Part shown: positions 1 through 64,000 of the stretch, piece by piece | Layout of the letters: each line of letters opens with the position of its first letter | Numbering within the stretch: position 1 is the stretch's first letter | Made by a program: the position numbers and the translations under genes | NCBI GenBank assembly: GCA_964512925.1 | Contig: CAZEKH010000001.1 | Span: 39,445-103,444 of the forward strand | DNA: 64,000 bases | Direction of reading: 5' to 3' | DNA from: an uncultured Candidatus Saccharibacteria bacterium | Lineage (GTDB): Bacteria > Patescibacteriota > Doudnabacteria > UBA920 | The notes under the pieces: generated by a model | Told to the model about the DNA's origin: nothing | Databases searched by the model: none | What the model saw: the letters and a program-made list of their open reading frames with translations, nothing else

Positions 1-339
1 AGACTTGATAATCACATTGTCCTTAGTCTGATACATATCTATATTCAACTGTCCTTCATAATCTGACATCCAGCCTTCTTCTTGCTGTTTTTCCTTAACA
101 ATACCAACCTCTTCCACAACCTCAACGTCCTGTTCATCGGCTTCATCTTCAACTGTCAATTCCTCAGCTTCCAATTCAGTCATTTTTTCAGGTTTTTTTG
201 ATTGTGAAACAGCTACAGGCTCTGCTTCATTTTCGTCTGTAATATTTCCGCCCATTATTTTCCCGAAAAAGGATGGTTTTTCTTTCTTTGGCATAGCAAT
301 ATAAATTGTTTAATCTATGTTTCAATCATATATTATTGC

Positions 340-1434
340 CTAAATTTCGTCAAACTGTTTCAAAAGAACCTTAGAAGGGCAAATTTCAGGGTATAAGATG
401 AGTCTTTTTGAAGCATTTAAAGAAAGGCTCTGCTTAAAAGCGCCTGTCTGAAGCTCATCTTTCATTATCTTAATAATGTCGGACGAACTTTCGAGCGCCA
501 AACCCCTTTTGGCTAAAAATTCTAAATTTATCTCCTCCCCGCCTGGCAGACAATGGGTGATAATCATAGGCAAGTCAAACCGCAAGGCCTCGGCAGTGGT
601 TAGGCCTCCTGGCTTGGTTAAAAAAATATCAGCTATGGCGTATAGTTTTTCCATTGGCGAAAAAAAAGCCAACGGCATAATATTTGCGCCGACATATTTC
701 ATTGCTAAAAATTTTCTATTTTCTTCATTTTTTCCGCACAACACCAAAACTTTTGTATTAATCCAATTTTTTAATTCCTCCAATATTTCAGAATTATTTT
801 CTAAGCCCATTGAGCCACTGCCTACTAAAATAACTTTTTCTTCAGGTTTAATGCTTAGATCTTCTCTAACTTTTTGCTTATCAACTAAAATTTGTGGCAT
901 CAGGGTCATACCGCAAATATATATTTTTTCCGGGGCAACTCCCAATTTTAGCATCTCCTGTTTTTGCTCCTCTATATTTGCCAGATAAAAATCCGCTTCT
1001 TTATAAACCCAATACGGGTGAAAATGGTAGTCAGAAAACGCAATGCCAAAAAGTTTTTTGTACTCGCCGCGTTTTTTCATCAACGCGATCAATGCTGATG
1101 CTGTTGCTTGTGTAGTAATGACACAATCCGGTTGATATTTTTCAATTTCCGCTTTTGCTCTCAGATAATTTTTTCCCGCAACTTTATACCTTAAAGGTAA
1201 AGTCAAACGGACAAACATTTTACTGTTATGTAAAAATCTCCAGACAAAAGGTATTTTCGTTAAAATAAAATGGTAAAGGCTTTTCCCAAAAGATACCAAC
1301 TTGCCCTTTTGAACTTCCAGCACATCTTTTAACAGCACCTCAAACCCTGCTTGCTTTAAATCAAAAGCAATATTCTCGGCAATAACCTTATGCCCAAGCC
1401 CAACTGAAGTATAAAATATTAAAACTTTTTTCAT
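340..1434 (-). CDS. Glycosyltransferase, GT28 MGDG-synthase/MurG-like family
   Basis: 364 aa. N-terminal MKKVLIFYTSVGLGHK glycine-rich motif and overall layout resemble the monogalactosyldiacylglycerol synthase / UgtP family. Start overlaps the stop of the upstream gene by 1 nt (TAATG). Confidence 0.55.
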   Translation of the reverse strand: MKKVLIFYTSVGLGHKVIAENIAFDLKQAGFEVLLKDVLEVQKGKLVSFGKSLYHFILTKIPFVWRFLHNSKMFVRLTLPLRYKVAGKNYLRAKAEIEKYQPDCVITTQATASALIALMKKRGEYKKLFGIAFSDYHFHPYWVYKEADFYLANIEEQKQEMLKLGVAPEKIYICGMTLMPQILVDKQKVREDLSIKPEEKVILVGSGSMGLENNSEILEELKNWINTKVLVLCGKNEENRKFLAMKYVGANIMPLAFFSPMEKLYAIADIFLTKPGGLTTAEALRFDLPMIITHCLPGGEEINLEFLAKRGLALESSSDIIKIMKDELQTGAFKQSLSLNASKRLILYPEICPSKVLLKQFDEI

Positions 1435-2081
1435 TAACTTTTTATCAGCGGCTTAATAACTTCAAAAGCTTTTGCAATATGATCATCCTCAAATACTAAA
1501 GACAACTCATTGCCCACTGAAATTACTTCATTGACCGGAACATTTTCCCAAGCTAAGGCTTTCAGTAGATTATAATACACCCCCGGTATTTTAATCGTAT
1601 TTTGGGAGAAACGCAAAATTATTACTGACTGCTGATCCAGCCTAAACAATAAATCGTCTTTTTGGCAATGCTTGTAAACCTCCAAAGCTCCCTCGCTACT
1701 GATAAAAAGCGTGGCCTCATTTTCGCCTTGAGCGGAAACCAAATACAAATCTTTCTTTATGCTCTGCAAAACCTGTTTTTGCAGCTGAAAATAATTTGTA
1801 TTCAGTTTAAAAACAAACTCGGTAATACCGGACTTCAAACTTAAAGAGACTGGCAATAAATTTTTGTTTTTCACGCCCAGATTATGCTTAGCCGGTTTTT
1901 TTAGTCTTTGCAAGGCCATTACAATAGCCCCGGTGCCAATTTTTTTATAGGCCAAAGCTTCAATCTTCGCCCTAATCTTCCTGGCTAAAGCAGTTTGATT
2001 AATAATCCCCAAATCCAAAGCCTCTTCCAGAAAAGGAGTGTCTTTCACTGCTTGTTTTACCAACGATGCTATGGTTTTCAT
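1434..2081 (-). CDS. Hypothetical protein, possible ACT-like regulatory domains
   Basis: 215 aa ORF translationally coupled to the downstream glycosyltransferase. C-terminal VPGVYYNLLKALAWENVPVNEVISVG segment is ACT-like. No confident family assignment. Confidence 0.3.
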   Translation of the reverse strand: MKTIASLVKQAVKDTPFLEEALDLGIINQTALARKIRAKIEALAYKKIGTGAIVMALQRLKKPAKHNLGVKNKNLLPVSLSLKSGITEFVFKLNTNYFQLQKQVLQSIKKDLYLVSAQGENEATLFISSEGALEVYKHCQKDDLLFRLDQQSVIILRFSQNTIKIPGVYYNLLKALAWENVPVNEVISVGNELSLVFEDDHIAKAFEVIKPLIKS

Positions 2082-2186
2082 AATGTTATATATATAACAC
2101 TTTTTGTTATTTTTGTAAAATTATAAAAATAAATTTACATCCCAAATATAATAAATTATCTTATGATGTCAGAAAAGGAGGGCCAA

Positions 2187-2363
2187 ATGAAACGCTCACA
2201 AAAGAAGATCATCTCTTTACGTGCGCTGTGCCAAGAGATGGAGACTCTTATTGGGCTGATAAACGATTATCAGCCCGGGTCATTGCTGTGGCTGGGCGGA
2301 GTAAAAAGACAGTTGGCGGCCATCCGCCGACTGATAAACCCCAACAAAAGACGGCGTCGATAA
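2187..2363 (+). CDS. Small basic hypothetical protein (58 aa from the ATG preceded by AGGAGG)
   Basis: ORF with AGGAGG RBS 7-8 nt upstream of ATG at 2187. Arg/Lys-rich C-terminus. Followed by a perfect 13-bp stem terminator at 2347-2381. Confidence 0.35.
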   Translation: MKRSQKKIISLRALCQEMETLIGLINDYQPGSLLWLGGVKRQLAAIRRLINPNKRRRR

Positions 2364-2387
2364 CGACGCCGTCTTTTCATTTATTCA

Positions 2388-3278
2388 CTAAATCCAATTA
2401 CTCAAAATTTTTGCCAATTCTTTTTCTTTACCCGAAAAACTATGGTCAGCGCCTTTAAGTAAAACATAATCAAGATTGGGTCTTAAAGCTTTGAGTTTTT
2501 CCAAAGCCTCAGCTGGCGGCCCTGAAGTGAATTCGTCGTTCTCCCCATAAACCACTAGACTGGGTTTATGCAGCTTTTTAAAATGTCTAAGCAAAGGCTT
2601 TTTAGAAAGCTTGGCTTTGCCAAAAAGTTCCAAAAAAGGAAATACATTATAATCCCCGTCAGGGTTTGCGATGTCATAAAAACCCTGGTAGGAAAAAACA
2701 AATCCCTGAGACATTTCCCCTATCAACTCTTCGCCTTTGCCTTTTTTAATTTTATTTTTACTTTCTAAAAGAAGCTTCCAAAACTTGTTTTTACCCAGCA
2801 TTTGGCAGTATATACCCACGTCATCTCCCCCGCACAACAACATATATCTGGATATTGGATTTTTTGGGCGATAATAATTATACACGCATATTTTATTTGC
2901 CCCAGTGGAATGTCCTGCTAAATAAAACTTTTTATAGCCTTGGGTTTTTAAAAAACCAATTGCCGCGTCAATGTCAAAAATGCATTCCTTGATTTTTTCA
3001 TACGCCATACCGTACAATTTTTTTTCTATTTTCTTGCCTTTTTTTACTTTGATCTTCTGTATAACTCCGGCTCCGCGGTTGTTAAAAAACAAACTTGTAA
3101 CATCTTTTTTAAAAAGCTCGCCCGCATATATTCCATTTTCTTCCTGTTTGTAAAACACCGAAGAGTTACCGTTGCCGTGAAGCCAAATGCAAACCGCTCC
3201 CTTTTTCTTTGCCTCATACAAAAGCCCAGGCAAGGTTAGCCCGTCTTTGGTTTGAAATTGTACAAATTTTGGATGCAT
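2388..3278 (-). CDS. Alpha/beta hydrolase fold protein
   Basis: 296 aa. GHSTG nucleophile elbow (GXSXG), HGNGNS oxyanion-region motif, C-terminal GADHSF. Confidence 0.6.
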   Translation of the reverse strand: MHPKFVQFQTKDGLTLPGLLYEAKKKGAVCIWLHGNGNSSVFYKQEENGIYAGELFKKDVTSLFFNNRGAGVIQKIKVKKGKKIEKKLYGMAYEKIKECIFDIDAAIGFLKTQGYKKFYLAGHSTGANKICVYNYYRPKNPISRYMLLCGGDDVGIYCQMLGKNKFWKLLLESKNKIKKGKGEELIGEMSQGFVFSYQGFYDIANPDGDYNVFPFLELFGKAKLSKKPLLRHFKKLHKPSLVVYGENDEFTSGPPAEALEKLKALRPNLDYVLLKGADHSFSGKEKELAKILSNWI

Positions 3279-3289
3279 AACTATTAGTT

Positions 3290-4036
3290 TTACGGTTGAT
3301 ATCTGATGCCCAATTCCGGGTAAAATGCCTTATTGCTGATAGCAAAAACTATTAAATTCACAACATCTTTCACGTCCAAAGAATTGCTTAAATCCCGATT
3401 GTTGCCAGCTGTTTTAAACAAGAGGGTTTTTATCATACCCGGGTATATGCCCATAACCTTAACCCCGCTGCCAGCCAATTCTTCCTGCATCCCTTTGGTA
3501 AATCCAGTGATAGCCCATTTGGAAGCCTGATACACAGCTCTTTCCGCTTTGGCATAAATTCCGGCCTGAGAAATTATATTTATAACCAAACCTTGTTTTT
3601 GTTTCTTCATATATGGCAACACGAGTTTTGTTAAAAGGATAGTACCCAAAGTATTTACCTCCAAAACATCGCGGATCTTTTTGGAATCATTATCTTCCAA
3701 CTTCCCTTGGATCCAAAGCCCAGCGTTGTTTATAAGCACATCTATTTTCTTAAACTTTTTCAAAGTTTGGATAATCACTTTTTTTAGCTGCTCTTCTTTA
3801 GTCACATCGCCAGGTAAAATCAAAAACTGTTCTTTCTTAAAGTCTTTCAAAAGTTCTGTTTCCAGGGCTTTGCATTTTTTTATATCCGGCGCAAAACCAC
3901 AAACCAAAAACCCCTGGGATAACAGTTCTTTTAAAGTCTCTTTTCCAATCCCGCTAGTTACCCCGCTGATCAAGACAACTTTGGTTTTTTCTTTTGTTTG
4001 CATAGAATTTAAATGTATTAAAATTAGTTCAATCAA
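3290..4036 (-). CDS. SDR family NAD(P)-dependent oxidoreductase
   Basis: VVLISGVTSGIGKE (TGxxxGxG) cofactor motif and YQASK (YxxxK) catalytic motif. Confidence 0.8.
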   Translation of the reverse strand: MIELILIHLNSMQTKEKTKVVLISGVTSGIGKETLKELLSQGFLVCGFAPDIKKCKALETELLKDFKKEQFLILPGDVTKEEQLKKVIIQTLKKFKKIDVLINNAGLWIQGKLEDNDSKKIRDVLEVNTLGTILLTKLVLPYMKKQKQGLVINIISQAGIYAKAERAVYQASKWAITGFTKGMQEELAGSGVKVMGIYPGMIKTLLFKTAGNNRDLSNSLDVKDVVNLIVFAISNKAFYPELGIRYQP

Positions 4037-4466
4037 CTATTGATTTACTCATCCCTTTGATCTCTAATTTTAACCTTACTAATTTTCCTTTTCTTTTTAC
4101 AATATTTTTATAATCCCACTGGATTTCTTTAGCCTTTTTTAACCATTTTTTAAGCTCACTAATTTTTATTTCGCTCACATCCTTATAAAATATTTCAGCA
4201 GCTTTAAATTTTCCTTCTGGGATCAAATCTTCTTCTTGAAATGTCTGGCCGCTAAAAAACATCAGGGAAACTCTCTCATCTTTTCTGACTGAGTAAGAAA
4301 CCACAGGATTTCCGTCCAAAAACCAAACGGGTGAACCGTGCCATATCTTTGACTCAGACTCTTTAAGCGCATTGCCAATTTCCAATCTTAGCAATTCACA
4401 AATTTTTTTATTATTCTTTGTCTGCGCAGTGTTGTAAGCTTTTATGGTTTCATACAGCTTTTTCAT
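4029..4466 (-). CDS. DUF1801 (YdhG-like) domain protein
   Basis: 145 aa. Pattern WHGSPVWFLDGNPVVSYSVRKDERVSLMFF resembles the DUF1801 family. Overlaps the SDR gene by 8 nt. Confidence 0.4.
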   Translation of the reverse strand: MKKLYETIKAYNTAQTKNNKKICELLRLEIGNALKESESKIWHGSPVWFLDGNPVVSYSVRKDERVSLMFFSGQTFQEEDLIPEGKFKAAEIFYKDVSEIKISELKKWLKKAKEIQWDYKNIVKRKGKLVRLKLEIKGMSKSIVD

Positions 4467-4471
4467 AAAAA

Positions 4472-4909
4472 TTATTTAGTCTGATTATATCTTGGATCAA
4501 AATCTACCATCCATTCAATTCCATATTTGTCTCTAAACATACCAAAGTACGAACCCCAAGGACTGTCGCCTAAAGGAAATTCAACAGACCCGCTGGCTGA
4601 AAGTCCGTTGAACAATCTCTCGGCTTCTTCTTTACTTTCTGCGCTTATAGAAATTTTACTTCTGTTTTCGTTTTCGCTTACTTTTCCCATACTTTCTGGG
4701 ATGTCATTGCCCATTAAGATGTTTTTGCCGATAGGCAAAGCAATGAGCATTATTTTATTTGCCTCGTTTTCTGCCACAGGGAATTCGGAACTGGCAAGGT
4801 CTTTGAGGCGCATAACTTTTACAAACTCCCCACCAAAAACTGATTTGTAAAAGTTAAATGCTTCTTCAGCATTCCCGTTGAAATTTATATGCGGATTGAT
4901 TGTTGCCAT
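4472..4909 (-). CDS. VOC-family / PhnB-like protein (3-demethylubiquinone-9 3-methyltransferase domain fold)
   Basis: N-terminus MATINPHINFNGNAEEAFNFYKSVFGGEF is characteristic of the PhnB-like glyoxalase-fold family. Confidence 0.6.
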   Translation of the reverse strand: MATINPHINFNGNAEEAFNFYKSVFGGEFVKVMRLKDLASSEFPVAENEANKIMLIALPIGKNILMGNDIPESMGKVSENENRSKISISAESKEEAERLFNGLSASGSVEFPLGDSPWGSYFGMFRDKYGIEWMVDFDPRYNQTK

Positions 4910-4953
4910 AGTTTTTATTGTTAATGTTAATAATTTTTACTTCATCTAAATTC

Positions 4954-5044
4954 TGGCGGAGAGGGAGGGATTCGAACCCTCGAGCCCCTTGCGGAGCAAC
5001 CGGTTTTCGAGACCAGCGCACTAGACCACTATGCGACCTCTCCA
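4954..5044 (-). tRNA. tRNA-Ser (anticodon CGA), long variable arm
   Basis: Reverse complement GGAGAGGTCGCATAGTGGTCTAGTGCGCTGGTCTCGAAAACCGG...GGGTTCGAATCCCTCCCTCTCCGCCA. Anticodon loop CTCGAAA. Long extra arm. CCA encoded. Confidence 0.8.
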
Positions 5045-5244
5045 TACTTTTATTTACAAATAGATTCCCGCTTTCGCGGGAATGACAGCAAGTAAATATA
5101 TTATAAACAAAAACCCGATGCTTGTCAGCTGTTTTTCAAAACAAAAATTTAAAAAGATTCCTGTCAACTATGACACAATTGTGTTACGTTTGACAGGAAG
5201 CTTTTTATAAAAAATTATTTAGTCTGCCACATTAAAAACAAAAG

Positions 5245-5277
5245 AAGGGCGCCCTCTCATGCAAGAGGGTGCCCTTT
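5245..5277 (-). terminator. Rho-independent terminator for the murF-alr-ddl operon and the zinc-ribbon gene
   Basis: AAGGGCGCCCTC-loop-GAGGGTGCCCTT hairpin, with a T-run on the minus strand following it. Confidence 0.6.
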
Positions 5278-5293
5278 CTTAATTTAAATTAAG

Positions 5294-5548
5294 TTATTTC
5301 TTTTTCCATCTTGGGGCAAAGCCGGCCATAAACGCAAACAGGTGGGCTTTCAGCTTGCTTTCCCCGCGTGCGACTATGGCATCTACCATAGCTTTTTTAA
5401 AACCTTTCAGGTCATCGCCCTGGTAACAGAGCTCACCTCCAGAATAACAGTACGAACAATATTTTTCATTTTCCCTATTTGCGCCTTTTGGATCTTTTTT
5501 AAAAGGCATAAGGCAACTTTGGCAATTTCCTTCCAATGTATATTGCAT
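5294..5548 (-). CDS. Zinc-ribbon domain small protein
   Basis: 84 aa with CxxC...CxxC pairs (CQSC, CSYC). Last gene of the murF operon. Confidence 0.45.
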   Translation of the reverse strand: MQYTLEGNCQSCLMPFKKDPKGANRENEKYCSYCYSGGELCYQGDDLKGFKKAMVDAIVARGESKLKAHLFAFMAGFAPRWKKK

Positions 5549-5574
5549 GGTTATTGGTTATAAATTATTAGTTA

Positions 5575-6765
5575 TTATTTTTTCAGCTTGCTTCCCTTAC
5601 TTCCTCCCAAATTTTTCAGCACGCTGGATTCAAAGGTGTAGTTTATGCTTCTTTTGAGTTTATATTCTTCTTCCGCAAAAGCTATAAGCTTTTTTAAAAG
5701 CTCTGGCAGCTCAAGGCCCGAAGCTTTCCATAAGTGATGGTAAAGCGTTCCCGGAAGCGGGTTTATTTCGTTGGCAAAAAACTCTTTAGTTACTTTGTTG
5801 TACAAAAAGTCCACGCGCGCTATACCGCTGCATTCAACCGCTTTGTAAACCTCTTTTGCTGCTTCTTGGATTTTTTTTGTTATATCTTCCGGAAGACGCG
5901 CGGGTATGACCAGGCTATTTTGGGCTTTACCGGTTTGCCCTCCCCCGTCAGTAATGTATTTGTCTTCAAAATCAAACAGGTCTTTGGAAAATACCGACTC
6001 TTGCAAAAGCGAAGCAGTCAGCGTTTCGTTACCTATCACGCAGCAAGTTACGTCCATAAGGTTTTCCACCACCTCCTCTACAATAACTTTGTTGTCATAA
6101 AAAAAGGCCACTTCGAGTTTCTGCTCTAGCTCTTTCTCATCCTTGGCTTTTCCAATGCCGATGGACGAGCCAAGATGGACCGGCTTAACCATCGCAGGAA
6201 AATTTACTGATTTACTGATTCTCTGATTTACTGATTCTCTATTCTTCTCCCAATCTGATTTACTGAAAAACACATACTTCGTCGTAGGGATACCGGCTTT
6301 TTCAACCATGATCTTTGTCAGAGCTTTGTCCATAGAAATAGCGGACGCAGGAACGCCGCAACCAACATACGGAATTCCAAACATTTCAAAAAGCCCTTGC
6401 AAAGTGCCGTCTTCCCCATATGTACCGTGCATAGCCGGAAAAGCCAGATCTATAACAGTTTCTTTACCAAATAACCCTTTTTTCTTAAACACCATCTTCC
6501 CCACTGACTCCTGCATATCTAAGTAGTATTCGCAGAATTCATTTTGGGCTCTCTCCCCAAGTTTGGGGAGAGCTGGAGAGAGGTTGTTAGTTAAAAATTT
6601 CAAATCCCCCAACTCCTCGCCCAACATCCATTGGCCTTGCTTGGTTATGTAAACCGGTACAACTTTATGATTTAAAGCTTTCAGCCCGTTGATCACCAAA
6701 TTTCCGGTAATGATGGAAATATCATGCTCCACCGAGCCTGAGCCAAAAAATACTCCGATTGTCAT
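5575..6765 (-). CDS. ddl: D-alanine--D-alanine ligase
   Basis: MTIGVFFGSGSVEHDISIITG N-terminus, ATP-grasp layout, VKPVHLGSSIGIGKA motif. Contains an internal GC-rich palindrome and a period-8 tandem repeat. Confidence 0.9.
   Translation of the reverse strand: MTIGVFFGSGSVEHDISIITGNLVINGLKALNHKVVPVYITKQGQWMLGEELGDLKFLTNNLSPALPKLGERAQNEFCEYYLDMQESVGKMVFKKKGLFGKETVIDLAFPAMHGTYGEDGTLQGLFEMFGIPYVGCGVPASAISMDKALTKIMVEKAGIPTTKYVFFSKSDWEKNRESVNQRISKSVNFPAMVKPVHLGSSIGIGKAKDEKELEQKLEVAFFYDNKVIVEEVVENLMDVTCCVIGNETLTASLLQESVFSKDLFDFEDKYITDGGGQTGKAQNSLVIPARLPEDITKKIQEAAKEVYKAVECSGIARVDFLYNKVTKEFFANEINPLPGTLYHHLWKASGLELPELLKKLIAFAEEEYKLKRSINYTFESSVLKNLGGSKGSKLKK
6203..6262. repeat. Period-8 tandem repeat (TTTACTGA / TTCTCTGA units) inside ddl
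   Basis: tttactgatttactgattctctgatttactgattctct...gatttactga. Encodes SVNQRISKSVN. Confidence 0.6.
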
Positions 6766-6794
6766 AGATAATAAAAGTTTATTATTTAAATTTT

Positions 6795-7952
6795 TTACAA
6801 AACCACACGTTTTAAATATTGCGGAATCCTGATTGGAACACCATACCTGTTTGTCTCACAAATTTTAACAATATTTTCAATTGAGTTTAAATCTTCGTTT
6901 TTTGAACTGATTATCTGCACAGGATCTTCCAGCTCTACTTTTTTCAACATACTAACATCCACTGAACACATATTCATACTCACCTTGCCCACAATCGGAC
7001 AAAAGATTCCGCCGATCTTAAAAAAACCTTTGTTTGAAAGCCTGACATCAAGACCCTCGTTATAACCAACGGGTACAGTTGCCACTGTTGTTTTTTGTAA
7101 CACCTCGTAAGTATTATTGTAACCTATTTTTTCTCCAGGCAAAACTGTTTTAACAGAGGTAATAATTGAATACATTTCCAAAGCTGGTTTTAACTTAAGC
7201 TGGCTGAACTGAGATGTGTTAAAACCATACAGCCCAATCCCCAACCGTCCTACATTTGCATTTATATCGGGAAGAAAAAAAGCGCCAGCAGTATTTGAAG
7301 TATGAAAATATTTTACCTTGCTAAATTTATTTTTTATTTCGGAAACAACTCTGCCCCATTTCTGTATTTGTAATTTTGTGAAGACATCACTCTCCCCGTC
7401 CGCATCGGCAAAGTGACTGCACAAACCTTCTAAGATAAAATTTTTATTACTTTGAATTATTTGAGCCGCTTCAGCAATTTGATTTTCCAAAATTCCCTGC
7501 CTGTGCATCCCAGTATCTACTTTCAAATGAAAATAAATTTTTCTTTTTAAATTTGCATTTAAATTTTGTATTTGTTTCAAATCAATTAAAGCGTAACTAA
7601 CATTTTCCAAATTCGAATTAATTTGCTCCACAGTTGCGTAACCCAAAACCAAAATTTTGGTTTTTGTTCCTTCTCGCCTTAACACCAAGGCTTCGTAAAA
7701 ACTGTCTACGACAAAAAATGGACAACCTTCATCGTCTAAAATTTTTCCTACTTCTTTCAAGCCGTGGCCATAGGCGTTACTTTTTAAAACCGGAGCAAAA
7801 GAAACCTTTGGGTAAGCACTTCTAAAAATTTCCAGGTTGTGCAAAATCGCATCTTTAAAAATCCGTACTTCTATGAGCGGCTGGTAATCATTTCTGAACA
7901 ACTTTGATATTTGATTCGCCGACTGACGAATAAATTTTGATATATAGAGCAT
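6795..7952 (-). CDS. alr: Alanine racemase
   Basis: PLP-binding motif VLKSNAYGHG near the N-terminus. 385 aa. Located between murF and ddl. Confidence 0.9.
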   Translation of the reverse strand: MLYISKFIRQSANQISKLFRNDYQPLIEVRIFKDAILHNLEIFRSAYPKVSFAPVLKSNAYGHGLKEVGKILDDEGCPFFVVDSFYEALVLRREGTKTKILVLGYATVEQINSNLENVSYALIDLKQIQNLNANLKRKIYFHLKVDTGMHRQGILENQIAEAAQIIQSNKNFILEGLCSHFADADGESDVFTKLQIQKWGRVVSEIKNKFSKVKYFHTSNTAGAFFLPDINANVGRLGIGLYGFNTSQFSQLKLKPALEMYSIITSVKTVLPGEKIGYNNTYEVLQKTTVATVPVGYNEGLDVRLSNKGFFKIGGIFCPIVGKVSMNMCSVDVSMLKKVELEDPVQIISSKNEDLNSIENIVKICETNRYGVPIRIPQYLKRVVL

Positions 7953-7969
7953 TCTACCTCTCCCTTAAT

Positions 7970-7991
7970 CCCTCCCCTCTCAAGGGGAGGG
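7970..7991. promoter_or_regulatory. Family-A palindrome CCCTCCCCTCTCAAGGGGAGGG (SD-containing hairpin) upstream of the alr start
   Basis: Perfect pyrimidine/purine hairpin. On the minus strand its purine arm plus AAGGGAGAGG lies 7-17 nt before the alr ATG. Confidence 0.5.
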
Positions 7992-8062
7992 TATGGGTGG
8001 GCTTTAAATCTTTAAATTCTCGCAAAGTGAGATCACGCTCTGCGTGACATTAAATCTTAAAT

Positions 8063-9544
<1,482 letters not shown>

Positions 9545-9554
9545 ATTTTTTTAT

Positions 9555-9595
9555 CCCCTCCTTTCTAAGGAGGGGTGTCCCGATCTGATCGGGAC
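9555..9595. promoter_or_regulatory. Two adjacent palindromes (CCCCTCCTTTCTAAGGAGGGG and GTCCCGATCTGATCGGGAC) in the murF 5' leader
   Basis: On the minus strand, AGGAGGGG lies 10 nt upstream of the murF ATG. Family-A hairpin. Confidence 0.5.
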
Positions 9596-9610
9596 GGGGT
9601 GGTTAAAGCC

Positions 9611-9958
9611 TCACAAATTTTTCTTTATCTCTTGAATCACACCTTCTAGATTAATTATTACATACTGGCTCTTTAACCTTAAAACTTTTATGCCGACTGA
9701 ATGCAAAAACTCATCCTTTTCTCTATCTTTCTTAAATTTGTCCGAACTATTGTGACTTGCCCCATCGAGCTCTACAGCCAACTTTATCTCAGGACAATAA
9801 AAATCCAAAATATAATCCCCAACACTGTGTTGTCTCCTAAATTTTCTTCCCAAATTTTTACTTTTTAAACAATTCCACAAACGGGCTTCGGCTGGTGTTA
9901 GGGATTTTCTTAATTTTTTTCTAATGTCTTTTAATTCCGGCTTATTATTTAAAAGCAT
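9611..9958 (-). CDS. DUF559 endonuclease-domain protein (Vsr-like fold)
   Basis: 115 aa. LTPAEARLWNCLK...FRRQHSVGDYILDFYCPEIKLAVELDG is typical of DUF559. Confidence 0.75.
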   Translation of the reverse strand: MLLNNKPELKDIRKKLRKSLTPAEARLWNCLKSKNLGRKFRRQHSVGDYILDFYCPEIKLAVELDGASHNSSDKFKKDREKDEFLHSVGIKVLRLKSQYVIINLEGVIQEIKKNL

Positions 9959-9994
9959 AAAACAACCACTCCACCCTGTCGGGTCCCCCTCTTC

Positions 9995-10795
9995 TTACAA
10001 AGGAGAGGATAAAAATTCCTTTAAAGTCTTTACAAACTCCTCTGGTTGGTCTAAGAAACTAAAATGCCCTGAGTTCTGAAGAATTTTGAATTTTGAATTT
10101 TGAATTAAGGAATGCATTTTTTCACCAAACTCAACCGGGGTGTCTTTGTCGTTCTCACCCCAAACCAACAGTGTAGGAATTTTTATTTGTTTTAAGTCCT
10201 CGGTTAAATCTTCCTGTGTTACATTTATAAAAGTTTCCCGAAGTTCCGGCGTTGCCAAATAGTCTTCTGCTCCAATCGTCTTATAAATACTCTTCCGTAA
10301 ACCCTGCATAAATTTTGGTTTAAAAACAGGTCTTGCTATTTTTGCAACAAAACCATAAACACTTTTTTTTGATCCACTCACAGCAAATCCCGCTGCATCT
10401 ACCAAAACCAGTTTTGTCAGCCTTCCGCGTAATTCCGCGTTACCTTCTGCATAAGTCCGCGTTGTTTTAATAGCCACTCTCCCCCCAAAACTATGCCCCA
10501 CCAACACAACATTTTTAAGTTCTAACTTTTCTAAAAAACCTTTTACTAATTCTGCATAATCCCCCACTGTCCAAGAAGTCTTTGGCGCAGGCGAACCACC
10601 AAATCCAGGAAGGTCAACAGTGTAACAACTGATTTGCTGATTGACTGATGCACTGATTAACACACTAGCTATCCGAGCCCACACTTCTTTATTGCTCCTC
10701 CAGCCATGCAAAAACACAACAGACACTTCACTATCCCCTGTTCCAAATTGTTTATATGATAATAAATTTTTTTCCACCACAATTTGCTGATTCAT
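9995..10795 (-). CDS. Alpha/beta hydrolase
   Basis: VVLVGHSFGGRVA nucleophile elbow, FLHGW oxyanion region. 266 aa. Contains in-frame period-8 and period-7 DNA repeats. Confidence 0.7.
   Translation of the reverse strand: MNQQIVVEKNLLSYKQFGTGDSEVSVVFLHGWRSNKEVWARIASVLISASVNQQISCYTVDLPGFGGSPAPKTSWTVGDYAELVKGFLEKLELKNVVLVGHSFGGRVAIKTTRTYAEGNAELRGRLTKLVLVDAAGFAVSGSKKSVYGFVAKIARPVFKPKFMQGLRKSIYKTIGAEDYLATPELRETFINVTQEDLTEDLKQIKIPTLLVWGENDKDTPVEFGEKMHSLIQNSKFKILQNSGHFSFLDQPEEFVKTLKEFLSSPL
10629..10658. repeat. Period-8 CTGATT-based repeat inside the alpha/beta hydrolase gene
   Basis: ctgatttgctgattgactgatgcactgatt. Encodes SASVNQQIS. Confidence 0.5.
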
Positions 10796-10832
10796 ACTTA
10801 TATATTAACATTCATTGAGAAATCATTAAACC

Positions 10833-10873
10833 CCAACAAAAACACATAACATTATGTTATGTGTTTTTGTTGG
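10833..10873 (-). terminator. Long perfect hairpin terminator abutting the 3' end of tRNA-Pro
   Basis: CCAACAAAAACACATAAC-ATTAT-GTTATGTGTTTTTGTTGG. Confidence 0.55.
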
Positions 10874-10945
10874 TCGGGATGCTGGGAATTGAACCCAGTC
10901 TACACGCACCCGAAGCGTGCGTACGACCGGCATACTCCATCCCGA
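10874..10945 (-). tRNA. tRNA-Pro (anticodon CGG)
   Basis: Reverse complement CGGGATGGAGTATGCCGGTCGTACGCACGCTTCGGGTGCGTG...GGGTTCAATTCCCAGCATCCCGA. Anticodon loop TTCGGGT. Confidence 0.7.
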
Positions 10946-10984
10946 TAGAGAATATTATAACCAAATTTGCCAAATAAATACAGG

Positions 10985-11212
10985 CTAACTATTTGGATAG
11001 CGCCTAAAATCATTTATAAACCTCTCCATCTGCCGGTTTATATATATTAGCCTTTCCTCTATCCGATACTCCAAAGCCCGCTCCTCCTGTTCGCTTTCCG
11101 GTATGTTGTCATAATAATCATTTACAATATCTGTAAACTCATTACGAATCCCCTGCAGCCTCTCCCGCCGTTCGCGATGCCGACGGGTGGCAGCTTGCTC
11201 GTCAAATGCCAT
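10985..11212 (-). CDS. Hypothetical small charged protein
   Basis: 75 aa ORF, Arg/Glu-rich, no recognisable domain. Confidence 0.3.
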   Translation of the reverse strand: MAFDEQAATRRHRERRERLQGIRNEFTDIVNDYYDNIPESEQEERALEYRIEERLIYINRQMERFINDFRRYPNS

Positions 11213-11245
11213 AAAAAAAATTTAATATTTTAAATATTATACACC

Positions 11246-11281
11246 AAAAACACGCTCCGATGTAAAATCGGAGCGTGTTTT
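11246..11281 (-). terminator. Hairpin terminator immediately 3' of tRNA-Ala(GGC)
   Basis: AAAAACACGCTCCGAT-GTAAAA-ATCGGAGCGTGTTTTT. Confidence 0.55.
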
Positions 11282-11357
11282 TGGTGGACCATACCGGATT
11301 TGAACCGGTCGCCTCTTCCATGCCATGGAAGCGCTCTACCAAATGAGCTAATGGCCC
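11282..11357 (-). tRNA. tRNA-Ala (anticodon GGC)
   Basis: Reverse complement GGGCCATTAGCTCATTTGGTAGAGCGCTTCCATGGCATGGAAG...GGTTCAAATCCGGTATGGTCCACCA. G3:U70 Ala identity pair. CCA encoded. Confidence 0.85.
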
Positions 11358-11396
11358 AGTTTTGTTATTACGATTGTTATTATTTTAGTATTCATT

Positions 11397-11648
11397 CTAC
11401 CTGGCTTTTTTTATTTCGTCTAGTGTTTGCTGCCAGCTTTTTGCCTGCTCCCGAAACGCGGGAATCACGCCAATAGTATTTAAAACCCATCCCAATAATA
11501 TAAGCCCTAAAGCTACACCAACTATGCTTCCAAGCCCTTGCATCATCCCCCGCACAAAAGCCCGCCACCAGCTCTCGGTTTTATGAAAAATTCCAAGTAG
11601 ATGTTGATCTAATTTTTCTAACTGATTTTTTAATTCGGGATCAAGCAT
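11397..11648 (-). CDS. Small membrane protein (hypothetical)
   Basis: 83 aa with one hydrophobic helix (GLGSIVGVALGLILLGWVL). Confidence 0.4.
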   Translation of the reverse strand: MLDPELKNQLEKLDQHLLGIFHKTESWWRAFVRGMMQGLGSIVGVALGLILLGWVLNTIGVIPAFREQAKSWQQTLDEIKKAR

Positions 11649-11808
11649 AAAAATATATTGAAAATGAATTTTTTACATTATATCAAACTTTTAAAACTGT
11701 TTCTAAATTTTTCTTCTTTTTTTCAACAAAAAATCCTACACAGATATTTAATTAAATAACTGTAACCAGTCTTCTGCTTTGAAAAATCACAAGAAATAAC
11801 AAAATTCT

Positions 11809-11883
11809 TGGTGACCTCGGCTGGAATCGAACCAACATCAATAGCTTAGGACGCTACTGCTCTATCCATTGAGCTACGAGGCC
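11809..11883 (-). tRNA. tRNA-Arg (anticodon CCT)
   Basis: Reverse complement GGCCTCGTAGCTCAATGGATAGAGCAGTAGCGTCCTAAGCTAT...GGTTCGATTCCAGCCGAGGTCACCA. Anticodon loop GTCCTAA. Confidence 0.75.
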
Positions 11884-12062
11884 ATAACTAAGATTTGTCT
11901 TATTTGATTTAAATATTTCAAATAAATGCATAAAATCAAGTAGAAAAAGTATATCAGAAAAATCAGTATGTTAAAATGCCTATGATGATACTTTGAATTT
12001 TGTTTTTGAAAGCTTCAACATTTGGCAGTAAACCTAAATGAATATGAAAAGAATTAATATTT

Positions 12063-13415
12063 ATGATTTACAACACATTTATTAAAAAAGTTAAATATCA
12101 GCACATCTTTTTGCAAGCTGGAATTTTTTTATTGATTCTCAGCATATTTTTTTCTGTAAGAAAAGTGTTTGAATTACCAGAATCATACATATTTGGTCAA
12201 TTTTCTGATTTTACGACTATTTCCTTATATTTAAGCGATATTATTGGTATATCTTTAATATGTTTACTTTTTTATCTTAAATATAAGAAAAAAATTGAAT
12301 ATCGGATGTCCGATATTTATATATTATTAATTTTCTGGCTTATTTCAAAGCTTTTATTATTTCCTTTAAAAGCAAGCTACATATCAATCTTTTTCACTAT
12401 AAAGCTAATATTTCTGCTATTTGTTGCATATGGAACAGATATTATCTTTACCCATTTAAGAACAATAAAAGTTAAGATATCCCCTATATTTATAAGGATT
12501 TTTTTAATTCTTACCTCATTCCAAGCATTTTTAGCGATTCTCCAGCACATTCAGCAAAAATCCCTTGGCTTGTACCAATTAGGGGAGTCACATATTGGAC
12601 CAAATATTTTAGGGACGGCAAAAGTAGTTTCAAATGACATATTGACAATTCGGAGTTACGGGACATTTCCACATCCCAATGTTTTGTCAGTTTTTCTCGT
12701 TTTTGGCTTAGGAATTTCTATCTATTTGTTACTTGAAGCCAATTCGCTAAGGTTAAAGATTTTATACTCTTTACTTATCATACTAAACACAATCGGTTTA
12801 ACCTTATCTTTCTCCAGAGCAGGATATTTGGCTTATTTACTATTTATTTCGTTCTTTACAATTGTACTTGTTTATAAAAAATATAAAGTTTCCAAATTTT
12901 TCCTTCTGGTTTTGCCCATAATCCTATTTTCAGTAATTCTTTCATATTCAATTTTTAAAAATGAAATCACTCCTCGCTCTGTTACTAAAGATCCGGCCTT
13001 CAGCGAAAGAGTCTTTTTAAACAAAATCGGCTTAAATATGATTAAAAACAACTGGTTTTTAGGAGTTGGAGCAGGGGAGTCAGTGCTTCATATGGAACAC
13101 TACTCAGATACCCCCCTCAAACTTTGGCAAAAGCAACCAATACATAACTATTTTCTACTTTCTTCATCAGAGCTTGGACTCCCTGGATTGATTCTTTTTC
13201 TTTTTATCTTCGCCAACAGTCTGATTGGATTAATAAAAAAACTATATATTTGTTTTTCATCTTACTACTTACTACTTACTGCTTTGTTACTTGTCATACT
13301 GTTTTTAATGCAATTTGACCATTATTTCTACACTTTAAACCAACCACAGTTACTTTTGTGGATGTTTTTAGGACTAGTTTCATCTGAAACAAAAAAATCC
13401 CCAGTAGGGGATTAG
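12063..13415 (+). CDS. O-antigen ligase family (Wzy_C) polytopic membrane protein
   Basis: 450 aa, about 10 TM segments, LSFSRAGYLAYLLF motif typical of the Wzy_C/WaaL family. Confidence 0.7.
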   Translation: MIYNTFIKKVKYQHIFLQAGIFLLILSIFFSVRKVFELPESYIFGQFSDFTTISLYLSDIIGISLICLLFYLKYKKKIEYRMSDIYILLIFWLISKLLLFPLKASYISIFFTIKLIFLLFVAYGTDIIFTHLRTIKVKISPIFIRIFLILTSFQAFLAILQHIQQKSLGLYQLGESHIGPNILGTAKVVSNDILTIRSYGTFPHPNVLSVFLVFGLGISIYLLLEANSLRLKILYSLLIILNTIGLTLSFSRAGYLAYLLFISFFTIVLVYKKYKVSKFFLLVLPIILFSVILSYSIFKNEITPRSVTKDPAFSERVFLNKIGLNMIKNNWFLGVGAGESVLHMEHYSDTPLKLWQKQPIHNYFLLSSSELGLPGLILFLFIFANSLIGLIKKLYICFSSYYLLLTALLLVILFLMQFDHYFYTLNQPQLLLWMFLGLVSSETKKSPVGD

Positions 13416-13437
13416 GGTTTTAAAAAATATATATTGA

Positions 13438-13908
13438 TTATTTATGGTACTGTTTGCCGGTTAGTATAGTAAATGCTCTGTATATTTGCTCTTCCAAAAT
13501 AACCCTTGCCATATTGTGAGGGAAAGTTAAAGGGGAGAGAGATACTGAGTAATTTGAATATTTTTTTAAACTTTGATGCAAACCCACGCCACTACCTATC
13601 ACAAAAACCATTTCCCTGCCAAAACCGCCAATTCTTTCTAAAAAAACCGCAAACTCTTTTGAGGTTCTAAGCTGACCGGCTTCTTCCAGTAAAATTACCA
13701 CTGCGTCTTTTGGTAAATGAGCGATAATCTTTTCAGCTTCCTGTTCTTTGATTTTTTCAATATCAAAATTTTTTTTATAAGCAACTTCCTGAAGCTCAAC
13801 AATTTTAATTTTTAAGAATGGCAAAAGCCTTTTTAAATATTCTTGTTCCAGGTCTTTATATGCCTGCTCTTTAAATTTTCCTAAAACAATAATTTGAATT
13901 TTCAACAT
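13438..13908 (-). CDS. rlmH: 23S rRNA (pseudouridine1915-N3)-methyltransferase RlmH
   Basis: 156 aa SPOUT family. MLKIQIIVLGKFKE N-terminus and C-terminal PHNMARVILEEQIYRAFTILTG match RlmH. Confidence 0.85.
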   Translation of the reverse strand: MLKIQIIVLGKFKEQAYKDLEQEYLKRLLPFLKIKIVELQEVAYKKNFDIEKIKEQEAEKIIAHLPKDAVVILLEEAGQLRTSKEFAVFLERIGGFGREMVFVIGSGVGLHQSLKKYSNYSVSLSPLTFPHNMARVILEEQIYRAFTILTGKQYHK

Positions 13909-13953
13909 ACATATATTTTAGCAAATCCTGTATAATAAAACTATTAAATAAAA

Positions 13954-14505
13954 ATGAAAAAATCATTAAACACATCTGGCTTTACTTTAATTGAATTACT
14001 GGTTGTCATAGCTATAATCGGAATTTTATCTTCGGTTGTTATGGTAGCTATGAGAAACGCCAGAGAAACTGCAAAAAATTCTAAAACCCTAGCGGATTTA
14101 AAACAGATTCGCACTGCTCTGAGTATGCTTGAAGCCGATACAGGCAAATGGCCAAACGGTTGTCCTGTTGACACAACAGGCAACCCTGAAGTAGCTTTGG
14201 ATTTGCCGGCTGCGGGCATCAAGTCCTTGCCAACAGTCGGTTCGTATGGCGGTTCTTGTATTTGGACAGCCAGCGATATTGCCCTTTGGCGCGGACCTTA
14301 TGCGCCTGTTACAGTGGATGTTTGGCAAAGCAGTTACTATTTTGATCCGGACTTTTACACATGCGAAGAGGGATTAACCGTCAAACATGCTGTGATCCAG
14401 AGTTATGGCGCAAACCGAGAACAAAATTATTTAAGCAGCAACATCAACGCAGGCTCTGCCTGCCTGCTGCAAGAGAGTGACGACATTTATATGCTTTTAA
14501 AATAA
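13954..14505 (+). CDS. Type IV pilin / pseudopilin-like protein (prepilin N-terminal cleavage/methylation domain)
   Basis: GFTLIELLVVIAIIGILSSV class-III signal peptide right after the short leader. 183 aa. Confidence 0.85.
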   Translation: MKKSLNTSGFTLIELLVVIAIIGILSSVVMVAMRNARETAKNSKTLADLKQIRTALSMLEADTGKWPNGCPVDTTGNPEVALDLPAAGIKSLPTVGSYGGSCIWTASDIALWRGPYAPVTVDVWQSSYYFDPDFYTCEEGLTVKHAVIQSYGANREQNYLSSNINAGSACLLQESDDIYMLLK

Positions 14506-14599
14506 ACCTTGATTTATTAACAAAACTAAAATATAATTGGCTCTATAAATAAATTATTATTATGCGGAAACTCGACCCGTCACAAAATTTATAAATTAA

Positions 14600-14656
14600 G
14601 GGCCTATGGTCCAGTGATAAGACACAGCATTCGCATCCTCCTACATTACTTTTGTA
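14600..14656 (+). pseudogene. Degenerate 5' tRNA-like fragment plus hairpin immediately upstream of tRNA-Ala(CGC)
   Basis: GGGCCTATGGTCCAGTGATAAGAC... has an acceptor/D-arm-like start and shares GCATTCGCAT with the downstream tRNA-Ala anticodon loop. It does not fold as a full tRNA. It ends in the hairpin CCTACATTACTTTTGTAGG. Confidence 0.35.
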
Positions 14657-14730
14657 GGGGATATAGTAAAATGGTATTACGCGGCATTCGCATTGCCGAG
14701 GTTCGGGTTCGATTCCCGATATCTCCACCA
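14657..14730 (+). tRNA. tRNA-Ala (anticodon CGC)
   Basis: GGGGATATAGTAAAATGGTATTACGCGGCATTCGCATTGCCGAGGTTCGGGTTCGATTCCCGATATCTCCACCA. G3:U70. Anticodon loop TTCGCAT. Confidence 0.85.
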
Positions 14731-14878
14731 AAAGTAATTTCGGACGGACAAGCTGCCGGGACGAGAGTTCGACTCTTGCTAGACGCAGCAGACAAATTTT
14801 TATTCTGTTTTTAAACTCAAAACTTTTTTTCTGGTTAAATAGAAACTTAGTGTTTAAAAAAATTTATATATTTATATT

Positions 14879-15445
14879 ATGTCAGACTATACACGTAATC
14901 CGGACGAACTTTACGAGCCCCAAGCCCCCGCCAAAACAAAACCAATGGAGCGCAATCCTACTGCGCAAGAGGTCACAGAAGCATTAATCAGCGTCGAAAT
15001 AGCGAGTTTAGCTGATGAATACGACAATCCAAGATCCCAATCTTCAAAAGACTCCTCAGATTTTAAGGAAAAACCAAAACAAGGCGCTTGGTTTGAATAC
15101 ATTTGTAAGCGTGAAGAAATACAACCTGGCATGCTAGCAATCTGTCAAAAAAAAGATAACAGCGTAGGCATATTTGATTTTGGTGGGAAAGAATTCATTT
15201 TTCTTTATACCAATGACCAGGCCAAAATTTCAGATACCCAATTGCATAAATATATGGAAGCCATACAAAAAGCTGGATATACTGAACCTTTAACTGTCGT
15301 CCCAATAAGAGATTTAAAAATTTTTGACGATCTAAAAGCAGATGTGAATATTATGTTAGACGCTCCATTATCCAACAAACAGCAAATTAATATTTCTAAC
15401 TTAGAAGTAACATCAACAGATCTGAATGATAAAAGTCTGGAATGA
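14879..15445 (+). CDS. Hypothetical protein
   Basis: 188 aa, no recognisable motif. Followed by a bidirectional hairpin terminator at 15503-15534. Confidence 0.4.
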   Translation: MSDYTRNPDELYEPQAPAKTKPMERNPTAQEVTEALISVEIASLADEYDNPRSQSSKDSSDFKEKPKQGAWFEYICKREEIQPGMLAICQKKDNSVGIFDFGGKEFIFLYTNDQAKISDTQLHKYMEAIQKAGYTEPLTVVPIRDLKIFDDLKADVNIMLDAPLSNKQQINISNLEVTSTDLNDKSLE

Positions 15446-15502
15446 TTATTTTGCAAATAAATTCTTTTATCTAAGACCATAAATATAATATCAATTCAAA
15501 AC

Positions 15503-15534
15503 CCCGTCCTTTGCAAACAAAGGGCGGAGTTTTG
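15503..15534. terminator. Bidirectional hairpin terminator (CCGTCCTTTG...CAAAGGGCGG)
   Basis: A-run before and T-run after. Lies between convergent genes. Confidence 0.5.
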
Positions 15535-15558
15535 TTTATAAAAACTTAAATGTGATTT

Positions 15559-16146
15559 CTATAACTTTTTAAATTTCTTTGACACGTACAGGCTGAACAA
15601 AAAAAATAAACAGAAAATACCCAGCAAAACCAACTCGCCGTATTTCAAAAAACCCAGCAAGGTTTGATACGATGAGCTAAAAACATAAGCCAAGGTTCCA
15701 AAAATACTCAGCCAAATCACGACAGATAAAAAACCAAATCCAATATATTGTTTCATTGGAAACTTTAACACTCCAAACCGCAACAGCGCAGTACGATGCA
15801 GGCCATAAACAAATTTGGACAACAACATTACTTTAAACGGCTTTTCTAAAAAATGATTGTCAAAACGTCCTACCATTTTATGTAAAAAACCAACAAATTT
15901 TTCAAACCGGTGCAAATGCCTGCCAATATAATACCAGATCTGCTGCTCTAAAAGAGCGCCAAAAACCACGGACAACAGTACTGGCCAAAACCCAAGACTG
16001 CCCTGAGTTACTGCAAAGGCAGCTGCAAAAACTGTAATCATTGCCTCGACTGACATCCCTAAAACAATAGCCAAGTATGCCAAAATAGGGGACAGGGTTA
16101 AAAAAACAAAATCCATAAACAAATAAATAAAAATAACTCCCCACAC
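15559..16146 (-). CDS. DedA / VTT-domain family membrane protein
   Basis: 195 aa, 4-5 TM segments. Conserved glycine/glutamate pattern (GALLEQQIWYYIGRH) as in DedA/TVP38. Confidence 0.55.
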   Translation of the reverse strand: MWGVIFIYLFMDFVFLTLSPILAYLAIVLGMSVEAMITVFAAAFAVTQGSLGFWPVLLSVVFGALLEQQIWYYIGRHLHRFEKFVGFLHKMVGRFDNHFLEKPFKVMLLSKFVYGLHRTALLRFGVLKFPMKQYIGFGFLSVVIWLSIFGTLAYVFSSSYQTLLGFLKYGELVLLGIFCLFFLFSLYVSKKFKKL

Positions 16147-16240
16147 TCACTTTGGTATTATACCACTGACCGGCTATAAAATCTTCTCATGATATAACAA
16201 CAACCATTGCCTAAAAGATTTTAAACTATCTGCAATAAAC

Positions 16241-17755
16241 TTAGGCGCTATGCAACACCTCAATTTTTGCTCCTAAAGTTTTCAAACGACTAACAAGATC
16301 CTCATATCCGCGGTTAATAGAATACACATTACGAAGAACGGAAGTTCCTTTGGCTGCCAGCATACCAATCAAAATAATAGCAGCCGGCCGAAGGGCGGGC
16401 GGACAGATAACTTCAGCCCCTTTAAGCTCACTTACACCTTCTATTTGTACCCGATGAGCGTCCAGCAAAGTCAGATTGGCCCGCAATTTAGAAAGCTCTA
16501 GATAATAAATTGCGCGATTTTCATAAACCCAATCATGGATTAAGGTCCTGCCTTTTGCTAGAGCGGCAAGAGGCACAAAAAATGGCAAATTGTCTATATT
16601 TATCCCGGCATTTGAAGGCAGGGGATGAATTTTTTCTGTAAGAGCTGTTAAATTACCAGTCGCCATGGTTTTGATGTCACACAATTTCGTATAACCATTT
16701 TGGCTGAGATAGTTTTTAATTATTTTATACTTAAAACCCATTTTTTCCATCTTTAACAGCTCCATCCGTAAAAACTCTATGGGACACCTTTCAATTGTTA
16801 TGTTGGAGCTCGTTGCCGCCGCCAAGGACAAAAAAAGCATTGACTCAATAGGATCCTCGCTTACTGCAAATTCTATATTTCTATCTATCTCATCTACACC
16901 CTCAATCTCCAAAGTTGAAGAGCCAATACCGGAAATTTTTACTCCCAATTTTTGCAAAAAGAAGCAGACATCCTGCACCATATAATTAGCCGAGGCCAAG
17001 CGAACAGTGGTTTTTCCAGGACATAACGCAGCCGCCATCACAATATTTTCTGTTACCGTATCACCCATTTCATATAAAGTGATATCAGCGGCTTTCAGAT
17101 TTTTAGCAGATATTTCATAATGATCGTGAATGGTTTTTATTTTTATTCCCAATCTCTCTAAAGCAAACAAGTGCGGAGCAACTGTGCGCTGACCCAGTTT
17201 GCAGCCACCAGCAAATGGTAGAGAAAATTCGGGCAAAAAATGCGCCAAAGGACCCATAAGCATAATCACGGTGCGAGTTTTTATCGCTGCTTGAATATCC
17301 AACTGCTGAATGGCAAATATTTTCGGCGGCTTTATAAGCAAGTCATTATTTTGCCATTTAACGCTGACCCCAATACTGCTTAAAACCTCAATTATTCTAT
17401 ATACTTCTTCAATCTTCGGAACATTTTTTAAGGTTGTCGCTCCCTTGTTTAAAAGCGAAGCGCACATCAAACCCAAAGCGCAATTTTTAGAAGTATTGGT
17501 TCTGACAGCGCCGGAAAGTTCGCGCCCTCCCTCAATCTTAAAATTCAACTGTTCAGAGGCTAACGAAATTATCTTTCTGTTTAACACCCCGGAAATTTTT
17601 GAAAGCATTTCGGTAGAAAAATTCTGCAAACCTTTTTCCATACGCGCAACTGCTGACTGACTAGTTTTTAAACTTTTGGCAAAATCTGCCTGGCTTATAC
17701 CTTGTTTTTGCCTGAGCTTTTGAATAAACTTTCCGATAGTTTTGGCTTCAATCAT
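16241..17755 (-). CDS. murA: UDP-N-acetylglucosamine 1-carboxyvinyltransferase homolog with N-terminal HTH_XRE domain
   Basis: Residues ~1-65, IGKFIQKLRQKQGISQADFAKSLKTSQSAVARMEKG, form an XRE helix-turn-helix. The remainder is an EPT-fold MurA with AGGCKLGQRTVAPH (catalytic Cys loop) and MurA-like N-lobe. Confidence 0.8.
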   Translation of the reverse strand: MIEAKTIGKFIQKLRQKQGISQADFAKSLKTSQSAVARMEKGLQNFSTEMLSKISGVLNRKIISLASEQLNFKIEGGRELSGAVRTNTSKNCALGLMCASLLNKGATTLKNVPKIEEVYRIIEVLSSIGVSVKWQNNDLLIKPPKIFAIQQLDIQAAIKTRTVIMLMGPLAHFLPEFSLPFAGGCKLGQRTVAPHLFALERLGIKIKTIHDHYEISAKNLKAADITLYEMGDTVTENIVMAAALCPGKTTVRLASANYMVQDVCFFLQKLGVKISGIGSSTLEIEGVDEIDRNIEFAVSEDPIESMLFLSLAAATSSNITIERCPIEFLRMELLKMEKMGFKYKIIKNYLSQNGYTKLCDIKTMATGNLTALTEKIHPLPSNAGINIDNLPFFVPLAALAKGRTLIHDWVYENRAIYYLELSKLRANLTLLDAHRVQIEGVSELKGAEVICPPALRPAAIILIGMLAAKGTSVLRNVYSINRGYEDLVSRLKTLGAKIEVLHSA

Positions 17756-17808
17756 ATATTTTAGACTTAAGATTATTATCGCTTACATTATATCATATAT
17801 GATATTAT

Positions 17809-17835
17809 AAAACAACCCGCCTAGGCGGGTTGTTT
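17809..17835 (-). terminator. Hairpin terminator AAACAACCCGCC-TAG-GCGGGTTGTTT
   Basis: Perfect 12-bp stem downstream of the small minus-strand ORF 17848-18087. Confidence 0.5.
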
Positions 17836-17847
17836 GATGTAAATTTG

Positions 17848-18087
17848 TTAAAGCTGGAAAACCTGCTTAAACCAGGCTTCTAAAAAATGCGTTTTTTGGT
17901 TATAAAAATATACCGCCAAAACCACAGTCAAATAAAGCAAATTGAGCAAAACCAACCTCACCAAGTCGTGCTTGATCACAGTATATTCCTCAGCCTCGGA
18001 AAACATCTGGACATTTTGACTGTTATTTTTTTTCAATTTTTGGGACATAAACAAATAATTAATAGTCATTAAAATAAATATTAACAT
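17848..18087 (-). CDS. Small hypothetical membrane protein
   Basis: 79 aa with one hydrophobic segment. Weak support. Confidence 0.25.
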   Translation of the reverse strand: MLIFILMTINYLFMSQKLKKNNSQNVQMFSEAEEYTVIKHDLVRLVLLNLLYLTVVLAVYFYNQKTHFLEAWFKQVFQL

Positions 18088-18134
18088 TTAGGGGATTTGA
18101 AAGCAAATGGTCTTAGTGTTACAATAAGCAAGCT

Positions 18135-18629
18135 ATGCAAACATTTTTTAGCCAAAATCCCAATTTTATTGGGTATATTCTGACTTTATTTGCCCTGACG
18201 CTTTCAGGTTTGGCGCTGTATAAGATCAAAAATCTGAACAGTTTAAAAAAGAAATTTTTCCAAGGGTCCGATGGCGCTGACCTGGAAAATATTCTGAGAG
18301 TTTTGGACAGCAACTTGCAGGATTTGCAAAATCAGCAACTATATTTGGAGCAAAAATTGCTGGATCTGACAGAAGACGGGTCGTACGCAATAAAAAAAAT
18401 CGGGCTGGTGAAATTCAACCCGTATGAAAACAGCGGGGGAAATTTAAGTTTTTGCATTGCCCTCTTAAATGGCAAAAATTCGGGTTTAATACTGACTTCT
18501 ATGCACGGACGAGAGCATAACCGAATCTATACGAAAAAAATAATCGGTGGAAAAAGTGAAATAACACTGACAGAAGAAGAAATCAAAGCTGTCAACCTTG
18601 CTCAAGGACAAAAAGATTTCAACCCTTAA
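18135..18629 (+). CDS. DUF4446 family protein
   Basis: 164 aa. N-terminal TM, coiled-coil. C-terminal VKFNPYENSGGNLSFCIALLNGKNSGLILTSMHGRE matches the DUF4446 signature. Confidence 0.55.
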   Translation: MQTFFSQNPNFIGYILTLFALTLSGLALYKIKNLNSLKKKFFQGSDGADLENILRVLDSNLQDLQNQQLYLEQKLLDLTEDGSYAIKKIGLVKFNPYENSGGNLSFCIALLNGKNSGLILTSMHGREHNRIYTKKIIGGKSEITLTEEEIKAVNLAQGQKDFNP

Positions 18630-18674
18630 ACATTAATTCAGGCTTTTAAACAAGCCTTGGAACAAATCTAAAAT

Positions 18675-19085
18675 ATGAACAAAATTTTTGAAGAAAGCCA
18701 GAGCCAGCAGGCTGACACAGTGGTGGGACCTTCAGTAAAAATTCAAGGTGATTTAAACAGCGAGGGTAACATCCGCATCGAAGGTCAGGTTTCCGGAAAA
18801 GTCAAAACCAGCCAGAGCGTATTTGTCATTCAAGGCGCAAAAATCACCGCCGATGTAGTAGCCGGCAATGCGGTTATTGGCGGTGAAATTCAAGGTAATT
18901 TAAAAATATCCGGGCAGCTAATTTTGCAGCCTACGGCTAAAATTTTGGGCGACATTGCCTGCCAAGTTTTGCGGGTGGAAGACGGTGCGGTTTTTTCCGG
19001 CAAATGTTCTATGAACACCGGGGAAATGGTTTCCACCAATGGAAAAAAGTCGGTTAAGCTTGTTGAGGAAATAGAGCAAGAGTAA
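18675..19085 (+). CDS. Bactofilin (polymer-forming cytoskeletal protein, DUF583)
   Basis: Repetitive beta-helical pattern IQGDLNSEGNIRIEGQVSGKVKTSQSVFVIQGAKITADVVAGNAVIGGEIQGNL. Confidence 0.8.
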   Translation: MNKIFEESQSQQADTVVGPSVKIQGDLNSEGNIRIEGQVSGKVKTSQSVFVIQGAKITADVVAGNAVIGGEIQGNLKISGQLILQPTAKILGDIACQVLRVEDGAVFSGKCSMNTGEMVSTNGKKSVKLVEEIEQE

Positions 19086-19152
19086 TTTTCTAAAAAAATA
19101 ACGATAACAATAACCATTACGATAACAAAAAGGATATTATTTATCGTTAACA

Positions 19153-20031
19153 GTGTTATTGTTATTTTTATTGTTATGGTTTACCGCTATGTACTACTAC
19201 ATCCTTGACCAGGGCAGCCTGCCGATCGACAAATTTGAAAGACTGCAAACCGAAGTCACCGGACTTTTGGCGGAGTTTAAAATTGCCGGAGAAATGGGCA
19301 GGGTAACACCTCTTCGGCACGTTTCCGAACTGGTCAATGTAGCTAGCCAAAGAGCGGTTAAAACCCTAGTCATCTGTGGCTCAGACGACACTTTTAACCA
19401 GGTCGTGGTTGCGCTAAAAGGACGGGACTTTCTTTTGGGCTTCATCCCGCTTGATGAAGAATCGTACTTGGGAAAAATACTCGGTTTAGACAGCGTATTT
19501 ACTGCTGTTAAAACCATTGCGGCTCGCCGGGTGGAAAAAATCGACCTGGCTAAGATTGGCGGCAATTACTTTTTAAGCTATCTGGAATTCGGCGTTACCA
19601 GCCAAAACTTAAAAGGCCTAAGCTGGTTTTCATCCCTGAGACTTTTGTCCATTGAACCCAAAAAATTTAACATCCGCATAGACGACTCGTACAATGTTGA
19701 GATTGAAGCCCTGGGCGGAATGCTGACCAATACCCGCTCCACCTCTTCTAAAAACGCTAGCATCGCCAACCCAACTGACAGCAGTCTTGATCTTTTACTC
19801 CTAGAACCTCTAAATAAAATGCAGATTTTGCAATACAAAAAAGACATCGCTGAAGGCACTTTGGAAAATGTGCCCAAAACCACAGTCATCAAATGCCGAA
19901 AAGCGGAATTCATCGAACCTCGCGGCACCAACCTAACCATGCTCGGCCGCGTTGTAGCCAAATTCCCGGCCGCTGTTGAAATCATCCCTCAAAGACTCAG
20001 GATGATAGTCGGAAAAAACAGAACATTTTAA
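19153..20031 (+). CDS. Diacylglycerol-kinase catalytic-domain (DAGK_cat/YegS-like) protein with degenerate motifs
   Basis: VICGSDDTFNQVVVAL and LGFIPLDEESY align to the GGDGT / GTGND motifs of DAGK_cat, but the key residues are substituted. Confidence 0.5.
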   Translation: MLLLFLLLWFTAMYYYILDQGSLPIDKFERLQTEVTGLLAEFKIAGEMGRVTPLRHVSELVNVASQRAVKTLVICGSDDTFNQVVVALKGRDFLLGFIPLDEESYLGKILGLDSVFTAVKTIAARRVEKIDLAKIGGNYFLSYLEFGVTSQNLKGLSWFSSLRLLSIEPKKFNIRIDDSYNVEIEALGGMLTNTRSTSSKNASIANPTDSSLDLLLLEPLNKMQILQYKKDIAEGTLENVPKTTVIKCRKAEFIEPRGTNLTMLGRVVAKFPAAVEIIPQRLRMIVGKNRTF

Positions 20032-20090
20032 TTCACGGATGCGCAGATAGGGACAAATAACACTAATTTTAAATTCTAATAAAAATATAA

Positions 20091-20122
20091 ACCGGCAGAA
20101 CGCTTACGCGCCTGCCGGTTTT
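20091..20122. terminator. Bidirectional terminator CCGGCAGAACGCTTACGCGCCTGCCGG plus T-run
   Basis: GC-rich stem flanked by A-run and T-run. Confidence 0.55.
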
Positions 20123-20149
20123 TGTATGCGTGGCAAGGATACCCGTCCA

Positions 20150-20413
20150 CTAAGGCTTCTTGCGTTCACGAAAGCTCACCAGCCACTTTTCCAAATCCGG
20201 CTCGTCTTCGGTATACAAAACGACTCGCAGACCATCTATGCGGACTATTCGATACCAAGCTTCACCGGTACCCCAATAAACCCGAACCTTGCTCTCAACC
20301 AGCGTGACAAGCTGATTCCCCGAAAGCAAAGCAGAGTCTTCTTTCATCTCTTGCCATCCCTGGTCATATATCCACACTGACTCATCTAATGGTTTGTTGC
20401 CAAAATATCTCAT
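20150..20413 (-). CDS. Hypothetical protein in a GC-rich islet
   Basis: 87 aa ORF. Local GC about 50% versus about 36% for the window. Confidence 0.35.
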   Translation of the reverse strand: MRYFGNKPLDESVWIYDQGWQEMKEDSALLSGNQLVTLVESKVRVYWGTGEAWYRIVRIDGLRVVLYTEDEPDLEKWLVSFRERKKP

Positions 20414-20540
20414 ACCCGCCTCCTGTTAACTTATTTGAAGTGTCATTTTTTTGGTTATAAATGACTTTAAAGAATATTGTATTGCTAAAACAATGTAAAT
20501 ATTGTATTATACAAGTGTCAGAAAATATTACACTTTTTAT

Positions 20541-21275
20541 ATGAATAAGGAATTATTAGAAAATTTGGGCTTAACTAAAATAGAAAGCCAAATTTATTTA
20601 GCTTCCATAGAACTAGGGGAGTCGCTCCATAAACAGTTGGCTGAAAAAGCCGGGATTAAACGTCCCACACTCTATGAAAATCTGCCAACACTTTTTAAAA
20701 AAGGTTTAATCTCTAAAACCGTTAAGGGGAAAAGAATTCTCTTAGTTGCCGAAGACCCTCAAAAATTTTATGAAGCCAAAAAATCCCAATTAGAAATATT
20801 TCAAAATCAAATTCCGCTGCTACAAGCTTTAATGCTTACAGCAAAATCTAAACCAAAAATTTCAATTTATGAAGGCATAGAAGGAATAAAAAAAATTTAT
20901 AAAGATCACATTGAGCAAGCTCAATCCATATTAGAAATAGTGGGTATAGAAAAAATCCATCCCGAAATTGCCAAATACATTAAAAAAGATTATGTCTGGG
21001 CTAGGGTAAGAAAAAAGATAAGTTTAAAAATGTTAATCAGCGGGCCCACAGTAGCTGGAATATTTAAAATGGAATCTGACCCCTTTGAGCTGCGCGAAGT
21101 TAAAAATATTGACGGCAAAAACTTCCCCATCCCTTTAGGTTTAAACATTTATGGCAATAACATCTCATTTGCGGTCTATCGCGAAGACAGCGAGCCGATT
21201 GGTTTGATCGTCCGAAGCAAAGAAATAGCCACCACCCTTAAGTCGCTGTTTAATTTCATTTGGGACAACGTCTAA
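20541..21275 (+). CDS. TrmB-family transcriptional regulator
   Basis: N-terminal wHTH LGLTKIESQIYLASIELGESLHKQLAEKAGIKRPTLYENLPTLFKKGLI. Upstream ATTGTATT direct/inverted repeats. Confidence 0.75.
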   Translation: MNKELLENLGLTKIESQIYLASIELGESLHKQLAEKAGIKRPTLYENLPTLFKKGLISKTVKGKRILLVAEDPQKFYEAKKSQLEIFQNQIPLLQALMLTAKSKPKISIYEGIEGIKKIYKDHIEQAQSILEIVGIEKIHPEIAKYIKKDYVWARVRKKISLKMLISGPTVAGIFKMESDPFELREVKNIDGKNFPIPLGLNIYGNNISFAVYREDSEPIGLIVRSKEIATTLKSLFNFIWDNV

Positions 21276-21350
21276 ACAAAATACTCGTCACAATACTGTA
21301 AAAGATTTTGGATCATATGCAATAGATGTAGAGTAAGATTTCTCATTTGC

Positions 21351-21507
21351 TGTCATCCCGGAATTTTTAAGGGCAGTTAAAAATATCCAGCCTGCCTGAA
21401 TGATTCAGTCAGGCGGGGATCCAGGGGTTAATCTTATATTCTATGTTTAAATATATAATCCTGGATCCCGGCTCTCTCCGCCTGCTGGCGGATCGGCCGG
21501 GATGACA
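21351..21507. repeat. Family-B composite palindromic element (MITE-like) with 11-bp terminal inverted repeats TGTCATCCCGG / CCGGGATGACA
   Basis: Nested inverted repeats: GGGGATCCAGGGG versus CCTGGATCCCGG, and GCCTGCCTGAATGATTCAGTCAGGCGG. Related copies at 31635-31712, 35257-35318, 44169-44198. Confidence 0.55.
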
Positions 21508-21667
21508 TAAAAACAGATAAACCTGTATTAAATTTTTTGCTCTCATTAAATTGAGCATAATCCAGATTTTTATGATCCATATTTTTTGCCTTGATTTTAT
21601 TGCAAAAATATAGTAAAGTTAATTGGTTAATTCAATTTATTTAATAATTTCTCCCACCTCCCCCTTA

Positions 21668-21688
21668 CCCCTCCTCGGGCAGGAGGGG
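21668..21688 (+). promoter_or_regulatory. Family-A SD-containing hairpin CCCCTCCTCGGGCAGGAGGGG in the infB leader
   Basis: The 3' arm AGGAGGGGAGG ends about 10 nt before the infB ATG at 21700. The 5' arm CCUCC is identical to the 16S anti-SD core. Confidence 0.55.
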
Positions 21689-21699
21689 AGGTGTCAAAA

Positions 21700-23628
21700 A
21701 TGGATTTATCTTCTTTGTCTTCCCAACTGAATATCTCCATCCAGGACTTGCGCTTAAAAGCTAAAGCGAAAGGTTTTGTCATATCCCCAAGAGCCAACAA
21801 GATAGACAACAGTTTGGCAAAACAGATTGCCGAAGCTTTGGCCCCGAAACCCATATCCCAGCCTGACGCTCCTAAAATCCCAAAGCTGGTTAAACTTCCT
21901 TCTTTCATAAAAGTCCGCGACTTTGCCGTAGCTTTAAACCTGCCGGTTGTAGAAGTAATAAAAACCCTGATCAAAAACGGCGTGATGGCAACTATCAACG
22001 AAGAAGTAGATTTTGAAACCGCCAGCATTGTGGCTTCTGACTTAGGTTTTGAAGTGGAAACCAAAGCCGACCAAACCCTGGCGGATTTTGGCGCGGGTTT
22101 TTTGCACGAAGTGGTTAAAGCGGAAAAAGAAGAAAATTTAAAACTAAGAGCTCCGATAGTCGCCATTATGGGACACGTTGACCACGGAAAGACCACACTC
22201 TTAGATACAATCCGCAAAACCAAGGTGGCAGAAGGGGAATCTGGCGGCATCACCCAGCATATCGGCGCCTACCGCGTAAAAAAAGACGGAAAATTCATCA
22301 CTTTTTTAGACACCCCGGGACACGAAGCATTTTCTGAAATGCGCGCCAGGGGAGCGAATGTGACTGACATTATTGTTTTAGTCGTCGCCGCAGACGACGG
22401 TGTAAAACCGCAAACTTTGGAAGTTATCAAGCGCGCGCAATTTGCAGGCACGCCGATGATAGTGGCTATAAACAAAATAGACAAACCGGAAGCCAATATA
22501 ATCCGCATCAAACAAGAGCTGGCCGGACAAAATGTTTTAACCGAAGAATGGGGCGGTAAAACCATTGCCTGTGAAATTTCCGCCAAACAAGGAACCGGTA
22601 TAGACAATTTGTTAGAAATGATTTTACTGACAGCTGAGGTGGAAAATTTGCGCTCAAACCCCCAGGGTAAAACTGTCGGGACTATCATTGAAGGACGGAT
22701 GAGTCACGGTAAGGGTCCAACTGCAACTGTCATAATTCAAAATGGAACTTTAAAAATAGGCGATGTTGTTGTGGCAGGCGCGGCTTTTGGCCGGGTCCGT
22801 TCTTTGGAAGACGAACACGGGAAAAAACTCAAAGAAGCCGGCCCGTCTGTGGCAGCGCAAATCTCCGGACTTTCCGACGTTCCGCAGGCCGGAGATATTT
22901 TGCAGGCGCCGCAAACTTTGGACGAAGCCAAACAAATTGCTTTAAACGCATTAAGAAAACTCAAGAGCCACAAACTTTCAGCCAAAAGCTCGCTCATCGG
23001 GGATACTTCCACCAAAACTCTTAATCTGGTTATCAAAGCGGATGTTGCGGGGTCTTTGGAAGCGATCAACGGCTCCATTGCCAAGCTAAAAAATGACGAA
23101 GTTAAAATCAATATTATTTCCGACGGCATCGGCGAGGTCAATGAAACAGATGTTTTGTCTGCAGCCAATGCCAAAGCCGCTGTCATAGCTTTCCGCGTCA
23201 AAGTAAACTCCAAAGCCGAAAGCCTGGCTAAACAAAAACAAGTTGTAGTGGACTTTTACGACGTGATATACGAACTGGTGGAAAATATTACTTCTGCGGT
23301 TATCAAACTCTTTACTCCGGAAACAGAAAAAATTTCCCACGGTAAGGCCAAAATCCTGGCAGTATTTTTGACGGAAAAAAACAATATGATCGTGGGCGGC
23401 AGAGTAGAAGAAGGGGAGTTAAAAAAGATCGGACACATCGCCATTTGGAGGGATGGGGTGGAAATAGGCAAAGCTGACATAACTGAGCTGCAGCAAAACA
23501 AACAAACCACCAAAGCCGTCCTGGCTGGCAGCGAGTTTGGCGTCAAACTCAAAACCCAAACCAAAATCAAAGAAGGCGATGTACTGGAAAGTTATGAAGA
23601 AAAGATTAAGATTAAAACATTAAATTAG
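21700..23628 (+). CDS. infB: Translation initiation factor IF-2
   Basis: G-domain [27 protein letters not shown]. Start could alternatively be GTG at 21691. Confidence 0.95.
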
Positions 23629-23686
23629 CGCTTAGGGATTAGCTTTTAGCTGTTAGGTTATATTTAAAATTTAAAATATATTACCC

Positions 23687-23727
23687 AAAACCCGCCCCGA
23701 TGTCTATCGGGGCGGGTTTTGTTTTTT
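23687..23727 (+). terminator. Rho-independent terminator after infB
   Basis: AAAACCCGCCCCGAT-GTCT-ATCGGGGCGGGTTTTGTTTTTT. Confidence 0.65.
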
Positions 23728-23830
23728 GACATTTTAAAAACTTTGCTTAAACTCTTGCCAAGATGCTAAAATATGTATAGAATATTTAGCTAAACTAAAT
23801 CAGTTGAATTATTAATAACCTCTCCCCATT

Positions 23831-23853
23831 CCCTCTCCAAGTATTGGAGAGGG
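23831..23853 (+). promoter_or_regulatory. Family-A hairpin CCCTCTCCAAGTATTGGAGAGGG in the rbfA leader
   Basis: The 3' arm GGAGAGGGAG lies about 15 nt upstream of the rbfA ATG. Confidence 0.45.
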
Positions 23854-23870
23854 AGCCTATATGGAAAGCT

Positions 23871-24227
23871 ATGAAAAAAGTTATAAAAAAAGACACAAAC
23901 AGGATTGCTAAAGTAAATTCGCTGATAGAACACGCGCTTGGTCCGGTTTTACGCGAGTTTTTGGAAAACCACAAAGGCCTGGTTACCATCAGTAAAGTGG
24001 AAACCTCGCGAGATATGAAATGGACAAAAGTTTGGATTTCTATTTTTGGGGGCGATGACCAAAAAATCCTGGACTACCTGACAAGAAATATTTATGAGCT
24101 CCAAGGCGAACTTAATAAAAATTTTGCCACCAAAGTTATCCCGCGTTTACAATTTTTTCTGGACACTAGTCCCAGATATGCCGAGCATATAGACGAGGTG
24201 CTTAGGGAAATACACAAAGAAGCTTAG
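23871..24227 (+). CDS. rbfA: Ribosome-binding factor A
   Basis: KH-like RbfA pattern RIAKVNSLIEHALGPVLRE...ISKVETSRDMKWTKVWISIFG...IPRLQFFLD. The ORF-track start at 23844 is a TTG, and the in-frame ATG at 23871 is preferred. Confidence 0.85.
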   Translation: MKKVIKKDTNRIAKVNSLIEHALGPVLREFLENHKGLVTISKVETSRDMKWTKVWISIFGGDDQKILDYLTRNIYELQGELNKNFATKVIPRLQFFLDTSPRYAEHIDEVLREIHKEA

Positions 24228-24291
24228 TATTTTGTATAAAGTATTTAGTATAAAGCTTAATACATAATACCAACTACTTAATACTTTAAAG

Positions 24292-25257
24292 ATGAACGAC
24301 ATATTTTTACAAGCTCAAAGACTAATCAACAACTCTCAAAATATCCTCCTAACTATGCATGAACGGATGGATGGGGATGACGGAGGCAGTCTTTTGGCTA
24401 TGGCTATACAGCTGAAAAAACTTGGAAAAAACATCGCCTGCTCCATAAAAAAAGGCGTGCCACCCTCTTTGGCTTTTTTGCCGGAAAGCCGGCTGATTAT
24501 GGACGACATTGAAACTGACAGTTTTGATCTGCTCATAACTTTTGGTTGCTCCAGTTTAAAAAGAACTGGCAGTACCAACATCCAAAATCTAAAAACCACA
24601 AACCCAAAACTAAAGACTCTCAATATTGACCACCATCCTGACAACGAAAACTTTGGCGATGTCAATGTGGTTGACTCGGAGAAATCCTCAGTGGCGGAAC
24701 TGGTTTATGAACTGTTCAAATTCTACAAATGGCCTGTAGATAAAAATATCGCCACCTGCCTGTTAACCGGCATCATCACTGACACGGGGCGGTTTATGCA
24801 CTCAAACACCCAAGGTTCAACTTTAAAAACCGCCGCGGAACTGATGGAAAAAGGCGCGCTCACTAACCAAATCATCAAACATGCCTACAAAAACAAACAA
24901 ACCTCAGGTTTTAAAGCCTGGGCTAAAGCGCTCAAAAACGCTCGCTTTGATAAAAAAAATAAAATGGTAATTTCAGTTATTTCGGAAGAAGACCAAAAAG
25001 AACTGGGTAATCTGCCGGGCGGAGTTTTTGACGGTGTGGTTGAAACTTTAAACACCATACCTGAAGCAAAATTTTCGCTTTTCATCCGGCAAGACGGCGA
25101 AGTGATCAAAGGCAGCCTGAGAAGCGACACATATAAAAATACGGACGTACAAAAAATCGCCAAACTTTTTGGCGGCGGGGGGCACAAACTGGCTTCTGCC
25201 TTTACCATCCCTGGGAAACTTGTGAAAGACAAAACAGGGGAGTGGAAAATAGTTTAA
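24292..25257 (+). CDS. nrnA: DHH-family phosphoesterase (NrnA-like bifunctional oligoribonuclease/pAp phosphatase)
   Basis: MHERMDGDDGGSLLAMA (DHH motif I region), NIDHHPDNENFGDV (DHH), C-terminal DHHA1 GGGGHKLASAF. Confidence 0.8.
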   Translation: MNDIFLQAQRLINNSQNILLTMHERMDGDDGGSLLAMAIQLKKLGKNIACSIKKGVPPSLAFLPESRLIMDDIETDSFDLLITFGCSSLKRTGSTNIQNLKTTNPKLKTLNIDHHPDNENFGDVNVVDSEKSSVAELVYELFKFYKWPVDKNIATCLLTGIITDTGRFMHSNTQGSTLKTAAELMEKGALTNQIIKHAYKNKQTSGFKAWAKALKNARFDKKNKMVISVISEEDQKELGNLPGGVFDGVVETLNTIPEAKFSLFIRQDGEVIKGSLRSDTYKNTDVQKIAKLFGGGGHKLASAFTIPGKLVKDKTGEWKIV

Positions 25258-25357
25258 ATTCCTAATTTACCTAATTATTCTAATTGTTCTAAATAAAACC
25301 CAAACTTTAATTTAAAAATTAGAGATTAGAGATTATTTAGGGCACTTAAGTTAATTA

Positions 25358-25376
25358 GTCCGCCGGTTGGCGGAAG
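25358..25376. terminator. Family-C palindrome GTCCGCCGGTTGGCGGAAG between convergent genes
   Basis: Perfect GC-rich stem between the nrnA 3' end and the FMN reductase 3' end. Confidence 0.4.
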
Positions 25377-25377
25377 G

Positions 25378-25950
25378 TTAATTGGTGTTCCTAGCTTTAG
25401 ATAAGGCTTCTGCCCACCAGACTAGATTTTTCAAAAGGCCGTCGGCCTTTTTTTCGTAAGATTCGTCCGTCAAATTCCCAGTTTCGTCAAAAGCATTTTG
25501 TACTGGACCAAAAGGCACTGTCTCACGGATTGCCACCGCTCCAAAATTTTCTATCACTGGTCTTATCTGTTCCATAGCTCTCAGCCCGCCAAACTTCCCG
25601 TCAGAAACCCCGCACAGACCAAAAGGTTTTTGTGTAAATTCGTTGTACAGCCAATCAAGCGCGTTTTTTAAAACTCCGGTATAACCGTGGTTATATTCTG
25701 AAACTATTAAAACAAAAGCGTCTGCATTTTTTGCTATCTCGCTCCATTTCTGCACATTTTCGTAAGGGTAAATACCTTTCAGTCCCACCGGTACCATTGG
25801 TGAGTCAAAAAACGGCAAAGGCATTTCCACAAAATCAACAACCTGGGACATATGTCCCAGGGCTTTTATTTTATTTTCCAAATATTTGGCCGGATAAAGG
25901 CTCCTGCGTTCTTTTCTCACCGACCCGAGCACTACGGGAATATTGAGCAT
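25378..25950 (-). CDS. NAD(P)H-dependent FMN reductase / flavodoxin-like oxidoreductase
   Basis: 190 aa. MLNIPVVLGSVRKERRSLY N-terminus is typical of the NADPH-dependent FMN reductase family. Confidence 0.7.
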   Translation of the reverse strand: MLNIPVVLGSVRKERRSLYPAKYLENKIKALGHMSQVVDFVEMPLPFFDSPMVPVGLKGIYPYENVQKWSEIAKNADAFVLIVSEYNHGYTGVLKNALDWLYNEFTQKPFGLCGVSDGKFGGLRAMEQIRPVIENFGAVAIRETVPFGPVQNAFDETGNLTDESYEKKADGLLKNLVWWAEALSKARNTN

Positions 25951-25965
25951 ATAAAAAAATAGAAA

Positions 25966-26745
25966 TTATTCTTCCTCGGACTCGGATTGTAAAACAGCTT
26001 CCTCTAAATATTTTTTAGTGAGATTAAATTTCTTTATAAGTTTAATAAGCGTAGAAAAACCAATAAGGCCTTCAAGTTCGATATGTGGCTCCAATCTTGC
26101 GCCAAGCTGTTTTATGCTTGTATATAGAACGGTTGGAGCGCTTCTTTCTTTGGCTAATTCTCCTTTTGGGTGAACATTTTGCAAGTCAATAAGTTGTAAC
26201 CGTTTTAGTTCTTCTGTAATACCAGAAATAACAGCGATCAGGTATTCTACGTTCTGCCTAATATCGTCTGATTTGTCCTTTACTCTTTGTGCATAAAGGT
26301 TGTATTCCTGCAGGTATGCCAGAGCCTTTCCAGCAAGTCCAGAAAATTGTTCGCGCACACGTTCAACACTACCTACTTTTGCACCAGCTACGACACCACT
26401 TCGTTCCAAAGCTTCCACAAAACGAATGACGATCTCGTCTTGTCTGACTATTGCAACACCTTCGTTTTGTTGATCAAGCGTACTAATCTCAGCCTCAAGG
26501 GCTTCAAGTTCTAGCGAGATAGCTTTTTGTTCGTTTTTCGGCAGTCTTTCAAAAGCGCCCTTGAAAGACTGCTCTACTTTTGCGGACGGTAACTCTCGGT
26601 ATTGCCACCCAGCTCGTTTAACGAATAAAAGCTGTATTGATATTTCAGGAGTTTTTACTTCTCCTCTCTTTTCTTGAGGAGAGATACCACTTTCAAATTT
26701 TTCTTGCATAATTTTGTTATTAGGTAATAATGTTAAATATAGCAA
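25966..26745 (-). CDS. Hypothetical protein
   Basis: 259 aa, coiled-coil rich, moderately elevated GC. No family recognised. Confidence 0.35.
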   Translation of the reverse strand: MLYLTLLPNNKIMQEKFESGISPQEKRGEVKTPEISIQLLFVKRAGWQYRELPSAKVEQSFKGAFERLPKNEQKAISLELEALEAEISTLDQQNEGVAIVRQDEIVIRFVEALERSGVVAGAKVGSVERVREQFSGLAGKALAYLQEYNLYAQRVKDKSDDIRQNVEYLIAVISGITEELKRLQLIDLQNVHPKGELAKERSAPTVLYTSIKQLGARLEPHIELEGLIGFSTLIKLIKKFNLTKKYLEEAVLQSESEEE

Positions 26746-26870
26746 TTTTAGGATAAAAAATTTTCTTCCCTCAAAATGCGAAATTGTTAATTCTTTTTTA
26801 CCCCCAAAATTGAATACAAATTAGTCGCCGAGCGAGGCGAGACGAACCAAAACTCTTTGACTTTTCCTTT

Positions 26871-26956
26871 CTGGTGCCCGGGGAGGGACTCGAACCCTCA
26901 AGCCTTACGGCACACGCACCTCAAGCGTGCCTGTATACCAGTTCCAGCACCCGGGC
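26871..26956 (-). tRNA. tRNA-Leu (anticodon GAG)
   Basis: Reverse complement GCCCGGGTGCTGGAACTGGTATACAGGCACGCTTGAGGTGCGTG + long variable arm + GAGGGTTCGAGTCCCTCCCCGGGCACCA. Confidence 0.85.
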
Positions 26957-27125
26957 AAATCTAAAACGACTTGCTAATTATATCTAATGCGCGTTTTATT
27001 TTCAAGCGCTTTGTACAGTACCTTGCTCTAAAACTCTCTCTCTGTTAAAATTTGGCTACACAAAAGGAGGAATAATTCGCAAATCTGCGGTGTTTCTCCT
27101 TTTACTTTCGCGAAAGTGAGATTAT

Positions 27126-27924
27126 ATGGATCAGTTTGAAGCAAGATCAAAGGTGATCGTGGCGCTTGATGTAGCTTCTGTTAGCGAAGCAATCAAGCTC
27201 GTGCAAATGTGGATGGTTCATGTGGGCGGATTCAAGGTGGGTCTTGAACTCATCTATAGTACCATCATGTCGCTCATTACGCTCACACCCAGTGTGGCGG
27301 AAAACCTGCTCAGCGAACTACGTAGGCTGTTTCACCTGCTCGGCAACAGCGAATTTTTGGACGTCAAGCTCGGCGATATCGGCAATACTGTAGGTGGCGC
27401 GTCAAACGCCATCTGCCGGCTATACCCGGCAATGTTCAACGTCCACGTTTCGGCCGGCTCGCCCGCTCAGGGCAGCGCGTCAAAGCATCGACACAATGAC
27501 GAAAACATTCAACTTACAACGGAAACCCCTACTTCTGGGGGTCACATTGCTCACAAGCCTTGGGGAAAGTGAGCTTGTTGAACTGGGTTTGAAAAACCAG
27601 GAAGACACAGAGCCCAGGCGTCTTGAGATCGTTGTACGATGGGCAAAGTTTGCACAGCAGAACGGCTGCGACGGCGTGATTGCGTCTCCTCTTGAAGTTG
27701 TCGCTATCCGCCAAGCCTGCGGGCCAGACTTCTTGATATTTACGCCCGGCGTTAGGCTACCTGGCTCACAAATCCATGACCAGAAAAATGTTGCGACCCC
27801 CGGGCAAGCAATTCTATGGGGAGCAAGCGGAGTTGTGGTTGGCCGGGACATCACCGGCGCCAAAGACCCGGTCGCGGCAGCAAAGCTGGTCGTTCAAAAT
27901 ATTCTGGAAATACACGGAAGGTAA
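27126..27924 (+). pseudogene. pyrF: Orotidine-5'-phosphate decarboxylase split by an apparent frameshift near 27450-27470
   Basis: Frame A (27126-27572) gives KVIVALDV...DVKLGDIGNTV...NVHVSAGS. Frame B (27394-27924) continues PLRAARQSI...LLLGVTLLTS...LIFTPGVR...VVVGRDIT. Both are needed for a complete OMP decarboxylase. Local GC about 55%. Confidence 0.7.
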
Positions 27925-27926
27925 AA

Positions 27927-28628
27927 ATGCAAGTCCCATCAGGAAGAATTTTCACCGCTGATGATTTGATCATCTTGCGGGCAATGGTGTCGATTGGGTT
28001 CGTTCAACACAGAGAACAACCATTCACGCTCAAATCTGGTATCCAGTCTAACGTCTACGTCTTCGGAAGGGAAGAGATGACCGACAATCCCGTCATGGAG
28101 GTGATGGTGGGGGAAAAGATTGGCAGGCTCATCAGTCAGGTGGCAGTTCCTGAAGATCGAGAGATCTGTTTGATCGGTATTCCAACCGCCGGCACGCCGT
28201 TCGCCCAGGCAACAGCCATGGCCTGCTGTAACAAACTCTTCGTGAATGACAGGCCAATCGTTCACCGCCAGATGAAAGAGGTTACAAAACAGCACGGTGC
28301 ACACCCCGGATGGATTGTTGGTCGCCCGCGTGAAGACCAGAGCTATTGGCTGGTAGACAATGTCGCCACCAACGGCGCATCCAAACCAGAGGCTCGGGAA
28401 AAAATGCGCGCTGACCACTACCCGGATCCGGCCGGAGTAATTATCTGGATTGACCGCCAGCAAGGGGCAGTCGAACTTCTCAAGCGTGAAGGATTTGATC
28501 GAGTTTTGGTTGCATATAACCTGCTCGACATCACCTACGCGTTCGGGGAAATGCAGCTGTGGCCAAAAACGGCCGTCGACGCCGTGCAAAAAGAAATCGA
28601 AGATCACTCGTTTTTACCAAACGCGTGA
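27927..28628 (+). CDS. pyrE: Orotate phosphoribosyltransferase-like type I PRTase
   Basis: FTLKSGIQSNVYVF, LIGIPTAGTPFAQATA and the PRPP-binding loop YWLVDNVATNGASK. GGAAGG RBS, start 2 nt after the pyrF stop. The track ORF starts earlier at 27816, inside pyrF. Confidence 0.6.
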   Translation: MQVPSGRIFTADDLIILRAMVSIGFVQHREQPFTLKSGIQSNVYVFGREEMTDNPVMEVMVGEKIGRLISQVAVPEDREICLIGIPTAGTPFAQATAMACCNKLFVNDRPIVHRQMKEVTKQHGAHPGWIVGRPREDQSYWLVDNVATNGASKPEAREKMRADHYPDPAGVIIWIDRQQGAVELLKREGFDRVLVAYNLLDITYAFGEMQLWPKTAVDAVQKEIEDHSFLPNA

Positions 28629-28644
28629 CCCAATGCCAGAGAAA

Positions 28645-28687
28645 AGCGCGGGACCGCTCATAAACGGACCCGCGCTGAATTTTTTTG
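28645..28687 (+). terminator. GC-rich rho-independent terminator after pyrE
   Basis: AGCGCGGGACCG-CTCATAAA-CGGACCCGCGCT followed by GAATTTTTTT. Confidence 0.65.
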
Positions 28688-28713
28688 ATATAATGTTTAG
28701 GCAACAAGATTCC

Positions 28714-28743
28714 CTCCGCCTCCACCAGTTGGCGGATGGCGGA
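28714..28743. repeat. Family-C related palindrome CTCCGCCTCCACCAGTTGGCGGATGGCGGA
   Basis: Overlapping inverted repeats built on CCGCC...GGCGG. Confidence 0.35.
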
Positions 28744-28812
28744 TTAAATGTAATAAAAAATACTACAAATATTCACCCCTCCCCATTCGGCGAGCTCAGG
28801 GCAGGCTCTAAC

Positions 28813-28832
28813 CCTCCCCCTCAAGGGGAGGG
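28813..28832. repeat. Family-A palindrome CCCTCCCCCTCAAGGGGAGGG (near-identical to the copy at 7970)
   Basis: Perfect hairpin, not adjacent to a start codon. Confidence 0.45.
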
Positions 28833-28879
28833 AAAATATAAGGAATGACAGATAAAATTTTACAAATAACTCACCCCAT

Positions 28880-28903
28880 CCCTCTCTTTGAAAAAGAGAG
28901 GGG
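28880..28903 (+). promoter_or_regulatory. Family-A hairpin CCCTCTCTTTGAAAAAGAGAGGG in the leader of the RNHCP gene
   Basis: The 3' arm GAGAGGGGG ends 7 nt before the ATG at 28910. Confidence 0.5.
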
Positions 28904-28909
28904 GTTAAT

Positions 28910-29221
28910 ATGACATTCACTAAAAAAACTGAAAATTTCACTTGTAAACACTGCGGACACAAAGTAAAAGGCAACGGCTTTACTAACCATTGTCCAAAAT
29001 GTTTGTATTCCCGCCACGTGGATGTTTGGCCCGGGGATAGGAAAGAAGAATGTGGGGGACTGATGGAGCCTGTGGGGATGGAGCTAAAAAACGAAAAATA
29101 TATTTTAACTCACAGGTGCCTGGTTTGCGGCAAAGAAACCCACTGCAAAGCCAGCAACAATGACAGCATTGACGCCCTGACAAAGCTCTCAGAGAAGCTT
29201 GTCAAAAAAACATTTTTTTGA
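28910..29221 (+). CDS. RNHCP-domain zinc-ribbon protein
   Basis: FTCKHCGHKV...GFTNHCPKCLYSRHVD...CLVCGKETHC. The RNHCP motif is present as TNHCP. Confidence 0.55.
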   Translation: MTFTKKTENFTCKHCGHKVKGNGFTNHCPKCLYSRHVDVWPGDRKEECGGLMEPVGMELKNEKYILTHRCLVCGKETHCKASNNDSIDALTKLSEKLVKKTFF

Positions 29222-29282
29222 TATATTATGCATTAGTCCCTATATAAATTCGTGTGAATAAATCACGAAGAATACTTCATAA

Positions 29283-29339
29283 GGGCGATTAGCTCAGCTG
29301 GTTAGAGCGTCCCGATGCACATCGGGAAGGCCAAAGGTT
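29283..29339 (+). pseudogene. 5' tRNA fragment: first 27 nt identical to tRNA-Val, Cys-type anticodon arm (GCA), truncated in the T-stem
   Basis: GGGCGATTAGCTCAGCTGGTTAGAGCG-TCCCGATGCACATCGGGA-AGGCCAAAGGTT, then TATATATG (no T-loop or acceptor 3' strand). Confidence 0.5.
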
Positions 29340-29344
29340 TATAT

Positions 29345-29617
29345 ATGTTTTACGTATATATATTACAAAGCTTAAAAAATAACCGCTATTATATCGGATC
29401 AACTAATAATGCAGAAAGGAGATTAGCTGAACACAACGCTGGAATAAACATTTCTACAAAACCATACAGACCGTGGAAGATAGTTTTTTGTCAGTCTTTC
29501 GAAAGTAAAGATACAGCCCATAAAGCTGAATTAAAGTTAAAAAAATATAAAAGCAAATTAATTTTAGAACAAGTAATTAGGGATAAATATATAAGGGCGA
29601 TTAGCTCAGCTGGTTAG
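29345..29617 (+). CDS. GIY-YIG nuclease family protein (YhbQ/UPF0213-like)
   Basis: MFYVYILQSLKNNRYYIGSTNNAERRLAEHNAG is a canonical GIY-YIG core. AAAGG RBS. The 3' end with its stop codon lies inside the first 25 nt of tRNA-Val. The track ORF starts at 29315, within the tRNA fragment. Confidence 0.75.
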   Translation: MFYVYILQSLKNNRYYIGSTNNAERRLAEHNAGINISTKPYRPWKIVFCQSFESKDTAHKAELKLKKYKSKLILEQVIRDKYIRAISSAG

Positions 29618-29671
29618 AGCGACTCGTTTACACCGAGTAGGCCAAAGGTTCGAATCCTTTATCGCCCACCA
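29595..29671 (+). tRNA. tRNA-Val (anticodon TAC)
   Basis: GGGCGATTAGCTCAGCTGGTTAGAGCGACTCGTTTACACCGAGTAGGCCAAAGGTTCGAATCCTTTATCGCCCACCA. Confidence 0.85.
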
Positions 29672-29718
29672 CGCTTAGCGTGGTGAATGGTACGCTCAGC
29701 GTACCCACCATATACCAC
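29669..29718 (+). repeat. Conserved tRNA 3' trailer with two hairpins (CACCACGC-TTA-GCGTGGTG; GGTACGC-TCA-GCGTACC)
   Basis: A near-identical approximately 50-nt copy sits in opposite orientation 3' of tRNA-Ile at 40105-40154. The first hairpin incorporates the tRNA ACCA end. Confidence 0.6.
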
Positions 29719-29828
29719 TCGATGACTCTGGTATATGGCACAGCCAATAAAAGTAGAAAGTGGTAAAGTTATCAAGTTTTTCCTTTCAACATTACGAACT
29801 TGATAAACTTTAAACTAAAATGTTATGC

Positions 29829-29903
29829 GCCTCGGTAGCTCAGTGGTAGAGCAGACGCCTGAAGAGCGTCGTGTCGTCAGTTCGATTCTGACCCGAGGCA
29901 CCA
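29829..29903 (+). tRNA. tRNA-Phe (anticodon GAA)
   Basis: GCCTCGGTAGCTCAGTGGTAGAGCAGACGCCTGAAGAGCGTCGTGTCGTCAGTTCGATTCTGACCCGAGGCACCA. Confidence 0.85.
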
Positions 29904-29946
29904 GACATATTGAATATTTTATAGTTTTTGATAAACTATAAAATAC

Positions 29947-30020
29947 GCGGCTATGGTTCAATGGTAGAACAATACCTTGCCAAGGTATGGACAGGGGTTC
30001 GATTCCCCTTAGCCGCTCCA
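29947..30020 (+). tRNA. tRNA-Gly (anticodon GCC)
   Basis: GCGGCTATGGTTCAATGGTAGAACAATACCTTGCCAAGGTATGGACAGGGGTTCGATTCCCCTTAGCCGCTCCA. Confidence 0.85.
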
Positions 30021-30355
30021 AAGAAAAATGCTTCACCCCTATGGTGGAGCTTTTTTCTTTGGTAAGGATATAGGAGAACCGTAAGTTCAACCACGCCCAC
30101 AATAGCCTATAAAAAACAACTACAAGTTATAAATAATGGGTCATGTCCCCATTGTCCCACCTGGTGGATAGTTTTGTTTCTAATCCCACTAGTAAATATT
30201 GTAGTTGCGGTAATGGTCTGGATGGCTTTGGCAGAAAGAATGCACAAACCTTCCTGGTTAGGAATTTTGATCATAATTCCGATCATAAACATAGCCATAC
30301 CAGGTTACCTGGCTTTTTCTGAACAAACAACCACACCTATAAATTAAAGTCATAT

Positions 30356-30380
30356 AAAACCCCTATTTTATAGGGGTTTT
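30356..30380 (+). terminator. Perfect hairpin terminator AAAACCCCTAT-TTTA-ATAGGGGTTTT
   Basis: Follows a possible small membrane-protein ORF (about 30178-30351) not in the ORF track. Confidence 0.55.
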
Positions 30381-30710
30381 ATATTGTATTACAGAAAAAA
30401 CTGCATTTGACACCTATTTTTATTGGCTTTTTTTATGCTGTTTTTTTTCTAGCTTAAATAAAAGACTTTTTTAATCATTTTTTAAGCTGTTATTTTGCCG
30501 GAAAAAAGCTTTTCTCTCATATATAAAGCAAAAAGAGTCATTTTAGTCTTGATTTTTTACCTCAAAATAGGGTATAATATCTTTACAGTGCTGTGAAAGC
30601 GCTTTTTTATTTGCCTTTGCAAAGCACTGGACTTTCGCATCTAGCGAAACGATTGCGTTCTTAATCGAACGGTCAGCAATCGTTCTTTAATACCTATATC
30701 AGAAAGGAGT

Positions 30711-31451
30711 TTGATTCTAAGAATGAAAGCTCTTTTTGCCATCAGGTCTGTCCTGGCTAAAATTGATTTAGTCAGCGCAATTGCCCTGCTGATAGTTGTT
30801 CCGACCATTTACCCGGAACTGGCTTTCGCAGCTGAATTGTCAAAGACCGCTCAGGCTGAAACCGCCATAATTTTTGAAATCAAAAACCCCTCAGTTCTTT
30901 TACAAAAAAAGCCAACATCAAATTCCCCGATAGAACAGATTGCGGAAACTGTTGAACTTGCAAGCATTGAAGATATACAAAATTCAGATCCGTTAGTTGT
31001 AAAACTAACCGATTATTTAAACAAACATAATTCCCCGCTTGCAGAATACGCGCCGGAAATCGTCAAACAACCCCAATGGCAGAGATCTCTAGCTATTTCC
31101 TGGGTTGAGAGCAATTTCGGCAAACGTTGTTATACCAACAACTGTAGCGGCATCGGCGTAGCTCCCGGTCATCCTTTATGGAGATCTTACGCGACTAAAT
31201 TGGACTGGTTTAAAGATATGTGCCAGCTGATGGAAAAACCGATGTACAAAGTAAAATACACCACCTTTGAACAAATGCGCGGCATTTATGTTTACCCTGG
31301 AAGCAGCTCTTGGGTAAACGGAGCAAAGAAGAAGTATGCTGAGCTGATGGAAATAACTACTCAGGCTGAACAAGAAAAGCTTGCGGCTGTTGAAGTTAAA
31401 ACCCACAACGACAATCTGCACACCTTTCCGGAGCTGGCTATAGCCAGATAA
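30711..31451 (+). CDS. Hypothetical secreted protein (signal peptide, Cys-containing C-terminal domain)
   Basis: N-terminal hydrophobic signal-like segment LAKIDLVSAIALLIVVPTIYPELAFA. No confident family. True start may be the internal ATG (MKALFAI). Confidence 0.45.
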   Translation: MILRMKALFAIRSVLAKIDLVSAIALLIVVPTIYPELAFAAELSKTAQAETAIIFEIKNPSVLLQKKPTSNSPIEQIAETVELASIEDIQNSDPLVVKLTDYLNKHNSPLAEYAPEIVKQPQWQRSLAISWVESNFGKRCYTNNCSGIGVAPGHPLWRSYATKLDWFKDMCQLMEKPMYKVKYTTFEQMRGIYVYPGSSSWVNGAKKKYAELMEITTQAEQEKLAAVEVKTHNDNLHTFPELAIAR

Positions 31452-31457
31452 AACTTT

Positions 31458-31481
31458 AAACCCCCGCCAAAGCGGGGGTTT
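31458..31481 (+). terminator. Terminator AAACCCCCGCC-AA-AGCGGGGGTTT
   Basis: Perfect 10-bp GC stem right after the stop codon. Confidence 0.6.
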
Positions 31482-31526
31482 AAAGTTGCCAAACACCGAA
31501 ATTTTGTTTAAAATTATATGGTTATT

Positions 31527-31601
31527 GGCGCGATGGTGAAGCAGTAACACTGCGGTCTGCAAAACCGCCACGCGTGGGTGCAAATCCCACTCGCGCCTCC
31601 A
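31527..31601 (+). tRNA. tRNA-Cys (anticodon GCA)
   Basis: GGCGCGATGGTGAAGCAGTAACACTGCGGTCTGCAAAACCGCCACGCGTGGGTGCAAATCCCACTCGCGCCTCCA. Discriminator U73. Confidence 0.85.
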
Positions 31602-31628
31602 ATAAATAAGAGTCTCAACGAGGTTTAA

Positions 31629-31732
31629 GGTCTGTCATCCCTTCGGGAGATCCCCCGTAAGGGGGACAAAACCGCCACGCGTGGGTGCCATCCCTCCGGG
31701 AGATGTAAACACAAATCCCACTCGCGCCTCCA
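31629..31732 (+). pseudogene. Partial tRNA-Cys 3' duplicate interrupted by two family-B-related hairpin insertions
   Basis: GGTCTG [TCATCCCTTCGGGAGATCCCCCGTAAGGGGGAC] AAAACCGCCACGCGTGGGTGC [CATCCCTCCGGGAGATGTAAACAC] AAATCCCACTCGCGCCTCCA. Outside the brackets it is identical to nt 33-75 of the intact tRNA-Cys. Confidence 0.55.
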
Positions 31733-31807
31733 CTGCTTCGTCCGCCTAGGGCGGACTACGCAGTGCAAGCAAAAAAATCTTTAACATTATAAAAACATTA
31801 CATACCT

Positions 31808-31894
31808 GCCCGGGTGGCGGAACTGGCATACGCTACTGACTTAAGATCAGTCGCCCTTACGGGATTGAGGGTTCAACTCCCTCCCCGGGCACCA
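31808..31894 (+). tRNA. tRNA-Leu (anticodon TAA)
   Basis: GCCCGGGTGGCGGAACTGGCATACGCTACTGACTTAAGATCAGT + long variable arm + GAGGGTTCAACTCCCTCCCCGGGCACCA. Confidence 0.85.
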
Positions 31895-32164
31895 TTTAGT
31901 TATCAACATTTGACAGGGAAATTATTGGGTGGTAAATTATTTTTACTGATTAAATTTTTGAATTGAAACAAAGTCACAGATTTTCAATTTCTTACAATTC
32001 TAAAAAGTCAACCCAATGGCTTAGTTTGTTGTAAACGGATTCAGATTTGAATTACGTTTTTTTTATTACCTAAAGCCTTGACAAAAATATAAAAAAATAG
32101 TATAGTATGCGGTTACAACTTTTTTAAGCATATTACTTTAATTCTTCAACTTTTGTTGTAAACT

Positions 32165-33550
32165 ATGACAACCAAATCCGCTTCCAAACATAAAAACGGT
32201 TTTAAAAAATTCTGGCGCCTTGGACTGGAAGACTTTAACACAGGCAATTTTACCATTGGCCCGGATGGGGAACTGATTGTAAGGGAAGGCAACTTCCAAT
32301 ACAACATTTTTGATATTGTAAAAAAATACGGCACATCCACGGAAATTGTGTTTCCTACCATCATAGAAAACCGTGTGAGGGATTTGATTGAAACGTTCAA
32401 TGCTTATATCAAAGTTTTAAGCTACAAAGGAAAGTTTTTTTACCACTACGCGATGAAAGTCAACCAGAACAAGGAGTTTGTTCTGCCGGCCGTGGCAGAG
32501 GGGGCAAATCTGGATGTGGCTTCAGCCAATGAATTGTATTTGGTAAAAAAAATGATTGAGCAGGACAAGTTTAACGCTAAAATCCGCGTCATTTGCAACG
32601 GACCCAAAACTCCCAAATATATGGAGCTGATTGAAGAACTAAAAAGCAAAGGACTGATAGTAATCCCAATCATAGAAGACCACGTGGAGCTGGAACGGAT
32701 GCTTAAGTTTAAAGGCGAAGTCGGCATACGAGTTAACTTAAATGTCAAAGTAGACAGTCATTGGGACAAACGCTATAACCGCTACGGTTTTACCGAGTCA
32801 GAACTTTTGTCTTTGGGAAAAATCCGAAATCTGTCCGTCCTGCATTACCACATCTCCAGCCAAATAGAAAAAACCGAAGGCTTTGTTGCTCCTTTAAAAC
32901 GAGCTTTAGACCTGTACGCCAAACTCAGAGAAAAAAATCCGGGGCTTGATACTTTAGACTTAGGCGGGGGAGCGGCGGTGCCTTATGAAAAAAAGAAGCC
33001 GATATATTCGGGAAAAAATTTAATTCAAAACATAGTTAAAACCGCCAAAAACCACTGCGACAAACTTGGAGTAAAACATCCTGATCTGATAGTGGAATGG
33101 GGCAGATACGTGGCAGCCCCGGCCCAGATCACCATCTATAAAATTTTGGCGGAAAAAACCGTAGACAACAAAGGCAAAAACAAATGGTATGTCATAGACG
33201 GGAGTTTTATGAACGACCTGATAGACACTTGGGCGATCCACCAAAAATGGCACGTTACTCCAGTAAACTATATGAATGCCAAAAAGCTGGAAAAAGTCTG
33301 GCTGGCCGGCTCCTCCTGCGACTCTGACGACAAATACACTGCCGGCGGCAGCTATATCCTTTTACCCAAGCTCTCAGACTGCGACGAACTCTATATCGCG
33401 CTTTACGACACAGGCGCATACCAGGATTCCCTGGCTTCCCACCACTGCCTGCTCTCGAGCCCAGCAAAACTCATAGCGCAAAATGGAGAAATCAAAGTAG
33501 CCAGAAGAAGAGAGCAACCGGAAGAAGTTGGCAAACAATTTGGTTGGTGA
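32165..33550 (+). CDS. PLP-dependent decarboxylase, Orn/DAP/Arg decarboxylase family 2 (SpeA-like arginine decarboxylase)
   Basis: The N-terminal YNIFDIVKKYGTSTEIVFPTIIENRVRDL resembles SpeA. The PLP lysine lies in the context HYAMKVNQN. GGGAAVPY glycine-rich loop. Confidence 0.7.
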   Translation: MTTKSASKHKNGFKKFWRLGLEDFNTGNFTIGPDGELIVREGNFQYNIFDIVKKYGTSTEIVFPTIIENRVRDLIETFNAYIKVLSYKGKFFYHYAMKVNQNKEFVLPAVAEGANLDVASANELYLVKKMIEQDKFNAKIRVICNGPKTPKYMELIEELKSKGLIVIPIIEDHVELERMLKFKGEVGIRVNLNVKVDSHWDKRYNRYGFTESELLSLGKIRNLSVLHYHISSQIEKTEGFVAPLKRALDLYAKLREKNPGLDTLDLGGGAAVPYEKKKPIYSGKNLIQNIVKTAKNHCDKLGVKHPDLIVEWGRYVAAPAQITIYKILAEKTVDNKGKNKWYVIDGSFMNDLIDTWAIHQKWHVTPVNYMNAKKLEKVWLAGSSCDSDDKYTAGGSYILLPKLSDCDELYIALYDTGAYQDSLASHHCLLSSPAKLIAQNGEIKVARRREQPEEVGKQFGW

Positions 33551-33696
33551 TTGACATTGAACAAAAGAGCTTGTATCTACAAGCTCTTTTTATTTTTTTC
33601 AAAACAAATCAACCCTAAAAACCTCATTTTGTCCATTTTATGGTATAATACTTATGGAAGCGTAAATTGCTAAAATAAAAACTTCCAAAAAGAAAG

Positions 33697-33933
33697 GTGG
33701 TGAGTTTCTTGAAAATTCTTCACACTGTCACTTTTATCCTCGTTGTCGTCGGCGCCCTTAACTGGGGACTGGTCGGCGCGTTTGATTTCAATTTGGTGGC
33801 TAAAATCCTAGGCACAGGTATGGCCGCCAATGTAGTTTATATTTTAGTCGGCCTGGCTGCTGTATATGAGGTTGCCACCCATAAATCCAGCTGCAAAGCT
33901 TGCGATTCCGGAATGGCTAAGCCTACAATGTAA
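33697..33933 (+). CDS. DUF378 small membrane protein
   Basis: VGALNWGLVGAFDFNLVAKILG matches the DUF378 signature. Confidence 0.7.
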   Translation: MVSFLKILHTVTFILVVVGALNWGLVGAFDFNLVAKILGTGMAANVVYILVGLAAVYEVATHKSSCKACDSGMAKPTM

Positions 33934-33952
33934 ACTGGTTGTGCACAAATTT

Positions 33953-33986
33953 AAACCCCGCCCTTTCTTAAGAAAAGGCGGGGTTT
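33953..33986. terminator. Bidirectional terminator AAACCCCGCCCTTTC-TTAAG-AAAAGGCGGGGTTT
   Basis: Lies between convergent DUF378 and rpsA. Confidence 0.6.
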
Positions 33987-34006
33987 GTAATTCACAGTTT
34001 GAAGAT

Positions 34007-35215
34007 TTATTTTGCTTCTTCAACTTCAGTCTTCTCTTCAGATTTTTCTTCTTTTTTTGGAGCCTCGGTCATCGCTTTAAGTGAAAGACCCAAACGGTGT
34101 TCTGAAGGTTCTATAGATATAATTTTAAATTCTTTTTCTTCGCCGATTTTTACAACCTCTTCAGCGTTCTTAATCGAGGAATGGGACAGTTCCATAGTAT
34201 GGCAAAGCCCTTGAATGTCTTTGTCCAGTTCTACAAAAACGCCATACGGCATAATTTTAGAAATTTTTCCTGAAACTGACTGACCGATTTGATATTTTTT
34301 TACAGCAGAAAGCCACGGATCGTCCTGCAACTGCTTGATAGACAAAGACACGCGTCCTTTGTCTATGGAAATAACTTTGGCCTTTACCTTGTCGCCAACT
34401 TTCAAGATATCTTTCGGATTTTCTATGCGCTGCCAAGCCAGCTCGGAAATATGCACCAAACCTTCCAGCTCGCCAAACTTCACAAAAGCGCCGAAATCAA
34501 CCACCCCGGTAACATTGCCATCCACAACCTGGCCGATTTTCAAAGTGGAAAGCTTATTTTCCATTTCTTTTTCAAACACAGCCTTTTCTGACACAATCAG
34601 CTTTTCTTCCTCGCTGTCTGCGGTGATAACCTGAACGTCAAACAGCTGGCCGATAAAGCTTCTTAAAATCTCTAAAATTCTGGACTTGTCGCCATCTTCC
34701 ACGCGAGGATAGTGTTCCAAAGACAGCTGGGAAACAGGCAAGAAGCCTGTTACGCCGTTGACTTCCACCATCAGCCCGCCTTTGTTGGCATCCAAAATTT
34801 TGGTGCGCAAAACTTCCTTTTTATCCATTTTATCCCGCAAAGTCTGCCAAACTCTTTCCTGACCGGCCTGGCGCATAGACAACTCCACTATGCCGTCTTT
34901 GTTTTCCGACTCCACAACTGAAACAAATACGCTGTCGCCGGCTTTAAGGTTTGCCAGAGTGGTCTGGTCGTCATACAGCTCGCGGCCTCTGACTACACCA
35001 ATGCCGTAGCCTTCTAAATCTACATACACTTCATTTTTACCAACAGAGATTAGTTTGCCTTCCACCATATCTCCTGGCTTTAAAACTTTTATATCAATAC
35101 CTGCAGAAACCAAATCCTGCATCGTTTGCGCAGACTTGGCTTTTTCCGGAAAAGTGGCCGGCTGAATTGTGGTGGCTACTACTGGTTGGGCTGGGGTTTG
35201 AATATTGTCTTCCAT
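34007..35215 (-). CDS. rpsA: 30S ribosomal protein S1
   Basis: Four tandem S1 domains (GDMVEGKLISVGKNEVYVDLEG..., GDSVFVSVVESEN..., GQVVDGNVTGVVDFGAFVKF..., GQSVSGKISKIMPYGVFVEL). Start chosen at the ATG (MEDNIQ). The ORF track extends to a TTG at 35248. Confidence 0.85.
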   Translation of the reverse strand: MEDNIQTPAQPVVATTIQPATFPEKAKSAQTMQDLVSAGIDIKVLKPGDMVEGKLISVGKNEVYVDLEGYGIGVVRGRELYDDQTTLANLKAGDSVFVSVVESENKDGIVELSMRQAGQERVWQTLRDKMDKKEVLRTKILDANKGGLMVEVNGVTGFLPVSQLSLEHYPRVEDGDKSRILEILRSFIGQLFDVQVITADSEEEKLIVSEKAVFEKEMENKLSTLKIGQVVDGNVTGVVDFGAFVKFGELEGLVHISELAWQRIENPKDILKVGDKVKAKVISIDKGRVSLSIKQLQDDPWLSAVKKYQIGQSVSGKISKIMPYGVFVELDKDIQGLCHTMELSHSSIKNAEEVVKIGEEKEFKIISIEPSEHRLGLSLKAMTEAPKKEEKSEEKTEVEEAK

Positions 35216-35256
35216 AAAATAATTTAATTCTACAAAATACTTTAACAATTTGATTT

Positions 35257-35318
35257 TGTCATCCCGGCCTTGCTTGCCCGCCGTAGCCTTGGCGAAGGTG
35301 GAAGCCGGGATCCGGGGT
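35257..35318. repeat. Family-B element (TGTCATCCCGGCC ... GGAAGCCGGGATCCGGGG) in the rpsA 5' leader
   Basis: Shares the GTCATCCCGG / CCGGGATCC arms with 21351-21507. Confidence 0.5.
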
Positions 35319-35580
35319 AAATAAAAACAACGAATAATTTAATTATCGTTGAATGTTAGTTAAAATCTTTTGCATTGGGGTTAATGATTAAAAGCGCCTG
35401 TCTTTAGCTTATTTGTGGTTAATTGTTAAAAAGTTATTATCTCGGCGCTAGTTCAAATAAGCCTATATATTATACTTAATTTTTATAAAAATGCAAGCCC
35501 CAAAACCCCTTTCTTTTTTCCCTAAAAAGCCTTATAATTACTACAGAACTTTTATAAATTTAGCTACCGATAACTACTGA

Positions 35581-35598
35581 TTCTGTAGGCATCTGTAG
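35581..35598. repeat. Family-D repeat TTCTGTAGGCATCTGTAG (second copy at 40970-40987), with upstream inverted partner CTACAGAAC at 35541
   Basis: 17 of 18 nt identical between the two copies. Confidence 0.4.
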
Positions 35599-35626
35599 TG
35601 TACTTTTAAGCTAATTTCTCGTAGTT

Positions 35627-36253
35627 ATGCAAATACAATATTTCGGACTGTCTTCGTTTAAAATCACCACAAAAGAAGCAACCATCATCACTGATCCTTT
35701 TCATAAAGACTCAGGCCTTACTCCTCCCAGGGGAGCCGCAGACATCCTAATGCTGTCTGAAAAAAACAGTAAAAAATACTCCGCTGTTTCTGGCGTATCT
35801 GGCGAGCCTTTTTTAGTTTCAGATCCAGGCGAATACGATATAAAAGGAGTGTCCATTGCCGGCATCCCGCTCAAACAAGAAAACGGTTATGTAACTGTCT
35901 TTCTTATAGAGAGCGAAGACATCCGCATTTTAAATCTTACGCATATCAAAGACTGGAACATCAAAGAAGACGAACTGGAAAGTTTGGGGGAGATAGACAT
36001 CCTTTTGTTGCCAGTCGGGGGCAATACGGTTTTTTCCGCGTCCCAGGCTGCCAAAGTAGTAAATGAAATAGAACCAAAGATAGTGATCCCATCAGAATAC
36101 AAAATGCCAGATTTGATATTTGATTTGGACGGAGTGGAAAAATTTGTAAAAGAAATGGGCGGCAAAAAAGAAGAAATGGAAAAGCTGACTGTGAAAAAGA
36201 AAGAGCTGACCGAAGAAGGAACCAAATTAGTAATACTCAGCCCACTAAGATAA
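35627..36253 (+). CDS. MBL-fold (UPF0173-like) protein with degenerate metal-binding motif
   Basis: MQIQYFGLSSFKITTKEATIITDPF has the UPF0173/beta-lactamase-fold layout. The expected HxHxDH is replaced by LSEKNS. Confidence 0.45.
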   Translation: MQIQYFGLSSFKITTKEATIITDPFHKDSGLTPPRGAADILMLSEKNSKKYSAVSGVSGEPFLVSDPGEYDIKGVSIAGIPLKQENGYVTVFLIESEDIRILNLTHIKDWNIKEDELESLGEIDILLLPVGGNTVFSASQAAKVVNEIEPKIVIPSEYKMPDLIFDLDGVEKFVKEMGGKKEEMEKLTVKKKELTEEGTKLVILSPLR

Positions 36254-36273
36254 ACTGGCTGTAAATTTCTAAT

Positions 36274-36290
36274 TTCCGCCAGCTGGCGGA
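36274..36290. terminator. Family-C perfect palindrome TTCCGCCAGCTGGCGGA
   Basis: 16-bp palindrome 20 nt after the stop codon of the MBL-like gene. Confidence 0.4.
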
Positions 36291-36365
36291 CTAATTGACC
36301 TAATTTATAACCAAAAACGATATTCGTATCATTCGCGTGAATTCGTATATTAGTGTCGCTACCAA

Positions 36366-36569
36366 ATGTCTTTTTTATCCAAAATCCAAAACTCTTCCCG
36401 CAGCGCCAAGGTCCGATTTATTGTTATGGTAATAGTTATCGTCGCGATTCTGCTTACTGTCCTCTGGATATTTACTTCCCGCATCGGCAAAACCGGCCCC
36501 AAAGAAACCGGCATCTTCCAAACCCTGGGCAGGGGAGTAAAAGATGTGCAAGATAATTATAAAAAATAG
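36366..36569 (+). CDS. Small membrane protein (hypothetical)
   Basis: 67 aa, single TM (FIVMVIVIVAILLTVLWIF). Confidence 0.3.
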   Translation: MSFLSKIQNSSRSAKVRFIVMVIVIVAILLTVLWIFTSRIGKTGPKETGIFQTLGRGVKDVQDNYKK

Positions 36570-36582
36570 ATATTTAAAATAA

Positions 36583-37131
36583 ATGATTGAAAAATATCAG
36601 CCATCGCCAGAAAAAATTGTTGAAATTGAAAATCCGCTTCCGTTAGTAAATACTCTCTTAGCTCTTTGTAAGTCCGAGCAATATCCCATTATCTTTCAAC
36701 ATAAAAAACAAATTGCTCGTCTTCAAGTAAAAAAAGAACCATCAAGTTTAGTTCTTGAAAATTTTGATGCTCCACACTTAAAGTTAATTCAATCTGGCGG
36801 CGAAACTACATTGACCGAACTTTCAAAAAAATGTGCCGAAAAATTTAAAAAGATAAACCCAAAAATTGTCGATAAATTTTTTCTTCCCGAACATCAGGGC
36901 ACAGTCAGGGCATTTTTTAAGGACCTTGCAAATCAAGAAACCGCGCATCAACTTTTTTTAAATCCAAGCAGACTAATTGATATATTATTACAAATAAAAT
37001 TTTATTACGAATCTTGTTTACAGCAAAAAAATCAACTGGGAGAAAACCCTTCGCCCCAAATTTCAACAAGAAACAGACGGTTAGCCCAGCGGCTTAGAAA
37101 GCGCATAAGAGAACCGACCGATGAAAAATAA
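36583..37131 (+). CDS. Hypothetical protein
   Basis: 182 aa. Basic C-terminus (RNRRLAQRLRKRIR). No family recognised. Confidence 0.4.
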   Translation: MIEKYQPSPEKIVEIENPLPLVNTLLALCKSEQYPIIFQHKKQIARLQVKKEPSSLVLENFDAPHLKLIQSGGETTLTELSKKCAEKFKKINPKIVDKFFLPEHQGTVRAFFKDLANQETAHQLFLNPSRLIDILLQIKFYYESCLQQKNQLGENPSPQISTRNRRLAQRLRKRIREPTDEK

Positions 37132-37163
37132 AAAATTAATATTCAGATTAAATAACACTTACT

Positions 37164-39629
37164 ATGCCTAAAGATTCATCACAAGAACTGTCCAGCGACA
37201 TTGGAGAGATCAAGCCCCGCACCATAGAAAGCGAAATGCAGGAGTCATACCTTGACTACGCTATGTCTGTTATAGTTTCGCGCGCCCTGCCTGACGTGCG
37301 CGACGGGCTTAAGCCAGTACACAGGCGTATTTTGTATGTAATGCACGAGCTAGGCCTGAGGCACAATGTCAAATTTAGAAAATCCGCAGCTGTAGTTGGA
37401 GATGTGCTTGGTAAATACCACCCGCACGGCGACACCGCGGTTTACGACTCTATGGTGCATATGGCGCAGGAATTCGCAATGCGCTACCCGCTGGTGGACG
37501 GCCAGGGAAACTTTGGCTCAATGGACGGCGACCGTGCTGCGGCTATGCGTTATACCGAAGCCCGTATGTCTGCCTTAGCCGAGGAACTGCTTTTTGACTT
37601 GGATAAAGAAACCGTTGCCTGGCGGGATAACTACGATGCCACCAGAAAAGAACCGGTGGTACTGCCAGGAAAGCTTCCCAACCTGCTTTTAAACGGCACT
37701 TTGGGCATTGCCGTTGGTATGGCAACTGACATCCCGCCGCACAACCTTTGCGAAGTGGCGGACGCCATAGTCAAGCTTATAGACGAGCCTGAAGCAACAG
37801 TTGAAGATTTATTGGAGTTCATCAAAGGTCCGGACTTCCCTACGGGGGGCATCATCTACGATGTAGCAGCGATAAAAAATGCCTATGCCACCGGCAAGGG
37901 CAGTATAGTAATGCGCGCTAAAACCGAAATTCACGAAACCAAATCCGGCGCTTTCCAGATACTCATTCACGAAATTCCTTATAGGATAAACAAAGCGACC
38001 CTTCTGGAAAAAATCGCCGATCTTGTAAATGAGAAAAAAATCGAAGGGATTAAAGACGTGCGCGACGAGTCGGACAAAGACGGAGTTAGAATTGTAGTTG
38101 ACCTGAAAAAAGACGCCCTGGCTAACAAAATCTTAAACCAGCTTTTTTCCTTTACTCAGCTACAGGAAACTTTCCATATGAATATGCTGTCTTTGGTGGA
38201 CGGCATTGAACCCCACGTGCTTAACCTTAAAACTGTTTTAGAAAAATACCTAGAGCACCGGCAGATTGTCGTGCGAAAACGCACAGAGTTTGAACTCAAA
38301 AAAGCCAAAGAACGCGAACACATCCTGGAAGGCCTAAAAAAAGCTTTAGACCATATAGATGAAGTTATAAACACCATCAAAAAGTCGCCGACCAAGGAAG
38401 AGGCTAAGGCAAACTTGATGAAAAAGTTTAAGCTATCCGACCTGCAGGCAGACGCTATTTTGGAAATGCGCCTTCAGACTCTAGCTGGCCTGGAAAGAAA
38501 AAAAGTTGATGACGAGCTAAAAGAAAAACGCGCGCTCATAGCCGAACTGGAAAGTATTTTAAAATCCATAAAACGGATCCTCGGAATCATCAAACAAGAA
38601 GTGTTGGAAATGAAAGAAAAATACGGAGATGAAAGAAGAACCCAGGTGATGAAAAACGCAGTTGGAACTTTTTCAGCCGAAGATCTGATCCCGGAAGAAA
38701 ATGTGATTATTACCATCACTAAATCAGGCTACGTAAAAAGGCTGGCTCCAGATACTTACAAGAGCCAGGCGCGGGGCGGCAAGGGAGTCATCGGCCAGAG
38801 TCTGAAAGAAGAAGACGTGGTGGAAAAACTCATTTCTTCTCATACTCACGACGACATCCTGTTCTTTACCAACAAAGGCAGAGTGTTCCAAACTAAAGTT
38901 TATGAACTCCCGGAAGGCTCCAGAACTTCCAAAGGCCAGGCTTTGGTCAACTTCCTTCAGCTGGGCGCTGGGGAAACTGGACAAGCTGTTTTAACTCTTT
39001 CTAAAAAAGACGACGCTAAATTTTTGGTGATGGCCACGAAAAACGGCCTTGTCAAAAAAACCGCGCGCGAAGAGTTTGCCAAAGTCAGAAGAAGCGGAAT
39101 GATTGCTTTGGGCCTTAAAGACGGCGACGAGCTCAAGTGGGTGGACACCACCTCCGGCGAAGACCAAATAATGCTTTCTACAAAAGAAGGTAAAGCTATA
39201 CGTTTTAAAGAAAAAGATGTAAGACAAATGGGCAGAGGAGCTTCGGGCGTAACCGGTATGCGCTGCAAGAAAGGCGACGAGATTATCTCTATGGATGTCA
39301 TAAGAAAAGAAGTAAGCGCTAAAGATTTGGAAGTTTTGATAGTTACAGAAAACGGCTTGGGCAAAAAGACGGAACTCGAGTACTACAAAATCCAAAACCG
39401 CGGCGGGTCAGGAGTAAAAACCCTCAAAGTGACCCCGAAGACCGGCAAGATAGTTGCGATGTATATCTTAAACGCCAAAGAAGAGCACGACCTGGTTATC
39501 ATCTCGGAAAAAGGTCAAACCATAAGAACGCCTTTAAATGCTGTTTCTACCTTAGGCCGCGCCACCCAAGGCGTAAGAGTTATGAGGCTGGATGAAGGGG
39601 ATAAAGTTGCAAGCGCTACGGTGATATAG
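37164..39629 (+). CDS. gyrA: DNA gyrase subunit A
   Basis: [26 protein letters not shown] (active-site Tyr region), GyrA box and C-terminal beta-pinwheel repeats. Confidence 0.95.
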
Positions 39630-39785
39630 GTTGTAGGTTTTAGGAATTAGTAAATACAAAAGCCAAATTATAAAATTAAAAAACATCCAAATTTGATTTG
39701 GATGTTTTTTAATATATTTTATTGCCAAACAAAGTAACAAGAAGTCCGTTTATTAAAATACTTAGATGATTATGCTTTTTGTCGC

Positions 39786-40064
39786 TCAAGCCGCAATAAT
39801 GAACAATGTTGGTAATATTATTTTTTTTAATCGCTTAACGAAAATAGCCACGTCTGAGTAGTTTCCCACCACATCTATATCATGCTCCGTATAGCCTCTT
39901 CCGGCCAATCCGCCAACAATCTCTAAATCCAGTCCTTCTAAAGAAGGTTTGACTTTTTCAATCTGAATCTTTGGCCATTGTTTCCCCAAAATTTTAGTCA
40001 GCCTGTGTCCAAATATTTTAGACCCGAACGAACATAAACTACATTTGATTTTATATGAATCCAT
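39786..40064 (-). CDS. Minimal nucleotidyltransferase (Pol-beta superfamily) domain protein
   Basis: GGLAGRGYTEHDIDVV fits the hG[GS]x9-13DxD NTase motif. Confidence 0.4.
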   Translation of the reverse strand: MDSYKIKCSLCSFGSKIFGHRLTKILGKQWPKIQIEKVKPSLEGLDLEIVGGLAGRGYTEHDIDVVGNYSDVAIFVKRLKKIILPTLFIIAA

Positions 40065-40104
40065 AAATATTAAGGACAGATATACTTACTACCCATAGCG
40101 CTAC

Positions 40105-40154
40105 ATAAAAATATGGCGGGTACGCTGAGCGTACCATTCACCACGCTAAGCGTG
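40105..40154 (-). repeat. Second copy of the two-hairpin tRNA trailer (3' of tRNA-Ile)
   Basis: Reverse complement of ACCACGCTTAGCGTGGTGAATGGTACGCTCAGCGTACCCGCCATAT. Confidence 0.6.
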
Positions 40155-40228
40155 GTGGGCGTGCCTGGACTCGAACCAGGGACCCCGAAGGTATAAGCTT
40201 CGTGCTCTAACCAGCTGAGCTACACGCC
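40152..40228 (-). tRNA. tRNA-Ile (anticodon TAT, AUA-reading)
   Basis: Reverse complement GGGCGTGTAGCTCAGCTGGTTAGAGCACGAAGCTTATACCTTCGGGGTCCCTGGTTCGAGTCCAGGCACGCCCACCA. Anticodon loop CTTATAC. Confidence 0.75.
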
Positions 40229-40348
40229 CGTGTAACTAAGGAGTATTATAGAAAAAATTCACCAATGAAGCAATAGGTCTATTTTGCAAAAAATTTAAAA
40301 GGGTGTATATTTTAGGAAAGTTCTTGTCTTTCCTTTTAGGAGGCTTCG

Positions 40349-40885
40349 ATGAAACTCACGGCCGGATACGACTTGCCGCTCGCGGCACAATTTTTTCGCC
40401 GATCGTTTACGGATATTATTGTGGGTGGAGGTGTGCCTGGTGTCCACTTTCTACCGATAGAGGTTGACTGGATGTCAGAGAGACTTGGTCAGACAACCAC
40501 CATCAATCTGGATCGCAAATTTGGAGGAGTGTGGTTTAAGGGAGATGCCAAATCCCTTGCGGCAGCCACTAGGACATACAACCGCAATAGAGTCATGCTC
40601 CAAGCCGCAGAAATCGCCGCTGTGTCATTAATGGCTTACAAGGGTCTGATCCAGCAGGGTGGATTGATTCCACAAAAAGATGATACTCATCAAATCTGTT
40701 CAGCCCTGTTCCTAAATGCATCAAAGTGGCCATATCACACAGAACAAACCAAGTTTGTTTTGGCCAGACTTTCGCTTCATACCGTACCCTGGCTGAAACT
40801 ACTGAGTCTGGTTCCTAGAAACGACTTGATTGAGATGATCTGGAACAGACCATCTTCAATTCTTGTTCTGCCAGGCGACGAATAG
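40349..40885 (+). CDS. Hypothetical protein in a GC-rich islet next to tRNA-Ile
   Basis: 178 aa. Local GC about 50%. Followed by a GC-rich terminator. Confidence 0.4.
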   Translation: MKLTAGYDLPLAAQFFRRSFTDIIVGGGVPGVHFLPIEVDWMSERLGQTTTINLDRKFGGVWFKGDAKSLAAATRTYNRNRVMLQAAEIAAVSLMAYKGLIQQGGLIPQKDDTHQICSALFLNASKWPYHTEQTKFVLARLSLHTVPWLKLLSLVPRNDLIEMIWNRPSSILVLPGDE

Positions 40886-40926
40886 CCAGAGTTTGTAAAT
40901 TGATGATACGAGATTCCCCCGGCACG

Positions 40927-40967
40927 CTGTAAATATGCGTGCCGGGGATCATTTTTTAAAAAATATT
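40927..40967 (+). terminator. Terminator CCCCGGCACGC-TGTAAATAT-GCGTGCCGGGG plus T-run
   Basis: 11-bp GC stem, then ATCATTTTTT. Confidence 0.65.
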
Positions 40968-41238
40968 TTTTCTGTAGGCATTTGTAGCGCATCTTTGCAG
41001 TTTCTGTAACCCCTAGACAAAACCTAAAATATTTGCTATTCTATATGTAGAAAAGCTATTTCTTCTTCCGCCAACTGGCGGAGAGAACGAAACAAAAACT
41101 ATCGCTTGGCCAAAATTAGCCAGGCAACATAAAAAAATTTAAAACCGCCAAAATTAGCGGTTTCTCAACTCCCTTCATTTCAGGGGGTTCGGCTAAAAGG
41201 TTTGCTTTTAGTCACAATCTCTTCTTTAGGCTTTTTCT

Positions 41239-41274
41239 AAAAAACCTCTCCCCAAGTAAGGGGATAGGTTTTTT
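41239..41274. repeat. Family-A hairpin AAAAAACCTCTCCCCAAGTAAGGGGATAGGTTTTTT
   Basis: Palindrome flanked by complementary A-run and T-run. Could act as a bidirectional terminator. Confidence 0.45.
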
Positions 41275-41375
41275 CAATTATTCCACAATACACAAACCAA
41301 ACCCATAGATTCGATCTAGTTTATCTTTTTTTCATTTTAAGTTAAAATATAAAAACATTAACCACAAATATCCAT

Positions 41376-41648
41376 ATGGACGAAGAAGAACTAAAAATTT
41401 GGTACGAAGAAAAATATCATAAACTTTTAGGCATAACTTTTGAAGAATGGCTGGAATCCAGCCCTAAAAGTGAAGACCAGGCTTACGCGCGTATGGAAGA
41501 TATTGACCGCGAACTGAAGGCAACCGAGGACGAATATCACGACTCCACTGGCGATGAAAAATGGCAGTTGGAAGAGTATAGGGAAAAAATGCGCAACGAA
41601 TACCAGATGCTTGAAGAAATGTTCGGTCTTCAAAGTCATGATGAGTAA
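41376..41648 (+). CDS. Acidic hypothetical protein
   Basis: 90 aa, Glu/Asp-rich. Confidence 0.35.
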   Translation: MDEEELKIWYEEKYHKLLGITFEEWLESSPKSEDQAYARMEDIDRELKATEDEYHDSTGDEKWQLEEYREKMRNEYQMLEEMFGLQSHDE

Positions 41649-41756
41649 AATTTTCATTTATCAATTTTCCCAACAAAGCGGAACTCCAAAGAACATTGGG
41701 ACAATTTTATATCAACCAAAAAAGTAAACAATCAAACCTTAAGTTACATTATTTAA

Positions 41757-43901
41757 ATGTTTCAAATTGTTGTATTTTACATTATTTTTTCCTTGTTTGG
41801 ATTTTTAGGCCTGCCCCTGGTCAGAAGGGCGGGTCTTTCAGAAAAAGCACCTGTGCTTTGGGTGGCGGGAAAAATAGCCGGGCTTTTAACATTTGGTTAC
41901 TTAGTTTGGTTCTTAGCTTCCCTAAATCTTTTAGACTATCAAAACAAACTTGTAATCAGCCTAGGATTTTTGACTTTTGGCATCTACGGAATTTTTGATA
42001 CCTATAAACATTTAAGCGGTAAAACCAGACCTGAAAAAAAATCCTGGCTGCTGTCACTTGTAAAAACCGAGGCAATTTCTTCAGTGTTATTTTTAGCCTA
42101 TCTATACATCAGGTCATACCATCCGGATATCTATGACACTGAAAGATTTATGGATATGGCGTGGCTGACCTCTTCTGGGAAAACCAGCACATTCCCTTTT
42201 TTAGATCCCTGGTATCAGGGTAAAACCGTCAACTACTATTACTACGGCTCATATCTAATGAGCCTTATAGCCAACTTAGGACGGGTGCCATATGTTTACG
42301 CTTATACAGCGGCTTTGGGAGTTTTGTATTCCGGCGCCTGTATGCTGGCCGGAGTATTAACTTATGAGATCACCGCAAAAAAATCCTATGCCGCTTTATC
42401 AGCTTTTTTAGTCACCACGGCTGGCACGCTTTTTTACTCGGGTTGTGTTTTAAAAGGGTTTTTTCAAACCCCGGAAACGGTTTGTTCGTGGACGTCTTCA
42501 ACGCGCCTGTTTACTCCTTCATACATCATCAACGAAATTCCATCATATAGTTTTACAGTCGGGGATTTACACGCTCATTTTTTAGCCCTGCTCCCATTTT
42601 TGTTTAATTTGATCCTGGTCTATGGATTTGTTAAAACTGAAAAACCGAACAAATTATTAACTGTACTTTTATCTTTTGGTTTTGCAACTTCTTTCTTATC
42701 CAATTCCTGGGATGCCATAACTCTCAGTGTTTTATTGGCTTTGGCCGTGTTATATAAGTTTTACGAAACTCATGAACAACAAGGAAGACATTATATAGCT
42801 AGGATAAAAAGTATCAGTCCTTTTATTGTTTCCGCGGGGCTTGCGGGTTTGTTGTCTGGACTGATGATTCTTCCATACATCCTCAAATTCCATCTGCCGG
42901 TTTTGGGTTTCAAATTTGTGCCACAATATGTGTGGACCAACAAACTTATAAATTCCCAGTGGCCAACGCCTTTTTCCGCCTTTTTTGGAATGTGGGGTGT
43001 ATTTCTGATTGGAATTTTCTGGCCTTTATGGCATTTAAGAAAAAAACTTGTAGAACTAAAGTTTCCGCTGCTTTTAACCGCGACTTCGTTATTTTTTCTC
43101 GTTTTTGTAGAGTTATTTTTTGTGGCAGATATTTATTCAGTGGCCAATCCGCCCTATTTTAGAGCCAACACAGTGTTTAAGTTTGGCTATCATATTTGGA
43201 TTATGCTGTCTGTTGCGTTTAGCGTTATGCTTTGGGCGATTTTAAACCCCCAGAGCTTTTCTCTCAACTCTAAGAAAAAAGCAGTTTTTCAAAACAAATA
43301 TTCAGGTTGGATAAAATTTGGCGTATGCGTGTTTATATTTTTCAGCCTATACTACCCGTACCAGGCATTAAAGCAATATTACGGATTGTTTGGTGGCAGT
43401 TTCAAATCAGCGTTCGGTCGATCCTTAGACGGCTCGGAGTTTATGAAAAATACTGGCATTGGCGACTATGAAGCGGTTAAATTTATCAACCAACATATCC
43501 AAGGCAGGAAAGTCTTGATGGAAGCCGTGGGTGACAGCTATAAATACAACGGCAGGATTTCGGTTTTTACCGGAATGATCAACCCCATCAATTGGCTGTC
43601 TCACGAATGGACTTGGAGGCTGGATGCTGAAGCGGCAAAAAAAGCCAAGCCCGGAGAGCAGGTAGAGACCGGTTACGGCAAAGTTTCTGCCATTGGTCAG
43701 GATGTAAAAACAATTTACGAGACGCCGGATGTAAATATGGCCAAAAGCTTGCTTGGAAAATATCAGGTTAAATATGTTTATATCGGCTCTTTAGAGTGGA
43801 GCACATACCCGGCTTTGCAAGAAAATAAATTTGCATCTTTGGGAAAAATTATCTACGACGCAAACGGAGTTAAAATATACCAAGTAGTAGGTAGTAGATA
43901 G
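41757..43901 (+). CDS. YYY-motif (DUF2298 / chlor_Arch_YYY) large polytopic membrane protein, putative glycosyltransferase
   Basis: 714 aa, more than 12 TM segments, conserved TVNYYYYGSY motif. Confidence 0.7.
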   Translation: MFQIVVFYIIFSLFGFLGLPLVRRAGLSEKAPVLWVAGKIAGLLTFGYLVWFLASLNLLDYQNKLVISLGFLTFGIYGIFDTYKHLSGKTRPEKKSWLLSLVKTEAISSVLFLAYLYIRSYHPDIYDTERFMDMAWLTSSGKTSTFPFLDPWYQGKTVNYYYYGSYLMSLIANLGRVPYVYAYTAALGVLYSGACMLAGVLTYEITAKKSYAALSAFLVTTAGTLFYSGCVLKGFFQTPETVCSWTSSTRLFTPSYIINEIPSYSFTVGDLHAHFLALLPFLFNLILVYGFVKTEKPNKLLTVLLSFGFATSFLSNSWDAITLSVLLALAVLYKFYETHEQQGRHYIARIKSISPFIVSAGLAGLLSGLMILPYILKFHLPVLGFKFVPQYVWTNKLINSQWPTPFSAFFGMWGVFLIGIFWPLWHLRKKLVELKFPLLLTATSLFFLVFVELFFVADIYSVANPPYFRANTVFKFGYHIWIMLSVAFSVMLWAILNPQSFSLNSKKKAVFQNKYSGWIKFGVCVFIFFSLYYPYQALKQYYGLFGGSFKSAFGRSLDGSEFMKNTGIGDYEAVKFINQHIQGRKVLMEAVGDSYKYNGRISVFTGMINPINWLSHEWTWRLDAEAAKKAKPGEQVETGYGKVSAIGQDVKTIYETPDVNMAKSLLGKYQVKYVYIGSLEWSTYPALQENKFASLGKIIYDANGVKIYQVVGSR

Positions 43902-43982
43902 CCTGCCCGAATGCAAAGCAAACAAATAAGTAGTAAAATTTTGGCAATCCTTCGCAATTATATAATATTGGGCAATTAATTT

Positions 43983-44735
43983 ATGCTTTACGTTGTTGCA
44001 ACACCAATTGGAAATTTGGGGGATATAACCCTCCGCGCAATCGAGGTTTTAAAGTCTTGCGATTTTGTGATTGCGGAAAACCCAGGGTACTCACGGAGGC
44101 TTTTAGAATATATAGATGGGTTACCATTAAATTCCAATATTATAAAAACGCTGACTGAGGATATTTACCCTGGATCCCGGATCGAGTCCGGGATGACAGC
44201 TAAAATTAGCCGCAAAGAAGTTTGTCAATTTGCGGAACATAACGAACAACAGGTAGTCAAAGAACTTTCCAGAAGGCTGATAAAAGAAACCGCCTGCCTT
44301 ATAACTGACGCCGGGACTCCGGGCGTTTCTGACCCAGGCTTTAGGCTGGTAAGAGAGTGCGTTGCGCAAGGTGTTGAAGTATTACCTATCCCAGGAGCCA
44401 ATGCCGCCGTTGCCGCGCTTTCTGCAAGTGGACTTCCAACTGACAAATTTATGTTTTTAGGTTTCCTTCAAAAAACAGCGGCTAAAACCGTGTCCGCCCT
44501 ACAGTCTGCAGAAAGCGCGGAAGCCACGGCGATTTTCTATGAATCCCCGGAAAGAATTATAAAAACCCTAAGCTACATCTCCAACGCTTTTCCAAACAGC
44601 CGGGTGGTTGTGGCCAGGGAACTTACCAAGCTCCACGAAGAATTTTTACGCGGAAACCCGGACGAGGTCATCCAGATGCTTAAAGAAAAGCCTTCAATAA
44701 AAGGCGAGCTGACCGTATTAATTTCATTTAAATAA
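43983..44735 (+). CDS. rsmI: 16S rRNA (cytidine1402-2'-O)-methyltransferase RsmI with an internal approximately 30-aa insertion
   Basis: MLYVVATPIGNLGDITLRAIEVL and ITDAGTPGVSDPG match RsmI. The insertion spans the family-B palindrome at 44169-44198. Confidence 0.85.
   Translation: MLYVVATPIGNLGDITLRAIEVLKSCDFVIAENPGYSRRLLEYIDGLPLNSNIIKTLTEDIYPGSRIESGMTAKISRKEVCQFAEHNEQQVVKELSRRLIKETACLITDAGTPGVSDPGFRLVRECVAQGVEVLPIPGANAAVAALSASGLPTDKFMFLGFLQKTAAKTVSALQSAESAEATAIFYESPERIIKTLSYISNAFPNSRVVVARELTKLHEEFLRGNPDEVIQMLKEKPSIKGELTVLISFK
44169..44198. repeat. Family-B palindrome CCTGGATCCCGGATCGAGTCCGGGATGACA inside the rsmI coding sequence, in frame
   Basis: Encodes PGSRIESGMT. Arms are identical to the terminal repeats of the 21351-21507 element. 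Confidence 0.55.
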
Positions 44736-44778
44736 AATTGTTTGACAACAGTATTACAGATGTAATACAATTATAAAT

Positions 44779-45009
44779 ATGAGAACAATACTTAACCTTT
44801 CAATCCCCCCCCAAACTGCCACAGTAATAAAAAAGCGCGCTAAAATGCGTGGCTTTACTAGCACAAGCAGCTACATCCGCTTTCTTATTGATTCAGATAA
44901 TGACAACTTAATAACAGAAAAACAACTTTTACAAATAGCAAAAAAAGCTGACGCTGACTACAACACCGGAAAGTTGATTAAAGCTAAATCACTAACGGAG
45001 TTGCTATAG
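44779..45009 (+). CDS. Putative antitoxin (RelB/ParD-like small protein)
   Basis: 76 aa ORF directly upstream (3-nt gap) of a RelE/ParE toxin. Confidence 0.45.
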   Translation: MRTILNLSIPPQTATVIKKRAKMRGFTSTSSYIRFLIDSDNDNLITEKQLLQIAKKADADYNTGKLIKAKSLTELL

Positions 45010-45012
45010 CAT

Positions 45013-45285
45013 ATGGTAGTAACCGACATATTTTATGGCCAGGATTTTGTAAAGCAATTTAAAAAACTGCCGAAAGAAATTCAGGTTTTTTCGATATCCA
45101 AAGAAAAATTATTTAAAGAAAACCCCCTACACCCCTCACTAAGGCTACACGGTTTGAAAGGAAAACTGGATGGCCTTTTTTCTATTTCAATAAACTTAAG
45201 CTATAGAATCATTTTTAAAAGAAAAGAGAATGGAAATATTATTTTTATCTCTATAGGCAAACATAATATATATAAAAATCTATGA
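45013..45285 (+). CDS. RelE/ParE-family type II toxin (YafQ-like mRNA interferase)
   Basis: LHPSLRLHGLKGKLDGLFSISINLSYRIIFKRKENGNIIFISIGKH is the canonical RelE/ParE C-terminal motif. Confidence 0.75.
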   Translation: MVVTDIFYGQDFVKQFKKLPKEIQVFSISKEKLFKENPLHPSLRLHGLKGKLDGLFSISINLSYRIIFKRKENGNIIFISIGKHNIYKNL

Positions 45286-46001
45286 GCGGACACTCTAAAT
45301 GGAGCCAAATAAAAAGAACAAAGGGCGCGCTCGACCAAAAGCGCGGGCTTTTATTTTCCAAACTTTCCAAAAAAATTTCCATTGCGGTCAAAGAAGGCAG
45401 GGGCAGCGGGGATCCAAACGCAAACTTTAAACTGAAAGGCGCCATAGAATACGCCAAAGGCTTGGGTATGCCCAATGACAACATAGACAGGGCTATAAAG
45501 GCGGCAACAGGCGCAGGAGCCCAAACTATCCACGAAGCTGTATACGAAGGCTATGGGCCCTTTGGCACGGCCTTTTTAGTTGAATGCGCCACAGACAATA
45601 CTAACCGCACCTTTCAAAACATAAGACATATATTTTCTGAGCATAACGGATCCATTGGCGCCCAAGGCTCGGTTGCCTGGCAATTTGAAACCAAAGGACA
45701 AATACTCGTAGAGCGTGACCAAAATATTGCAAACCTGGAACTTATAGCCATTGACGCGGGAGCAAAAGACGTAAGGGAAAGCCAGGAAGGGCTTGAGGTT
45801 TACACGGATATACACAATTTAAACGAAATTAAAACTGTTCTGGCAGCAGCGGGCGCTAAAATTGCCAAAGCGGAAATAATAAAAGAGTCTTCCCAAGGCG
45901 TTGATCTTACCGAAGACCAAAAACCAAAAGTTGACGCACTATTTGCAGCCTTAGAAAATGATGAAGACGTTATTTCTGTTCATACCTCCGCTAATCTATA
46001 A
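45282..46001 (+). CDS. yebC: YebC/PmpR-family DNA-binding regulator
   Basis: MSGHSKWSQIKRTKGALDQKRG N-terminus. Overlaps the toxin stop (ATGA). Confidence 0.9.
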   Translation: MSGHSKWSQIKRTKGALDQKRGLLFSKLSKKISIAVKEGRGSGDPNANFKLKGAIEYAKGLGMPNDNIDRAIKAATGAGAQTIHEAVYEGYGPFGTAFLVECATDNTNRTFQNIRHIFSEHNGSIGAQGSVAWQFETKGQILVERDQNIANLELIAIDAGAKDVRESQEGLEVYTDIHNLNEIKTVLAAAGAKIAKAEIIKESSQGVDLTEDQKPKVDALFAALENDEDVISVHTSANL

Positions 46002-46036
46002 GTCTTCCATAATACATAATACTTAATTCAATATAC

Positions 46037-46525
46037 ATGATAGTTCTCGGTATTGATCCCGGAACAGCCACCACCGGTTATGGCATAATCCAAACTCAAA
46101 AAAACCAGCTTCAGCTGGTGGATTTTGGCATTATTTCCACTGATAAAAAACTGTCAGACTCGGAACGTTTGGAAATTCTTGGCAGCGATGTGGAAGAGTT
46201 GATAAAAAAATACAAACCAAAATGCGTTGGGGTAGAGAAACTATTTTTTACCACCAACCAAAAAACTGTAATGACAGTATCGCAAGCCAGGGGAGTTGTG
46301 TTGTATGTTTGCAAAAAAGCCGGCATTCCGATACTGGAATACACACCGCTTCAGGTAAAAAGTTTTATCTGCGGTTATGGCAAAGCGGACAAAAAACAAG
46401 TGCAGTTTATGGTACAAAAAACCTTTGCCTTAAAAAAACCGCCCAAACCAGATGACGCGGCAGACGCCATAGCCATCGCCCTATGTGCCGGACATTTTTT
46501 TAAACAAATAAACAGGCTTAAATAA
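46037..46525 (+). CDS. ruvC: Crossover junction endodeoxyribonuclease RuvC
   Basis: MIVLGIDPGTATTGYGII. Confidence 0.9.
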   Translation: MIVLGIDPGTATTGYGIIQTQKNQLQLVDFGIISTDKKLSDSERLEILGSDVEELIKKYKPKCVGVEKLFFTTNQKTVMTVSQARGVVLYVCKKAGIPILEYTPLQVKSFICGYGKADKKQVQFMVQKTFALKKPPKPDDAADAIAIALCAGHFFKQINRLK

Positions 46526-46774
46526 CAACTGGACATAATTTTTTTTAAACAGTATAATTTTTCTACAATTCTTTTGAATTGAAACTAATCATTCGTTTTG
46601 CTAAACAAAACGAAAAGAAAGGTAAAAACAATGTATTTATTTGAAGACAAACCCATAGCTGATGATATGACTGACGCGGGCTCTGCTGACGACACTGCGG
46701 CGGATGAAACAACAGAAGAAAAAAAAGATGAAGAAACTTCAGAAATGTAATTTTTGATCTAATCATAAATTACA

Positions 46775-46804
46775 AAAATCTCCCCGATATATTGGGGAGA
46801 TTTT
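46775..46804. terminator. Family-A palindrome AAAATCTCCCC-GATATATT-GGGGAGATTTT, bidirectional terminator after tyrS
   Basis: Perfect stem with flanking A-run and T-run. Confidence 0.55.
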
Positions 46805-46812
46805 AAATTTCA

Positions 46813-47976
46813 CTATTTCAACTTTACAAATTTTCTTTTTCCGACCTGAATCAGTATCTCATTTTTGCCATCAATTTCAATTAGCCTGTCTTCTGCTGTC
46901 TCTTGGTTTATTTTAACCCCTTTTTGTTCAATAAGTCTGCGGCTTTCGGTTTTACTGGAAGACATACCCACAGAAACCAATAGCTCTGACAATTTATAAT
47001 TTCCGGGTTTTAGTTGTTTGGTTTCTATATCTTCCGGCAAATCGCCTTTAGAGAATTGGCTAATAAATCCATCTTTGGCTAAAACCGCTTCCTTGTCTCC
47101 GTGGTACAGCCTGGTTACCTCTTCGGCCAGTTTTAATTTTTGATCTCTAGGATTTGGCAATTTTAAAATCTGATCAACCTCTTCTAAAGATACGCGGGTT
47201 GCCAAAGTAAAATATTTTTTTATCAGGCTATCCGGGATAGACATTATTTTTCCAAACATCTCTTTGGGACTATCGGTGAGATTCACCGTATTGCCCCAGG
47301 AAGAAGACATTTTGCGCCCATCCGTGCCTTCCATCAGTTCGGTCATCAGGATGTTTTGCGGTCGCTGTTTATAGGCTGGCTGGATAGCACGGCCAGCCAG
47401 CAAGTTAAACCTCTGGTCAGTGCCGCCAAGTTCCACATCCGCCTTTACTGCCACTGAATCATACCCCTGCATCAGGGGATACATAAGCTCTCTAAAAGAA
47501 ACCCGTTTTCCAGCTGAAAGTCTTTTAGCAATATTTTCCCTGGCGCAAAACTCATGCACGGAAAACAAGTCGGCTATTTTAGCAATCTCCATAAACCCAA
47601 GTTTTTTCAGCCATTTGGAGTTATAATGCATCTCGGCTTTTTTTGGGTCTATAATCTTTGAAGCCTGGGCAAAATAGCTTTTCAAATTGGCTTTAATGGT
47701 TTTCTCGTCAAGCATCGGACGTTCTGAGTCTTTATCTGAAGTGTCGCCCACAAGCCCGGTAAAGTCGCCAACTATAAAAACCACTTTGTGTCCCAGCTCC
47801 TGAAAAGCCCGAAGCTTCCACAACACCACGGCTCTGCCAATATGCAAATTGGGGGAAGTGGGGTCAATGCCCAATTTTACACGAAGTTTCTTTTTTGAAT
47901 TTAGTAAATTTTCTAAATCCTGCCTATCTATAACCTCACTTACCCCCCGAGTTAAAAGTTCTTGAATTTGGTTCAT
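46813..47976 (-). CDS. tyrS: Tyrosine--tRNA ligase
   Basis: HIGH motif (PNLHIGR), KMSSS, C-terminal S4-like domain. Confidence 0.9.
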   Translation of the reverse strand: MNQIQELLTRGVSEVIDRQDLENLLNSKKKLRVKLGIDPTSPNLHIGRAVVLWKLRAFQELGHKVVFIVGDFTGLVGDTSDKDSERPMLDEKTIKANLKSYFAQASKIIDPKKAEMHYNSKWLKKLGFMEIAKIADLFSVHEFCARENIAKRLSAGKRVSFRELMYPLMQGYDSVAVKADVELGGTDQRFNLLAGRAIQPAYKQRPQNILMTELMEGTDGRKMSSSWGNTVNLTDSPKEMFGKIMSIPDSLIKKYFTLATRVSLEEVDQILKLPNPRDQKLKLAEEVTRLYHGDKEAVLAKDGFISQFSKGDLPEDIETKQLKPGNYKLSELLVSVGMSSSKTESRRLIEQKGVKINQETAEDRLIEIDGKNEILIQVGKRKFVKLK

Positions 47977-48000
47977 AAAAATTGCTAAAAAATCAATAAT

Positions 48001-50967
48001 ATGTGGAATTATAACATCTTTTCAGCATTTATAAAAACAGTTATAATAAGCTATATGCGCGTATATAACTTCAAAGATTCGCCAAAAACAACAGCAAAAA
48101 AAAATAAGCGGTCTTTTTTATCTGCCCAAATCTGCTCTAAAATAGCCTGGCCAAAAAAATTCAAATTTGGCTTTTTTAAATTTAAAAAAAGAAATTTTTT
48201 CTCCTGGGTGCTCCGCCTAACAGCTTTTGGCATAGTAGCTTTAGCTGCATTGTTTTTGTATTATTCCAAAGACTTGCCCAACCCAAACCGCCTAGTAGAC
48301 AGACAGGTGGCTGAAAGCACAAAAATATTTGACCGGAACGGCGAACTTTTATACGAAATTCACGGAGAAGCCAAACGAACCCTGATTAAGCTGGATCAAA
48401 TTCCTACCCTTGCCCAAAAGGCTGTCATCGCCATAGAAGACAAGGATTTTTACAAACATAGCGGCATTTCCTATACCGGAATATTGCGCGCAGTTTATCA
48501 GGATATTTTGCAGCTGAAAAAATCCCAAGGCGGCAGCACTATCACCCAACAATTCGTAAAAAATGCCATTTTAACCAGAACAAAAAGTTTTGACAGAAAG
48601 CTACGGGAAATTATTTTAAGCATTGAATTGGAAACCAGGTTTTCAAAAGACCAAATTTTAGAATTTTATTTAAATGAAATGCCTTACGGCAGGAACGCTT
48701 ACGGTATAGAAGCGGCCAGTAAAACCTACTTTGGCAAAAACGCTAAAGATATAAATTTGGCGCAAAGCGCTTACCTTGCCGCTATCCTGCAGGCGCCAAG
48801 TTTTTACAACCCGCTTGGCCCCAACAGAGACAATCTGGATAATAGAAAAAATACAGTTCTCAGGCTTATGCGAGAACAAGGATACATCACAGATGAAGAA
48901 GAAAAAACGGCTAAAGCTGAAGTTGTAGAATTCACCAAAATAAAAACTGGACTTTTAGCCCCGCATTTTTCCCTGATGGTGCAAAGTTATCTGGCAGGCA
49001 AATACGGCGAAAAAAGCCTGGAAGAAGGGGGTTTAAAAGTTTATACATCTCTGGATTTGGGTTTGCAAAAAATTGCTGAAACAGCGGTCAAAAAAGGCGC
49101 TGACAATAATGTAAAAAAGTATAGCGCTTACAATGCCGCCTTGGTGGCGATAGATCCTAAAACCGGACAGGTGTTGGCAATGGTAGGAAGCAAAGACTAT
49201 TTTGGCGAAAGCGAACCTGAGGGTTGCAAACCAGGTGTGAATTGCAAATTTGAACCCAATGTCAATGTGGCTTTGTCGCAAAGACAGCCGGGTTCCAGCT
49301 TTAAGCCTTATGTGTATGTAACAGCGTTTAAAAAAGAATTTGGCTATGCGCCGGCCAGTATGCTAATGGATGTGGTAACAAATTTTGGCAGCTTCGCAGG
49401 AAAATCTTATATCCCGCATAACTACGACGGCGCGGAGCATGGGCCGGTTTCTATGCGCACGGCATTGGCAGGCAGCTTAAATATTCCGGCGGTAAAAACT
49501 TTGGCTTTGGTCGGGGTTGAAAATGCCGTGCAAACCGCGCGCGACCTTGGCATAACCAGCCCAATGTCTGACTGCGGACTGTCTTTGGTTTTAGGCGGAT
49601 GTGAGGTAAGGCTTCTGGACCATACGGCAGCTTATTCTGCTCTTGCAAATGGCGGAACAAAAAATCCAATGACTTTTATTTTAAAAATTGAGGAGCCGGG
49701 CGGAAAAATTTTAGAAGAATACAAACAAAATGCCCAAGAAATTTTAGACAAACAGGCCGTGTATCAACTAACAAGCATTATGACCGACAACAACGCGCGG
49801 AGTTTTGTCTTTGGCTCAAATTCGCCCTTGACACTCCCAGACAGGCAAGTGGCGGCTAAAACCGGCACCACCAACCTCTGGGGCAACGGCTGGACAATGG
49901 GATTTACACCATCCTTAGCAGCGGGGGTCTGGGTAGGAAACAATTGTGGCAGTGATGAAAAACACCCGGATTGTTTAATGAAAAAAAACGCGGATGGGGT
50001 ATTGGTAGCAGCCCCGATTTGGCGGGATTTTATGTTAAACGCCTTAAAAGGCACTCCGCCTGAAACCTTCCAAAGGCCGGCCGGCATACAAGACATCGCT
50101 GTTGATTCAGTATCTGGAAAACTCCCAACCGGCAGCACTCCGTCTACAAAAACCGAAGTGTTTGCGGACTACAATATCCCTACTGCTTACGACGATGTGC
50201 ATTTAAACGCGCCTTTTGATTCTCAAACCGGCCTGCCTGCCAATGCCGATACTCCCATTGAAAAAATTACCTACAAAACCTTAACGGTTTTTCGCAGTGA
50301 AAAACCCACCAACCCGAACTGGGAAGAGCCGGTAAAAATCTGGGCAGAGAGTCATGGTTTTGGTTATAACCAAAACGGGTTTTCCGACCAAAATGCTCAA
50401 CCACAAAATCCAGATGCTTCGCAGATAAAAATCACTGAACCTGCTTTAAATATACCTATAAAAACAAATAATTTTAAATTTTCTGCTACTGTAACCGGGA
50501 AAAATCCGATTATAAAAGTGGAATTCTACCTAAACGGACTACTACTGAGCACTTTAAACCAAACTCCTTACGAGATAATGGTTGATAAAAATTTAACTGA
50601 CGGCCAGCATACATTGGCAGTAAAAGCGACAGATACCGCCGGTGTTTCCGGCGCCGATTTCAGCCAGATCATCATAGCGCGCAGTCAGGGACTTAAACTT
50701 GTAAATCCCGCCAATAACAGCTTGATAGTCTTTCCTTTAAATCTGAAAGCGGAGTCTTCAGAAGAATATACAGATGTTGAATTTTTCTATCAGAAAACCG
50801 GGTCTGACAAAATATCCATCGGGAAAACTTCTCCCGGCTCAAACGTCGCCGGCAAATACCAATATTTACTTGACTGGCAAATTTCTCCGGGAACAGGAAC
50901 TTTTGAAGTTTTTGCTGAAACAGGTAGCGGAATTTCTAGCAAAAAAACAATTATTGAAATTCCATAA
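48001..50967 (+). CDS. Class A penicillin-binding protein (PBP1A-type) with extended C-terminal Ig-like region
   Basis: GT51 motif AVIAIEDKDFYKHSGIS. Transpeptidase motifs PGSSFKP, SLN, KTGT. About 250 extra C-terminal residues. Start may be the internal Met (MRVYNF). Confidence 0.85.
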   Translation: MWNYNIFSAFIKTVIISYMRVYNFKDSPKTTAKKNKRSFLSAQICSKIAWPKKFKFGFFKFKKRNFFSWVLRLTAFGIVALAALFLYYSKDLPNPNRLVDRQVAESTKIFDRNGELLYEIHGEAKRTLIKLDQIPTLAQKAVIAIEDKDFYKHSGISYTGILRAVYQDILQLKKSQGGSTITQQFVKNAILTRTKSFDRKLREIILSIELETRFSKDQILEFYLNEMPYGRNAYGIEAASKTYFGKNAKDINLAQSAYLAAILQAPSFYNPLGPNRDNLDNRKNTVLRLMREQGYITDEEEKTAKAEVVEFTKIKTGLLAPHFSLMVQSYLAGKYGEKSLEEGGLKVYTSLDLGLQKIAETAVKKGADNNVKKYSAYNAALVAIDPKTGQVLAMVGSKDYFGESEPEGCKPGVNCKFEPNVNVALSQRQPGSSFKPYVYVTAFKKEFGYAPASMLMDVVTNFGSFAGKSYIPHNYDGAEHGPVSMRTALAGSLNIPAVKTLALVGVENAVQTARDLGITSPMSDCGLSLVLGGCEVRLLDHTAAYSALANGGTKNPMTFILKIEEPGGKILEEYKQNAQEILDKQAVYQLTSIMTDNNARSFVFGSNSPLTLPDRQVAAKTGTTNLWGNGWTMGFTPSLAAGVWVGNNCGSDEKHPDCLMKKNADGVLVAAPIWRDFMLNALKGTPPETFQRPAGIQDIAVDSVSGKLPTGSTPSTKTEVFADYNIPTAYDDVHLNAPFDSQTGLPANADTPIEKITYKTLTVFRSEKPTNPNWEEPVKIWAESHGFGYNQNGFSDQNAQPQNPDASQIKITEPALNIPIKTNNFKFSATVTGKNPIIKVEFYLNGLLLSTLNQTPYEIMVDKNLTDGQHTLAVKATDTAGVSGADFSQIIIARSQGLKLVNPANNSLIVFPLNLKAESSEEYTDVEFFYQKTGSDKISIGKTSPGSNVAGKYQYLLDWQISPGTGTFEVFAETGSGISSKKTIIEIP

Positions 50968-50969
50968 AT

Positions 50970-52154
50970 ATGTTTTCTTGGATATTTATCATTTCTGCGG
51001 CTATCTCTCCAACCTATATAATAAAATTGAATTTTTTTCACATTCCCTCAAACTTGCTTATGTTGTGGATAGCTTTAGTCTGGGTATTTTTTGCTCTTTG
51101 GATAATTCACAAGCGATTATTTTTTGACTTTGTTTTATACCTAAAACAGATCAACAAAAAATTAGCATTAAGCGTTTTTCTATTCTTTTGCGCTTCAGTT
51201 TTCAGCTTGTTATACCCCAACTTTTCCATAAAAAAAATGGCTCAGTTCACAGTTTGGTTTTTACAGCCATTAAGCCTGTTTTTAATCGGCAATTATTATT
51301 TTTTCAAATACCCAAAGTCTAAAAGTTTTTTACTTAATTCATTTTATGCGCTTGTGGCGGCTATGGGCTTTTATGCCGTTTTACAGTATACAAGTCTGTG
51401 GGGCTTGCCTGAAATGTACTGGGGCAATAACATTGAACCCAAGAGGTCTTTAAGTTTTTTCGCGCACCCAAATTTCTACGCTCTGTTTTCCGCCCCGCTT
51501 CTCTCTTTTTTAATCCCAGATCTATTTTTCAAAATAAAAAATCAAAGCTATAAAAACAAACTTTGGCTGATATGTTGGGGAGTTGGTGTTTTAGGCCTTC
51601 TATTTTCTATGTCTAGGGCCGGCTGGCTTGGACTCGCCGCAGCCGGACTTTTATATTTGGTCACAGCCGCGGATAAGATTCTAATAAAAAAAATTATAGT
51701 TACGTTTATGGTTTTGGTTTTGGTATTACTATGCATCCCAAATTTCCGCTACAGGCTTATCCTGCCTTTTTATAAAGAAAAGTCTTCAATTTCCAGACTT
51801 TCCTTATGGCATACGGGTATAAAAGGCATAAAAGAATCTCCATTTTTCGGTCTCGGGCTTACAGGATTTGCCCAAAAATGGCCGCAGCTAAACACTGACC
51901 CAAACCTGGAATCGCATAATTTCCCGCATAATATTTTTTTAAACTTTTGGCTTGAAACCGGTCTTATGGGTCTTGTGTCAATAATTTCAATTTTTATATA
52001 TGGCATAGCAACTGGTTTAAAAACCAGGCAAGATATTTATAAATTCGGCGTTGCGCTATTTTTAGTGTGCCTTATAACCCAGGGTTTGATTGATAATCCG
52101 TATTTTAAAAATGACCTAGCTTTGATGTTCTGGCTGATTTTCAGCCTATTATAA
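50970..52154 (+). CDS. O-antigen ligase family (Wzy_C) membrane protein, second paralog
   Basis: FSMSRAGWLGLAAAGLLYL motif. About 10 TM segments. Confidence 0.7.
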   Translation: MFSWIFIISAAISPTYIIKLNFFHIPSNLLMLWIALVWVFFALWIIHKRLFFDFVLYLKQINKKLALSVFLFFCASVFSLLYPNFSIKKMAQFTVWFLQPLSLFLIGNYYFFKYPKSKSFLLNSFYALVAAMGFYAVLQYTSLWGLPEMYWGNNIEPKRSLSFFAHPNFYALFSAPLLSFLIPDLFFKIKNQSYKNKLWLICWGVGVLGLLFSMSRAGWLGLAAAGLLYLVTAADKILIKKIIVTFMVLVLVLLCIPNFRYRLILPFYKEKSSISRLSLWHTGIKGIKESPFFGLGLTGFAQKWPQLNTDPNLESHNFPHNIFLNFWLETGLMGLVSIISIFIYGIATGLKTRQDIYKFGVALFLVCLITQGLIDNPYFKNDLALMFWLIFSLL

Positions 52155-52186
52155 AACCCTTCAGCTGCTGAAGGGTTTTTTTATAA
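52154..52186. terminator. Bidirectional terminator AAACCCTTCAGC-TGC-TGAAGGGTTT
   Basis: Perfect 11-bp stem between convergent genes. Confidence 0.6.
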
Positions 52187-52654
52187 CCTTGATTTGATAA
52201 CAATTTGCCTATAAGGCTCCTCACCCCAACTTTCACTGGACAGTTCGGGAAAATTTTCCTGGATGTAGGAATGCACAAATCTCCTGTCAAAAGCCGGCAT
52301 TGTTTCAAGTCTGACTGCGCGACCGGTCTTTTTGATATGCAGAGCGGCTTCTTTGACTGTTTCTTTTAAGAACCATTCCCGCTTAATATTATAATCATCA
52401 ACATCCAAAGAAAATCTGGGCGTCTGGGCAAATCCCAATTTCTTAAACGCAAGACTCTGGATGATGCTTTGGAGAGCTTTTAAAACCACTCCGTGTTGCC
52501 CGATAAGTAAAAAAGAATCAGGGGTGGAAATATTGAAAACCAATCCCCGGTTTATGCTTTCCTCAAACTCTACCTTTGGCGCAGAGATTTTCATTTTTTC
52601 TAAAACCTCAAGTACCAAATTCTTTATCTGTTCAATTTTGTCGTAATCAGTCAT
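52181..52654 (-). CDS. Jag/KhpB RNA-binding protein (KH + R3H)
   Basis: 157 aa. Position downstream of yidC. R3H-like C-terminus (RRFVHSYIQE). Confidence 0.75.
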   Translation of the reverse strand: MTDYDKIEQIKNLVLEVLEKMKISAPKVEFEESINRGLVFNISTPDSFLLIGQHGVVLKALQSIIQSLAFKKLGFAQTPRFSLDVDDYNIKREWFLKETVKEAALHIKKTGRAVRLETMPAFDRRFVHSYIQENFPELSSESWGEEPYRQIVIKSRL

Positions 52655-52667
52655 AAAATTTAAACTG

Positions 52668-53369
52668 CTATTTTTTTAAAACATAATATTGCTGACCTAT
52701 GGAGAAAACCGTGGTGGCAACCCAATACAATAAAAGTCCGCTGGGAATTTTAAACTGCCAAGCCGCAAAAATTGTCATCAAGGGCATCATATACAACATA
52801 TTTTTATTTAGGGAGGCGCTGAAATCTTCCCCGGAAGGAGAGGGGGCCTGGTTTTTGGGCATCATCATTTTTGATTGCACAAACTGCAAGCCGGCAGCCA
52901 ATAAAGCCAAGACAATGCTGGTTTCCGCCAAATTTAAAAAGCCAAATGAAATTTGATGAACATTTTCCGGCCTGTGGACAAAACTGTAAAGTCCAGATAA
53001 ATTGCTTTGCAATCCGTTGCTAAAAACCTGGTATAGCCCTATAAAGACGGGTAATTGTATAAACAAAGGCAGACAAGAAGACAGGGGATTCACTCCGTGT
53101 TCTTTATATAAATCCATCATTGCCTTGGCTTGCTGCTCTTTGTTATTTTTATGCTTTTCCCTCAATTCAGTCAGTTTTGGCTGTAGGTTAGCCATCGCCT
53201 TTTGGCTTTTGAGCGATTTTTGGAAACTGGGAGCCATAGCAAGCCGGATTAAAAAAGTAATCACAATAATTGCCAGGCCCAGATCCTGTCCTGGAATCCA
53301 GTTGTAGAAAAAAATTAAAACATTTAAAAGCGGCCTGTAAACTATTTCGTTGTAAATTGTCGAAAACAT
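52668..53369 (-). CDS. yidC: Membrane protein insertase YidC (short Oxa1-like form)
   Basis: 233 aa, five TM segments. Conserved LAIIVITFLIRLAMAP and C-terminal basic tail. Confidence 0.85.
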   Translation of the reverse strand: MFSTIYNEIVYRPLLNVLIFFYNWIPGQDLGLAIIVITFLIRLAMAPSFQKSLKSQKAMANLQPKLTELREKHKNNKEQQAKAMMDLYKEHGVNPLSSCLPLFIQLPVFIGLYQVFSNGLQSNLSGLYSFVHRPENVHQISFGFLNLAETSIVLALLAAGLQFVQSKMMMPKNQAPSPSGEDFSASLNKNMLYMMPLMTIFAAWQFKIPSGLLLYWVATTVFSIGQQYYVLKK

Positions 53370-53382
53370 ATTTTATATAAGA

Positions 53383-53613
53383 TTAAATTTTGTCTACTCG
53401 CGGGGTGGAAAAAGGGTTGCACCTAAGAATGCGCTTAACTGCCATATAAAGACCCTTCACGGCCCCGTATTTCTCTATTGCCTGTTTTGAATATTCGCTG
53501 CAGCTGGGATAAAAACGGCAAAAACCAGATGGGTACAATGCCCGAAAAAAACCATGGTCGGGCGAAAGAAATTTCTGATATAACTTAATAAAAAATATTA
53601 ACAAATTTCTCAT
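53383..53613 (-). CDS. yidD: Membrane protein insertion efficiency factor YidD
   Basis: FLSPDHGFFRALYPSGFCRFYPSCSEY signature. Confidence 0.85.
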   Translation of the reverse strand: MRNLLIFFIKLYQKFLSPDHGFFRALYPSGFCRFYPSCSEYSKQAIEKYGAVKGLYMAVKRILRCNPFSTPRVDKI

Positions 53614-53614
53614 A

Positions 53615-53953
53615 TTAGTCCTTAATCATGCGGTTTTTTCTTAAAAGGGAATCCAGAGAGGCTAACAAAAGTTTTTCGTCCAGGTTTCTTTTGGGTTTAA
53701 TAAAAACCATATAATTGCCAGGAAAAATTTTGGTCAATCTTTTTTTTAAATATTCGCGCAAGATTCTTTTTAAGCGATTTCTTTTTGTTGCCAGCTTACT
53801 TACTTTTGTGGACACAACTATGGTAAAAGAAGGATAATCTTTAGAATCTTTATGGTATTTCACGCTAAAATCCGGGTTAAAAAAATTCCGCCCGGCTCGC
53901 AAAACAAGCTGAATATTCTTGCTTCCTGCCAAACGGTTTTTTTTATTGAACAT
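53615..53953 (-). CDS. rnpA: Ribonuclease P protein component
   Basis: RNR motif region KRNRLKRILRE. 112 aa. Downstream of rpmH. Confidence 0.85.
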   Translation of the reverse strand: MFNKKNRLAGSKNIQLVLRAGRNFFNPDFSVKYHKDSKDYPSFTIVVSTKVSKLATKRNRLKRILREYLKKRLTKIFPGNYMVFIKPKRNLDEKLLLASLDSLLRKNRMIKD

Positions 53954-53962
53954 AGAATGTAT

Positions 53963-54097
53963 TTAGATGGCGAGTTTTTTTCTTCCCTTAGCTCTCCGCT
54001 TGGCCAAAACAGCGCGTCCGCTTTTTGTTGACATACGGTTTAAAAACCCGTGCCTAACTTTTCTTCTTTTTTTCTTTGGCTGATATGTCCGTTTCAT
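53963..54097 (-). CDS. rpmH: 50S ribosomal protein L34
   Basis: [44 protein letters not shown] (44 aa). Not in the ORF track because it is under 60 aa. Confidence 0.9.
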
Positions 54098-54099
54098 AT

Positions 54100-54356
54100 T
54101 TTTTTAATATTTTGCTAATTAACAATTATTTATCTGCCTGCTAATTATACTCAAGTTATATCTTTTAGTCAATGTTTAGGTATTTTAAACCCGCATAACA
54201 ATCTTGTCAGCCTGACTTCACAGCCTATCCACAGCATATCAACAAGACCAATAAATTTTCTCATTATTATGCGAAAAAATTTTATTTTACATGTTGATAA
54301 CCCCCAGCTAAAATATTTAAAGTATTTAATGTATAAAAATAAAATCAAAAAGATTT
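54100..54356. promoter_or_regulatory. Candidate oriC / dnaA promoter region (DnaA-box-like CTATCCACA)
   Basis: AT-rich spacer between divergent rpmH and dnaA containing CCTATCCACAGC. A further AT-rich region with TTTTCCACT / TTATCAACA lies between dnaA and dnaN (55701-55873). Confidence 0.4.
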
Positions 54357-55700
54357 ATGACAAACCAGCAACTGTGGCAAGCAATTTTGGGAAGCCTGGA
54401 AATTTCCTTAAGCAAAGCAAATTTTAATACCTGGTTTAAAAATACTTCAATTATTGAAAAATTGAGCGATACGATAGTAATAGGCGTGCCAAGCACCTTT
54501 AACAGGGATTGGATAGCTGCCAAATACCACGCTGAAATGCTGAAAAGCTTAAAAAGCATTGCCCCGGAAATAAAAGAGATAAAATATCAATTAAATTCCC
54601 AAACCGCCAGAATCCAAAACACGCCGCAAAAAACAGCTGATGCGAACTCTTTACAAAAAAGGCCTTTAGAACAGCAGATTTTTTTCAACCTTAACCCCAA
54701 ATACACGTTTGAGACTTTCATTTTGGGGAAAAACAGCGAATTGGCTTATGCCGCCAGCCAAGCTGTGGCAAAAAATCCAGGCGGGCAATACAATCCGCTT
54801 TTCATTTATGGGGGAGTGGGTTTGGGCAAAACCCATTTGATGCACGCGGTTGGTCATAGCCTTTTAAGCTTGAAGCCGAATGCTAAGATTATATATGTAA
54901 CCTCGGAAAAATTTACCAACGACTACATCAATTCCATCGGGCAGAAAAAAATTGAGGATTTTAAAAAAAATTATCGCAGCGCAGACTGTTTAATGGTAGA
55001 CGATATTCAGTTTTTGGCTGGTAAAGAAGGTACCCAGGAAGAATTTTTTCACACCTTTAACGAGCTGAGGGATAACGGCAAACAAATTATCATCACCTCT
55101 GACAGACCTCCAAAAGAAATTCCCGCCATTGAGGAGCGGTTGGTTTCGCGTTTTGAGTGGGGAATGCTGGCTGATATTCAAGCTCCCGACTTGGAGACAA
55201 GGATGGCCATCCTAAGAATGAAAATGCAAAAACGCAACATCTCAATTTCAGAAGATGTCCTTTTTTACATAGCGGAAAACGTTCAAAACAATGTCAGGGA
55301 ACTGGAAGGCGCTTTAAACCGCCTGGCGGTCTATCAACAAATGGAAAACCGAGGGCTGATTTTAGAGCAAGCAAAAAGCATCTTGGCTAGCGTTATTGGG
55401 GCAAAGAAAAAAATCACCTCGCCCAAAAGAATAGCTGAAATTGTCGCTGATTTTTATAACATCACAACCGAAGACCTGATAAAACAATCCAGAAAAAAAG
55501 AATTTGTCAAACCAAGACAAATTGCAATGTATCTGATCCGTAAAGAACTAGATAGTTCATTTCCTTCAATTGGGGCGTTTTTTGGGGGACGGGATCATAC
55601 AACAGTTATGCATGGGGTAGAAAAAATCACCGGTCAAATTAAAGCGAAGGTTGAGTTTAAACAAGAGGTGGATTTAATTGAGGATAAACTGTTTAACTAA
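54357..55700 (+). CDS. dnaA: Chromosomal replication initiator DnaA
   Basis: Walker A GGVGLGKTHLMHAVGH. Box VII. C-terminal DNA-binding helix. Confidence 0.95.
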   Translation: MTNQQLWQAILGSLEISLSKANFNTWFKNTSIIEKLSDTIVIGVPSTFNRDWIAAKYHAEMLKSLKSIAPEIKEIKYQLNSQTARIQNTPQKTADANSLQKRPLEQQIFFNLNPKYTFETFILGKNSELAYAASQAVAKNPGGQYNPLFIYGGVGLGKTHLMHAVGHSLLSLKPNAKIIYVTSEKFTNDYINSIGQKKIEDFKKNYRSADCLMVDDIQFLAGKEGTQEEFFHTFNELRDNGKQIIITSDRPPKEIPAIEERLVSRFEWGMLADIQAPDLETRMAILRMKMQKRNISISEDVLFYIAENVQNNVRELEGALNRLAVYQQMENRGLILEQAKSILASVIGAKKKITSPKRIAEIVADFYNITTEDLIKQSRKKEFVKPRQIAMYLIRKELDSSFPSIGAFFGGRDHTTVMHGVEKITGQIKAKVEFKQEVDLIEDKLFN

Positions 55701-55873
55701 TGTGTGTAACTCTTTTAAATTTCTTGGGCGGTGTTTATTGGAACGGATAAAAAAATCTTTTCCTTTTTTAATCCACCAAAAAAATATTTGTTTTTATTTC
55801 ATCGCCCAATAAAAATCAGGTTAAAAAATCTTTTCCACTTATCAACAATACTTATTATTATTAATTAATATTT

Positions 55874-56974
55874 ATGCATATAATCTGTACACAAGAAAAT
55901 TTAAAACTCGGATTATTAGCAGTAGGAAAAATAACTACACTAAGTAACACACTGCCGGTGCTGGGAACAGTTTTATTAAAAGCCGAAAATGGAATGCTCC
56001 AACTTTCTGCGACAAATCTTGAAATTGCCGTTCAAACCCAAGTGCGGTGTAAGGTGGAAGAGGTCGGAGCTTTTTCCGTTAACTGTAAAACTTTTACGGA
56101 TTTGGTTAATAATTTTCCAAATAAAAATATTTCTTTAAAACTTAAAGATTCGGCTGTTGAGGTAGATAGTGAAAATTATCATACAAAAATAAAAACCTTT
56201 TCCGCTGAGGAATTCCCCTTGATTCCACCGACGGAAAATTTAAAAACAGTAAACGTTAAGGCTCAAGAGTTTAAAAAAGCGGCGGGAAAAGTTGTTTTTT
56301 CCGCGTCAACAAACCAAACCCAGCCAGAAATTTCCGGTATATTGTTTGGTTTTCGCCAAAACCAATTAAAACTTGCTGCCACAGACCGCTATCGTCTGGC
56401 AGAGAAAAAAATCTTTATTTCGGAAGAAGTAACTCAGCCGGGCGAGGTGATTGTGCCGGCAAAAGCGGTTTTAGAGGCGGTTAGGATAGCTTCTGCTTTT
56501 GATGGGGATATGAGTGTTGGTTGGAGTTTGGGTCAGGCGGTTTTTGTCATTGGGGGTACGACAATTTTCAGCCGGCTGGTTGACGGGCAATACCCGCCTT
56601 ACGAGCAGATCATCCCCGCGAGTTTTCAAGCTGAGGCGGTTGTGAAAAAACAAGACTTGGTGGGCGCGCTTAAAGCGGTTGGGGTTTTTAGTCAAAATAA
56701 CAGTAGTATGGTTTTGGATTACAATAACGAGAGCCAAAAATTTAACTTGTCCAGCGAGGCTGGGGATTTGGGTACTGGCAGTGTGGAGTTGGAGGCGGAA
56801 ATTAGCGGCGGGTCTGGCAGTTTGGTGGTTAACTTTCACTACCTTTTGGATGCTTTACAAAATATGGATTCGGACAAAATCAAGTTTCGTTTTAACGACG
56901 ATTCTTCTGCGATTTTAGTGGTTCCTATAGAAGAAAAGGACTACCTATATTTAGTGATGCCTATAAAAACATAG
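55874..56974 (+). CDS. dnaN: DNA polymerase III beta sliding clamp
   Basis: 366 aa, three-domain clamp pattern, position after dnaA. Confidence 0.9.
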   Translation: MHIICTQENLKLGLLAVGKITTLSNTLPVLGTVLLKAENGMLQLSATNLEIAVQTQVRCKVEEVGAFSVNCKTFTDLVNNFPNKNISLKLKDSAVEVDSENYHTKIKTFSAEEFPLIPPTENLKTVNVKAQEFKKAAGKVVFSASTNQTQPEISGILFGFRQNQLKLAATDRYRLAEKKIFISEEVTQPGEVIVPAKAVLEAVRIASAFDGDMSVGWSLGQAVFVIGGTTIFSRLVDGQYPPYEQIIPASFQAEAVVKKQDLVGALKAVGVFSQNNSSMVLDYNNESQKFNLSSEAGDLGTGSVELEAEISGGSGSLVVNFHYLLDALQNMDSDKIKFRFNDDSSAILVVPIEEKDYLYLVMPIKT

Positions 56975-57017
56975 TTTGGAGGTGTGTATTCAATTTACTA
57001 AAAAAGAAAATTTACAT

Positions 57018-58103
57018 ATGAAAGTAAAAAATCTAACCATCAAAAACTTCCGGAATTATCCGGAATTAAATATTGAAATAAGTCACGATATGATTGTTTT
57101 AAGCGGTCCAAATGCCGTGGGAAAAACCAATCTTTTGGAATCGGTTTATTTCGCTTCTTTGTTTAAATCTTTCCGCGATGATAATGAGTTTATTTTTTTA
57201 AAAAATACTGATAGCGCTGAAATAAAAGTTGTGGTGGAAAAAGCTGGGAGCCAAAATGTTTTGGAAATTTATTTGGCAAAAAAAGATAAAATCTTAGCTA
57301 ATTTTTTCATTGACGGGGTGAGAAAAAAACGCAAAGAAGCCCAGGGTTTTTTGCGTGTTGTGATATTTGATCCGACTGATGTGGATATGTTCACAAAGAA
57401 TCCGGAAGCCAGAAGAAAATATTTAAATATGGTTTTGTCGCAAAAAGACCCGGAGTATTTGGATATTTTAAGCGCTTATAAAAAAATTGTTTACCATAAA
57501 ACTAGGTTGTTAAGCGATCTTAAGCATGGAATGTCGTCTGCTTCGGATTTGTCAGATTGGAACGAGCAGTTGGCGGAATGGGGAAAAAAGATAATATTTG
57601 TCAGGAAAAAATTTATTGATTTTTTAAATCGTGATTTGTCGGATATCTACACTTCAATCTCCGGTTTTCATCGGCCTGTGGAAGTTGTTTATGAAACCTT
57701 GAACGGGCAAACTGAAGAGGAAATAAAAGAGTCTTTTTTAGCCAAGTTAAAATTATATGAGAAAAAAGAAAAACTAAGCGGTTCTTGTCTGGTTGGTCCG
57801 CATCGGGATGATTTTTTCTTGAAGAGTGAGGGTTTGTTTTTACCCCCATTTTCTTCCCGCGGCGAGCTAAGAAGCCAGGTTTTGGCGTTAAAAATAATGG
57901 AGCTTGAATATTTAAGCCGGGATGGAGAAAAGCCCATACTTTTGTTGGACGACGTGTTGTCCGAGCTGGACGAAAGCCGCAGGAATTTTTTGCTTAAATA
58001 CCTGCAGGGCAGGTTTCAGACTTTTATAACCACGACCCACCCGCTTGAAATGCCTGCTCAGCACATAACGTTAAGCCCAGCCCCTGAAGAAATAAAAATA
58101 TAA
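57018..58103 (+). CDS. recF: DNA replication/repair protein RecF
   Basis: MKVKNLTIKNFRNY...GPNAVGKTNLLESVYF. ATG at 57018 preferred over the TTG at 56976 that abuts the dnaN stop. Confidence 0.9.
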   Translation: MKVKNLTIKNFRNYPELNIEISHDMIVLSGPNAVGKTNLLESVYFASLFKSFRDDNEFIFLKNTDSAEIKVVVEKAGSQNVLEIYLAKKDKILANFFIDGVRKKRKEAQGFLRVVIFDPTDVDMFTKNPEARRKYLNMVLSQKDPEYLDILSAYKKIVYHKTRLLSDLKHGMSSASDLSDWNEQLAEWGKKIIFVRKKFIDFLNRDLSDIYTSISGFHRPVEVVYETLNGQTEEEIKESFLAKLKLYEKKEKLSGSCLVGPHRDDFFLKSEGLFLPPFSSRGELRSQVLALKIMELEYLSRDGEKPILLLDDVLSELDESRRNFLLKYLQGRFQTFITTTHPLEMPAQHITLSPAPEEIKI

Positions 58104-58107
58104 AAAT

Positions 58108-58413
58108 ATGTCTTACAAAACACAATTTACAAAAATCGGAAAAGTTATAAAAAACGAAATAAACAACCAAAAAATTAATGAAGCCTTTTTACGCCACCAA
58201 GTTCTCAAAGCTTGGGAAAGGACAGCTGTCTCTTTCTTCAAAGAAGCTGAAAAGCTAACCAAGGCTCTGGATTTTAAAAAAGGAGTTTTGACCGTAGCTT
58301 GCCTGGATGAAAAATTGGCGTATCAGTTGAAAATTTTAGCATCCCGGATCATTTACGCGGTCAATAATTTTTTAGGTAAAATATTGGTTTATAGCCTGCG
58401 CGTGGAGAGTTAA
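58108..58413 (+). CDS. DUF721 domain protein (DciA-like)
   Basis: 101 aa in the canonical post-recF position. Confidence 0.55.
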   Translation: MSYKTQFTKIGKVIKNEINNQKINEAFLRHQVLKAWERTAVSFFKEAEKLTKALDFKKGVLTVACLDEKLAYQLKILASRIIYAVNNFLGKILVYSLRVES

Positions 58414-58415
58414 AT

Positions 58416-59144
58416 ATGTCATATTTTTTAACCAAACAACAAATTCAAATAGGTGTTTTAGATACTTTGTCAGGGGATGAAGCGGCGCATATTTTAAAAT
58501 CCAGACGGATGAACAAAGGCGATGTGTTAGAAATTCAGGATACTTTGGGGGGAAGATATAAAGCGGAAATAAAAGAAATAGATAGAAAGAGTTTGAAATT
58601 CATTGCGGTTAAAGAGCTGGTGGTACCTTTGGAGCCTGATGTTAAGGTGTCTTTATTTATTTCTTTTATCAATGAAAAGTCTTTGGATTTTGTTTTGCAA
58701 AAAGCCACGGAACTAGGCGCTTATGAAATTGTTATATTTAACTCCCACAACACAGCCTACAAGTTATCAGTGGATCAGTTTGTCAGTAAATCAGTCAGGT
58801 GGCAGAAAATTTTATGGGAAGCGGCCAAGCAGTCGGGGCGTTCCTTGGTCCCAAAACTAAGTTTTTTAAATGATCTAGATATAGCTATTTCAGAACTGAA
58901 AAAAACAGAGAAAATATTTTTATGCGACTCTGAAGGGGTTGGTTTAAAAAATCTTGGCATTTATGATCAATCTTTTAAATCCTGCGCAATCGTCATTGGT
59001 CCCGAAGGCGGATTTACCGCGGATGAGATTAAGCAAATGAATTCTTTAGCTAATGTTGAGGCCATAAAGCTTTCCAACTTTACTCTCAGGGCAGAAACCG
59101 CAGCCTTAGCCGCCCTGTCAGCGGTTTTAAATTCAGCCCGCTGA
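58416..59144 (+). CDS. rsmE: 16S rRNA (uracil1498-N3)-methyltransferase RsmE family
   Basis: VIGPEGGFTADEI motif, PUA-like N-terminus. Confidence 0.8.
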   Translation: MSYFLTKQQIQIGVLDTLSGDEAAHILKSRRMNKGDVLEIQDTLGGRYKAEIKEIDRKSLKFIAVKELVVPLEPDVKVSLFISFINEKSLDFVLQKATELGAYEIVIFNSHNTAYKLSVDQFVSKSVRWQKILWEAAKQSGRSLVPKLSFLNDLDIAISELKKTEKIFLCDSEGVGLKNLGIYDQSFKSCAIVIGPEGGFTADEIKQMNSLANVEAIKLSNFTLRAETAALAALSAVLNSAR

Positions 59145-59165
59145 ATTTTGTAAAAAAACTTAAAA

Positions 59166-59190
59166 AATAACCCCGCTAAGTGGGGTTATT
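59166..59190. terminator. Bidirectional terminator ATAACCCC-GCTAAGT-GGGGTTAT
   Basis: Lies between convergent rsmE and the cytidylyltransferase gene. Confidence 0.5.
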
Positions 59191-59656
59191 TAATAGGATT
59201 ATTTTCTTTTGCTTTTTGTATCAGCCAGCTGGAGCTTTGGATTTTGCCGGAGCGGCCGACATTGTAAACCATTTTTATATTTAAGCGTTCACAGGTTTTA
59301 ATATCGTAATATAGAGAAGAGTTAGGGTCGTTAGCATTTGCTTCGTTTCGGTCACCTCCGTTGGCAAAAATATCAGGCTTTATTTTTTCCAACTCTTTAG
59401 AAACACCCATTGCCAGAGCTCCTTCAGGGTTTTCGGGGTGAGAAGTGAGAGTAACCTCATCTACATACCGGATAGCTTCGATGATAGCTTTTCTTTCAGC
59501 TTCTGGCATAAACTCCACGCCTTTTTTTTTTCTTAGCCAGTTGTCGTTGTTAACTATGACTATAAGTTTATCTCCCAGTTCTTTGGCTTCTTTAAACATT
59601 TCCACGTGGCCGATATGGAGCGGGTCAAACCCGCCGGAAACCGCTACTACTTTCAT
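59186..59656 (-). CDS. Cytidylyltransferase-like nucleotidyltransferase (TagD/RfaE-domain-II-like)
   Basis: VAVSGGFDPLHIGHVEM (HxGH) motif. 156 aa. Confidence 0.7.
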   Translation of the reverse strand: MKVVAVSGGFDPLHIGHVEMFKEAKELGDKLIVIVNNDNWLRKKKGVEFMPEAERKAIIEAIRYVDEVTLTSHPENPEGALAMGVSKELEKIKPDIFANGGDRNEANANDPNSSLYYDIKTCERLNIKMVYNVGRSGKIQSSSWLIQKAKENNPIK

Positions 59657-59666
59657 AGGTTTATCA

Positions 59667-60206
59667 TTAATTGTGAAATTTCAAGCTATGATTGGTATTT
59701 TTTTCGTATAAATCCAAGATTATTTTTTCTATGGCAGAAGGGTTGGGCACGTTGGTAAACTCAAATTTTTCCACTGCCGCGGCTGTCTGCACATATACAT
59801 CTCCGTAGTTGAAGATCGTGCCGAAAACCCCAGAAATTTCCGAAGTTACATCCTCTATTTTATCTATATGCAGTTCTGAAACCACGTGGTGAAAAAGCCC
59901 GACCTGGTCCACATCTACAATCCTAAGGTCGGTGATGATCTGGATATTTAGATAATAAAACACAAAAATTAAAAATATTGTCAGCATAATCAGCATCATA
60001 AACAGCCTGGTAAATAAAAGTGTGATAACCCCGATTTCTCCATCAAAGAGTCCGGGCGCCCAGGTTTGTCCGTATATCTGAAATAGCACCAGGGTAACGA
60101 TGAAAAAAATAGGAATGAGCATTTTTAAAAACAAGTGAAACCAGTGTTCCCTGACTACTAAATAAACAGTTTCATTGTCCAGCTGGCTGGGAAAAAGTTT
60201 GTGCAT
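59667..60206 (-). CDS. Bacterial PH-domain (bPH_2/YdbT-like) membrane protein
   Basis: Two N-terminal TM helices followed by a PH-like domain. Confidence 0.45.
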   Translation of the reverse strand: MHKLFPSQLDNETVYLVVREHWFHLFLKMLIPIFFIVTLVLFQIYGQTWAPGLFDGEIGVITLLFTRLFMMLIMLTIFLIFVFYYLNIQIITDLRIVDVDQVGLFHHVVSELHIDKIEDVTSEISGVFGTIFNYGDVYVQTAAAVEKFEFTNVPNPSAIEKIILDLYEKNTNHSLKFHN

Positions 60207-60210
60207 AGTT

Positions 60211-60423
60211 TTAGTTTAAAATCTGAGACAGCAGTGTTTGAGAAGAAGTTAAAAAACTCAAAAAAATCAAAGCATAACAAAGGCTTACTACAAAAGCAAA
60301 AGTTCTGGATTTGCCGTAGCGGAGTAAAATATAGATGCCAAAAACAGAAAAAAAACCGATTAGCCCCAAAGCTATATAGTAGACTGCGGCGATTAAAATT
60401 TTTGGGTTGAAAAAAATATCCAT
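60211..60423 (-). CDS. Small membrane protein (hypothetical)
   Basis: 70 aa with two hydrophobic segments. Weak support. Confidence 0.25.
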   Translation of the reverse strand: MDIFFNPKILIAAVYYIALGLIGFFSVFGIYILLRYGKSRTFAFVVSLCYALIFLSFLTSSQTLLSQILN

Positions 60424-61460
60424 TAGATTAAAGTTTGTTGATTTAAGCTCTCCGGAAGGGGTATTTGCAGGTGCTGAAAAGCCGCTTTGGTTGCCTGTCT
60501 GCCTTTCGGATTTTTGGTTAAAAGTCCCAAGCGCAAAAGAAAAGGTTCGTGGACATCGGTAATGGTATCTTCCTCTTCCCCGGTTGCGGCAGCCAGGGTT
60601 GCAAGGCCGACTGGCAGGCCCTTAAATTTCTGCGTCAGAGCTTCCAGGATGCGGCGGTCGTTTTTATCCAAACCAAGCTGGTCAACTTCCAGCATTAAAA
60701 GAGCTTCTTTTACCGAATTTAGGTTAATCTTATCATACCCGCGGACTTGGGCAAAATCCCTAACGCGTTTTAAAAGACGGTTGCCTATGCGCGGAGTAAG
60801 GCGGCTACGTTGGGCCAGTTCCCAGGCGGCTTCATTTTCCAAAACGCTGTTTAAAATCCGCGAGCTTCTTAAAAGTATTTGCTGCAAATGTTCAGGCTCA
60901 TAATACTCCAGGCGAAAAATCCCGCCAAAGCGGTCGCGTAAGGGGGCCGACAAAAGTCCGATTCTGGTAGTGGCGCCGACAAGGGTAAATTTGGGGAGTT
61001 CCATCCGGATGCTTCTAGCTCCTGGCCCTTTGCCGATGACTATATCTAGCACCCCGTCTTCCATTGCAGGGTATAAGATTTCTTCAACAGCCCGATTCAG
61101 TCTGTGTATTTCGTCAATGAACAAAAAGTCGCCTTTTGATAAATTGGTTAAAAGCGCGGCCAAATCGCCAGCTTTCTCAATAGCCGGACCAGAAGTGATC
61201 TTTATTTGAGCGCCCATTTCTTTGGCAACGATATGGGCAAGCGTGGTTTTTCCCAAACCAGGCGGTCCGTAAAACAATAAGTGTTCCAAGGTTTCTGCGC
61301 GCTGGCGGGCAGCTTGCATTGTGATCAGTAGATTTTTTTTCAAGATTTCCTGGCCGATATATTCGTCCAAAGCTTGGGGGCGCAGAGTGAGCTCTGTAAC
61401 TATCTCTTCAGGGTCTAAAATTTCCTCGGAGGAAATATTTTCGCTGGTTGATTCAATCAT
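60423..61460 (-). CDS. ruvB: Holliday junction branch-migration helicase RuvB
   Basis: [26 protein letters not shown]+ sensor motifs. Confidence 0.95.
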
Positions 61461-61464
61461 ATTG

Positions 61465-62814
61465 TTAGTTAATAACCGGGCTTGTTAGGTTTGTAGTCGG
61501 GCTTGTGCTTGGAATAAATTGTTCAGTTTTGTGAAAAAGCGCCGGGGATTGGTAGGTGGAATTAAAAATATCTTTTTTGGTTTCCCCATTTTTGGTTACT
61601 TCGCGGGTCCAGGTAGCTTTCATTGAACCATCGCTTTTTTTATCATAAATTACCGGCTGATACAAAGTTACTTGCCTGCTGTCTTTGGAGCCGTAAAAGT
61701 CAAACACCAGATGGTCTTTGTCTTTAAAATACGGCCAAACCAGTATGGAGCCCGGCGTGTCGTTGATGAATTTTAAATCAATAACTCCTGGGTAAATAGT
61801 GGCATCTGTTCCTTGGGGGCTGTAGTATTGAACCGCGTAAGAATGATTTCTTCTTTGGGTGATCGGCAGGCCGGCTTTCATCGCGGCTCTAAAAGTTGTG
61901 GACGATACTTGGCATAAGCCGCCTCCAAGTTCGGGCTGTGTTCCGTCTTTTTTGATGACGAGTTCGGGCAGAAAACCTTCCGACGCTTCTACCGGCCCCA
62001 GGTTTTGGTTAAAGCTGAAAATTCCGCCTTCGGGGATAATGACGCCTTTGATTTTGTTGGTACCGATTTCAATATTATGCCTGCGGTTTTTTGGGCTGCC
62101 GGAAAAAGTGGATTCTCCCCTGGCGATCAGTTCGTTAATTCCCAGGTCATTGGTTTCAGATAAATTTTTGGTTGGCTTGCTGGTTATGGCTATCAGGTCA
62201 GCTGTGTTTAGAGACTTGGCCAAAGACTGTAAAATTTCCTTAGTGGTGGCTAAAACATTTAAGATAGAACCGTCAGCCGGCGCTGTAAACTTTTCAGCCC
62301 GACCATTTACAATAACCAATTCAGGCTCAACAGGCTTGCGGTTGAATTCATTTAAGGCAAGGTTTTGGATATATGAATAAACCAGTCGGGGATTGTGTGT
62401 ATATAAAGTTTTTGTTTTAGCCGCTGAAATTGGTTCAAGTCCCGCAGCTTGCTTTAGCGCATCGCGCAAGTCCAGTTTTTGCCTGAAAAAAAGGCTTTGG
62501 TCAAAAACTGTTACCGAATCCTGCCATTCAGCGAGAGTTTGTTCAGGGATTAGGTATTCTTGCTCATTATGCTTTAAAGTCATCCCCTGACTGTCAGCCG
62601 CCTGAGCATAATGTATAGCAAAATAATTCAGCAGAATTATCAAAGATAATCCAAGAAGTATTTTCAAGTATTTATCCGCTGTCTCTCTACTATATTTCGG
62701 GTTTTGTTTTACGGGTAAACCAGTATGAAAAGAGTTATATCCAATCGACCCAATTTCAGGCAGGAAGGCGCGGAATTTATTTTGAGTTGTGTGTTTCATT
62801 CGAAAAAAATCCAC
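61465..62814 (-). CDS. VanW-family protein
   Basis: [12 protein letters not shown]...[12 protein letters not shown]...[11 protein letters not shown]...[17 protein letters not shown] match the VanW domain. N-terminal TM. Confidence 0.7.
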
Positions 62815-63209
62815 AATGTTTTTTTTGGAAAATATTTTTTTATTTTATCCGCCCATTCTATTACAGTTATATTTTTTGGGTTTTCCCATATCTCCTTAAG
62901 CCCTAAAGCCTGCGCTTGGCGAAAATTTTTTAGCCTGTACAGGTCAAAATGGTATAGGTTTGCATCAGGGCATTTTGGCAAATTGATAGGGATAATATTT
63001 AAAAGGGTGAAAGTGGGGCTTTTAATTTTGAGTTTTGCCCCCAGCTCTTTGGCTAAAAATTTGGTAAAAGTAGTTTTTCCGGCGCCTAAATTGCCCACCA
63101 GAGCCAGAACTTCTCCGCCTTTCAGCTTTTTGGATATTTGCTTGGCTAATAGCTTGGTTTTTGCCAAAGGGAATGGGTGTTTAAGCCGTATCATTTTTAT
63201 ATTGTACAA
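62796..63209 (-). CDS. tsaE: tRNA threonylcarbamoyladenosine biosynthesis protein TsaE
   Basis: GEVLALVGNLGAGKTTFTK P-loop. About 137 aa. Confidence 0.8.
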   Translation of the reverse strand: MYNIKMIRLKHPFPLAKTKLLAKQISKKLKGGEVLALVGNLGAGKTTFTKFLAKELGAKLKIKSPTFTLLNIIPINLPKCPDANLYHFDLYRLKNFRQAQALGLKEIWENPKNITVIEWADKIKKYFPKKTLWIFFE

Positions 63210-63311
63210 TGGATTGACGCTTTGGGCAAAATCTTTTATACTTTACTATTCTGTGCGTTTATCTATGTAAATACAAGGGTAAAGCCCAGACTTCTTAAAG
63301 AGTTAGTTTTT

Positions 63312-64000
63312 ATGGAAATAGGACTCCACCAACAAATTTTCAATCTGATAAAAAAATCCAATCGAACGGTTATTGTTTTGCCAAAAAATCCGACCATTGA
63401 CGGTTTTTCCGCGGCTTTGGCTTTGCGGCTGTTTTTACTTAAGCTGAATAAAGAATCCGAAGTGGTGAGTTTAAGCAAGGCGCCTGAAGCTTTGAGTTTT
63501 TTGCCCGGCATTTCTGAGATCAAACAAGATATCAGTAGTTATGATGGCTTGGTGATCGAGCTTAACACCGCAAGCAGGGGTTTGGATGAGCTGAGTTATC
63601 AGACCGAAGATGGGAAGCTAAAGATATTTATCAAAGCCAAATCTGGTAAATTTTCTTCCAGCGATGTTTCTTTTACCTCTTCAAAACTACCGATTGACTG
63701 TTTGATTTTTTTGGAATGCCAAAGCTTGGAAGATGCTGGCAGTCTTTTGGAGAAACACGCAGAACTTTTTCACCAAACTCCAAAAATCAACATAGACCAT
63801 TCGGCCTCCAACGAACAATTCGGAGCTGTCAATTTAGTTGATCTGTCTGCCACGTCAGTGTCAGAAGTTTTGTCTGGCTTGTTTAAAGAATATGAAGAAC
63901 AAATGGTTGATGAAGATATTGCCACTTGTTTGCTTTCCGGCATTATCCATAAAACCGACAGCTTCCAGCATTCTAAAACCACCCCGAACTCTTTTATCCA
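63312..64000 (+). CDS. DHH-family phosphoesterase paralog (NrnA-like), 3' end outside the window
   Basis: Open frame from ATG at 63312 to the window end. TVIVLPKNPTIDGFSAALAL and NIDHSASNEQFGAVNLVD parallel the DHH motifs of the 24292-25257 protein, but with DHS instead of DHH. Confidence 0.5.
   Translation, partial: MEIGLHQQIFNLIKKSNRTVIVLPKNPTIDGFSAALALRLFLLKLNKESEVVSLSKAPEALSFLPGISEIKQDISSYDGLVIELNTASRGLDELSYQTEDGKLKIFIKAKSGKFSSSDVSFTSSKLPIDCLIFLECQSLEDAGSLLEKHAELFHQTPKINIDHSASNEQFGAVNLVDLSATSVSEVLSGLFKEYEEQMVDEDIATCLLSGIIHKTDSFQHSKTTPNSFI

Follow-up and report, generated by a model that had tools for sequence, protein, structure and literature searches.

Eight of ten sites at which hairpins had been flagged in the window, by which we mean the whole 64,000 nt stretch of DNA analysed, are occupied by diverged copies of a G/C-rich repeat carrying an intrastrand-triplex motif, of the kind known as BoxC, PIT or TMECO, whose resemblance to a Shine-Dalgarno (SD) sequence is probably incidental. 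The first-pass annotation had taken these sites to be a dispersed family of hairpins that supply, and when folded occlude, the SD of the downstream gene. This claim is partly supported: the observation itself is real, once several corrections have been made, whereas the proposed mechanism of a dedicated switch is largely not borne out.

An inverted repeat, consisting of a pyrimidine arm, a loop and a purine arm, is present at all ten of the coordinates listed, and the number of such structures exceeds that expected by chance; however, not all are the perfect CCCTCC/GGAGGG palindromes that had been described. Those at 7970, 9555, 21668, 28812 and 28880 have perfect stems of 8-10 bp, and those at 6551 and 23831 have stems of 8-9 bp, whilst that at 9985 has an imperfect 7 bp stem that would include one G.U pair in RNA. 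Within the window, the GC content of which is around 0.40, the pattern CCTCC-N3-12-GGAGG is found four times compared with an expectation of 0.24, and at least four matches were obtained in none of 100 shuffled sequences. Perfect C-rich hairpins of the pyrimidine-to-purine (Y>R) type number eight, versus none of the G-rich R>Y type. The RNA folds predicted for contexts of 70-146 nt surrounding the hairpins have energies of -20 to -42 kcal/mol, and the murF-proximal hairpin inside ddl, when folded alone as RNA, has a predicted energy of -17.2 kcal/mol. A scan of the whole window against the Rfam families at the gathering score found no match at any of the hairpin sites, the only hits being ten tRNAs. 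A Y-loop-R palindrome is identical on either strand, hence the hairpin by itself has no orientation, and the polarity of an element can be read only from a third block. This third, mirror-symmetric block was missing from the earlier description.

True three-block copies are found at eight of the ten sites. The two exceptions are bidirectional, intrinsic-terminator-like hairpins at 41239..41274 (AAAAAACCTCTCCCC-aagtaa-GGGGATAGGTTTTTT) and at 46774..46804 (AAAAATCTCCCC-gatatat-TGGGGAGATTTT; z = -5.9), the latter flanked by tyrS and a small ORF, which are convergent. It had been suggested that two copies of the family act as terminators; both of these structures do have the A-tract/stem/T-tract organisation of a terminator, but neither has a third block, the one at 41239 having gone undetected by the finder of three-block elements, and hence they are not members of the family. 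The gene context of the elements was checked using Pfam and homologues: seven of the eight copies are intergenic, beside unrelated genes, and one, like three more from relatives, is found in frame within a coding sequence.

The flagged element is in the 5' untranslated region (UTR) of infB, on the forward strand (21653..21693). Its third block, CCCACCTCCCCC (21653-21664), is followed by TTA and then by the hairpin CCCCTCCT-cgggc-AGGAGGGG (21668-21688), with an AGGTG extension (21689-21693) leading towards the ATG at 21700. The whole element is positioned between this start codon and a promoter-like site (21586-21614), which is conserved in relatives. The rbfA 5' UTR element (23819..23853, forward strand) is similarly composed of a third block, CCTCTCCC(C) (23819-23827), then ATT and the hairpin CCCTCTCC-aagtatt-GGAGAGGG (23831-23853), upstream of a homology-supported ATG at 23871. 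The promoter-like site preceding rbfA (23755-23783) lies downstream of the infB terminator (23686-23721). Two further forward strand elements are associated with the RNHCP gene. In the more distant (28774..28832), the third block CACCCCTCCCC (28774-28784) is separated by a 27 nt spacer, which has a small hairpin of its own, from the hairpin CCCTCCCC-ctcaa-GGGGAGGG (28812-28832), situated 77 nt 5' of the RNHCP start and 12 nt 5' of a 22-codon upstream ORF. The nearer (28870..28904) has the third block CTCACCCC (28870-28877; 10/10), then AT and the hairpin CCCTCTCTTT-gaa-AAAGAGAGGG (28880-28902), followed by GG, with the RNHCP ATG at 28910.

Three of the remaining copies are annotated on the reverse strand. 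One occupies the spacer between murF and alr (7957..8001), with the hairpin CCCTCCCCT-ctca-AGGGGAGGG at 7970-7991 and the alr ATG at 7952; it is flanked by GGGTGGG (7995-8001; CCCACCC on the sense strand) and by CCTCTCCC (7957-7964), and contains the only canonical G-quadruplex (G4) motif in the window (7984-8001). Another fills the spacer between DUF559 and murF (9555..9602), and comprises the hairpin CCCCTCCTT-tct-AAGGAGGGG (9555-9575), a nested hairpin GTCCCGATCTGATCGGGAC (9577-9595) and the third block GGGGTGG (9596-9602), which scores 9/9 across a spacer of 20 nt; the murF ATG is at 9544. The third is the element inside ddl (6551..6583), with the hairpin CTCTCCCC-aagttt-GGGGAGAG (6551-6572) and third block GGAGAGAGG (6575-6583), which encodes ...NLSPALPKLGERA... 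in a variable surface loop of the D-Ala-D-Ala ligase (residues 61-72). The 6551 hairpin, which the first-pass annotation listed in the family, is therefore inside a coding sequence and not upstream of a gene. The last copy (9966..10008, forward strand) is in the opposite orientation to the surrounding genes: its third block is CCACTCCACCC (9966-9976), its imperfect hairpin is CCTCTTC-ttacaaa-GGAGAGG (9988-10008), which overlaps the stop codon of a hydrolase gene, and on the reverse strand the third block reads GGGTGGAGTGG, 7 nt 5' of the DUF559 ATG at 9958.

On the C-rich strand, the third block lies upstream of the hairpin and is a mirror copy of the pyrimidine arm in all eight window copies; it is also found in six copies from relatives, the scores ranging from 7/9 to 10/10 of the stem length. 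The three blocks at 23831, for instance, are CCTCTCCC, CCCTCTCC and GGAGAGGG, whilst those at 28880 are CTCACCCC, CCCTCTC... and GAGAGGGG; on the reverse strand at 9555, the first and last are CCACCCC and GGAGGGG. The arms have diverged between the window copies (compare CCCCTCCT, CCCTCCCC, CCCTCTCTTT and CTCTCCCC), and the third block has changed in step with them. Across the 14 copies from the window and relatives, the mean agreement of the third block with the mirror pattern of its own hairpin was 0.965, compared with 0.829 when flanks were swapped between copies (permutation p<5e-5). The rule describing the third block, when an A/T-tolerant mirror pattern is used, is G opposite G and either A or T opposite A: T and A are about equally frequent opposite an A of the purine arm, and around half of the positions opposite A have the base that is permitted by the purine motif alone.

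Two ways of accommodating the third block within RNA were considered and rejected. Were it a second Watson-Crick 5' arm, as in an alternative-pairing switch, it should be a direct repeat, but the direct-repeat model scored 0.885 over the same 14 copies, below the mirror (parallel) relation, in favour of which the asymmetric copies at 9555, 28880 and in the relative L005 are decisive. A pyrimidine-motif RNA triple helix is disfavoured because, on the sense strand, A rather than U/T occupies around half of the positions opposite A. To judge from the sequences, the rule instead fits a purine-motif triplex in DNA. The first loop is 3-7 nt long in all copies. The second loop is 2-5 nt in those at 6551, 7970, 21668, 23831 and 28880, and 11-28 nt in those at 9555, 9985 and 28812, two of which have a nested hairpin within it; the ITxF search has a limit of 1-6 nt.

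The wider distribution of these sequences was surveyed by scanning public metagenome contigs with a pattern representing the hairpin only, CCCTCTCC-N3-7-GGAGAGGG. This produced 105 hits on 80 contigs, the GC contents of which ranged from 0.36 to 0.72. A third block scoring at least 7/8 was found at 90 of these hits, within 6 nt of the hairpin at 71 of them, and usually read CCCTCACCCC when 5' of the hairpin or GGGGTGAGGG when 3' of it; hence the published consensus block was recovered beside most of the hits, despite being absent from the query. A further 36 Y>R hairpins on the same contigs, which did not correspond to the query, again matched their own flanks (0.884) better than swapped ones (0.746; p<5e-5). 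The subtype with a long second loop also occurs in other phyla (L112, L116, L127, L153 and L167). The three-block architecture and the published consensus are thus present across many phyla. When a 33 nt consensus from an environmental contig was compared with complete E. coli genomes, it was found in 5409 of 5426, with a median of 18 occurrences in each genome, none of which is annotated.

BoxC/PIT sequences have been known since the 1990s and occur in hundreds of bacterial genomes; to our knowledge, they have no accepted function. BoxC, the PIT element and TMECO are one and the same, with the consensus 5'-CCCTCNCCC N3-6 GGGNGAGGG N3 GGGNGAGGG-3', and this has been interpreted as a class II purine-motif intrastrand triplex, in the arrangement Y-R-reverse-Hoogsteen (Holder et al. 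2015, PMC4666352). Both G.GC and A(T).AT triplets are permitted in the purine motif (PMC4666352), which explains the T-or-A rule of the third block. The triplex is formed in vitro by single-stranded DNA, but its signal is absent in double-stranded DNA and from in vivo DMS footprinting in E. coli, and purine-motif triplexes do not form in RNA (PMC4666352). The same study reports 23 intergenic copies in E. coli K-12, without strand bias, at 10-310 nt from ORFs with no trend in distance; TMECO is described there as 'always intergenic', the copies as associated with local genomic variability or instability, and BoxC as having no known association with a transposase (PMC4666352). A different interpretation of these E. 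coli sequences, as a G-quadruplex/hairpin switch, was put forward by Kaplan et al. 2016 (PMC5100583).

By sequence, the window elements are members of this family. They have the pyrimidine block, purine partner and third block antiparallel to the purine that characterise class II, and their loci vary between close genomes. They nevertheless depart from the strict TMECO consensus, which allows for one mismatched triplet, by one to three bases per block (CCCCTCCT/AGGAGGGG and CCCTCTCTTT/AAAGAGAGGG being examples), and hence belong to a wider class of G/C-rich triplex motifs and not to TMECO proper. Amongst the relatives, the copies L003:10798, L083:5832 and L084:15032 conform to the TMECO consensus.

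Comparison with these relatives reveals how unstable the elements are. The IF2 encoded in the window is 62-73% identical to those of thirteen Doudnabacteria/Patescibacteria MAG contigs (L001-L013), ten of which have no hairpin upstream of infB; their leaders are mostly short and lack an SD, and in three (L006-L008) a -10 box lies 9 nt before the infB ATG, hence a leaderless mRNA is probable. In L004 there is a different copy (CCTCTCCTT/AAGGAGAGG), 8 nt before the infB ATG, and L005 has another around 55 nt upstream of the gene. No relative has a copy before rbfA, none was found before murF or alr in L083, L084 or L087, and there was no SD upstream of the orthologous infB, rbfA, murF and alr genes in the relatives. 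The extra residues in the ddl loop are missing from most homologues, and three lineages have different three-block copies within the same loop; L083 and L087, despite 96-99% identity at the DNA level, differ by the ddl element, the patch concerned being 81 nt versus 57 nt long. The other gene found to contain an in-frame copy, in a single lineage, is the fumarase gene of L084, in which a consensus copy encodes a nine-residue insertion within TLTPSPSPEGRGW. Hence the elements are rapidly gained and lost, as is evident from empty orthologous sites, from presence and absence in nearly identical strains and from insertions in frame.

The closeness of the elements to start codons, to which the first-pass annotation drew attention, is real. 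The distance from the end of the purine arm to the start codon is 7 nt for RNHCP, 10 nt for murF and 11 nt for infB, within the 7-15 nt originally stated, but 17 nt for alr and, as homology fixes its start at 23871, for rbfA. In the case of DUF559 the hairpin is 29 nt away, and the SD-like tract GGGTGGAGTGG, which precedes the ATG by 7 nt, is the third block rather than a hairpin arm. The proposed statistical test of position, applied to the window, did find an enrichment: the arm ends 4-18 nt before a start in five of the seven intergenic copies, compared with 0.5 expected from a uniform distribution over intergenic bases (P<5e-5) and 1.2 from a uniform distribution over intergenic regions (P=0.002). 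In addition, the C-rich strand is the sense strand in 12 of 14 copies in the clade (two-sided binomial approximately 0.01, the copies not all being independent). However, the spacers in element-free relatives are only around 15-45 nt long, and in the window the element often constitutes most of the spacer. Part of the closeness to start codons is therefore forced, random landing in a 45 nt spacer being expected to hit the 4-18 nt zone about one time in three. The wider family, as represented by 80 unrelated metagenome contigs, exhibited neither a preferred distance from starts (21-687 nt) nor an orientation bias (17 versus 22), and the low-GC contigs considered alone were likewise free of both; gene calls in this set were crude, being based on the longest ORF, and 42 cases 'inside ORF' in high-GC contigs are unreliable. 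Since neither feature is seen in the wider family or in the E. coli reports, some selection, or a preference in insertion, that is linked to transcription or translation may operate in this lineage.

An SD is absent from 50 of the 62 genes in the window, if the anti-SD is assumed to be canonical (the 3' end of the 16S rRNA being outside the window). Around 12 SD-like sites are present, six of which come from the elements. The purine arm is the sole SD-like sequence upstream of the genes that adjoin an element and, in agreement with the idea that it is occluded in the folded state, it is paired with the CCUCC arm in the predicted RNA folds. Because an SD is missing from most genes in the window and from the orthologues in relatives, the SD-like arm is probably a by-product of the element and not its purpose. 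A search for literature on SD usage in Patescibacteria and on dispersed anti-SD hairpins found nothing relevant.

These observations bear on several other readings. Were the hairpin a dedicated riboregulator, whether thermosensor or translational attenuator, it would hide the downstream SD and open on a signal. The sequestration of the SD-like arm in every predicted fold, the location of the elements in predicted 5' UTRs or intercistronic spacers and the five intergenic copies close to starts are all as such a device would have it. Yet in temperature-dependent partition functions, which covered Watson-Crick and G.U pairs, the mean unpaired probability of the purine arm was just 0.01-0.10 at 10-37 °C and did not exceed 0.22 at 90 °C, the arms being 78-98% paired over the range 10-90 °C. 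As the stems remain closed even at 90 °C in this nearest-neighbour model, with more than 78% pairing, a physiological thermosensor can be ruled out in silico. Nor is a reusable cis-regulatory module, as had been envisaged, easily reconciled with orthologous sites that have no element and orthologues that have no SD, with the SD-less state of most window genes or with in-frame copies inside coding sequences; the genes served (infB, rbfA, murF, alr, RNHCP and DUF559) are unrelated, and the third block, with its A/T-opposite-A rule, already known from a three-block repeat, is left unexplained. In earlier work on E. coli, cited by Holder et al., PIT elements acted neither as promoters nor as terminators and left RNA polymerase unaffected (PMC4666352), which further argues against a riboregulator, and we regard this reading as very unlikely. 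The same report counts against ordinary RNA hairpins functioning as factor-independent terminators or as REP-type stabilisers of intercistronic 3' ends. The stems are certainly stable, three copies lie between the co-directional genes of the hydrolase-DUF559-murF-alr operon, and the 9985 copy overlaps a stop codon; however, there is no T tract, none of the eight copies was called terminator-like whereas the genuine terminators in the window have A/T tracts, and neither the third block nor the coding insertions would be accounted for. We therefore consider this explanation highly improbable.

A G-quadruplex/hairpin/duplex switch, such as that proposed by Kaplan et al. for HPG1/HPG2 of E. coli, is even harder to credit. 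The published proposal does cover GGGAGAGGGTTAGGGTGAGGG (PMC5100583), and the 7970 copy carries GGGGAGGGTATGGGTGGG, a canonical four-tract G4 motif, but this is the only one of the eight window copies with four G3+ tracts; a standard G4 is not possible for variants such as AAAGAGAGGG, or AAGGAGGGG with its long second loop, and that the third block covaries with the purine arm at each position is a prediction of the triplex, or mirror, relation and not of G4. Exaptation, in which elements that are triplex repeats by origin have been kept in the sense orientation at starts as SD donors, as stabilisers of 5' ends or intercistronic regions, or as both, seems doubtful to us. It would make sense of the enrichment near starts, the 12:2 sense strand bias in the clade, the element-derived half of the SD-like sites in the window and the independent copy 8 nt before infB in L004. 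On the other hand, a stem held closed by about -17 kcal/mol would be expected to impede the use of an SD, not to help it, the proximity is forced by pre-insertion spacers of around 15-45 nt, the sites are not conserved across relatives, and the bias is absent from the 80 other contigs, including those of low GC. A bolder form of the idea, to which we would likewise give only a small chance, is that an ancient cross-phylum triplex repeat has been domesticated as a portable 5' UTR or intercistronic module, kept flush at starts in the sense orientation, where it supplies the sole SD-like tract and a very stable hairpin in a translation system otherwise free of SDs. If this were true, the three-block covariation would be the first evolutionary evidence of triplex geometry being maintained in vivo.

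Our preferred reading, a triplex-motif repeat with an incidental likeness to an SD, implies that the elements would act, if they act at all, as DNA. On the C-rich strand each element is ordered as a mirror copy of the pyrimidine arm (H), a short or hairpin-containing spacer, the pyrimidine arm (Y), a loop and the purine arm (R), such that the opposite strand presents the class II purine-motif arrangement, Y-R-RH. Elements may spread or arise as repeats at the DNA level and persist wherever they are tolerated, which in a compact genome such as this would chiefly be the short stretch, a few tens of bases in length, that separates a start codon from the promoter or stop codon preceding it. In a transcript, an element would form a constitutively closed hairpin with a 3' arm that happens to contain GGAGG, and any influence on translation or on the stability of the mRNA would be a secondary, constitutive one, rather than switched.

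This analysis extends the BoxC/PIT family to an ultra-small genome of the candidate phyla radiation, a new phylum for it, in which diverged copies with all three blocks matched provide evidence that the near-identical copies of E. coli cannot give. It also documents in-frame insertions of the elements into housekeeping enzymes. For annotators, there is a warning that GGAGG hairpins at starts in such genomes are repeats, and ought not to be interpreted as ribosome binding site switches, and that 'PSPxGEG'-type protein loops can derive from them.

Known systems resemble these elements to differing degrees. RNA thermometers such as ROSE and fourU rely on stems that are weak and mismatched, melting at 30-42 °C, and that show conservation upstream of specific genes; the window elements share with them an SD-like tract paired with a complementary pyrimidine tract just 5' of the start, but their G/C stems, of 8-10 bp, are perfect and in silico remain closed up to 90 °C, and the orthologous sites are empty. 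REP/BIME sequences, and REPINs with their RAYT transposases, are short, dispersed, GC-rich intergenic palindromes, the transcripts of which can form stabilising hairpins. In contrast, the window elements have no GTAG-type flank and their arms vary within one genome, whilst REPs have no third block. Rickettsia palindromic elements (RPEs), which Ogata and colleagues are said to have described in 2000, are reportedly short palindromic repeats tolerated in frame in the surface loops of housekeeping proteins, as are the ddl and fumarase copies here; however, RPEs are 100-150 bp in length, of unrelated sequence and without the pyrimidine/purine three-block design.

HPG1/HPG2 correspond to the E. coli sequences called BoxC, namely GGGAGAGGG-TTA/CC-GGGTGAGGG preceded by a C-rich tract, and have the same intergenic distribution, between tandem genes (PMC5100583); the difference is in the G4 reading, given that a canonical motif is present in the 7970 copy alone. 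The host of BoxC/PIT/TMECO (Hoyne & Maher 2000; Holder 2015) is one point on which the window differs, being a Doudnabacteria-like member of the candidate phyla radiation with around 40% GC. The window copies are also mutually diverged, three have second loops of 11-28 nt, copies in the window and relatives are sometimes in frame within genes, and five of the seven intergenic copies abut starts, most in the sense orientation. What is held in common with BoxC/PIT/TMECO is the arrangement of three blocks, Y-R-RH, with a G-rich third block following the G.G and A/T.A rule, and a dispersed, mostly intergenic distribution, more often upstream than downstream of ORFs, that varies in presence and absence between strains.

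The triplex-motif element, a three-block BoxC/PIT-like repeat composed of a third block, a pyrimidine arm, a loop and a purine arm, has inserted in frame, as a consensus copy at 15032-15052, into a fumarase gene (14711-16054) of the relatives' contig L084. Relative to the orthologue in L087, another of the contigs compared at murF, alr and ddl, the encoded protein has gained nine residues within TLTPSPSPEGRGW. Together with the in-frame copies within the D-Ala-D-Ala ligase gene (ddl) of three lineages, this shows that protein loops can tolerate these repeats. Tandem arrays are found on a high-GC metagenome contig, JADHEE010000890.1, at 2531-3020 and 9055-9528, and contain eight copies spaced roughly 90-120 bp apart; hence the repeat is able to form clusters.

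Twelve nucleotides past the first of the two elements upstream of the RNHCP gene, whose hairpins start at 28812 and 28880, begins a 22 codon upstream open reading frame (MTDKILQITHPIPLFEKERGLI; 28845-28913), which reads through the second element; its terminal ATGA overlaps the start codon of the RNHCP gene, an arrangement that could reflect coupling or chance.

Small endonuclease cassettes appear to have a hotspot in the interval that separates the hydrolase gene from murF. In the window this interval holds a DUF559 endonuclease gene (9611-9958) with a triplex-motif element on each side; in L083 (2147-2428) and L084 (7364-7654) it is occupied by a GIY-YIG gene bordered by the inverted repeats GTCATTGCGAG/CTCGCAATGAC, in L087, which shares 96-99% identity with L083, it is empty.

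Across all 62 gene starts of the window, upstream sequences are A/T-rich, and for 50 of the genes the 25 nt next to the start contain no SD-like sequence. In three relatives' contigs (L006-L008), the -10 box of infB is placed 9 nt upstream of the ATG, which suggests that leaderless mRNAs occur in this clade.

A second dispersed hairpin family, CCGCC-N3-4-GGCGG, mostly lengthened to TCCGCC...GGCGGA, is intergenic (21478, 25360, 31742, 36276 and 41068). A longer repeat with the ends GTCATCCCGG ... CCGGGATGAC is found at 21352-21506, 35258-35310 and 44188; a related copy lies 3' of infB in L001, a relative with 73% IF2 identity. The small palindrome TTCCCGCTTTCGCGGGAATGAC at 5065 is a further one of the 'GTCATTCCCGC' type. 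Downstream of the tRNA-Cys gene (31527-31598), its 3' half is partly duplicated (region 31527-31760), the duplicate being broken up by small GC-rich hairpins (GTCATCCCTTCGGGAGATCCCCCGTAAGGGGGA...).

The genuine intrinsic terminators of the window (e.g. 23686-23721, 31460-31485, 33990-34000 and 52155-52180) are palindromes composed of an A-tract, C-rich arm, loop, G-rich arm and T-tract, and are bidirectional by design; their C-first polarity is common to the triplex-motif hairpins.

Follow-up and report, generated by a model that had tools for sequence, protein, structure and literature searches.

Known OMP decarboxylases (PyrF) carry an Asp in an ALD motif, a Lys in FKVG, a D-x-K-x-x-D signature, and the motifs TPGVR and VVGR, encoded in one uninterrupted frame for the whole barrel. 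Orotate phosphoribosyltransferases (OPRTs, PyrE) have the type I PRT fold, a flexible-loop Lys (R-K-E-x-K-x-x-G), the motifs DR.QG and LKSG..S.Y, and two adjacent acidic residues in the PRPP loop, with T/S-G after them. Genomic islands associated with tRNA genes combine atypical GC content and codon use, and a gene content that varies between relatives, with an integrase or transposase and flanking direct repeats; they are absent at the same position in relatives, or have their closest homologues outside the lineage. Here we compared with these systems a pyrF-pyrE pair lying beside a tRNA gene in a 64-kb stretch of a Candidatus Doudnabacteria genome (the window). We found no paper joining "Candidate Phyla Radiation" (CPR) with "orotate phosphoribosyltransferase", and the literature on Doudnabacteria that mentions pyrimidine held general statements only. 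The segment is probably a resident, inherited pyrF-pyrE unit of this genome, with a broken pyrF and with a GC excess that is found clade-wide in the same slot. Neither the locus, nor its divergent OPRT, nor the reduction series in which the locus stands is a new kind of system.

One prominent feature of the segment (27126-28700) was its base composition. The sequence-only reading had put it at about 55% GC against about 36% for the rest of the window; the anomaly was real and the figures were exaggerated, since the computed values were 52.4% and 39.6%. It is the GC-richest 1.6-kb stretch of the 64-kb window. Sliding 1575-bp intervals had a mean GC content of 39.9% (SD 3.4), with a maximum of 52.8% at 27251-28825 and 47.0% in the next-best stretch. 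The excess lies in the two coding sequences (52.7%), the 5' leader (26957-27125) having 35.5%. In pyrF and pyrE, GC is raised at all three codon positions, and GC3 is 0.56-0.58 versus a mean of 0.41 (SD 0.067). About half of the excess comes from amino-acid composition (expected GC 46.9% versus 40.1%), and about half from codon choice (observed minus expected +5.6 to +6.3 points; background SD 2.3). The codon-level excess has a z of about 2.6 in the window, and z is above 2 in 7 of 15 lineages. Uniform GC and codon usage, which had been named beforehand as a sign against lateral acquisition, was not what proper computation gave: GC3 and codon choice both remained atypical. Because synonymous sites are atypical, simple vertical inheritance does not explain the composition over such divergence.

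The elements of the locus are listed in Table 1. Its borders had been correctly read as a tRNA-Leu(GAG) gene on one side and a GC-rich terminator on the other, and so had the tight coupling of the two genes: the pyrF stop codon (TAA, 27922-27924) and the pyrE start codon (ATG, 27927) are 2 nt apart. The terminator hairpin itself (28647-28676) folds with -26 kcal/mol (z = -4.64), and none of 200 shuffled sequences was as stable. A simple terminator scan overlooked this hairpin, which was found by folding. The pyrF-pyrE transcription unit would begin with a promoter and a conserved leader hairpin, followed by the two genes and the intrinsic terminator. The promoter-like site went uncalled in a promoter scan, and aligns with CTTGAT..-N-TATAAT of relatives. 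The leader hairpin is kept upstream of pyrF in seven relatives, whatever the type of their pyrF, and RNAalifold predicted 14 pairs in it, two of them with changes on both sides. With its U-rich tract it is a candidate regulatory element. An Rfam search of positions 24000-32000 at E <= 1 returned tRNAs and sub-threshold noise only, and the leader of pyrF gave neither a PyrR site nor a riboswitch. The search pattern AAAGGAGG-N14-40-YTYCYTTTT was too strict for the hairpin, missing even the window's own copy.

Table 1. Features of the pyrF-pyrE locus (positions in the window).
Feature	Position	Strand	Basis and remarks
tRNA-Leu(GAG)	26872..26956	-	ARAGORN; Rfam tRNA, 48.4 bits; conserved, at the left edge of the pyr slot
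Promoter-like site for pyrF-pyrE, TTGCTC-17 nt-TAAAAT	27023..27051	+	Read from the sequence; putative
5' leader hairpin, AAAAGGAGG...CTCCTTTT, then U-rich tract	27062..27103	+	Leader fold; candidate attenuator
Small palindrome or hairpin, CTTTCGCGAAAG	27105..27116	+	Alignments; shortly precedes the pyrF ribosome-binding region; relatives have TTTCACGTGAAA
pyrF, OMP decarboxylase, long "type A", disrupted	27126..27924	+	ORF list, three-frame translation, HMMs, alignments
pyrE-like, divergent CPR-type orotate phosphoribosyltransferase, "type X", 233 aa	27927..28628	+	
Intrinsic terminator, GCGCGGGACCG-loop-CGGACCCGCGC, then TGAA + T7	28647..28687	+	Fold

The second gene of the pair had been called an OPRT-like PRTase from its sequence, an identification that is broadly right, although the scores fall below the curated HMM cut-offs. 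No Pfam family, PF00156 included, matched the protein at E <= 0.1, and TIGR00336 gave 51.9 bits versus a cut-off of 106.8. Its AlphaFold2 model (pLDDT 93.4, pTM 0.89) has the OPRT (type I PRT) fold. The best 47 PDB matches of the model in Foldseek (E = 1e-14 to 1e-8, TM 0.6-0.75) were OPRTs or UMP synthases, bar one chain deposited only as "phosphoribosyltransferase", and a profile of the type-X family matched OPRT/UMP synthase chains only, again bar that same entry. The fold is shared with the OPRT domain of human UMPS (2wns) and with the enzymes of S. cerevisiae (2ps1), E. coli (1oro) and S. typhimurium (1lh0), whereas identity to solved OPRTs is only 16-23%. The type-X protein aligns with 2wns and 3qw4 on LKSG..S.Y, R.E.K..G, the PRPP loop and DR.QG, and has the flexible-loop Lys in the form R-K-E-x-K-x-x-G. 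The residues K121, G124, D176-R177-Q-Q-G180, L35, S37 and Y44 are invariant in the family alignment, and by analogy with established OPRT structures the invariant motifs would comprise the residues that bind orotate and PRPP. The PRPP loop differs from the known pattern. It reads VDNVATNG, with an Asn in place of the second acidic residue (VDNVAT, not V(D/E)DV), where 2wns has ED and 3qw4 has DD; this Asn (N145) is invariant in 27 family members. Extra conserved helices at the N and C termini and a WP/EEI motif also set type X apart from known OPRTs.

The type-X family is small: at E <= 1e-30, 1.84 billion representatives yielded about 106 clusters at 50% identity. It appears restricted to CPR where its members carry credible names. 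NCBI records label them "hypothetical protein". The type-X gene lies directly downstream of pyrF in most loci with readable upstream DNA, and near pyrD and pyrC in several. This genomic context suggests that type-X PyrE catalyses the formation of OMP from orotate and PRPP; PyrF would then decarboxylate OMP to UMP. Because type X scores under the Pfam and NCBIfam cut-offs, pathway reconstructions based on thresholds could miss PyrE in these lineages.

The first gene is an OMP decarboxylase by its HMM matches and motifs, as had been claimed; the implied intact coding did not hold, since the gene is spread over two frames. Frame 0 gives a 148-aa ORF (27126-27572) that ends at a premature TGA (27570-27572), and the C-terminal part continues in frame +1 to the TAA at 27922-27924. 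The protein alignment placed the frame change between VHVSAGSPA and LRAARQ, and comparison with intact homologues revealed a 2-bp deletion at about 27466/27467, where the window has CCCGC--TCAGG and relatives have CCTGCCCTCAAGG. The deletion cuts the product after about 113 native residues. A recoded stop behind the short ORF was rejected as a candidate, the problem being the frame change and not the stop. The frame-corrected protein (265 aa) scored 127.1 bits with PF00215 (cut-off 27) and 125.9 bits with TIGR01740 (cut-off 92.3), but 177.7 with the PRK00230 equivalog model, under its cut-off of 193. Like known OMP decarboxylases, it has the ALD Asp, the FKVG Lys, the D-x-K-x-x-D signature as DVKLGDI, TPGVR and VVGR, and the catalytic Asp/Lys network (D15, K37, D79, K81, D84) was conserved in an alignment with 16 homologues. 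Unlike the standard enzyme, it belongs to a long (265-274 aa) subgroup centred on Doudnabacteria, which has an insertion of about 20-30 residues after FKVG. Apart from the deletion the gene is undecayed, with no further stops and all catalytic motifs intact. As sequenced, the 2-bp deletion interrupts the orotate-to-UMP route at its last step.

We then compared the neighbourhood with that of relatives. The window IF-2 shares no more than 78% identity with any protein in the databases, and its named matches are nearly all from Doudnabacteria or Patescibacteria, with one weak match labelled Candidatus Limnocylindria. The taxonomic placement is based on IF-2 and the neighbouring genes. The gene order IF2-RbfA-DHH-FMN_red(-)-tRNA-Leu(gag)(-)-pyrF-pyrE-[pyrD(-)-pyrC]-RNHCP-tRNA-Val/Phe/Gly recurs in L052, L054/55, L056, L057, L059/60 and L062, and the same tRNA-Leu(GAG) lies in the same orientation upstream of pyrF in L052, L054, L056, L057, L059 and L062. 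The slot for pyrimidine genes is occupied in all of these loci and in L061. Flanking proteins of the syntenic relatives are 57-80% identical among themselves and 46-77% identical to those of the window (IF2 71-73%, RbfA 52-77%, DHH 58-63%, FMN_red 57-65%). The identities of PyrF(A), 58-65%, and PyrE(X), 64-65%, are inside the range of these flanking orthologues. The best matches of both enzymes were from CPR, mainly Doudnabacteria, and not from outside CPR, where a BLASTP check proposed with the sequence-only reading would have looked for them. In every syntenic relative the pyr genes exceed their flanks by 8-15 GC points: 60-61 versus 48-53% in L052 and L054, 52-55 versus 36-46% in L056, 56-60 versus 35-48% for most flanking genes in L057, and 56-60 versus 43-52% in L059 and L061-L063. 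Because the GC excess is common to the slot in all those relatives, it is no mark of recent arrival in this genome. The high GC content is a clade-wide property of the slot, resulting partly from the amino-acid composition of the enzymes and partly from codon choice. The contigs of the two closest IF-2 relatives (77%; L065 and L066) are without the RbfA-to-RNHCP block after IF-2. The neighbourhood is therefore not universally stable, and whether pyrF is intact in a nearer relative could not be read from these contigs.

The content of the slot varied between relatives. It includes pyrD and pyrC in L052, L056 and L061, both absent from the window's slot, and intact pyrF-pyrE without pyrD or pyrC in L054/55, L059/60 and L062; clusters in the order D-C-F-E were found in more distant CPR (L003, L018). 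In the window, tblastn found no homologue of pyrD, pyrC, prs, purB/E/C or RNR in the 64 kb, nor any trace of pyrD or pyrC either in 28629-28909 or at other positions; a Pfam scan of 40 window ORFs likewise gave none of these genes and no other pyr or prs gene. The observation that the window holds no other pyrimidine-biosynthesis gene was thereby confirmed. As 64 kb of the genome was covered, pyrB/C/D and prs may lie elsewhere. Across the relatives the slot is a mosaic: pyrF falls into two deep types, pyrE into four and pyrC into two. Where the flanks are orthologous, pyrF is of type A or of type B/B', which is 25-30% identical to A. Between the pyrE types (X, Y, Y' and Z) identity is undetectable or does not exceed 27%, pyrC is of the dimer type or the multi type (22% identical), and there are two pyrD types (25% identical). 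The pairing of a type-A pyrF with a type-X pyrE recurred only once, in L063/L064, outside the tRNA-flanked slot and beside an rve transposase, so the window's lineage may have had one gene of the pair replaced. The mosaic content is best explained by older exchange of pyr cassettes within CPR.

The sequence-only reading had taken the segment as a laterally acquired salvage module. Recent acquisition from outside CPR, with integration beside tRNA-Leu, would account for the highest GC and GC3 of the window and for the adjoining tRNA gene, and outside its own clade type-A PyrF shares about 43-44% identity with sequences of Bacillota. We consider it very improbable, because the best matches are in CPR, because the relatives share the slot, the tRNA and the GC excess, and because the type-X family is apparently confined to CPR. 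The claim fails the test that had been set for it, namely CPR matches in the same synteny. Moreover, the gene lists contain no integrase or transposase between 25966 and 29221, and a search for att-like repeats or a duplicated tRNA-Leu 3' end around the segment gave only short chance repeats. The locus thus resembles tRNA-associated islands in its atypical GC and codon use, its tRNA adjacency and its varying gene content; unlike them, it is without integrase, duplicated tRNA 3' end or att repeats, and in relatives that keep the neighbourhood the slot is filled by genes of the same pathway, the tRNA neighbourhood being ancestral. A GC-rich foreign fragment joined into an AT-rich contig by mis-assembly or contamination, the other explanation that had been raised, would fit the abrupt GC step at the coding-sequence borders. 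This is hardly credible: the independent Logan contig L001, from a single run, crosses both junctions with 100% identity (26617-29308), L002 is identical over 27816-29308, and the junctions between tRNA-Leu and pyrF and between pyrE and RNHCP recur in no fewer than six further assemblies, made from different samples. CPR best matches, recurring synteny and the GC excess in relatives together indicate that the locus was inherited rather than recently acquired. Taken alone, a sharp GC island beside the tRNA gene of a CPR genome is no evidence of recent transfer. A different view, which departs from this chiefly over what caused the GC excess and how old it is, takes the tRNA-flanked slot as a hot spot where pyr cassettes or single genes are replaced by non-orthologous versions from GC-richer CPR lineages; the A+X pair and the GC excess would have been left by such replacement, or by GC-biased gene conversion in the course of frequent recombination. 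We regard it as a serious possibility, though not the favoured one. Slots with orthologous flanks do hold non-orthologous pyrF, pyrE, pyrC and pyrD types, and the conserved leader precedes both pyrF types. In L063/L064 the leader, pyrF(A) and pyrE(X) occur together in another context, and L057, next to its GC-rich pair, has an additional canonical cluster (pyrD-pyrF-pyrE-prs) whose GC content is that of the host. For type X, the GC excess at codon level is strong in some CPR lineages and missing from others (L007, L009, L016, L017, L019 and L020). However, there is no close sampled donor (the best non-self identity is 65%), CPR donors at 60-65% GC, as needed for L012, L013 and L018, were not identified, and PyrF and PyrE identities to syntenic relatives match those of the flanks, as expected for co-divergence; differential loss of tandem paralogues from an L057-like state could also yield the mosaic. 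Rather doubtful, and offered as speculation, is an extended form in which the Doudnabacteria tRNA-Leu(GAG)/tRNA-Val slot is a long-lived recombination hot spot where CPR lineages swap non-orthologous pyrF, pyrE, pyrC and pyrD alleles downstream of a conserved promoter and leader hairpin. In this form the cassette would be kept 10-15 GC points richer than the genome by selection or GC-biased gene conversion, the hairpin with its U-tract would be an undescribed pyrimidine-responsive attenuator, and type X (VDNV) would be the functional OPRT, missed in CPR genomes by standard annotation.

The frameshift in pyrF appears to be a biological event. If it were an artefact of assembly or sequencing, or a minority allele, an intact two-gene module would salvage orotate from the host or community. 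The otherwise undegraded gene, with all its conserved motifs and 58-65% full-length identity to intact homologues, is compatible with this, as are the intact two-gene slots of L054/55, L059/60 and L062; L002, from a second run, begins at 27816, so that the deletion site is outside its coverage. We think it unlikely, since the same 2-bp deletion is present in L001 (run SRR14271332) and in the deposited genome, where pyrF is called as a 148-aa product (P0137) on a 273,987-bp contig, even if both may rest on the same reads; nor is the site (CCCGC|TCAGG) a long homopolymer. JGI metagenome contigs were scanned for an intact allele of the same population, allowing 0-4 additional bases at the frameshift site, and gave no match. 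Programmed +1 ribosomal frameshifting at CCC-G (27462-27465) would make a full-length PyrF minus one residue, joining ...VSAGSP to LRAARQ... in frame, and the window has a tRNA-Pro(CGG) gene. Such a mechanism is most improbable, as no homologue is frameshifted and all intact relatives have two more bases at this position, no rare or stop codon follows the site (GCT being the commonest background Ala codon), and no stimulatory element was identified. In the reading as an inherited, resident unit, the locus would be what is left of a pyrimidine cluster after reduction and a very recent inactivation, or else an inactive allele present in the population that was sampled, and not a fresh gain. The relatives form a series from four genes (pyrF-pyrE-pyrD-pyrC) to two, and then to two with a broken pyrF, in which the direction of pyrD and pyrC gain or loss is one that we infer. 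The series places pathway reduction and gene replacement at one locus, and bears on dependence on host orotate or pyrimidines.

The pyrF-pyrE segment (window 27126-28700) contains 52.4% GC against 39.6% in the remainder of the window, and is the GC-richest 1.6-kb stretch, the runner-up reaching 47.0% (whole window, 39.9%; sliding 1575-bp GC, mean 39.9%, SD 3.4, maximum 52.8%). The contrast noticed in the sequence-only reading is therefore real, but its figures of 55% and 36% were overstated. The excess coincides with the coding sequences of the two genes (52.7%), the 5′ leader having 35.5%. GC is raised at every codon position, and comparison of codon usage with the other genes, which that reading had proposed, confirmed both genes as atypical: their GC3 of 0.56-0.58 is the highest in the window (mean 0.41, SD 0.067, 65 ORFs). 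When the excess was partitioned using codon usage from the window's other ORFs, about half was due to amino-acid composition (expected GC 46.9%, above every other gene, against a background mean of 40.1%), and about half to synonymous codon choice (observed minus expected GC, +5.6 to +6.3 points; background SD 2.3, maximum 4.0).

From this composition, lateral acquisition of a salvage capability had been proposed. Comparison with relatives gave the result named beforehand as refuting it. The common neighbourhood is IF2-RbfA-DHH-FMN reductase(-)-tRNA-Leu(GAG)(-)-pyrF-pyrE-[pyrD(-)-pyrC]-RNHCP-tRNA-Val/Phe/Gly. This arrangement recurs in the database loci L052, L054/55 and L056 (IF-2 71-73% identical) and in L057 (72%, contig match); L059/60 and L062 are short contigs that cover its core. 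PyrF (58-65%) and PyrE (64-65%) identities to syntenic relatives fall inside the range of flanking orthologues (46-77%). The window's IF-2 is at most 78% identical to any database protein, and its named matches are nearly all Doudnabacteria or other Patescibacteria, with one weak match labelled Candidatus Limnocylindria. No integrase or att-like repeat was found flanking the segment, and its tRNA adjacency is ancestral. Recent lateral transfer of pyrF-pyrE is thus not supported; the locus is an ordinary pathway locus, inherited, reduced, and inactivated at pyrF as sequenced. In L065 (7798-13735) and L066 (7447-9782), which have the most similar IF-2 (77%), a tRNA_bind gene follows (then OrnDC-DUF378-S1 in L065), and the RbfA-DHH-FMN reductase-pyr-RNHCP block is missing or relocated.

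The GC anomaly is genuine and extends across the clade. In every relative, genes in the slot between tRNA-Leu(GAG) and RNHCP lie 8-15 GC points above most flanks: 60-61% against 48-53% in L052 and L054, 52-55% against 36-46% in L056, 56-60% against 35-48% for most flanking genes in L057, and 56-60% against 43-52% in L059 and L061-L063. The codon-level excess of the window's pyrE type (type X) was strong (z above 2) in 7 of 15 lineages tested (the window, L003, L010, L012, L013, L014 and L052) and absent in L007, L009, L016, L017, L019 and L020. Synonymous sites must have become saturated in lineages where the excess persists, so a single old transfer does not explain it; it may reflect repeated replacement, GC-biased gene conversion or selection. 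Among genomes with orthologous flanks, the slot itself is mosaic: pyrF is of type A, or of B/B′ at 25-30% identity to A; pyrE is of type X, Y, Y′ or Z (mutual identity at most 27% or undetectable); pyrC is of the dimer or multi type (22% identical); and pyrD is of two types (25% identical). The window's combination of type-A pyrF with type-X pyrE was observed in one other context, in L063 (6659-9073) and L064 (5280-7694), where the same leader and both genes (56% GC; flanks, 43%) adjoin an rve-family transposase and uvrB fragments, without tRNA-Leu, which suggests that the whole leader-pyrF-pyrE cassette can move or be rearranged. L057 (6503-11441) carries two pyr sets side by side, an extra canonical pyrD-pyrF-pyrE-prs cluster of host-like GC (42-48%) and a GC-rich long pyrF with a third OPRT-like type (56-60%). 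Given the mosaic slot, the L063/L064 cassette and the doubled set, past exchange of pyr cassettes within CPR is likely, so that a lateral origin keeps some support in this older form.

Apart from pyrF and pyrE, tblastn of the window detected no pyrD, pyrC, prs, purB/E/C or RNR homologue, in agreement with the earlier observation of no other pyrimidine gene, and 40 further ORFs are housekeeping genes by Pfam (Ddl, Alr, Mur ligase, MurA-like, GyrA, TyrRS, PBP1, RuvABC, YidC, DnaA-DnaN-RecF). In L052, L056 and L061, pyrD and pyrC lie between pyrE and RNHCP, and the more distant CPR loci L003 and L018 have pyrD-pyrC-pyrF-pyrE clusters; only pyrF and pyrE occupy the slot in the window, L054/L062 and L059, and pyrF is broken in the window alone among the loci compared. 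Stepwise reduction of a pyrimidine cluster is the simplest reading, this distribution suggesting loss, not gain, of pyrD and pyrC.

The assignment of the first gene to OMP decarboxylase held for the family, not for an intact gene. Its first 113 residues are encoded in frame 0 and the remainder in frame +1, and alignment with 16 homologues placed the switch between VHVSAGSPA and LRAARQ. DNA alignment revealed a 2-bp gap, CCCGC--TCAGG against CCTGCCCTCAAGG in intact relatives. The frame-corrected protein passed PF00215 (127 bits) and TIGR01740 (125.9 bits, cut-off 92.3) with every catalytic motif kept, so the gap is either one recent lesion or an error. In the deposited genome, the 148-aa fragment is annotated as protein P0137, and the pyrE product is encoded on the same contig of 273,987 bp. 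A Logan contig from the single run SRR14271332 matches window 26617-29308 at 100% identity, deletion included, and one from a second run covers 27816-29308. These contigs speak against chimerism at the two borders, a possibility raised earlier.

The pyrE-like gene begins 2 nt after the pyrF stop, the tight coupling noticed before. Its product had no match in Pfam and scored 51.9 bits on TIGR00336, below the cut-off of 106.8. Its AlphaFold2 model (pLDDT 93.4), however, resembles OPRT structures: the 47 top-ranking PDB matches were all OPRT or UMP synthase except one chain deposited only as 'phosphoribosyltransferase', and the family profile matched only such chains, bar that same entry. The profile alignment covers LKSG..S.Y, R.E.K..G, the PRPP loop and DR.QG. 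What sets the family apart throughout is VDNVAT, with an invariant Asn for the second acidic residue of the loop. Among 1.84 billion representatives, this small family accounts for about 106 clusters at 50% identity (E <= 1e-30). Named members are nearly all CPR (Doudna-, Uhr-, Andersen-, Portnoy-, Zambryski-, Moran-, Komeili-, Adler- and Nealsonbacteria, Parcubacteria), with one contig labelled Gammaproteobacteria; NCBI records name them 'hypothetical protein' and JGI names them OPRT. In most loci with readable upstream DNA, the gene lies directly 3′ of a pyrF. Fold, motifs and context support the earlier call of an OPRT-like PRTase, and from them type X is predicted to be the working OPRT of these lineages, probably a CPR-specific variant overlooked by curated models.

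Both predicted borders, tRNA-Leu(GAG) and a GC-rich terminator, were located (table). Upstream of pyrF, the same leader elements occur in seven relatives, whatever the pyrF type, and hence in eight Doudnabacteria loci. The 14-bp hairpin has AAAGGAGG as its 5′ arm and a run of pyrimidines as its 3′ arm, after which the sequence is U-rich; a TTTCACGTGAAA-type palindrome adjoins the ribosome-binding site. The leader matched no Rfam family, and covariation was modest (both sides changed in 2 of 14 pairs). Judged from sequence, it is a possible attenuator.

Positions of features in the window and of the conserved leader in relatives
Feature	Locus	Position	Strand	Remarks
259-aa ORF	window	25966-26745	-	no Pfam match
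tRNA-Leu(GAG)	window	26872-26956	-	left border of pyr pair
Promoter-like TTGCTC-17-TAAAAT	window	27023-27051		upstream of pyrF
Leader hairpin	window	27062-27103		AAAAGGAGG...CTCCTTTT, then U-rich tract
Small palindrome	window	27105-27116		upstream of pyrF
Premature TGA	window	27570-27572		ends pyrF frame 0 ORF, 148 aa
TAA	window	27922-27924		ends pyrF frame +1 part
pyrE-like gene	window	27927-28628		233 aa, divergent OPRT relative
Terminator	window	28647-28676		10-bp G+C-rich hairpin, then T7; -26 kcal/mol, z = -4.6
Spacer	window	28700-28909		pyrE terminator to RNHCP
tRNA-Val 5′ copy	window	29279-29339		61 bp, 87% identical
GIY-YIG ORF	window	29315-29617		100 aa, low GC
tRNA-Val(TAC)	window	29595-29671		intact
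dnaA-dnaN-recF	window	54357-58103
Conserved leader	window	27023-27116
Conserved leader	L052	8290-8366
Conserved leader	L054	9929-10003
Conserved leader	L056	9925-10003
Conserved leader	L057	9931-10003
Conserved leader	L061	12-91
Conserved leader	L062	175-248
Conserved leader	L063	7924-8003

Since dnaA-dnaN-recF lies inside the window, the pyr locus is about 27 kb or less from the probable replication origin region. The spacer downstream of the terminator, about twice as long as that of L054, holds two more G+C-rich hairpin-forming repeats, CCCTCCCCCTCAAGGGGAGGG and CCCTCTCTTTGAAAAAGAGAGGG, and no detectable pyrD or pyrC remnant. The 259-aa ORF separates the FMN reductase gene from tRNA-Leu(GAG); its position is empty in L052 and L054 and holds a 128-aa ORF in L057. 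In L056, a LAGLIDADG-like ORF lies on the opposite side of tRNA-Leu. Both Logan contigs end at 29308, within the tRNA-Val repeat. Between the tRNA-Val copies lies the GIY-YIG ORF, which overlaps the tRNA start, and the layout of 29279-29671 suggests that a GIY-YIG cassette was inserted at tRNA-Val, duplicating its target.

Follow-up and report, generated by a model that had tools for sequence, protein, structure and literature searches.

A domain-only GIY-YIG nuclease gene inserted beside tRNA-Val in an uncultured Saccharibacteria bacterium, a probable homing-like cassette of tRNA genes

Genomic islands at tRNA genes carry a tyrosine integrase, duplicate the 3' end of the tRNA gene and are kilobases long. 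A different kind of tRNA-associated element is exemplified by the phage T4 protein SegB, which is about 220 aa long and includes a DNA-binding domain, and for which we know of no tRNA fragment or hairpin substitution. SegB is a free-standing GIY-YIG homing endonuclease encoded in the T4 tRNA gene cluster (PMC2330249). Among GIY-YIG proteins, the stand-alone Slx1-like form was regarded as ancestral by Dunin-Horkawicz et al. 2006 (PMC1564403), and structure-specific cleavage of branched and hairpin DNA is described for eukaryotic Slx1 (PMC6902002). Stand-alone Slx1/UPF0213-type GIY-YIG proteins are common in bacteria, and the solved UPF0213 structures carry no annotation beyond hypothetical protein. 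Insertions in structured-RNA genes have been surveyed in the rRNA genes of CPR bacteria, where most lie at the tops or bases of stem-loops (PMC11270868), and group I introns have been described in tRNA genes of Patescibacteria, in a paper that mentions neither GIY-YIG genes, hairpins nor duplications (PMC13011429). In the literature searched, we found no account that links GIY-YIG genes to tRNA fragments with a hairpin substitution. The locus described here combines the two and lies in a stretch of 64,000 nucleotides from an uncultured Candidatus Saccharibacteria bacterium (GCA_964512925.1, CAZEKH010000001.1:39445-103444), hereafter the window.

The locus is built around an intact tRNA-Val(TAC) gene (29595-29671, + strand), called by ARAGORN and by Rfam at 73.6 bits. 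Upstream stands a crippled 5' copy of the same gene, a 57-nt fragment (29283-29339, +) that consists, in order, of the acceptor 5' strand, the D-arm, a hairpin, the variable loop, the T-stem 5' strand and the first two bases of the T-loop. An initial annotation of the sequence had proposed that the fragment shares its first 27 nt and its variable/T-stem start with tRNA-Val, and both blocks proved identical: 29283-29309 matches 29595-29621 at 27/27 bases (tRNA-Val positions 1-26), and the second block, AGGCCAAAGGTT, matches at 12/12 bases (29328-29339 and 29639-29650, positions 44-55). A BLAST search within the window aligned the fragment with tRNA-Val over 61 nt at 87% identity (E = 1.4e-13). 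Identity begins slightly before the tRNA, forming a 31-nt direct repeat that comprises ATAA, the 4 nt preceding the tRNA, plus tRNA-Val positions 1-26; its upstream copy (29279-29309, +) is identical to 29591-29621. The fragment lacks the 3' half of the T-arm and the 3' acceptor strand that a functional tRNA would have, and it was called as a tRNA by neither ARAGORN nor Rfam, the latter applied both to the region and to the 57-nt fragment alone. The initial annotation had made the duplication depend on alignment of the fragment to tRNA models; that alignment fails, but the duplication holds by direct identity to the neighbouring tRNA. Assemblies of two independent read sets match the window exactly up to 29308, and both break inside the 31-nt repeat.

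The surroundings are those of a tRNA operon. A promoter-like site (TTGTCA, 17 nt, TATATT, TG-extended; 10/12 matches) lies at the end of the RNHCP gene (29199-29227, +) and is presumed to be the promoter of both the tRNA operon and the inserted ORF. The distance from this box to the fragment is 55 nt, so that the fragment begins at the expected start of the tRNA, at the native promoter distance. Downstream of tRNA-Val are tRNA-Phe (29829-29903, +) and tRNA-Gly (29947-30020, +), both called by ARAGORN/Rfam, and the operon ends at a terminator-like hairpin (30030-30050) with a T-run (30030-30060 in all, +). The window contains 12 tRNA genes, and the GIY-YIG cassette stands beside one only.

In place of the anticodon arm, the fragment carries an 18-nt palindromic hairpin, TCCCGATGCACATCGGGA (29310-29327), which substitutes exactly for the anticodon stem-loop at tRNA positions 27-43, a 17-nt arm in tRNA-Val. 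It folds into a 7-bp stem with a 4-nt loop (-7.3 kcal/mol as DNA, z = -3.3). This element had been read as a Cys-type anticodon arm with the anticodon GCA, a reading that we reject: the arm is 18 rather than 17 nt long, its 7-bp stem is closed, it has no similarity to the real tRNA-Cys of the window (31527-31601), and the same hairpin recurs at other tRNA genes. A REP-like hairpin spread in the genome was also rejected, as CCGAT..ATCGG (4 sites) is no commoner than other GC-rich cores.

The GIY-YIG nuclease gene (29345-29617, +) follows the fragment and, as had been noted from the sequence, ends within the D-loop of tRNA-Val. Its TAG stop (29615-29617) coincides with tRNA-Val nucleotides 21-23, and the first 23 nt of the tRNA supply its final 7 codons plus the stop. 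The deposited call of 100 aa begins at an ATG at 29315, inside the hairpin. The true start is most likely the ATG at 29345 (MFYVYILQS), giving 90 aa, because homologues begin with MFYVYIL. The old T-stem purine run, AAAGG (29333-29337), lies 7 nt before this ATG and from its spacing is a likely candidate for the ribosome-binding site. Pfam assigns the product to PF01541, the GIY-YIG domain (E = 5.5e-18; 65.5 bits, cut-off 22.6), here of the minimal Slx1/UPF0213 type, and Y5, Y16, G18, R26, H30 and E62 are invariant across 42 homologues. Against PDB, the family profile matched the UPF0213 entries 1zg2 (6e-16) and 1ywl (3e-13) and SLX1 (2e-8), and I-TevI weakly (5e-4, N-terminal motif only). The protein is closer to UPF0213/SLX1 than to UvrC or I-TevI and has no auxiliary domain; its 90 aa are all catalytic domain, with no room for the second domain of an I-TevI/Seg architecture. 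The NCBIfam intron endonuclease model TIGR01453 scored 21.9 bits against a cut-off of 56, over residues 4-35 only. Together, the Slx1/UPF0213 matches and this sub-cut-off score indicate a minimal stand-alone Slx1-like form without a DNA-binding domain. With E ≤ 1e-3 as the limit, the subfamily counts 7,197 cluster representatives, and 701 remain at E ≤ 1e-10.

Judged by the neighbouring RNHCP gene, the closest relatives are Candidatus Doudnabacteria, with RNHCP protein identities of 70% in the genome L070 and 61% in L071. Both have RNHCP, a promoter-like box (TTGCCA, 17 nt, TATATT) and tRNA-Val(TAC) in this order, and neither has a GIY-YIG gene at the syntenic site. The spacer between box and tRNA-Val is ~57 nt in L071 and longer in L070, where tRNA-Val is followed by tRNA-Phe and then tRNA-Gly, the gene order of the window. 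A segment of 312 nt (29310-29621, +), comprising the hairpin, a linker, the ORF and the second copy of the 31-nt repeat, is missing from the relatives' syntenic site, and its removal in silico makes the window colinear with both L070 and L071. Because colinearity is regained without these 312 nt, the locus is an insertion, and the promoter-like box and shared synteny place the ORF inside a tRNA operon. The locus thus has the homing-gene trait of being present or absent at a conserved site, in a comparison between species rather than strains. The proposal that this is the footprint of a mobile cassette therefore stands in part: insertion into a tRNA gene agrees with the synteny and the 312-nt colinearity, whereas Cys/Val recombination does not survive the recurrence of the hairpin. 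Related genomes with the same arrangement minus the GIY-YIG gene, named at the outset as evidence that would speak against mobility, were not found; L070 and L068 have only a different remnant, which looks like an older scar: ~100 nt before tRNA-Val, 13 nt of its 5' end are repeated and a hairpin comes next, with no ORF. As a separate observation, the relatives carry a group I intron in tRNA-Phe.

The same anatomy is found again beside tRNAs of many identities, in several phyla. With each species represented by one genome, a pattern search, for which a 12-sequence alignment was used, returned 65 loci, and because it relied on the single peptide pattern N[NG]RYYIGST, these loci sample one subfamily. 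Their proteins are 37-59% identical and their hosts include Patescibacteria, Omnitrophota, Verrucomicrobiota, Dehalococcoidia, Elusimicrobia, Kiritimatiellales and others, with doubtful taxon labels for several third-party assemblies. A same-strand tRNA gene lies within 110 nt in 59/65 loci, compared with ~3.5% expected from the tRNA density of the outer flanks, and 11 amino-acid identities are represented (Ala, Val, Gly, Glu, Asp, Arg, Thr, His, Pro, Met and Ile). A significant partial copy of the same tRNA (z at least 6.6) is present across the ORF in 41/59 loci. In the commoner form, the intact tRNA follows the ORF and the 5' part of that tRNA lies upstream; in the mirror form, the intact tRNA precedes the ORF and its 3' part lies downstream. 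The 5'-side duplication, which the initial annotation had singled out as unusual, is therefore real and is the commoner form in this family. The ORF extends into the downstream tRNA in 28 of the 44 loci with a tRNA following, and its stop is the tRNA's own U8-A9-G10 TAG in 20/44. The layout of the present locus is also found in its three closest metagenomic homologues (L208, L209 and L210).

Fragment boundaries in these loci follow a consistent pattern. Upstream fragments stop inside the T-loop (positions 55-60, by eye) and downstream fragments start inside the D-loop; positions 44-55 of the fragment have decayed in many loci. The duplicated flank beyond the tRNA measures 4 nt upstream in the window, 9 nt in L015 and ~30 nt in L058, and in L031 the duplication continues downstream through a terminator. 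As the duplication reaches the flank, at least part of it was made on the spot. More elaborate arrangements also occur. In L055 and L052, the acceptor strands of two hairpin-bearing halves are complementary, with a different intact tRNA and the ORF in between, which indicates that the halves belong to a single tRNA-like gene that is split. In L032 a perfect 26-nt repeat that contains the hairpin flanks the ORF and tRNA as a unit, L042 contains tandem arrays of hairpin-bearing copies, and in L047 ARAGORN miscalls the hairpin-bearing fragment as tRNA-Cys(GCA). The family is essentially absent from viral contigs, where one partial match was the only one, and a phage origin was rejected on this basis. 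Two further routes of entry were set aside: Campbell-type circle integration via the D-arm or T-arm, which predicts products without the observed duplicated outer flank, and an integrase-mediated tRNA island, given a 312-nt insert whose sole ORF is GIY-YIG and whose repeat is the 5' part of the tRNA.

The hairpin is shared across the family. A CCGA(2-10)TCGG hairpin occurs close to the ORF in 52/65 homologue loci, and a strict version of the motif is enriched 83-fold within 200 nt of the ORF relative to the remainder of the loci. Its consensus, N-Y-C-C-G-A-Y-G..C-R-T-C-G-G-R-N, usually falls exactly at positions 27-43 of the partial copy, preceded by D-stem sequence and followed by AGG, so that the same hairpin occupies the same place beside homologous ORFs at Ala, Gly, Asp, Val, Arg, Thr and other tRNA genes. 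Among 37 distinct hairpins, pairs 30:40 (C-G) and 31:39 (G-C) are invariant, and pair 29:41 is C-G in 35 and a T-G wobble in 2. Compensatory variation is seen at pairs 27:43 (all four Watson-Crick types), 28:42, 32:38 and 33:37, and pairs 32:38 to 34:36 shut the would-be anticodon loop; some of the 37 hairpins were selected by a rule that demanded pairing, and the paired fractions are inflated for this reason. Additional hairpins of this kind lie in the D-loop or replace the T-arm in some dead copies (L208, L057, L044 and L064). We rejected the hairpin as a unique signature, since the metagenomic 18-mer pattern is mostly far from tRNAs and GIY-YIG genes: among 127 metagenomic matches to TCCCGATGNNCATCGGGA, a GIY-YIG ORF was close by in only 5 and a tRNA in 7. 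Where a clear match had tRNA-like surroundings and sufficient flanking sequence, the ORF did adjoin it. None of 15 viral sites with the hairpin pattern was near a tRNA or GIY-YIG gene.

Protein clades mostly track tRNA type (Gly-GCC, Ala-GGC, Val, Thr-CGT, Asp, Met and Arg) in a neighbour-joining tree without support values, and hairpin variants go with the protein clades. This holds also in clades with mixed tRNAs, where the hairpin variant is shared: L044 (Ile) groups with L042 and L055 (Val), and L004 (Val) with L015 and L018 (Asp). Within clades, dN/dS is 0.07-0.23 at dS of 0.6-2.3, leaving out L063/L064 for an alignment artefact. Such low dN/dS at high dS demonstrates purifying selection, by which the protein has been kept functional over a long time. 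The fragments track their own tRNAs. The first 22 nt of the fragment are exactly those of the neighbouring tRNA in 16/27 loci, whereas they match same-type tRNAs of other genomes at ~16-17/22 positions in three of four groups and at 12.8/22 in the Asp group. The fragment has therefore either been kept in step with its own tRNA, by gene conversion or selection, or been repeatedly remade.

Read together, these comparisons make it somewhat probable that the locus is a mobile, homing-like selfish cassette specialised on tRNA genes, its movement being read from sequence. The heritable unit would be the hairpin plus the gene for a domain-only Slx1/UPF0213-type GIY-YIG nuclease; it occupies a tRNA operon, in the same orientation as the tRNAs and downstream of their promoter. 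A fragment of the interrupted tRNA persists, with its anticodon arm exactly swapped for a closed hairpin, and an intact tRNA would always be left or brought along, after the ORF or, in the mirror form, before it. Because a complete tRNA copy adjoins the ORF, the host would lose nothing. The ORF, with no stop of its own, would borrow both the promoter and the TAG of the tRNA. We propose that the Slx1-like nuclease nicks or cuts tRNA-gene DNA at or near hairpin-forming arms and that recombinational repair then inserts copies of the cassette into tRNA genes. Structure-specific cutting is suggested by the substitution of exactly positions 27-43, at a stem base; our confidence in any particular cutting site is much lower than in the cassette itself. 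The hairpin might either shield the dead copy or flag it for the nuclease. Expression from the tRNA promoter would be kept low, because RNase P cleavage at 29595, the 5' end of the tRNA, would remove the stop codon.

Several features sit uneasily with a selfish cassette. A 90-aa protein lacking a DNA-binding domain leaves the choice of target unexplained, the intact tRNA beside the ORF retains any site wholly within the tRNA, which is awkward for classical homing, and the hairpin sequence is unspecific (5/127, as above). The nearest empty sites come from genomes 61-70% identical in RNHCP and not from strains of the same species, and near absence from viral contigs leaves the cassette with no known vehicle. 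Moreover, the match between clade and tRNA type and the low dN/dS fit vertical residence or a host function equally well. This last point leads to the main competing account, to which we give a minor share of probability: a resident host gene whose Slx1-like nuclease acts on tRNA or other RNA in processing, quality control or repair and is co-transcribed with tRNAs, the hairpin-bearing fragment serving as a 5' leader or regulatory site and the duplications arising as by-products of local tandem duplication. Strong purifying selection and the fidelity of most protein clades to one tRNA type fit this account, as does the ORF's close fusion to the tRNA, whose strand it invariably shares, and a hairpin conserved with compensatory changes would be natural in an RNA element. 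For a prokaryotic protein that joins an Slx1-like domain to a TrmH tRNA methyltransferase, an RNA role has also been suggested (PMC1564403). A resident gene, however, should not be missing from the same site in syntenic relatives or occur as a single copy among the 12 tRNA genes of the window, and the spread over 11 tRNA identities, the fragments, the arrays of L042 and the foreign tRNAs nested in L052/L055 are marks of DNA rearrangement.

The lack of a DNA-binding domain also admits an account in which the fragment supplies the targeting. One explanation of the locus, which we think quite unlikely, is that the fragment directs the nuclease towards the matching tRNA gene, either through its transcript as a base-pairing guide or as a DNA hairpin that binds the nuclease; a cassette carrying its own tRNA would then be a natural cleave-and-rescue drive aimed at an essential gene. 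The fragment's 5' part equals the neighbouring tRNA although the ORF is near saturation at synonymous sites, hairpin and protein lineage are inherited together, and in L052/L055 the resident tRNA is split with a different intact tRNA inside, all of which speaks for targeting. Gene conversion between direct repeats 300 nt apart is a simpler cause of the identity, however, many loci show decay of positions 44-55 in the fragment's 3' part, and we know of no RNA-guided GIY-YIG enzyme. The claim that the hairpin-substituted fragment is a specificity module, whether a DNA hairpin or cruciform recruiter or a tRNA-derived guide RNA, and forms a cleave-and-rescue drive with the intact tRNA, we hold to be slightly less improbable, with a small chance of being right. 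Far less credit is due to a chance leftover or artefact, in which the fragment, whether left by a tandem tRNA duplicate that decayed, by Cys/Val recombination or by misassembly at a repeat, happens to lie beside an unrelated small ORF. The window does come from a metagenome-assembled genome and short-read unitigs do break in the repeat, but the same anatomy is seen across several phyla in >60 assemblies made independently, the site holds just one tRNA-Val in relatives, the fragment is unlike tRNA-Cys, and the ORF is intact and conserved; we regard this reading as very improbable. Scarcely credible, and the least probable of all, is an RNA-level intron through which the fragment would be spliced to the 3' part of the tRNA to yield a second tRNA. 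It has precedents in the group I intron of the neighbouring tRNA-Phe in relatives and in CPR rRNA genes, which contain non-intron insertions encoding GIY-YIG proteins (PMC11270868). Against it, no Rfam ribozyme, Intron_gpI included, was detected in 28800-32200 at E up to 10 by a method that finds the relatives' tRNA-Phe intron, ~40 nt remain outside the ORF, the hairpin is unusable as an anticodon arm, and an intact tRNA is already there.

The locus and its relatives provide a concrete, testable context of tRNA genes, a conserved hairpin and a repeatable duplication pattern for the stand-alone Slx1/UPF0213-type proteins. If the selfish cassette that we favour is indeed mobile, it would represent a new way to invade an essential RNA gene without killing the host; if the fragment were a specificity module, this would be the first function for the widespread UPF0213/Slx1-like bacterial proteins. 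There are practical consequences too, in that the fragments break short-read assemblies, yield false tRNA-Cys(GCA) calls, as in L047, and inflate ORF calls (100 aa compared with 90 at the window locus).

Compared with known systems, the locus combines familiar elements in a different way. Like SegB, it has a GIY-YIG gene among tRNA genes and outside introns, and SegB cuts DNA and promotes inheritance of its own tRNA region (PMC2330249). However, SegB is a site-specific homing enzyme of the I-TevI type and the protein here consists of an Slx1/UPF0213-type domain alone, 90 aa long; SegB belongs to a phage, whereas the present family is cellular and nearly absent from viral contigs. The UPF0213 proteins 1zg2 (BH0048) and 1ywl (EF2693) have the same minimal catalytic domain, with (nearly) invariant Tyr, Arg, His and Glu columns, but these solved members are annotated as hypothetical proteins only, and for them we found no reported link to tRNA genes, fragments or mobility (PMC1564403). 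Integrase islands and prophages likewise insert into tRNA genes, where an intact tRNA is preserved alongside a directly repeated part of it; in contrast, the present insert has no integrase, a length of 312 nt and a hairpin-swapped dead copy, and duplication in its family is mostly on the 5' side and extends into the upstream flank. The rRNA insertions of CPR bacteria come from the same organism group and likewise place GIY-YIG ORFs in structured-RNA genes without a group I/II ribozyme, but they interrupt rRNA genes, with no regenerated copy described and no mention of tRNA (PMC11270868). The tRNA group I introns of Patescibacteria affect the same organisms and the same kind of target (PMC13011429), from which the present locus differs in having no ribozyme and in a cassette that adjoins an intact tRNA instead of lying within one. 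A selfish nuclease gene at a tRNA gene would thus be of a known kind, and the 5'-side duplication, the swap of the anticodon arm for a hairpin and the domain-only Slx1-like enzyme make this an unusual and apparently undescribed form of it.

On the contigs of two relatives, L071 and L068, the tRNA-Phe(GAA) gene contains a group I intron within the anticodon loop (L071 4028-4324 and L068 4325-4592; RF00028 matches of 65-67 bits), an intron that is absent from the tRNA-Phe of the window (29829-29903). The resident tRNA-Val of L068 is also split (3960-4150), by an insert of ~125 nt in its anticodon loop that encodes no ORF, contains a complete second tRNA-Val(TAC) (4032-4106) and is bordered by CCCGCCAAAATT and AATTTAGGCGGG, which form a hairpin that recurs in the tRNA-Phe intron of this contig. 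In L070 (3846-3890), a syntenic site from another relative, and in the corresponding stretch of L068, the 5' end of tRNA-Val is duplicated over 13 nt at a distance of ~100 nt upstream of the intact gene, and a hairpin comes directly after this duplicate, again with no ORF. This arrangement may be a scar left behind when an earlier cassette, comprising hairpin and GIY-YIG nuclease ORF, was lost.

Hairpin-bearing tRNA fragments can inflate tRNA counts. For example, ARAGORN called the fragment at a homologous locus (L047 2326-2398) as a tRNA-Cys(GCA) that overlaps the true tRNA-Val. Many database homologues of the GIY-YIG protein have N-terminal extensions of 20-45 amino acids, which probably represent read-through of the tRNA fragment.

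Hairpins with the CCGAT..ATCGG core of the tRNA-fragment hairpin are found elsewhere in the window as terminator-like structures (9577-9596, 23688-23720 and, on the reverse strand, 11247-11281), and within the window this core is not enriched compared with other GC-rich hairpin cores. The commonest GC-rich hairpin type of the window is a recurrent intergenic family, CCCTCC(C)C..G(G)GGAGGG (7970-7991, 9555-9575, 21668-21688 and 28812-28832, among others).

Two tRNA genes of the window share a trailer, located after tRNA-Val on the forward strand (29663-29705) and after tRNA-Ile(UAU) (40153-40229) on the reverse strand (40119-40161); the anticodon UAU, for AUA decoding, is uncommon among bacteria. 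The two trailers are identical over a 36-nt pattern (exact matches at 29670-29705 and 40119-40154). The first trailer hairpin, CACCACGC-TTA-GCGTGGTG, draws its 5' strand from the ACCA end of the tRNA itself, the second is GGTACGC-TCA-GCGTACC, and CCACCA or CCGCCA appears once more downstream of both. The predicted RNA fold has an energy of -24 kcal/mol (z=-5.2). The trailer could act as a signal for processing, or it could represent a small element inserted at the 3' ends of tRNAs.

Tandem arrays surround a single tRNA-Val(GAC) at L042, another locus with a homologous GIY-YIG ORF (2400-3200), where two hairpin-bearing tRNA-like copies lie upstream and two downstream, each downstream copy with a separate terminator copy. 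At three further homologue loci, a second, more distant GIY-YIG ORF is located directly 3' of the same tRNA as the first (L009 2888-3082, L011 2980-3219 and L049 2880-3110), with no obvious hairpin fragment at these second ORFs. Other small GIY-YIG subfamilies may also be located at tRNA genes.

Follow-up and report, generated by a model that had tools for sequence, protein, structure and literature searches.

Positions 31602–31770 of the window lie directly 3′ of an intact tRNA-Cys gene and contain a broken partial copy of it; this block is probably what remains of the right-hand junction of a small selfish cassette that invades tRNA-Cys genes in Patescibacteria. The window, by which we mean the whole 64,000-nt stretch of DNA analysed, is part of a Patescibacteria (Doudnabacteria-like) chromosome, and counterparts of its ornithine/arginine decarboxylase gene, 73–92% identical, were found in 80 Patescibacteria MAG contigs. 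The evidence is drawn from direct observation of the anatomy of the block, its homology to junctions at other loci, and the properties of a short palindromic module (hereafter M), namely its covariation, its insertion in both orientations, its presence/absence polymorphism and its two-way association with an ORF for a GIY-YIG nuclease. Since the tRNA-Cys locus of the window has no nuclease ORF, a cassette origin is assigned to it through the homology of the junction. The features of the locus are as follows (positions in the window; + denotes the forward strand).

31486–31514, +, promoter-like site TTGCCA-17-TAAAAT, 13 nt 5′ of tRNA-Cys (consensus scan; putative function)
31527–31601, +, intact tRNA-Cys(GCA) with encoded CCA and T loop TGCAAAT (ARAGORN; Rfam RF00005, 58 bits)
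31602–31628, +, 27-nt spacer between the intact gene and the fragment
31629–31634, +, GGTCTG, a copy of tRNA-Cys linear nt 28–33
31635–31666, +, insert 1, a 32-nt module M between G34 and C35
31667–31688, +, CAAAACCGCCACGCGTGGGTGC, a copy of tRNA-Cys linear nt 34–55 (22/22 identical)
31689–31712, +, insert 2, a 24-nt half module in the T loop at TG/CA
31713–31732, +, AAATCCCACTCGCGCCTCCA, a copy of tRNA-Cys linear nt 56–75 (20/20 identical)
31733–31770, +, native tRNA-Cys 3′ trailer hairpin, CTGC-TTCG-TCCGCC-TAG-GGCGGA-CTAC-GCAG-TGCAAGC
31808–31894, +, tRNA-Leu(TAA), the conserved downstream partner of tRNA-Cys (ARAGORN, Rfam)
32165–33550, ornithine/arginine decarboxylase gene

The fragment downstream of tRNA-Cys consists of three exact blocks (6 + 22 + 20 nt), in which 48 of 48 bases are identical to the gene. 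The first block comprises the 3′ part of the 5′ strand of the anticodon stem together with C32-U33-G34, the second runs from anticodon base C35 to the start of the T loop, and the third covers the remaining T arm, the 3′ strand of the acceptor stem and CCA. Insert 1 separates the first anticodon base from the second (canonical 34/35), and insert 2 lies at canonical 55/56 or 56/57, a boundary that is ambiguous by one C. An earlier note on this DNA had described an intact tRNA-Cys followed by a partial 3′ duplicate, as ARAGORN, Rfam and the exact coordinates bear out. The repeat is exact as it had claimed, but the copy begins at nt 28 rather than nt 33, and the insert at the anticodon-loop position is located correctly but measures 32 nt rather than 33 nt; the 24-nt T-loop insert (31689–31712) and the hairpin 3′ of the duplicate (31733–31770) were found as described. 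The 27-nt spacer is unlike the spacers of other loci and unrelated to the tRNA, and the trailer hairpin gave fold z-scores of −2.5 as RNA and −2.75 as DNA. A Logan contig of SRR14271332, possibly from the same sample, matched the block base for base.

Neither ARAGORN nor Rfam at E ≤ 10 called the fragment (31629–31732) as a tRNA. It spans nt 28–75 only, without the 5′ acceptor strand and the D arm of a complete cloverleaf, and because no 5′ half precedes it, it cannot be a tRNA gene. The fragment has no tRNA function and is neither a tRNA nor an intron nor a locus-conserved RNA, and we found no evidence of any other present function. The fragment is probably co-transcribed with tRNA-Cys and tRNA-Leu, because a promoter-like site stands 5′ of tRNA-Cys and a consensus scan of 31602–31807 found no promoter-like or terminator-like site. 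Judged by its sequence, the promoter-like site probably drives a Cys-Leu transcript that includes the pseudo-fragment, which would then probably be discarded from the precursor during tRNA processing.

The order of a 246-aa gene, tRNA-Cys, tRNA-Leu and the decarboxylase gene is kept in 27 relatives, with Cys-Leu spacers of 6 to 714 nt, and the block was absent from the orthologous locus in all 27. This comparison, which the earlier note had proposed as a check on the duplicate, argues against a locus-conserved RNA. M occurs at two of the 28 syntenic loci, those of the window and of L036 (related loci are designated by L numbers), and a tRNA-Cys identical to that of L036 is found in nine other loci, all without a cassette, so that among close relatives with conserved flanks its presence is sporadic in the manner of a homing cassette. 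Directly 3′ of the tRNA-Cys CCA, L009, L010, L030, L032 and L036 carry a trailer motif, CTKCTTCG-variable hairpin-CTACGMAGTGCAAGC, made up in these relatives of CTTCTTCG, the variable hairpin and CTACGAAGTGCAAGC. In the window the motif stands behind the CCA of the fragment and not that of the intact gene, so that it is the fragment that stands at the ancestral 3′ end. The Cys-Leu spacer is a hot spot for homing-type genes; those of L025 and L027 contain a LAGLIDADG ORF. As a separate observation, identity to the loci L002 and L003, whose decarboxylase is the most similar, is 79% for the window tRNA-Cys and 87–93% for the tRNA-Leu; this is no more than suggestive of a tRNA-Cys allele replacement in the window, and we have set it aside as evidence.

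M consists of two tandem hairpins, TC(A)T-N3-loop-N3-AGA followed by TC-N4-loop-N4-GA. Those of insert 1 are TC(A)T-CCC-TTC-GGG-AGA and TC-CCCC-GTAA-GGGG-GA, and insert 2 is composed of one hairpin, (C)CAT-CCC-TCC-GGG-AGA, plus 8 nt (TGTAAACA), the hairpin being identical to hairpin 1 of insert 1 at 15 of 16 positions. Within the window, CATCCCTYCGGGAGAT occurs exactly only in the two inserts; with up to three mismatches it has four matches, against 0.36 expected from shuffles. The earlier note had seen a sequence shared by the two inserts and had read them as mini-palindromic elements; that they are small palindromic insertion elements of one family is upheld. The resemblance it saw to 'family-B' GTCATCCCGG elements is weak and non-significant, the best such element scoring 11.3 bits (E 0.46) under the covariance model of the module, and we rejected this link. 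The GTCATCCCGG elements and the inserts have GTCATCCC and GGGATC in common.

The insert family recurs elsewhere, an outcome that the earlier note had set in advance as favouring an insertion footprint. In L036, a near-identical insert, TCATGCCTACGGCAGATCCCCCGTAGGGGGA, follows G34 of a tRNA-Cys 5′ fragment, with a small ORF and an intact tRNA-Cys downstream. A metagenome scan with the pattern GGTCTGTCAT-N8-14-AGATC-N10-17-CAAAACC, which is biased towards canonical M in tRNA-Cys, returned 17 contigs, every one with the match in a tRNA-Cys context. M stands at exactly G34/C35 of tRNA-Cys fragments in about 20 independent Patescibacteria contigs, homologues of insert 1 being present at this site in L036 and L082–L098, and at every right-hand junction the same tRNA stub, 6–9 nt long, precedes it. 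Among 13 distinct copies, 98.5% of cells are paired in the two-hairpin structure, with double-sided compensatory changes at five pairs (19 cells) and no one-sided or G-U changes at the covarying positions. None of 500 shuffles reached the observed covariation score, and in shifted registers pairing fell to about 40–50%. Part of this covariation could stem from quasipalindrome correction, that is, templated repair within hairpins, and not from selection. A covariance model (R1) built from 11 copies, the window excluded, recognised insert 1 with 35.7 bits (E 2.7e-7), and it gave a weak match to one further, possibly solo copy in the window, flanked by AAAT and CATT:

8018–8047, +, possible solo M, intergenic, TC-TCGC-AAA-GTGA-GA and TC-ACGC-TCT-GCGT-GA (R1, 17.4 bits, E 0.013)

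Many M loops are C-G-closed GNA triloops or their complement. Such triloops are unusually stable as DNA minihairpins, which is suggestive and no more. A reading of hairpin 1 as a UNCG tetraloop was rejected, as the compensatory changes fix the triloop register. The single-sequence minimum free energy (MFE) structure of the window M is one long hairpin and not the conserved two-hairpin fold, and the other copies cannot form it.

Because M occurs in both orientations and various contexts, is polymorphic for presence and absence, and has copies that resemble each other within a genome, it is an element inserted at the DNA level, with symmetric TC...GA ends, without target duplication and usually next to TG or CA. 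The copies of L105 and L107 are reverse complements (30/31) of those of L083 and L036 at the same G34/C35 site. This site and two T-loop sites are each the centre of the palindrome TG/CA, and almost every M site has TG at the left or CA at the right with no target duplication; one exception to the TG/CA rule is the T-loop copy of L107, at TTC/GATT, and taking out that copy restores the tRNA sequence exactly. Full or partial modules are found in the fragment T loop of L082, L088 and L107, and the L082 fragment has a clean 31-nt M there (GGTT/M/CAATT) that is absent from the closely related L098 fragment. M also occurs in D loops, at GTAGC/CAAG in L096, L103 and L105 and at GTAG/CAAAG in L099, and twice in intergenic DNA in L096. 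In L032, a homospermidine-synthase-like gene has an M-like 30-mer in frame behind its ATG; the 88%-identical orthologue of L037 lacks this 30-mer. In having several copies and contexts and a presence/absence polymorphism with clean boundaries, M conforms to a miniature palindromic element. Copies are most alike within one genome, as seen for the two CCC/GGG hairpins of the window and the four copies of L082, and this resemblance suggests, at the level of sequence, that M is copied within a genome. The T-loop insert of the window is probably a second, half-decayed copy derived from insert 1. We saw no RAYT or transposase gene near any M copy.

The M-bearing tRNA-Cys loci are linked to a nuclease ORF. 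A GIY-YIG ORF is present at 10 of the 14 distinct M-bearing tRNA-Cys loci; of the remaining four, L090 and L095 end near the junction, the window has none, and none was noticed in L091. The product is about 80 aa long and comprises the GIY-YIG catalytic domain only (PF01541). The closest PDB structures are the UPF0213 proteins EF2693 and BH0048 and SLX1 structure-specific endonucleases, and a sub-threshold NCBIfam match to a group I intron endonuclease covers the GIY motif only. The ORF begins 8–18 nt behind M in most loci and runs up to, or into, nt 1 of the intact tRNA-Cys; L082 and L098 differ in having it behind the intact tRNA. An SD-sequestration proposal, in which the 3′ arm of the last hairpin would serve as the ribosome-binding site of the ORF, was inconsistent across copies and was rejected.

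Complete cassettes were recognised in L092, L087, L088, L082/L098 and L107. They begin with a tRNA-Cys 5′ fragment (about nt −5 to 41–50) that carries a 30–32-nt M at G34/C35, followed by the GIY-YIG ORF and an intact tRNA-Cys whose first nucleotide falls at or within the ORF stop codon; after a short spacer they end with GGTCTG-M-3′ fragment (nt ~28–76, M at 34/35) and tRNA-Leu. The duplicated tRNA parts flank about 300–450 nt, which hold the ORF and the tRNA, and duplication of 5′ and of 3′ fragments is equally frequent. Most loci have the left junction only, and the window and L091 have the right junction only. In both L092 and L087, the two outer fragments (5′ and 3′) pair with each other to make up a single tRNA-Cys whose acceptor stem matches; in L092 the anticodon stem matches too. 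The inner tRNA-Cys gene is a different allele; the resident gene was thus split and a working copy supplied. Every contig of sufficient reach contains exactly one intact tRNA-Cys, the set being made up of individual contigs. A contiguous gene of 5′ half, M and 3′ half was found at none of about 30 M junctions, which fits the view that M is not removable from RNA.

The association also held in the reverse direction. A search for homologues of the ORF gave 108 clusters, most of them on contigs shorter than 3 kb. Source names that state a taxon are all Patescibacteria/CPR, bar one labelled 'bacterium', and the annotations are no finer than 'GIY-YIG nuclease family protein' or 'endonuclease'. At six distinct homologue loci, chosen solely by the size of the contig, the ORF borders directly on an intact tRNA (Cys in five, Asn in one), and all six have a hairpin-bearing pseudo 5′ fragment upstream. 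A related cassette lies in the window itself, at a tRNA-Val gene 2 kb upstream of the tRNA-Cys locus, so that a GIY-YIG ORF next to a disrupted or duplicated target is absent at the tRNA-Cys of the window and present at its tRNA-Val.

29283–29339, +, pseudo 5′ fragment of tRNA-Val, nt 1 to about 55
29310–29327, TC...GA hairpin TCCCGAT-GCAC-ATCGGGA, which replaces the anticodon arm of the tRNA-Val fragment
29345–29617, +, GIY-YIG ORF, catalytic domain only, start MFYVYIL (Pfam PF01541, 7e-18)
29595–29671, intact tRNA-Val

The longest version of this ORF starts at 29315 and the start conserved in the family is at 29345; it ends with a stop codon within the intact tRNA-Val. By phmmer, the ORF at 29345–29617 was linked to ORFs of L022, L035 and L036, and in the PDB it matched UPF0213 and SLX1.

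We infer that the GIY-YIG protein is a mobilising or homing nuclease. A point against this cassette reading is that the working tRNA-Cys of all nuclease-bearing genomes keeps TGCA in its anticodon loop, so that simple cutting of duplex TG/CA by the nuclease would be self-destructive. The host would survive through the intact tRNA-Cys copy, the fragments being dead. At the window locus, recombination between the duplicated 5′ halves, an event that would remove the left M and the ORF and yield the layout of the window, has most probably deleted the nuclease gene together with the left junction, or else the two were never co-converted. Recombination between the two 3′ halves would remove the right junction instead, and recombination between the two M copies would yield a contiguous M-interrupted gene. 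The claim of the earlier note that the duplicate is a non-functional 3′ tRNA copy left by a mobile element stands. Its account of a later invasion by mini-palindromic elements holds for the palindromic elements but not as a purely secondary event, because M at 34/35 is constant in the cassettes.

More speculatively, M and the ~80-aa SLX1/UPF0213-like GIY-YIG protein might together form a new minimal class of transposable element in which the nuclease mobilises M, an idea that we put forward tentatively and rate as rather improbable at present. A structure-specific nuclease devoid of a DNA-binding domain would then make its cuts beside TG or CA after recognising extruded hairpin loops or branched DNA at tRNA genes, the 30-nt M would be mobilised with or without the nuclease gene, and solo M copies, two of them in the window, would be footprints.

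Against a cassette origin, the strongest competing explanation is a local tandem duplication of the 3′ part of tRNA-Cys that involved no nuclease cassette and was later hit twice by M acting as an autonomous miniature palindromic element. The fragment is identical at 48 of 48 positions to the adjoining tRNA-Cys, which fits local duplication or gene conversion as well as cassette import; the window tRNA-Cys locus has no nuclease ORF, M is also found away from tRNAs and nucleases (window position 8018, the two intergenic copies of L096 and the coding copy of L032), and it is polymorphic between L082 and L098. M would persist on this account only in non-functional tRNA loops. However, the left boundary at nt ~28 and the M at 34/35 match the right junctions of L092, L087, L088, L082, L098 and L107, the nuclease is present at 10 of 14 M-bearing loci, and an end at the same nucleotide is unlikely to have arisen independently in many lineages. 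We therefore regard local duplication as an unlikely origin of the block.

A partial 3′ tRNA duplication starting in the anticodon arm is a classic sign of integration by an integrase, and the block could on this ground be read as an attL/attR-type remnant of a tyrosine- or serine-integrase island in the 3′ half of tRNA-Cys that was later deleted. The inserts also coincide in position with the anticodon and T loops, which are known sublocations of integrase crossover. On the other hand, nine ORFs tested between about 26.0 and 36.3 kb contained no integrase or recombinase domain, the repeat copies are only 27 nt apart and bound no island, the duplicated parts in related loci flank only about 300–450 nt, with 5′ fragments as frequent as 3′ ones, and a serine recombinase was found near one locus only (L101), on the other strand and beyond the tRNAs. 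An integrase-type att site, as the earlier note had suggested, is very improbable, the related loci being cassettes of at most about 450 nt with a GIY-YIG ORF and no integrase.

An equally faint chance attaches to a functional structured RNA, either a tRNA-like ncRNA or an element for processing or regulation of the Cys-Leu precursor, built from the tRNA 3′ half with hairpin extensions. The fold of the 169-nt region is better than those of its shuffles (z = −3.4), the hairpins covary and the region is probably co-transcribed. Nevertheless, the 27 relatives lack it at the orthologous locus, M is found at one site in both orientations and is present in L082 and absent in L098, Rfam gave no match at E ≤ 10, G-U pairs are missing among the covarying positions, and the single-sequence MFE structure of the window M differs from the conserved two-hairpin fold. 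The tRNA-like ncRNA that the earlier note had offered as an alternative is thus not supported, in view of the two orientations of M and the lack of conservation of the block.

A second tRNA-Cys gene, split or spliced, with the inserts as its introns or intervening sequences can practically be dismissed; insert 1 does lie inside the anticodon, and Patescibacteria tRNA anticodon loops carry group I introns (PMC13011429), but no 5′ half precedes the fragment, a ribozyme would need far more than 32 nt, the insertion comes after G and not U, and none of about 30 M junctions is contiguous. Rfam detected no group I or II intron and no known RNA family over the fragment, either across the window at the gathering threshold or in 31400–31950 at E ≤ 10. 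A small ribozyme (hammerhead or similar) for a three-way junction was rejected as well, because the core motifs did not fit by inspection and Rfam gave no match.

The cassette origin that we favour also invites comparison with known mobile systems. Among the closest is SegB of phage T4, a free-standing GIY-YIG homing endonuclease gene beside tRNA genes (PMC2330249, PMC13096335). As with SegB, a GIY-YIG ORF is wedged into a tRNA region, is sporadic among close relatives and has flanking tRNA sequence travelling with it. However, SegB is multi-domain, sequence-tolerant and phage-borne and its target is not split, whereas the Patescibacteria cassette has a bare catalytic domain on a cellular chromosome, a duplicated or split tRNA and double-hairpin junctions. 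Group I introns are known in the anticodon loop of Patescibacteria tRNAs, and the paper that describes them mentions neither Cys, GIY-YIG nor duplicates (PMC13011429). M shares with these introns the phylum and the part of the tRNA gene that is interrupted, but it contains no ribozyme, has no contiguous exons, lies at 34/35 after G and interrupts a fragment rather than the gene.

Integrative elements that target tRNA genes restore the gene by carrying a copy of its end. The cassette likewise keeps an essential tRNA intact through duplication of a part and leaves a partial copy, but it has no integrase, is smaller than 0.5 kb, produces both 5′ and 3′ fragments and bears hairpin insertions. Rickettsia palindromic elements insert in frame into genes and into RNA genes. 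Like these and REP/BIME sequences, M is short, non-coding, palindromic, multicopy and polymorphic, and like the Rickettsia elements it is tolerated in frame (L032) and inside RNA-gene sequence in reduced genomes. M differs from both the REP and the Rickettsia elements in its length of 30–32 nt (two 15-nt TC-N4-loop-N4-GA hairpins), its TG/CA-adjacent sites, the absence of target duplication and its link to a GIY-YIG ORF and not to a RAYT/TnpA-type enzyme. IS200/IS605 elements and their MITEs have hairpin ends, no target-site duplication and a short specific target, and IS200/IS605 elements use a Y1 (HUH) transposase and insert strand-specifically 3′ of a fixed tetranucleotide. M resembles IS200/IS605 in its hairpin ends, short specific target and lack of target-site duplication, but no cassette contains a Y1 transposase ORF, M occurs in both orientations at G34/C35, and it is at least 10 times smaller. 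A bare SLX1-like GIY-YIG ORF, a tRNA that is duplicated or split and a double-hairpin module of 30 nt come together in none of the systems compared, and the literature searched yielded no account of Patescibacteria in which GIY-YIG genes accompany split or duplicated tRNA genes.

These bacteria, whose genomes measure roughly 1 Mb, probably rely on a single essential copy of tRNA-Cys, and the cassettes illustrate how such a gene can be taken over by a selfish element while the host stays alive, the element duplicating or replacing the gene and leaving hairpin-marked fragments behind. They account for part of the tRNA pseudo-fragments and of the assembly breaks at tRNA genes in Patescibacteria MAGs, and M provides a recognisable 30-nt marker of such events. 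The prokaryotic SLX1-like branch is the minimal form of GIY-YIG protein, without an established function (PMC1564403), and the cassettes suggest a testable activity for these minimal nucleases. If the nuclease acts on TG/CA in structured DNA, it would represent a new specificity class and possibly a tool, and if it does mobilise M, the widespread 'minimal' prokaryotic SLX1-like GIY-YIG proteins would gain their first function.

A cassette-like unit lies at the tRNA-Val locus of the window (29283-29671), where a pseudo 5' fragment is followed by a GIY-YIG ORF and then by intact tRNA-Val, and it looks like a live cassette, broadly similar in kind to that inferred for tRNA-Cys. The pseudo 5' fragment carries a TC...GA hairpin in place of the anticodon arm, and the ORF, which encodes the catalytic domain only, has its stop within the intact tRNA-Val. 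In the match list of the homologue search, most homologues of the cassette nuclease were found on contigs shorter than 3 kb, which suggests that GIY-YIG cassettes interrupt metagenome assemblies.

Partial duplicates of other tRNAs, each adjoining an intact tRNA, were found in other contigs (L-numbers), two of them with a GIY-YIG ORF:

L013, about 16044: tRNA-Ile
L047, about 5778: tRNA-Thr
L022, about 2278: tRNA-Gly, with a GIY-YIG ORF
L025, about 3153: tRNA-Gly
L048, about 9779: tRNA-Pro
L106: tRNA-Asn, with a GIY-YIG ORF

Different GC-rich hairpins accompany these duplicates, among them inverted repeats (GGCCCGCCCCG(Y)CACC) on either side of the intact tRNA and the CCTGCCTGCCGGCAGGCAGG palindrome.

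Outside tRNA genes, a weak match to the covariance model of M, the double-hairpin module (17.4 bits, E 0.013), at 8018-8047 of the window may be a solo copy; it occupies a spacer flanked by alanine-racemase-like and Mur-ligase-like genes, both on the minus strand. M-like 30-mers were also found within protein genes of four other contigs:

L032, 4602-4631
L015, 4322-4348
L029, 3378-3408
L042, 5442-5471

All four consist of two TC-N4-N3-N4-GA units located in frame immediately 3' of the ATG and encode about 10 extra residues (MS.GGSASGG). The 30-mer of the L032 gene is missing from its orthologue in L037.

Two other kinds of repeat occur in the window:

21352-21425, 21456-21506, 35258-35325 and 44165-44197: intergenic GTCATCCCGG...CCGGGATCC(A/G)GGG hairpins
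6202-6252, 8158-8224 and 10624-10666: an 8-nt unit (ATTTACTG / ATTTTCTG) in short tandem arrays

The hairpins, with further copies in L016, vary in their interiors and share only their end motifs with M; the two near 21.4 kb lie in inverted orientation.

The trailer CTTCTTCG-hairpin-CTACGAAGTGCAAGC (window 31733-31770) is conserved 3' of tRNA-Cys in L009, L010, L030, L032, and L036, and in three of these (L009, L032, and L036) it is followed 55-150 nt farther on by another block (CGAAGAAGTGYCCTACGTAGC...), which is partly complementary. The tRNA-Cys/tRNA-Leu spacer of L025 contains a LAGLIDADG_3 ORF of 223 aa (4944-5615), and that of L027 contains a stretch homologous to this ORF. In L025 and L027 the tRNA-Cys/tRNA-Leu spacer hot spot is thus occupied by homing-type sequence of a second kind, LAGLIDADG_3.
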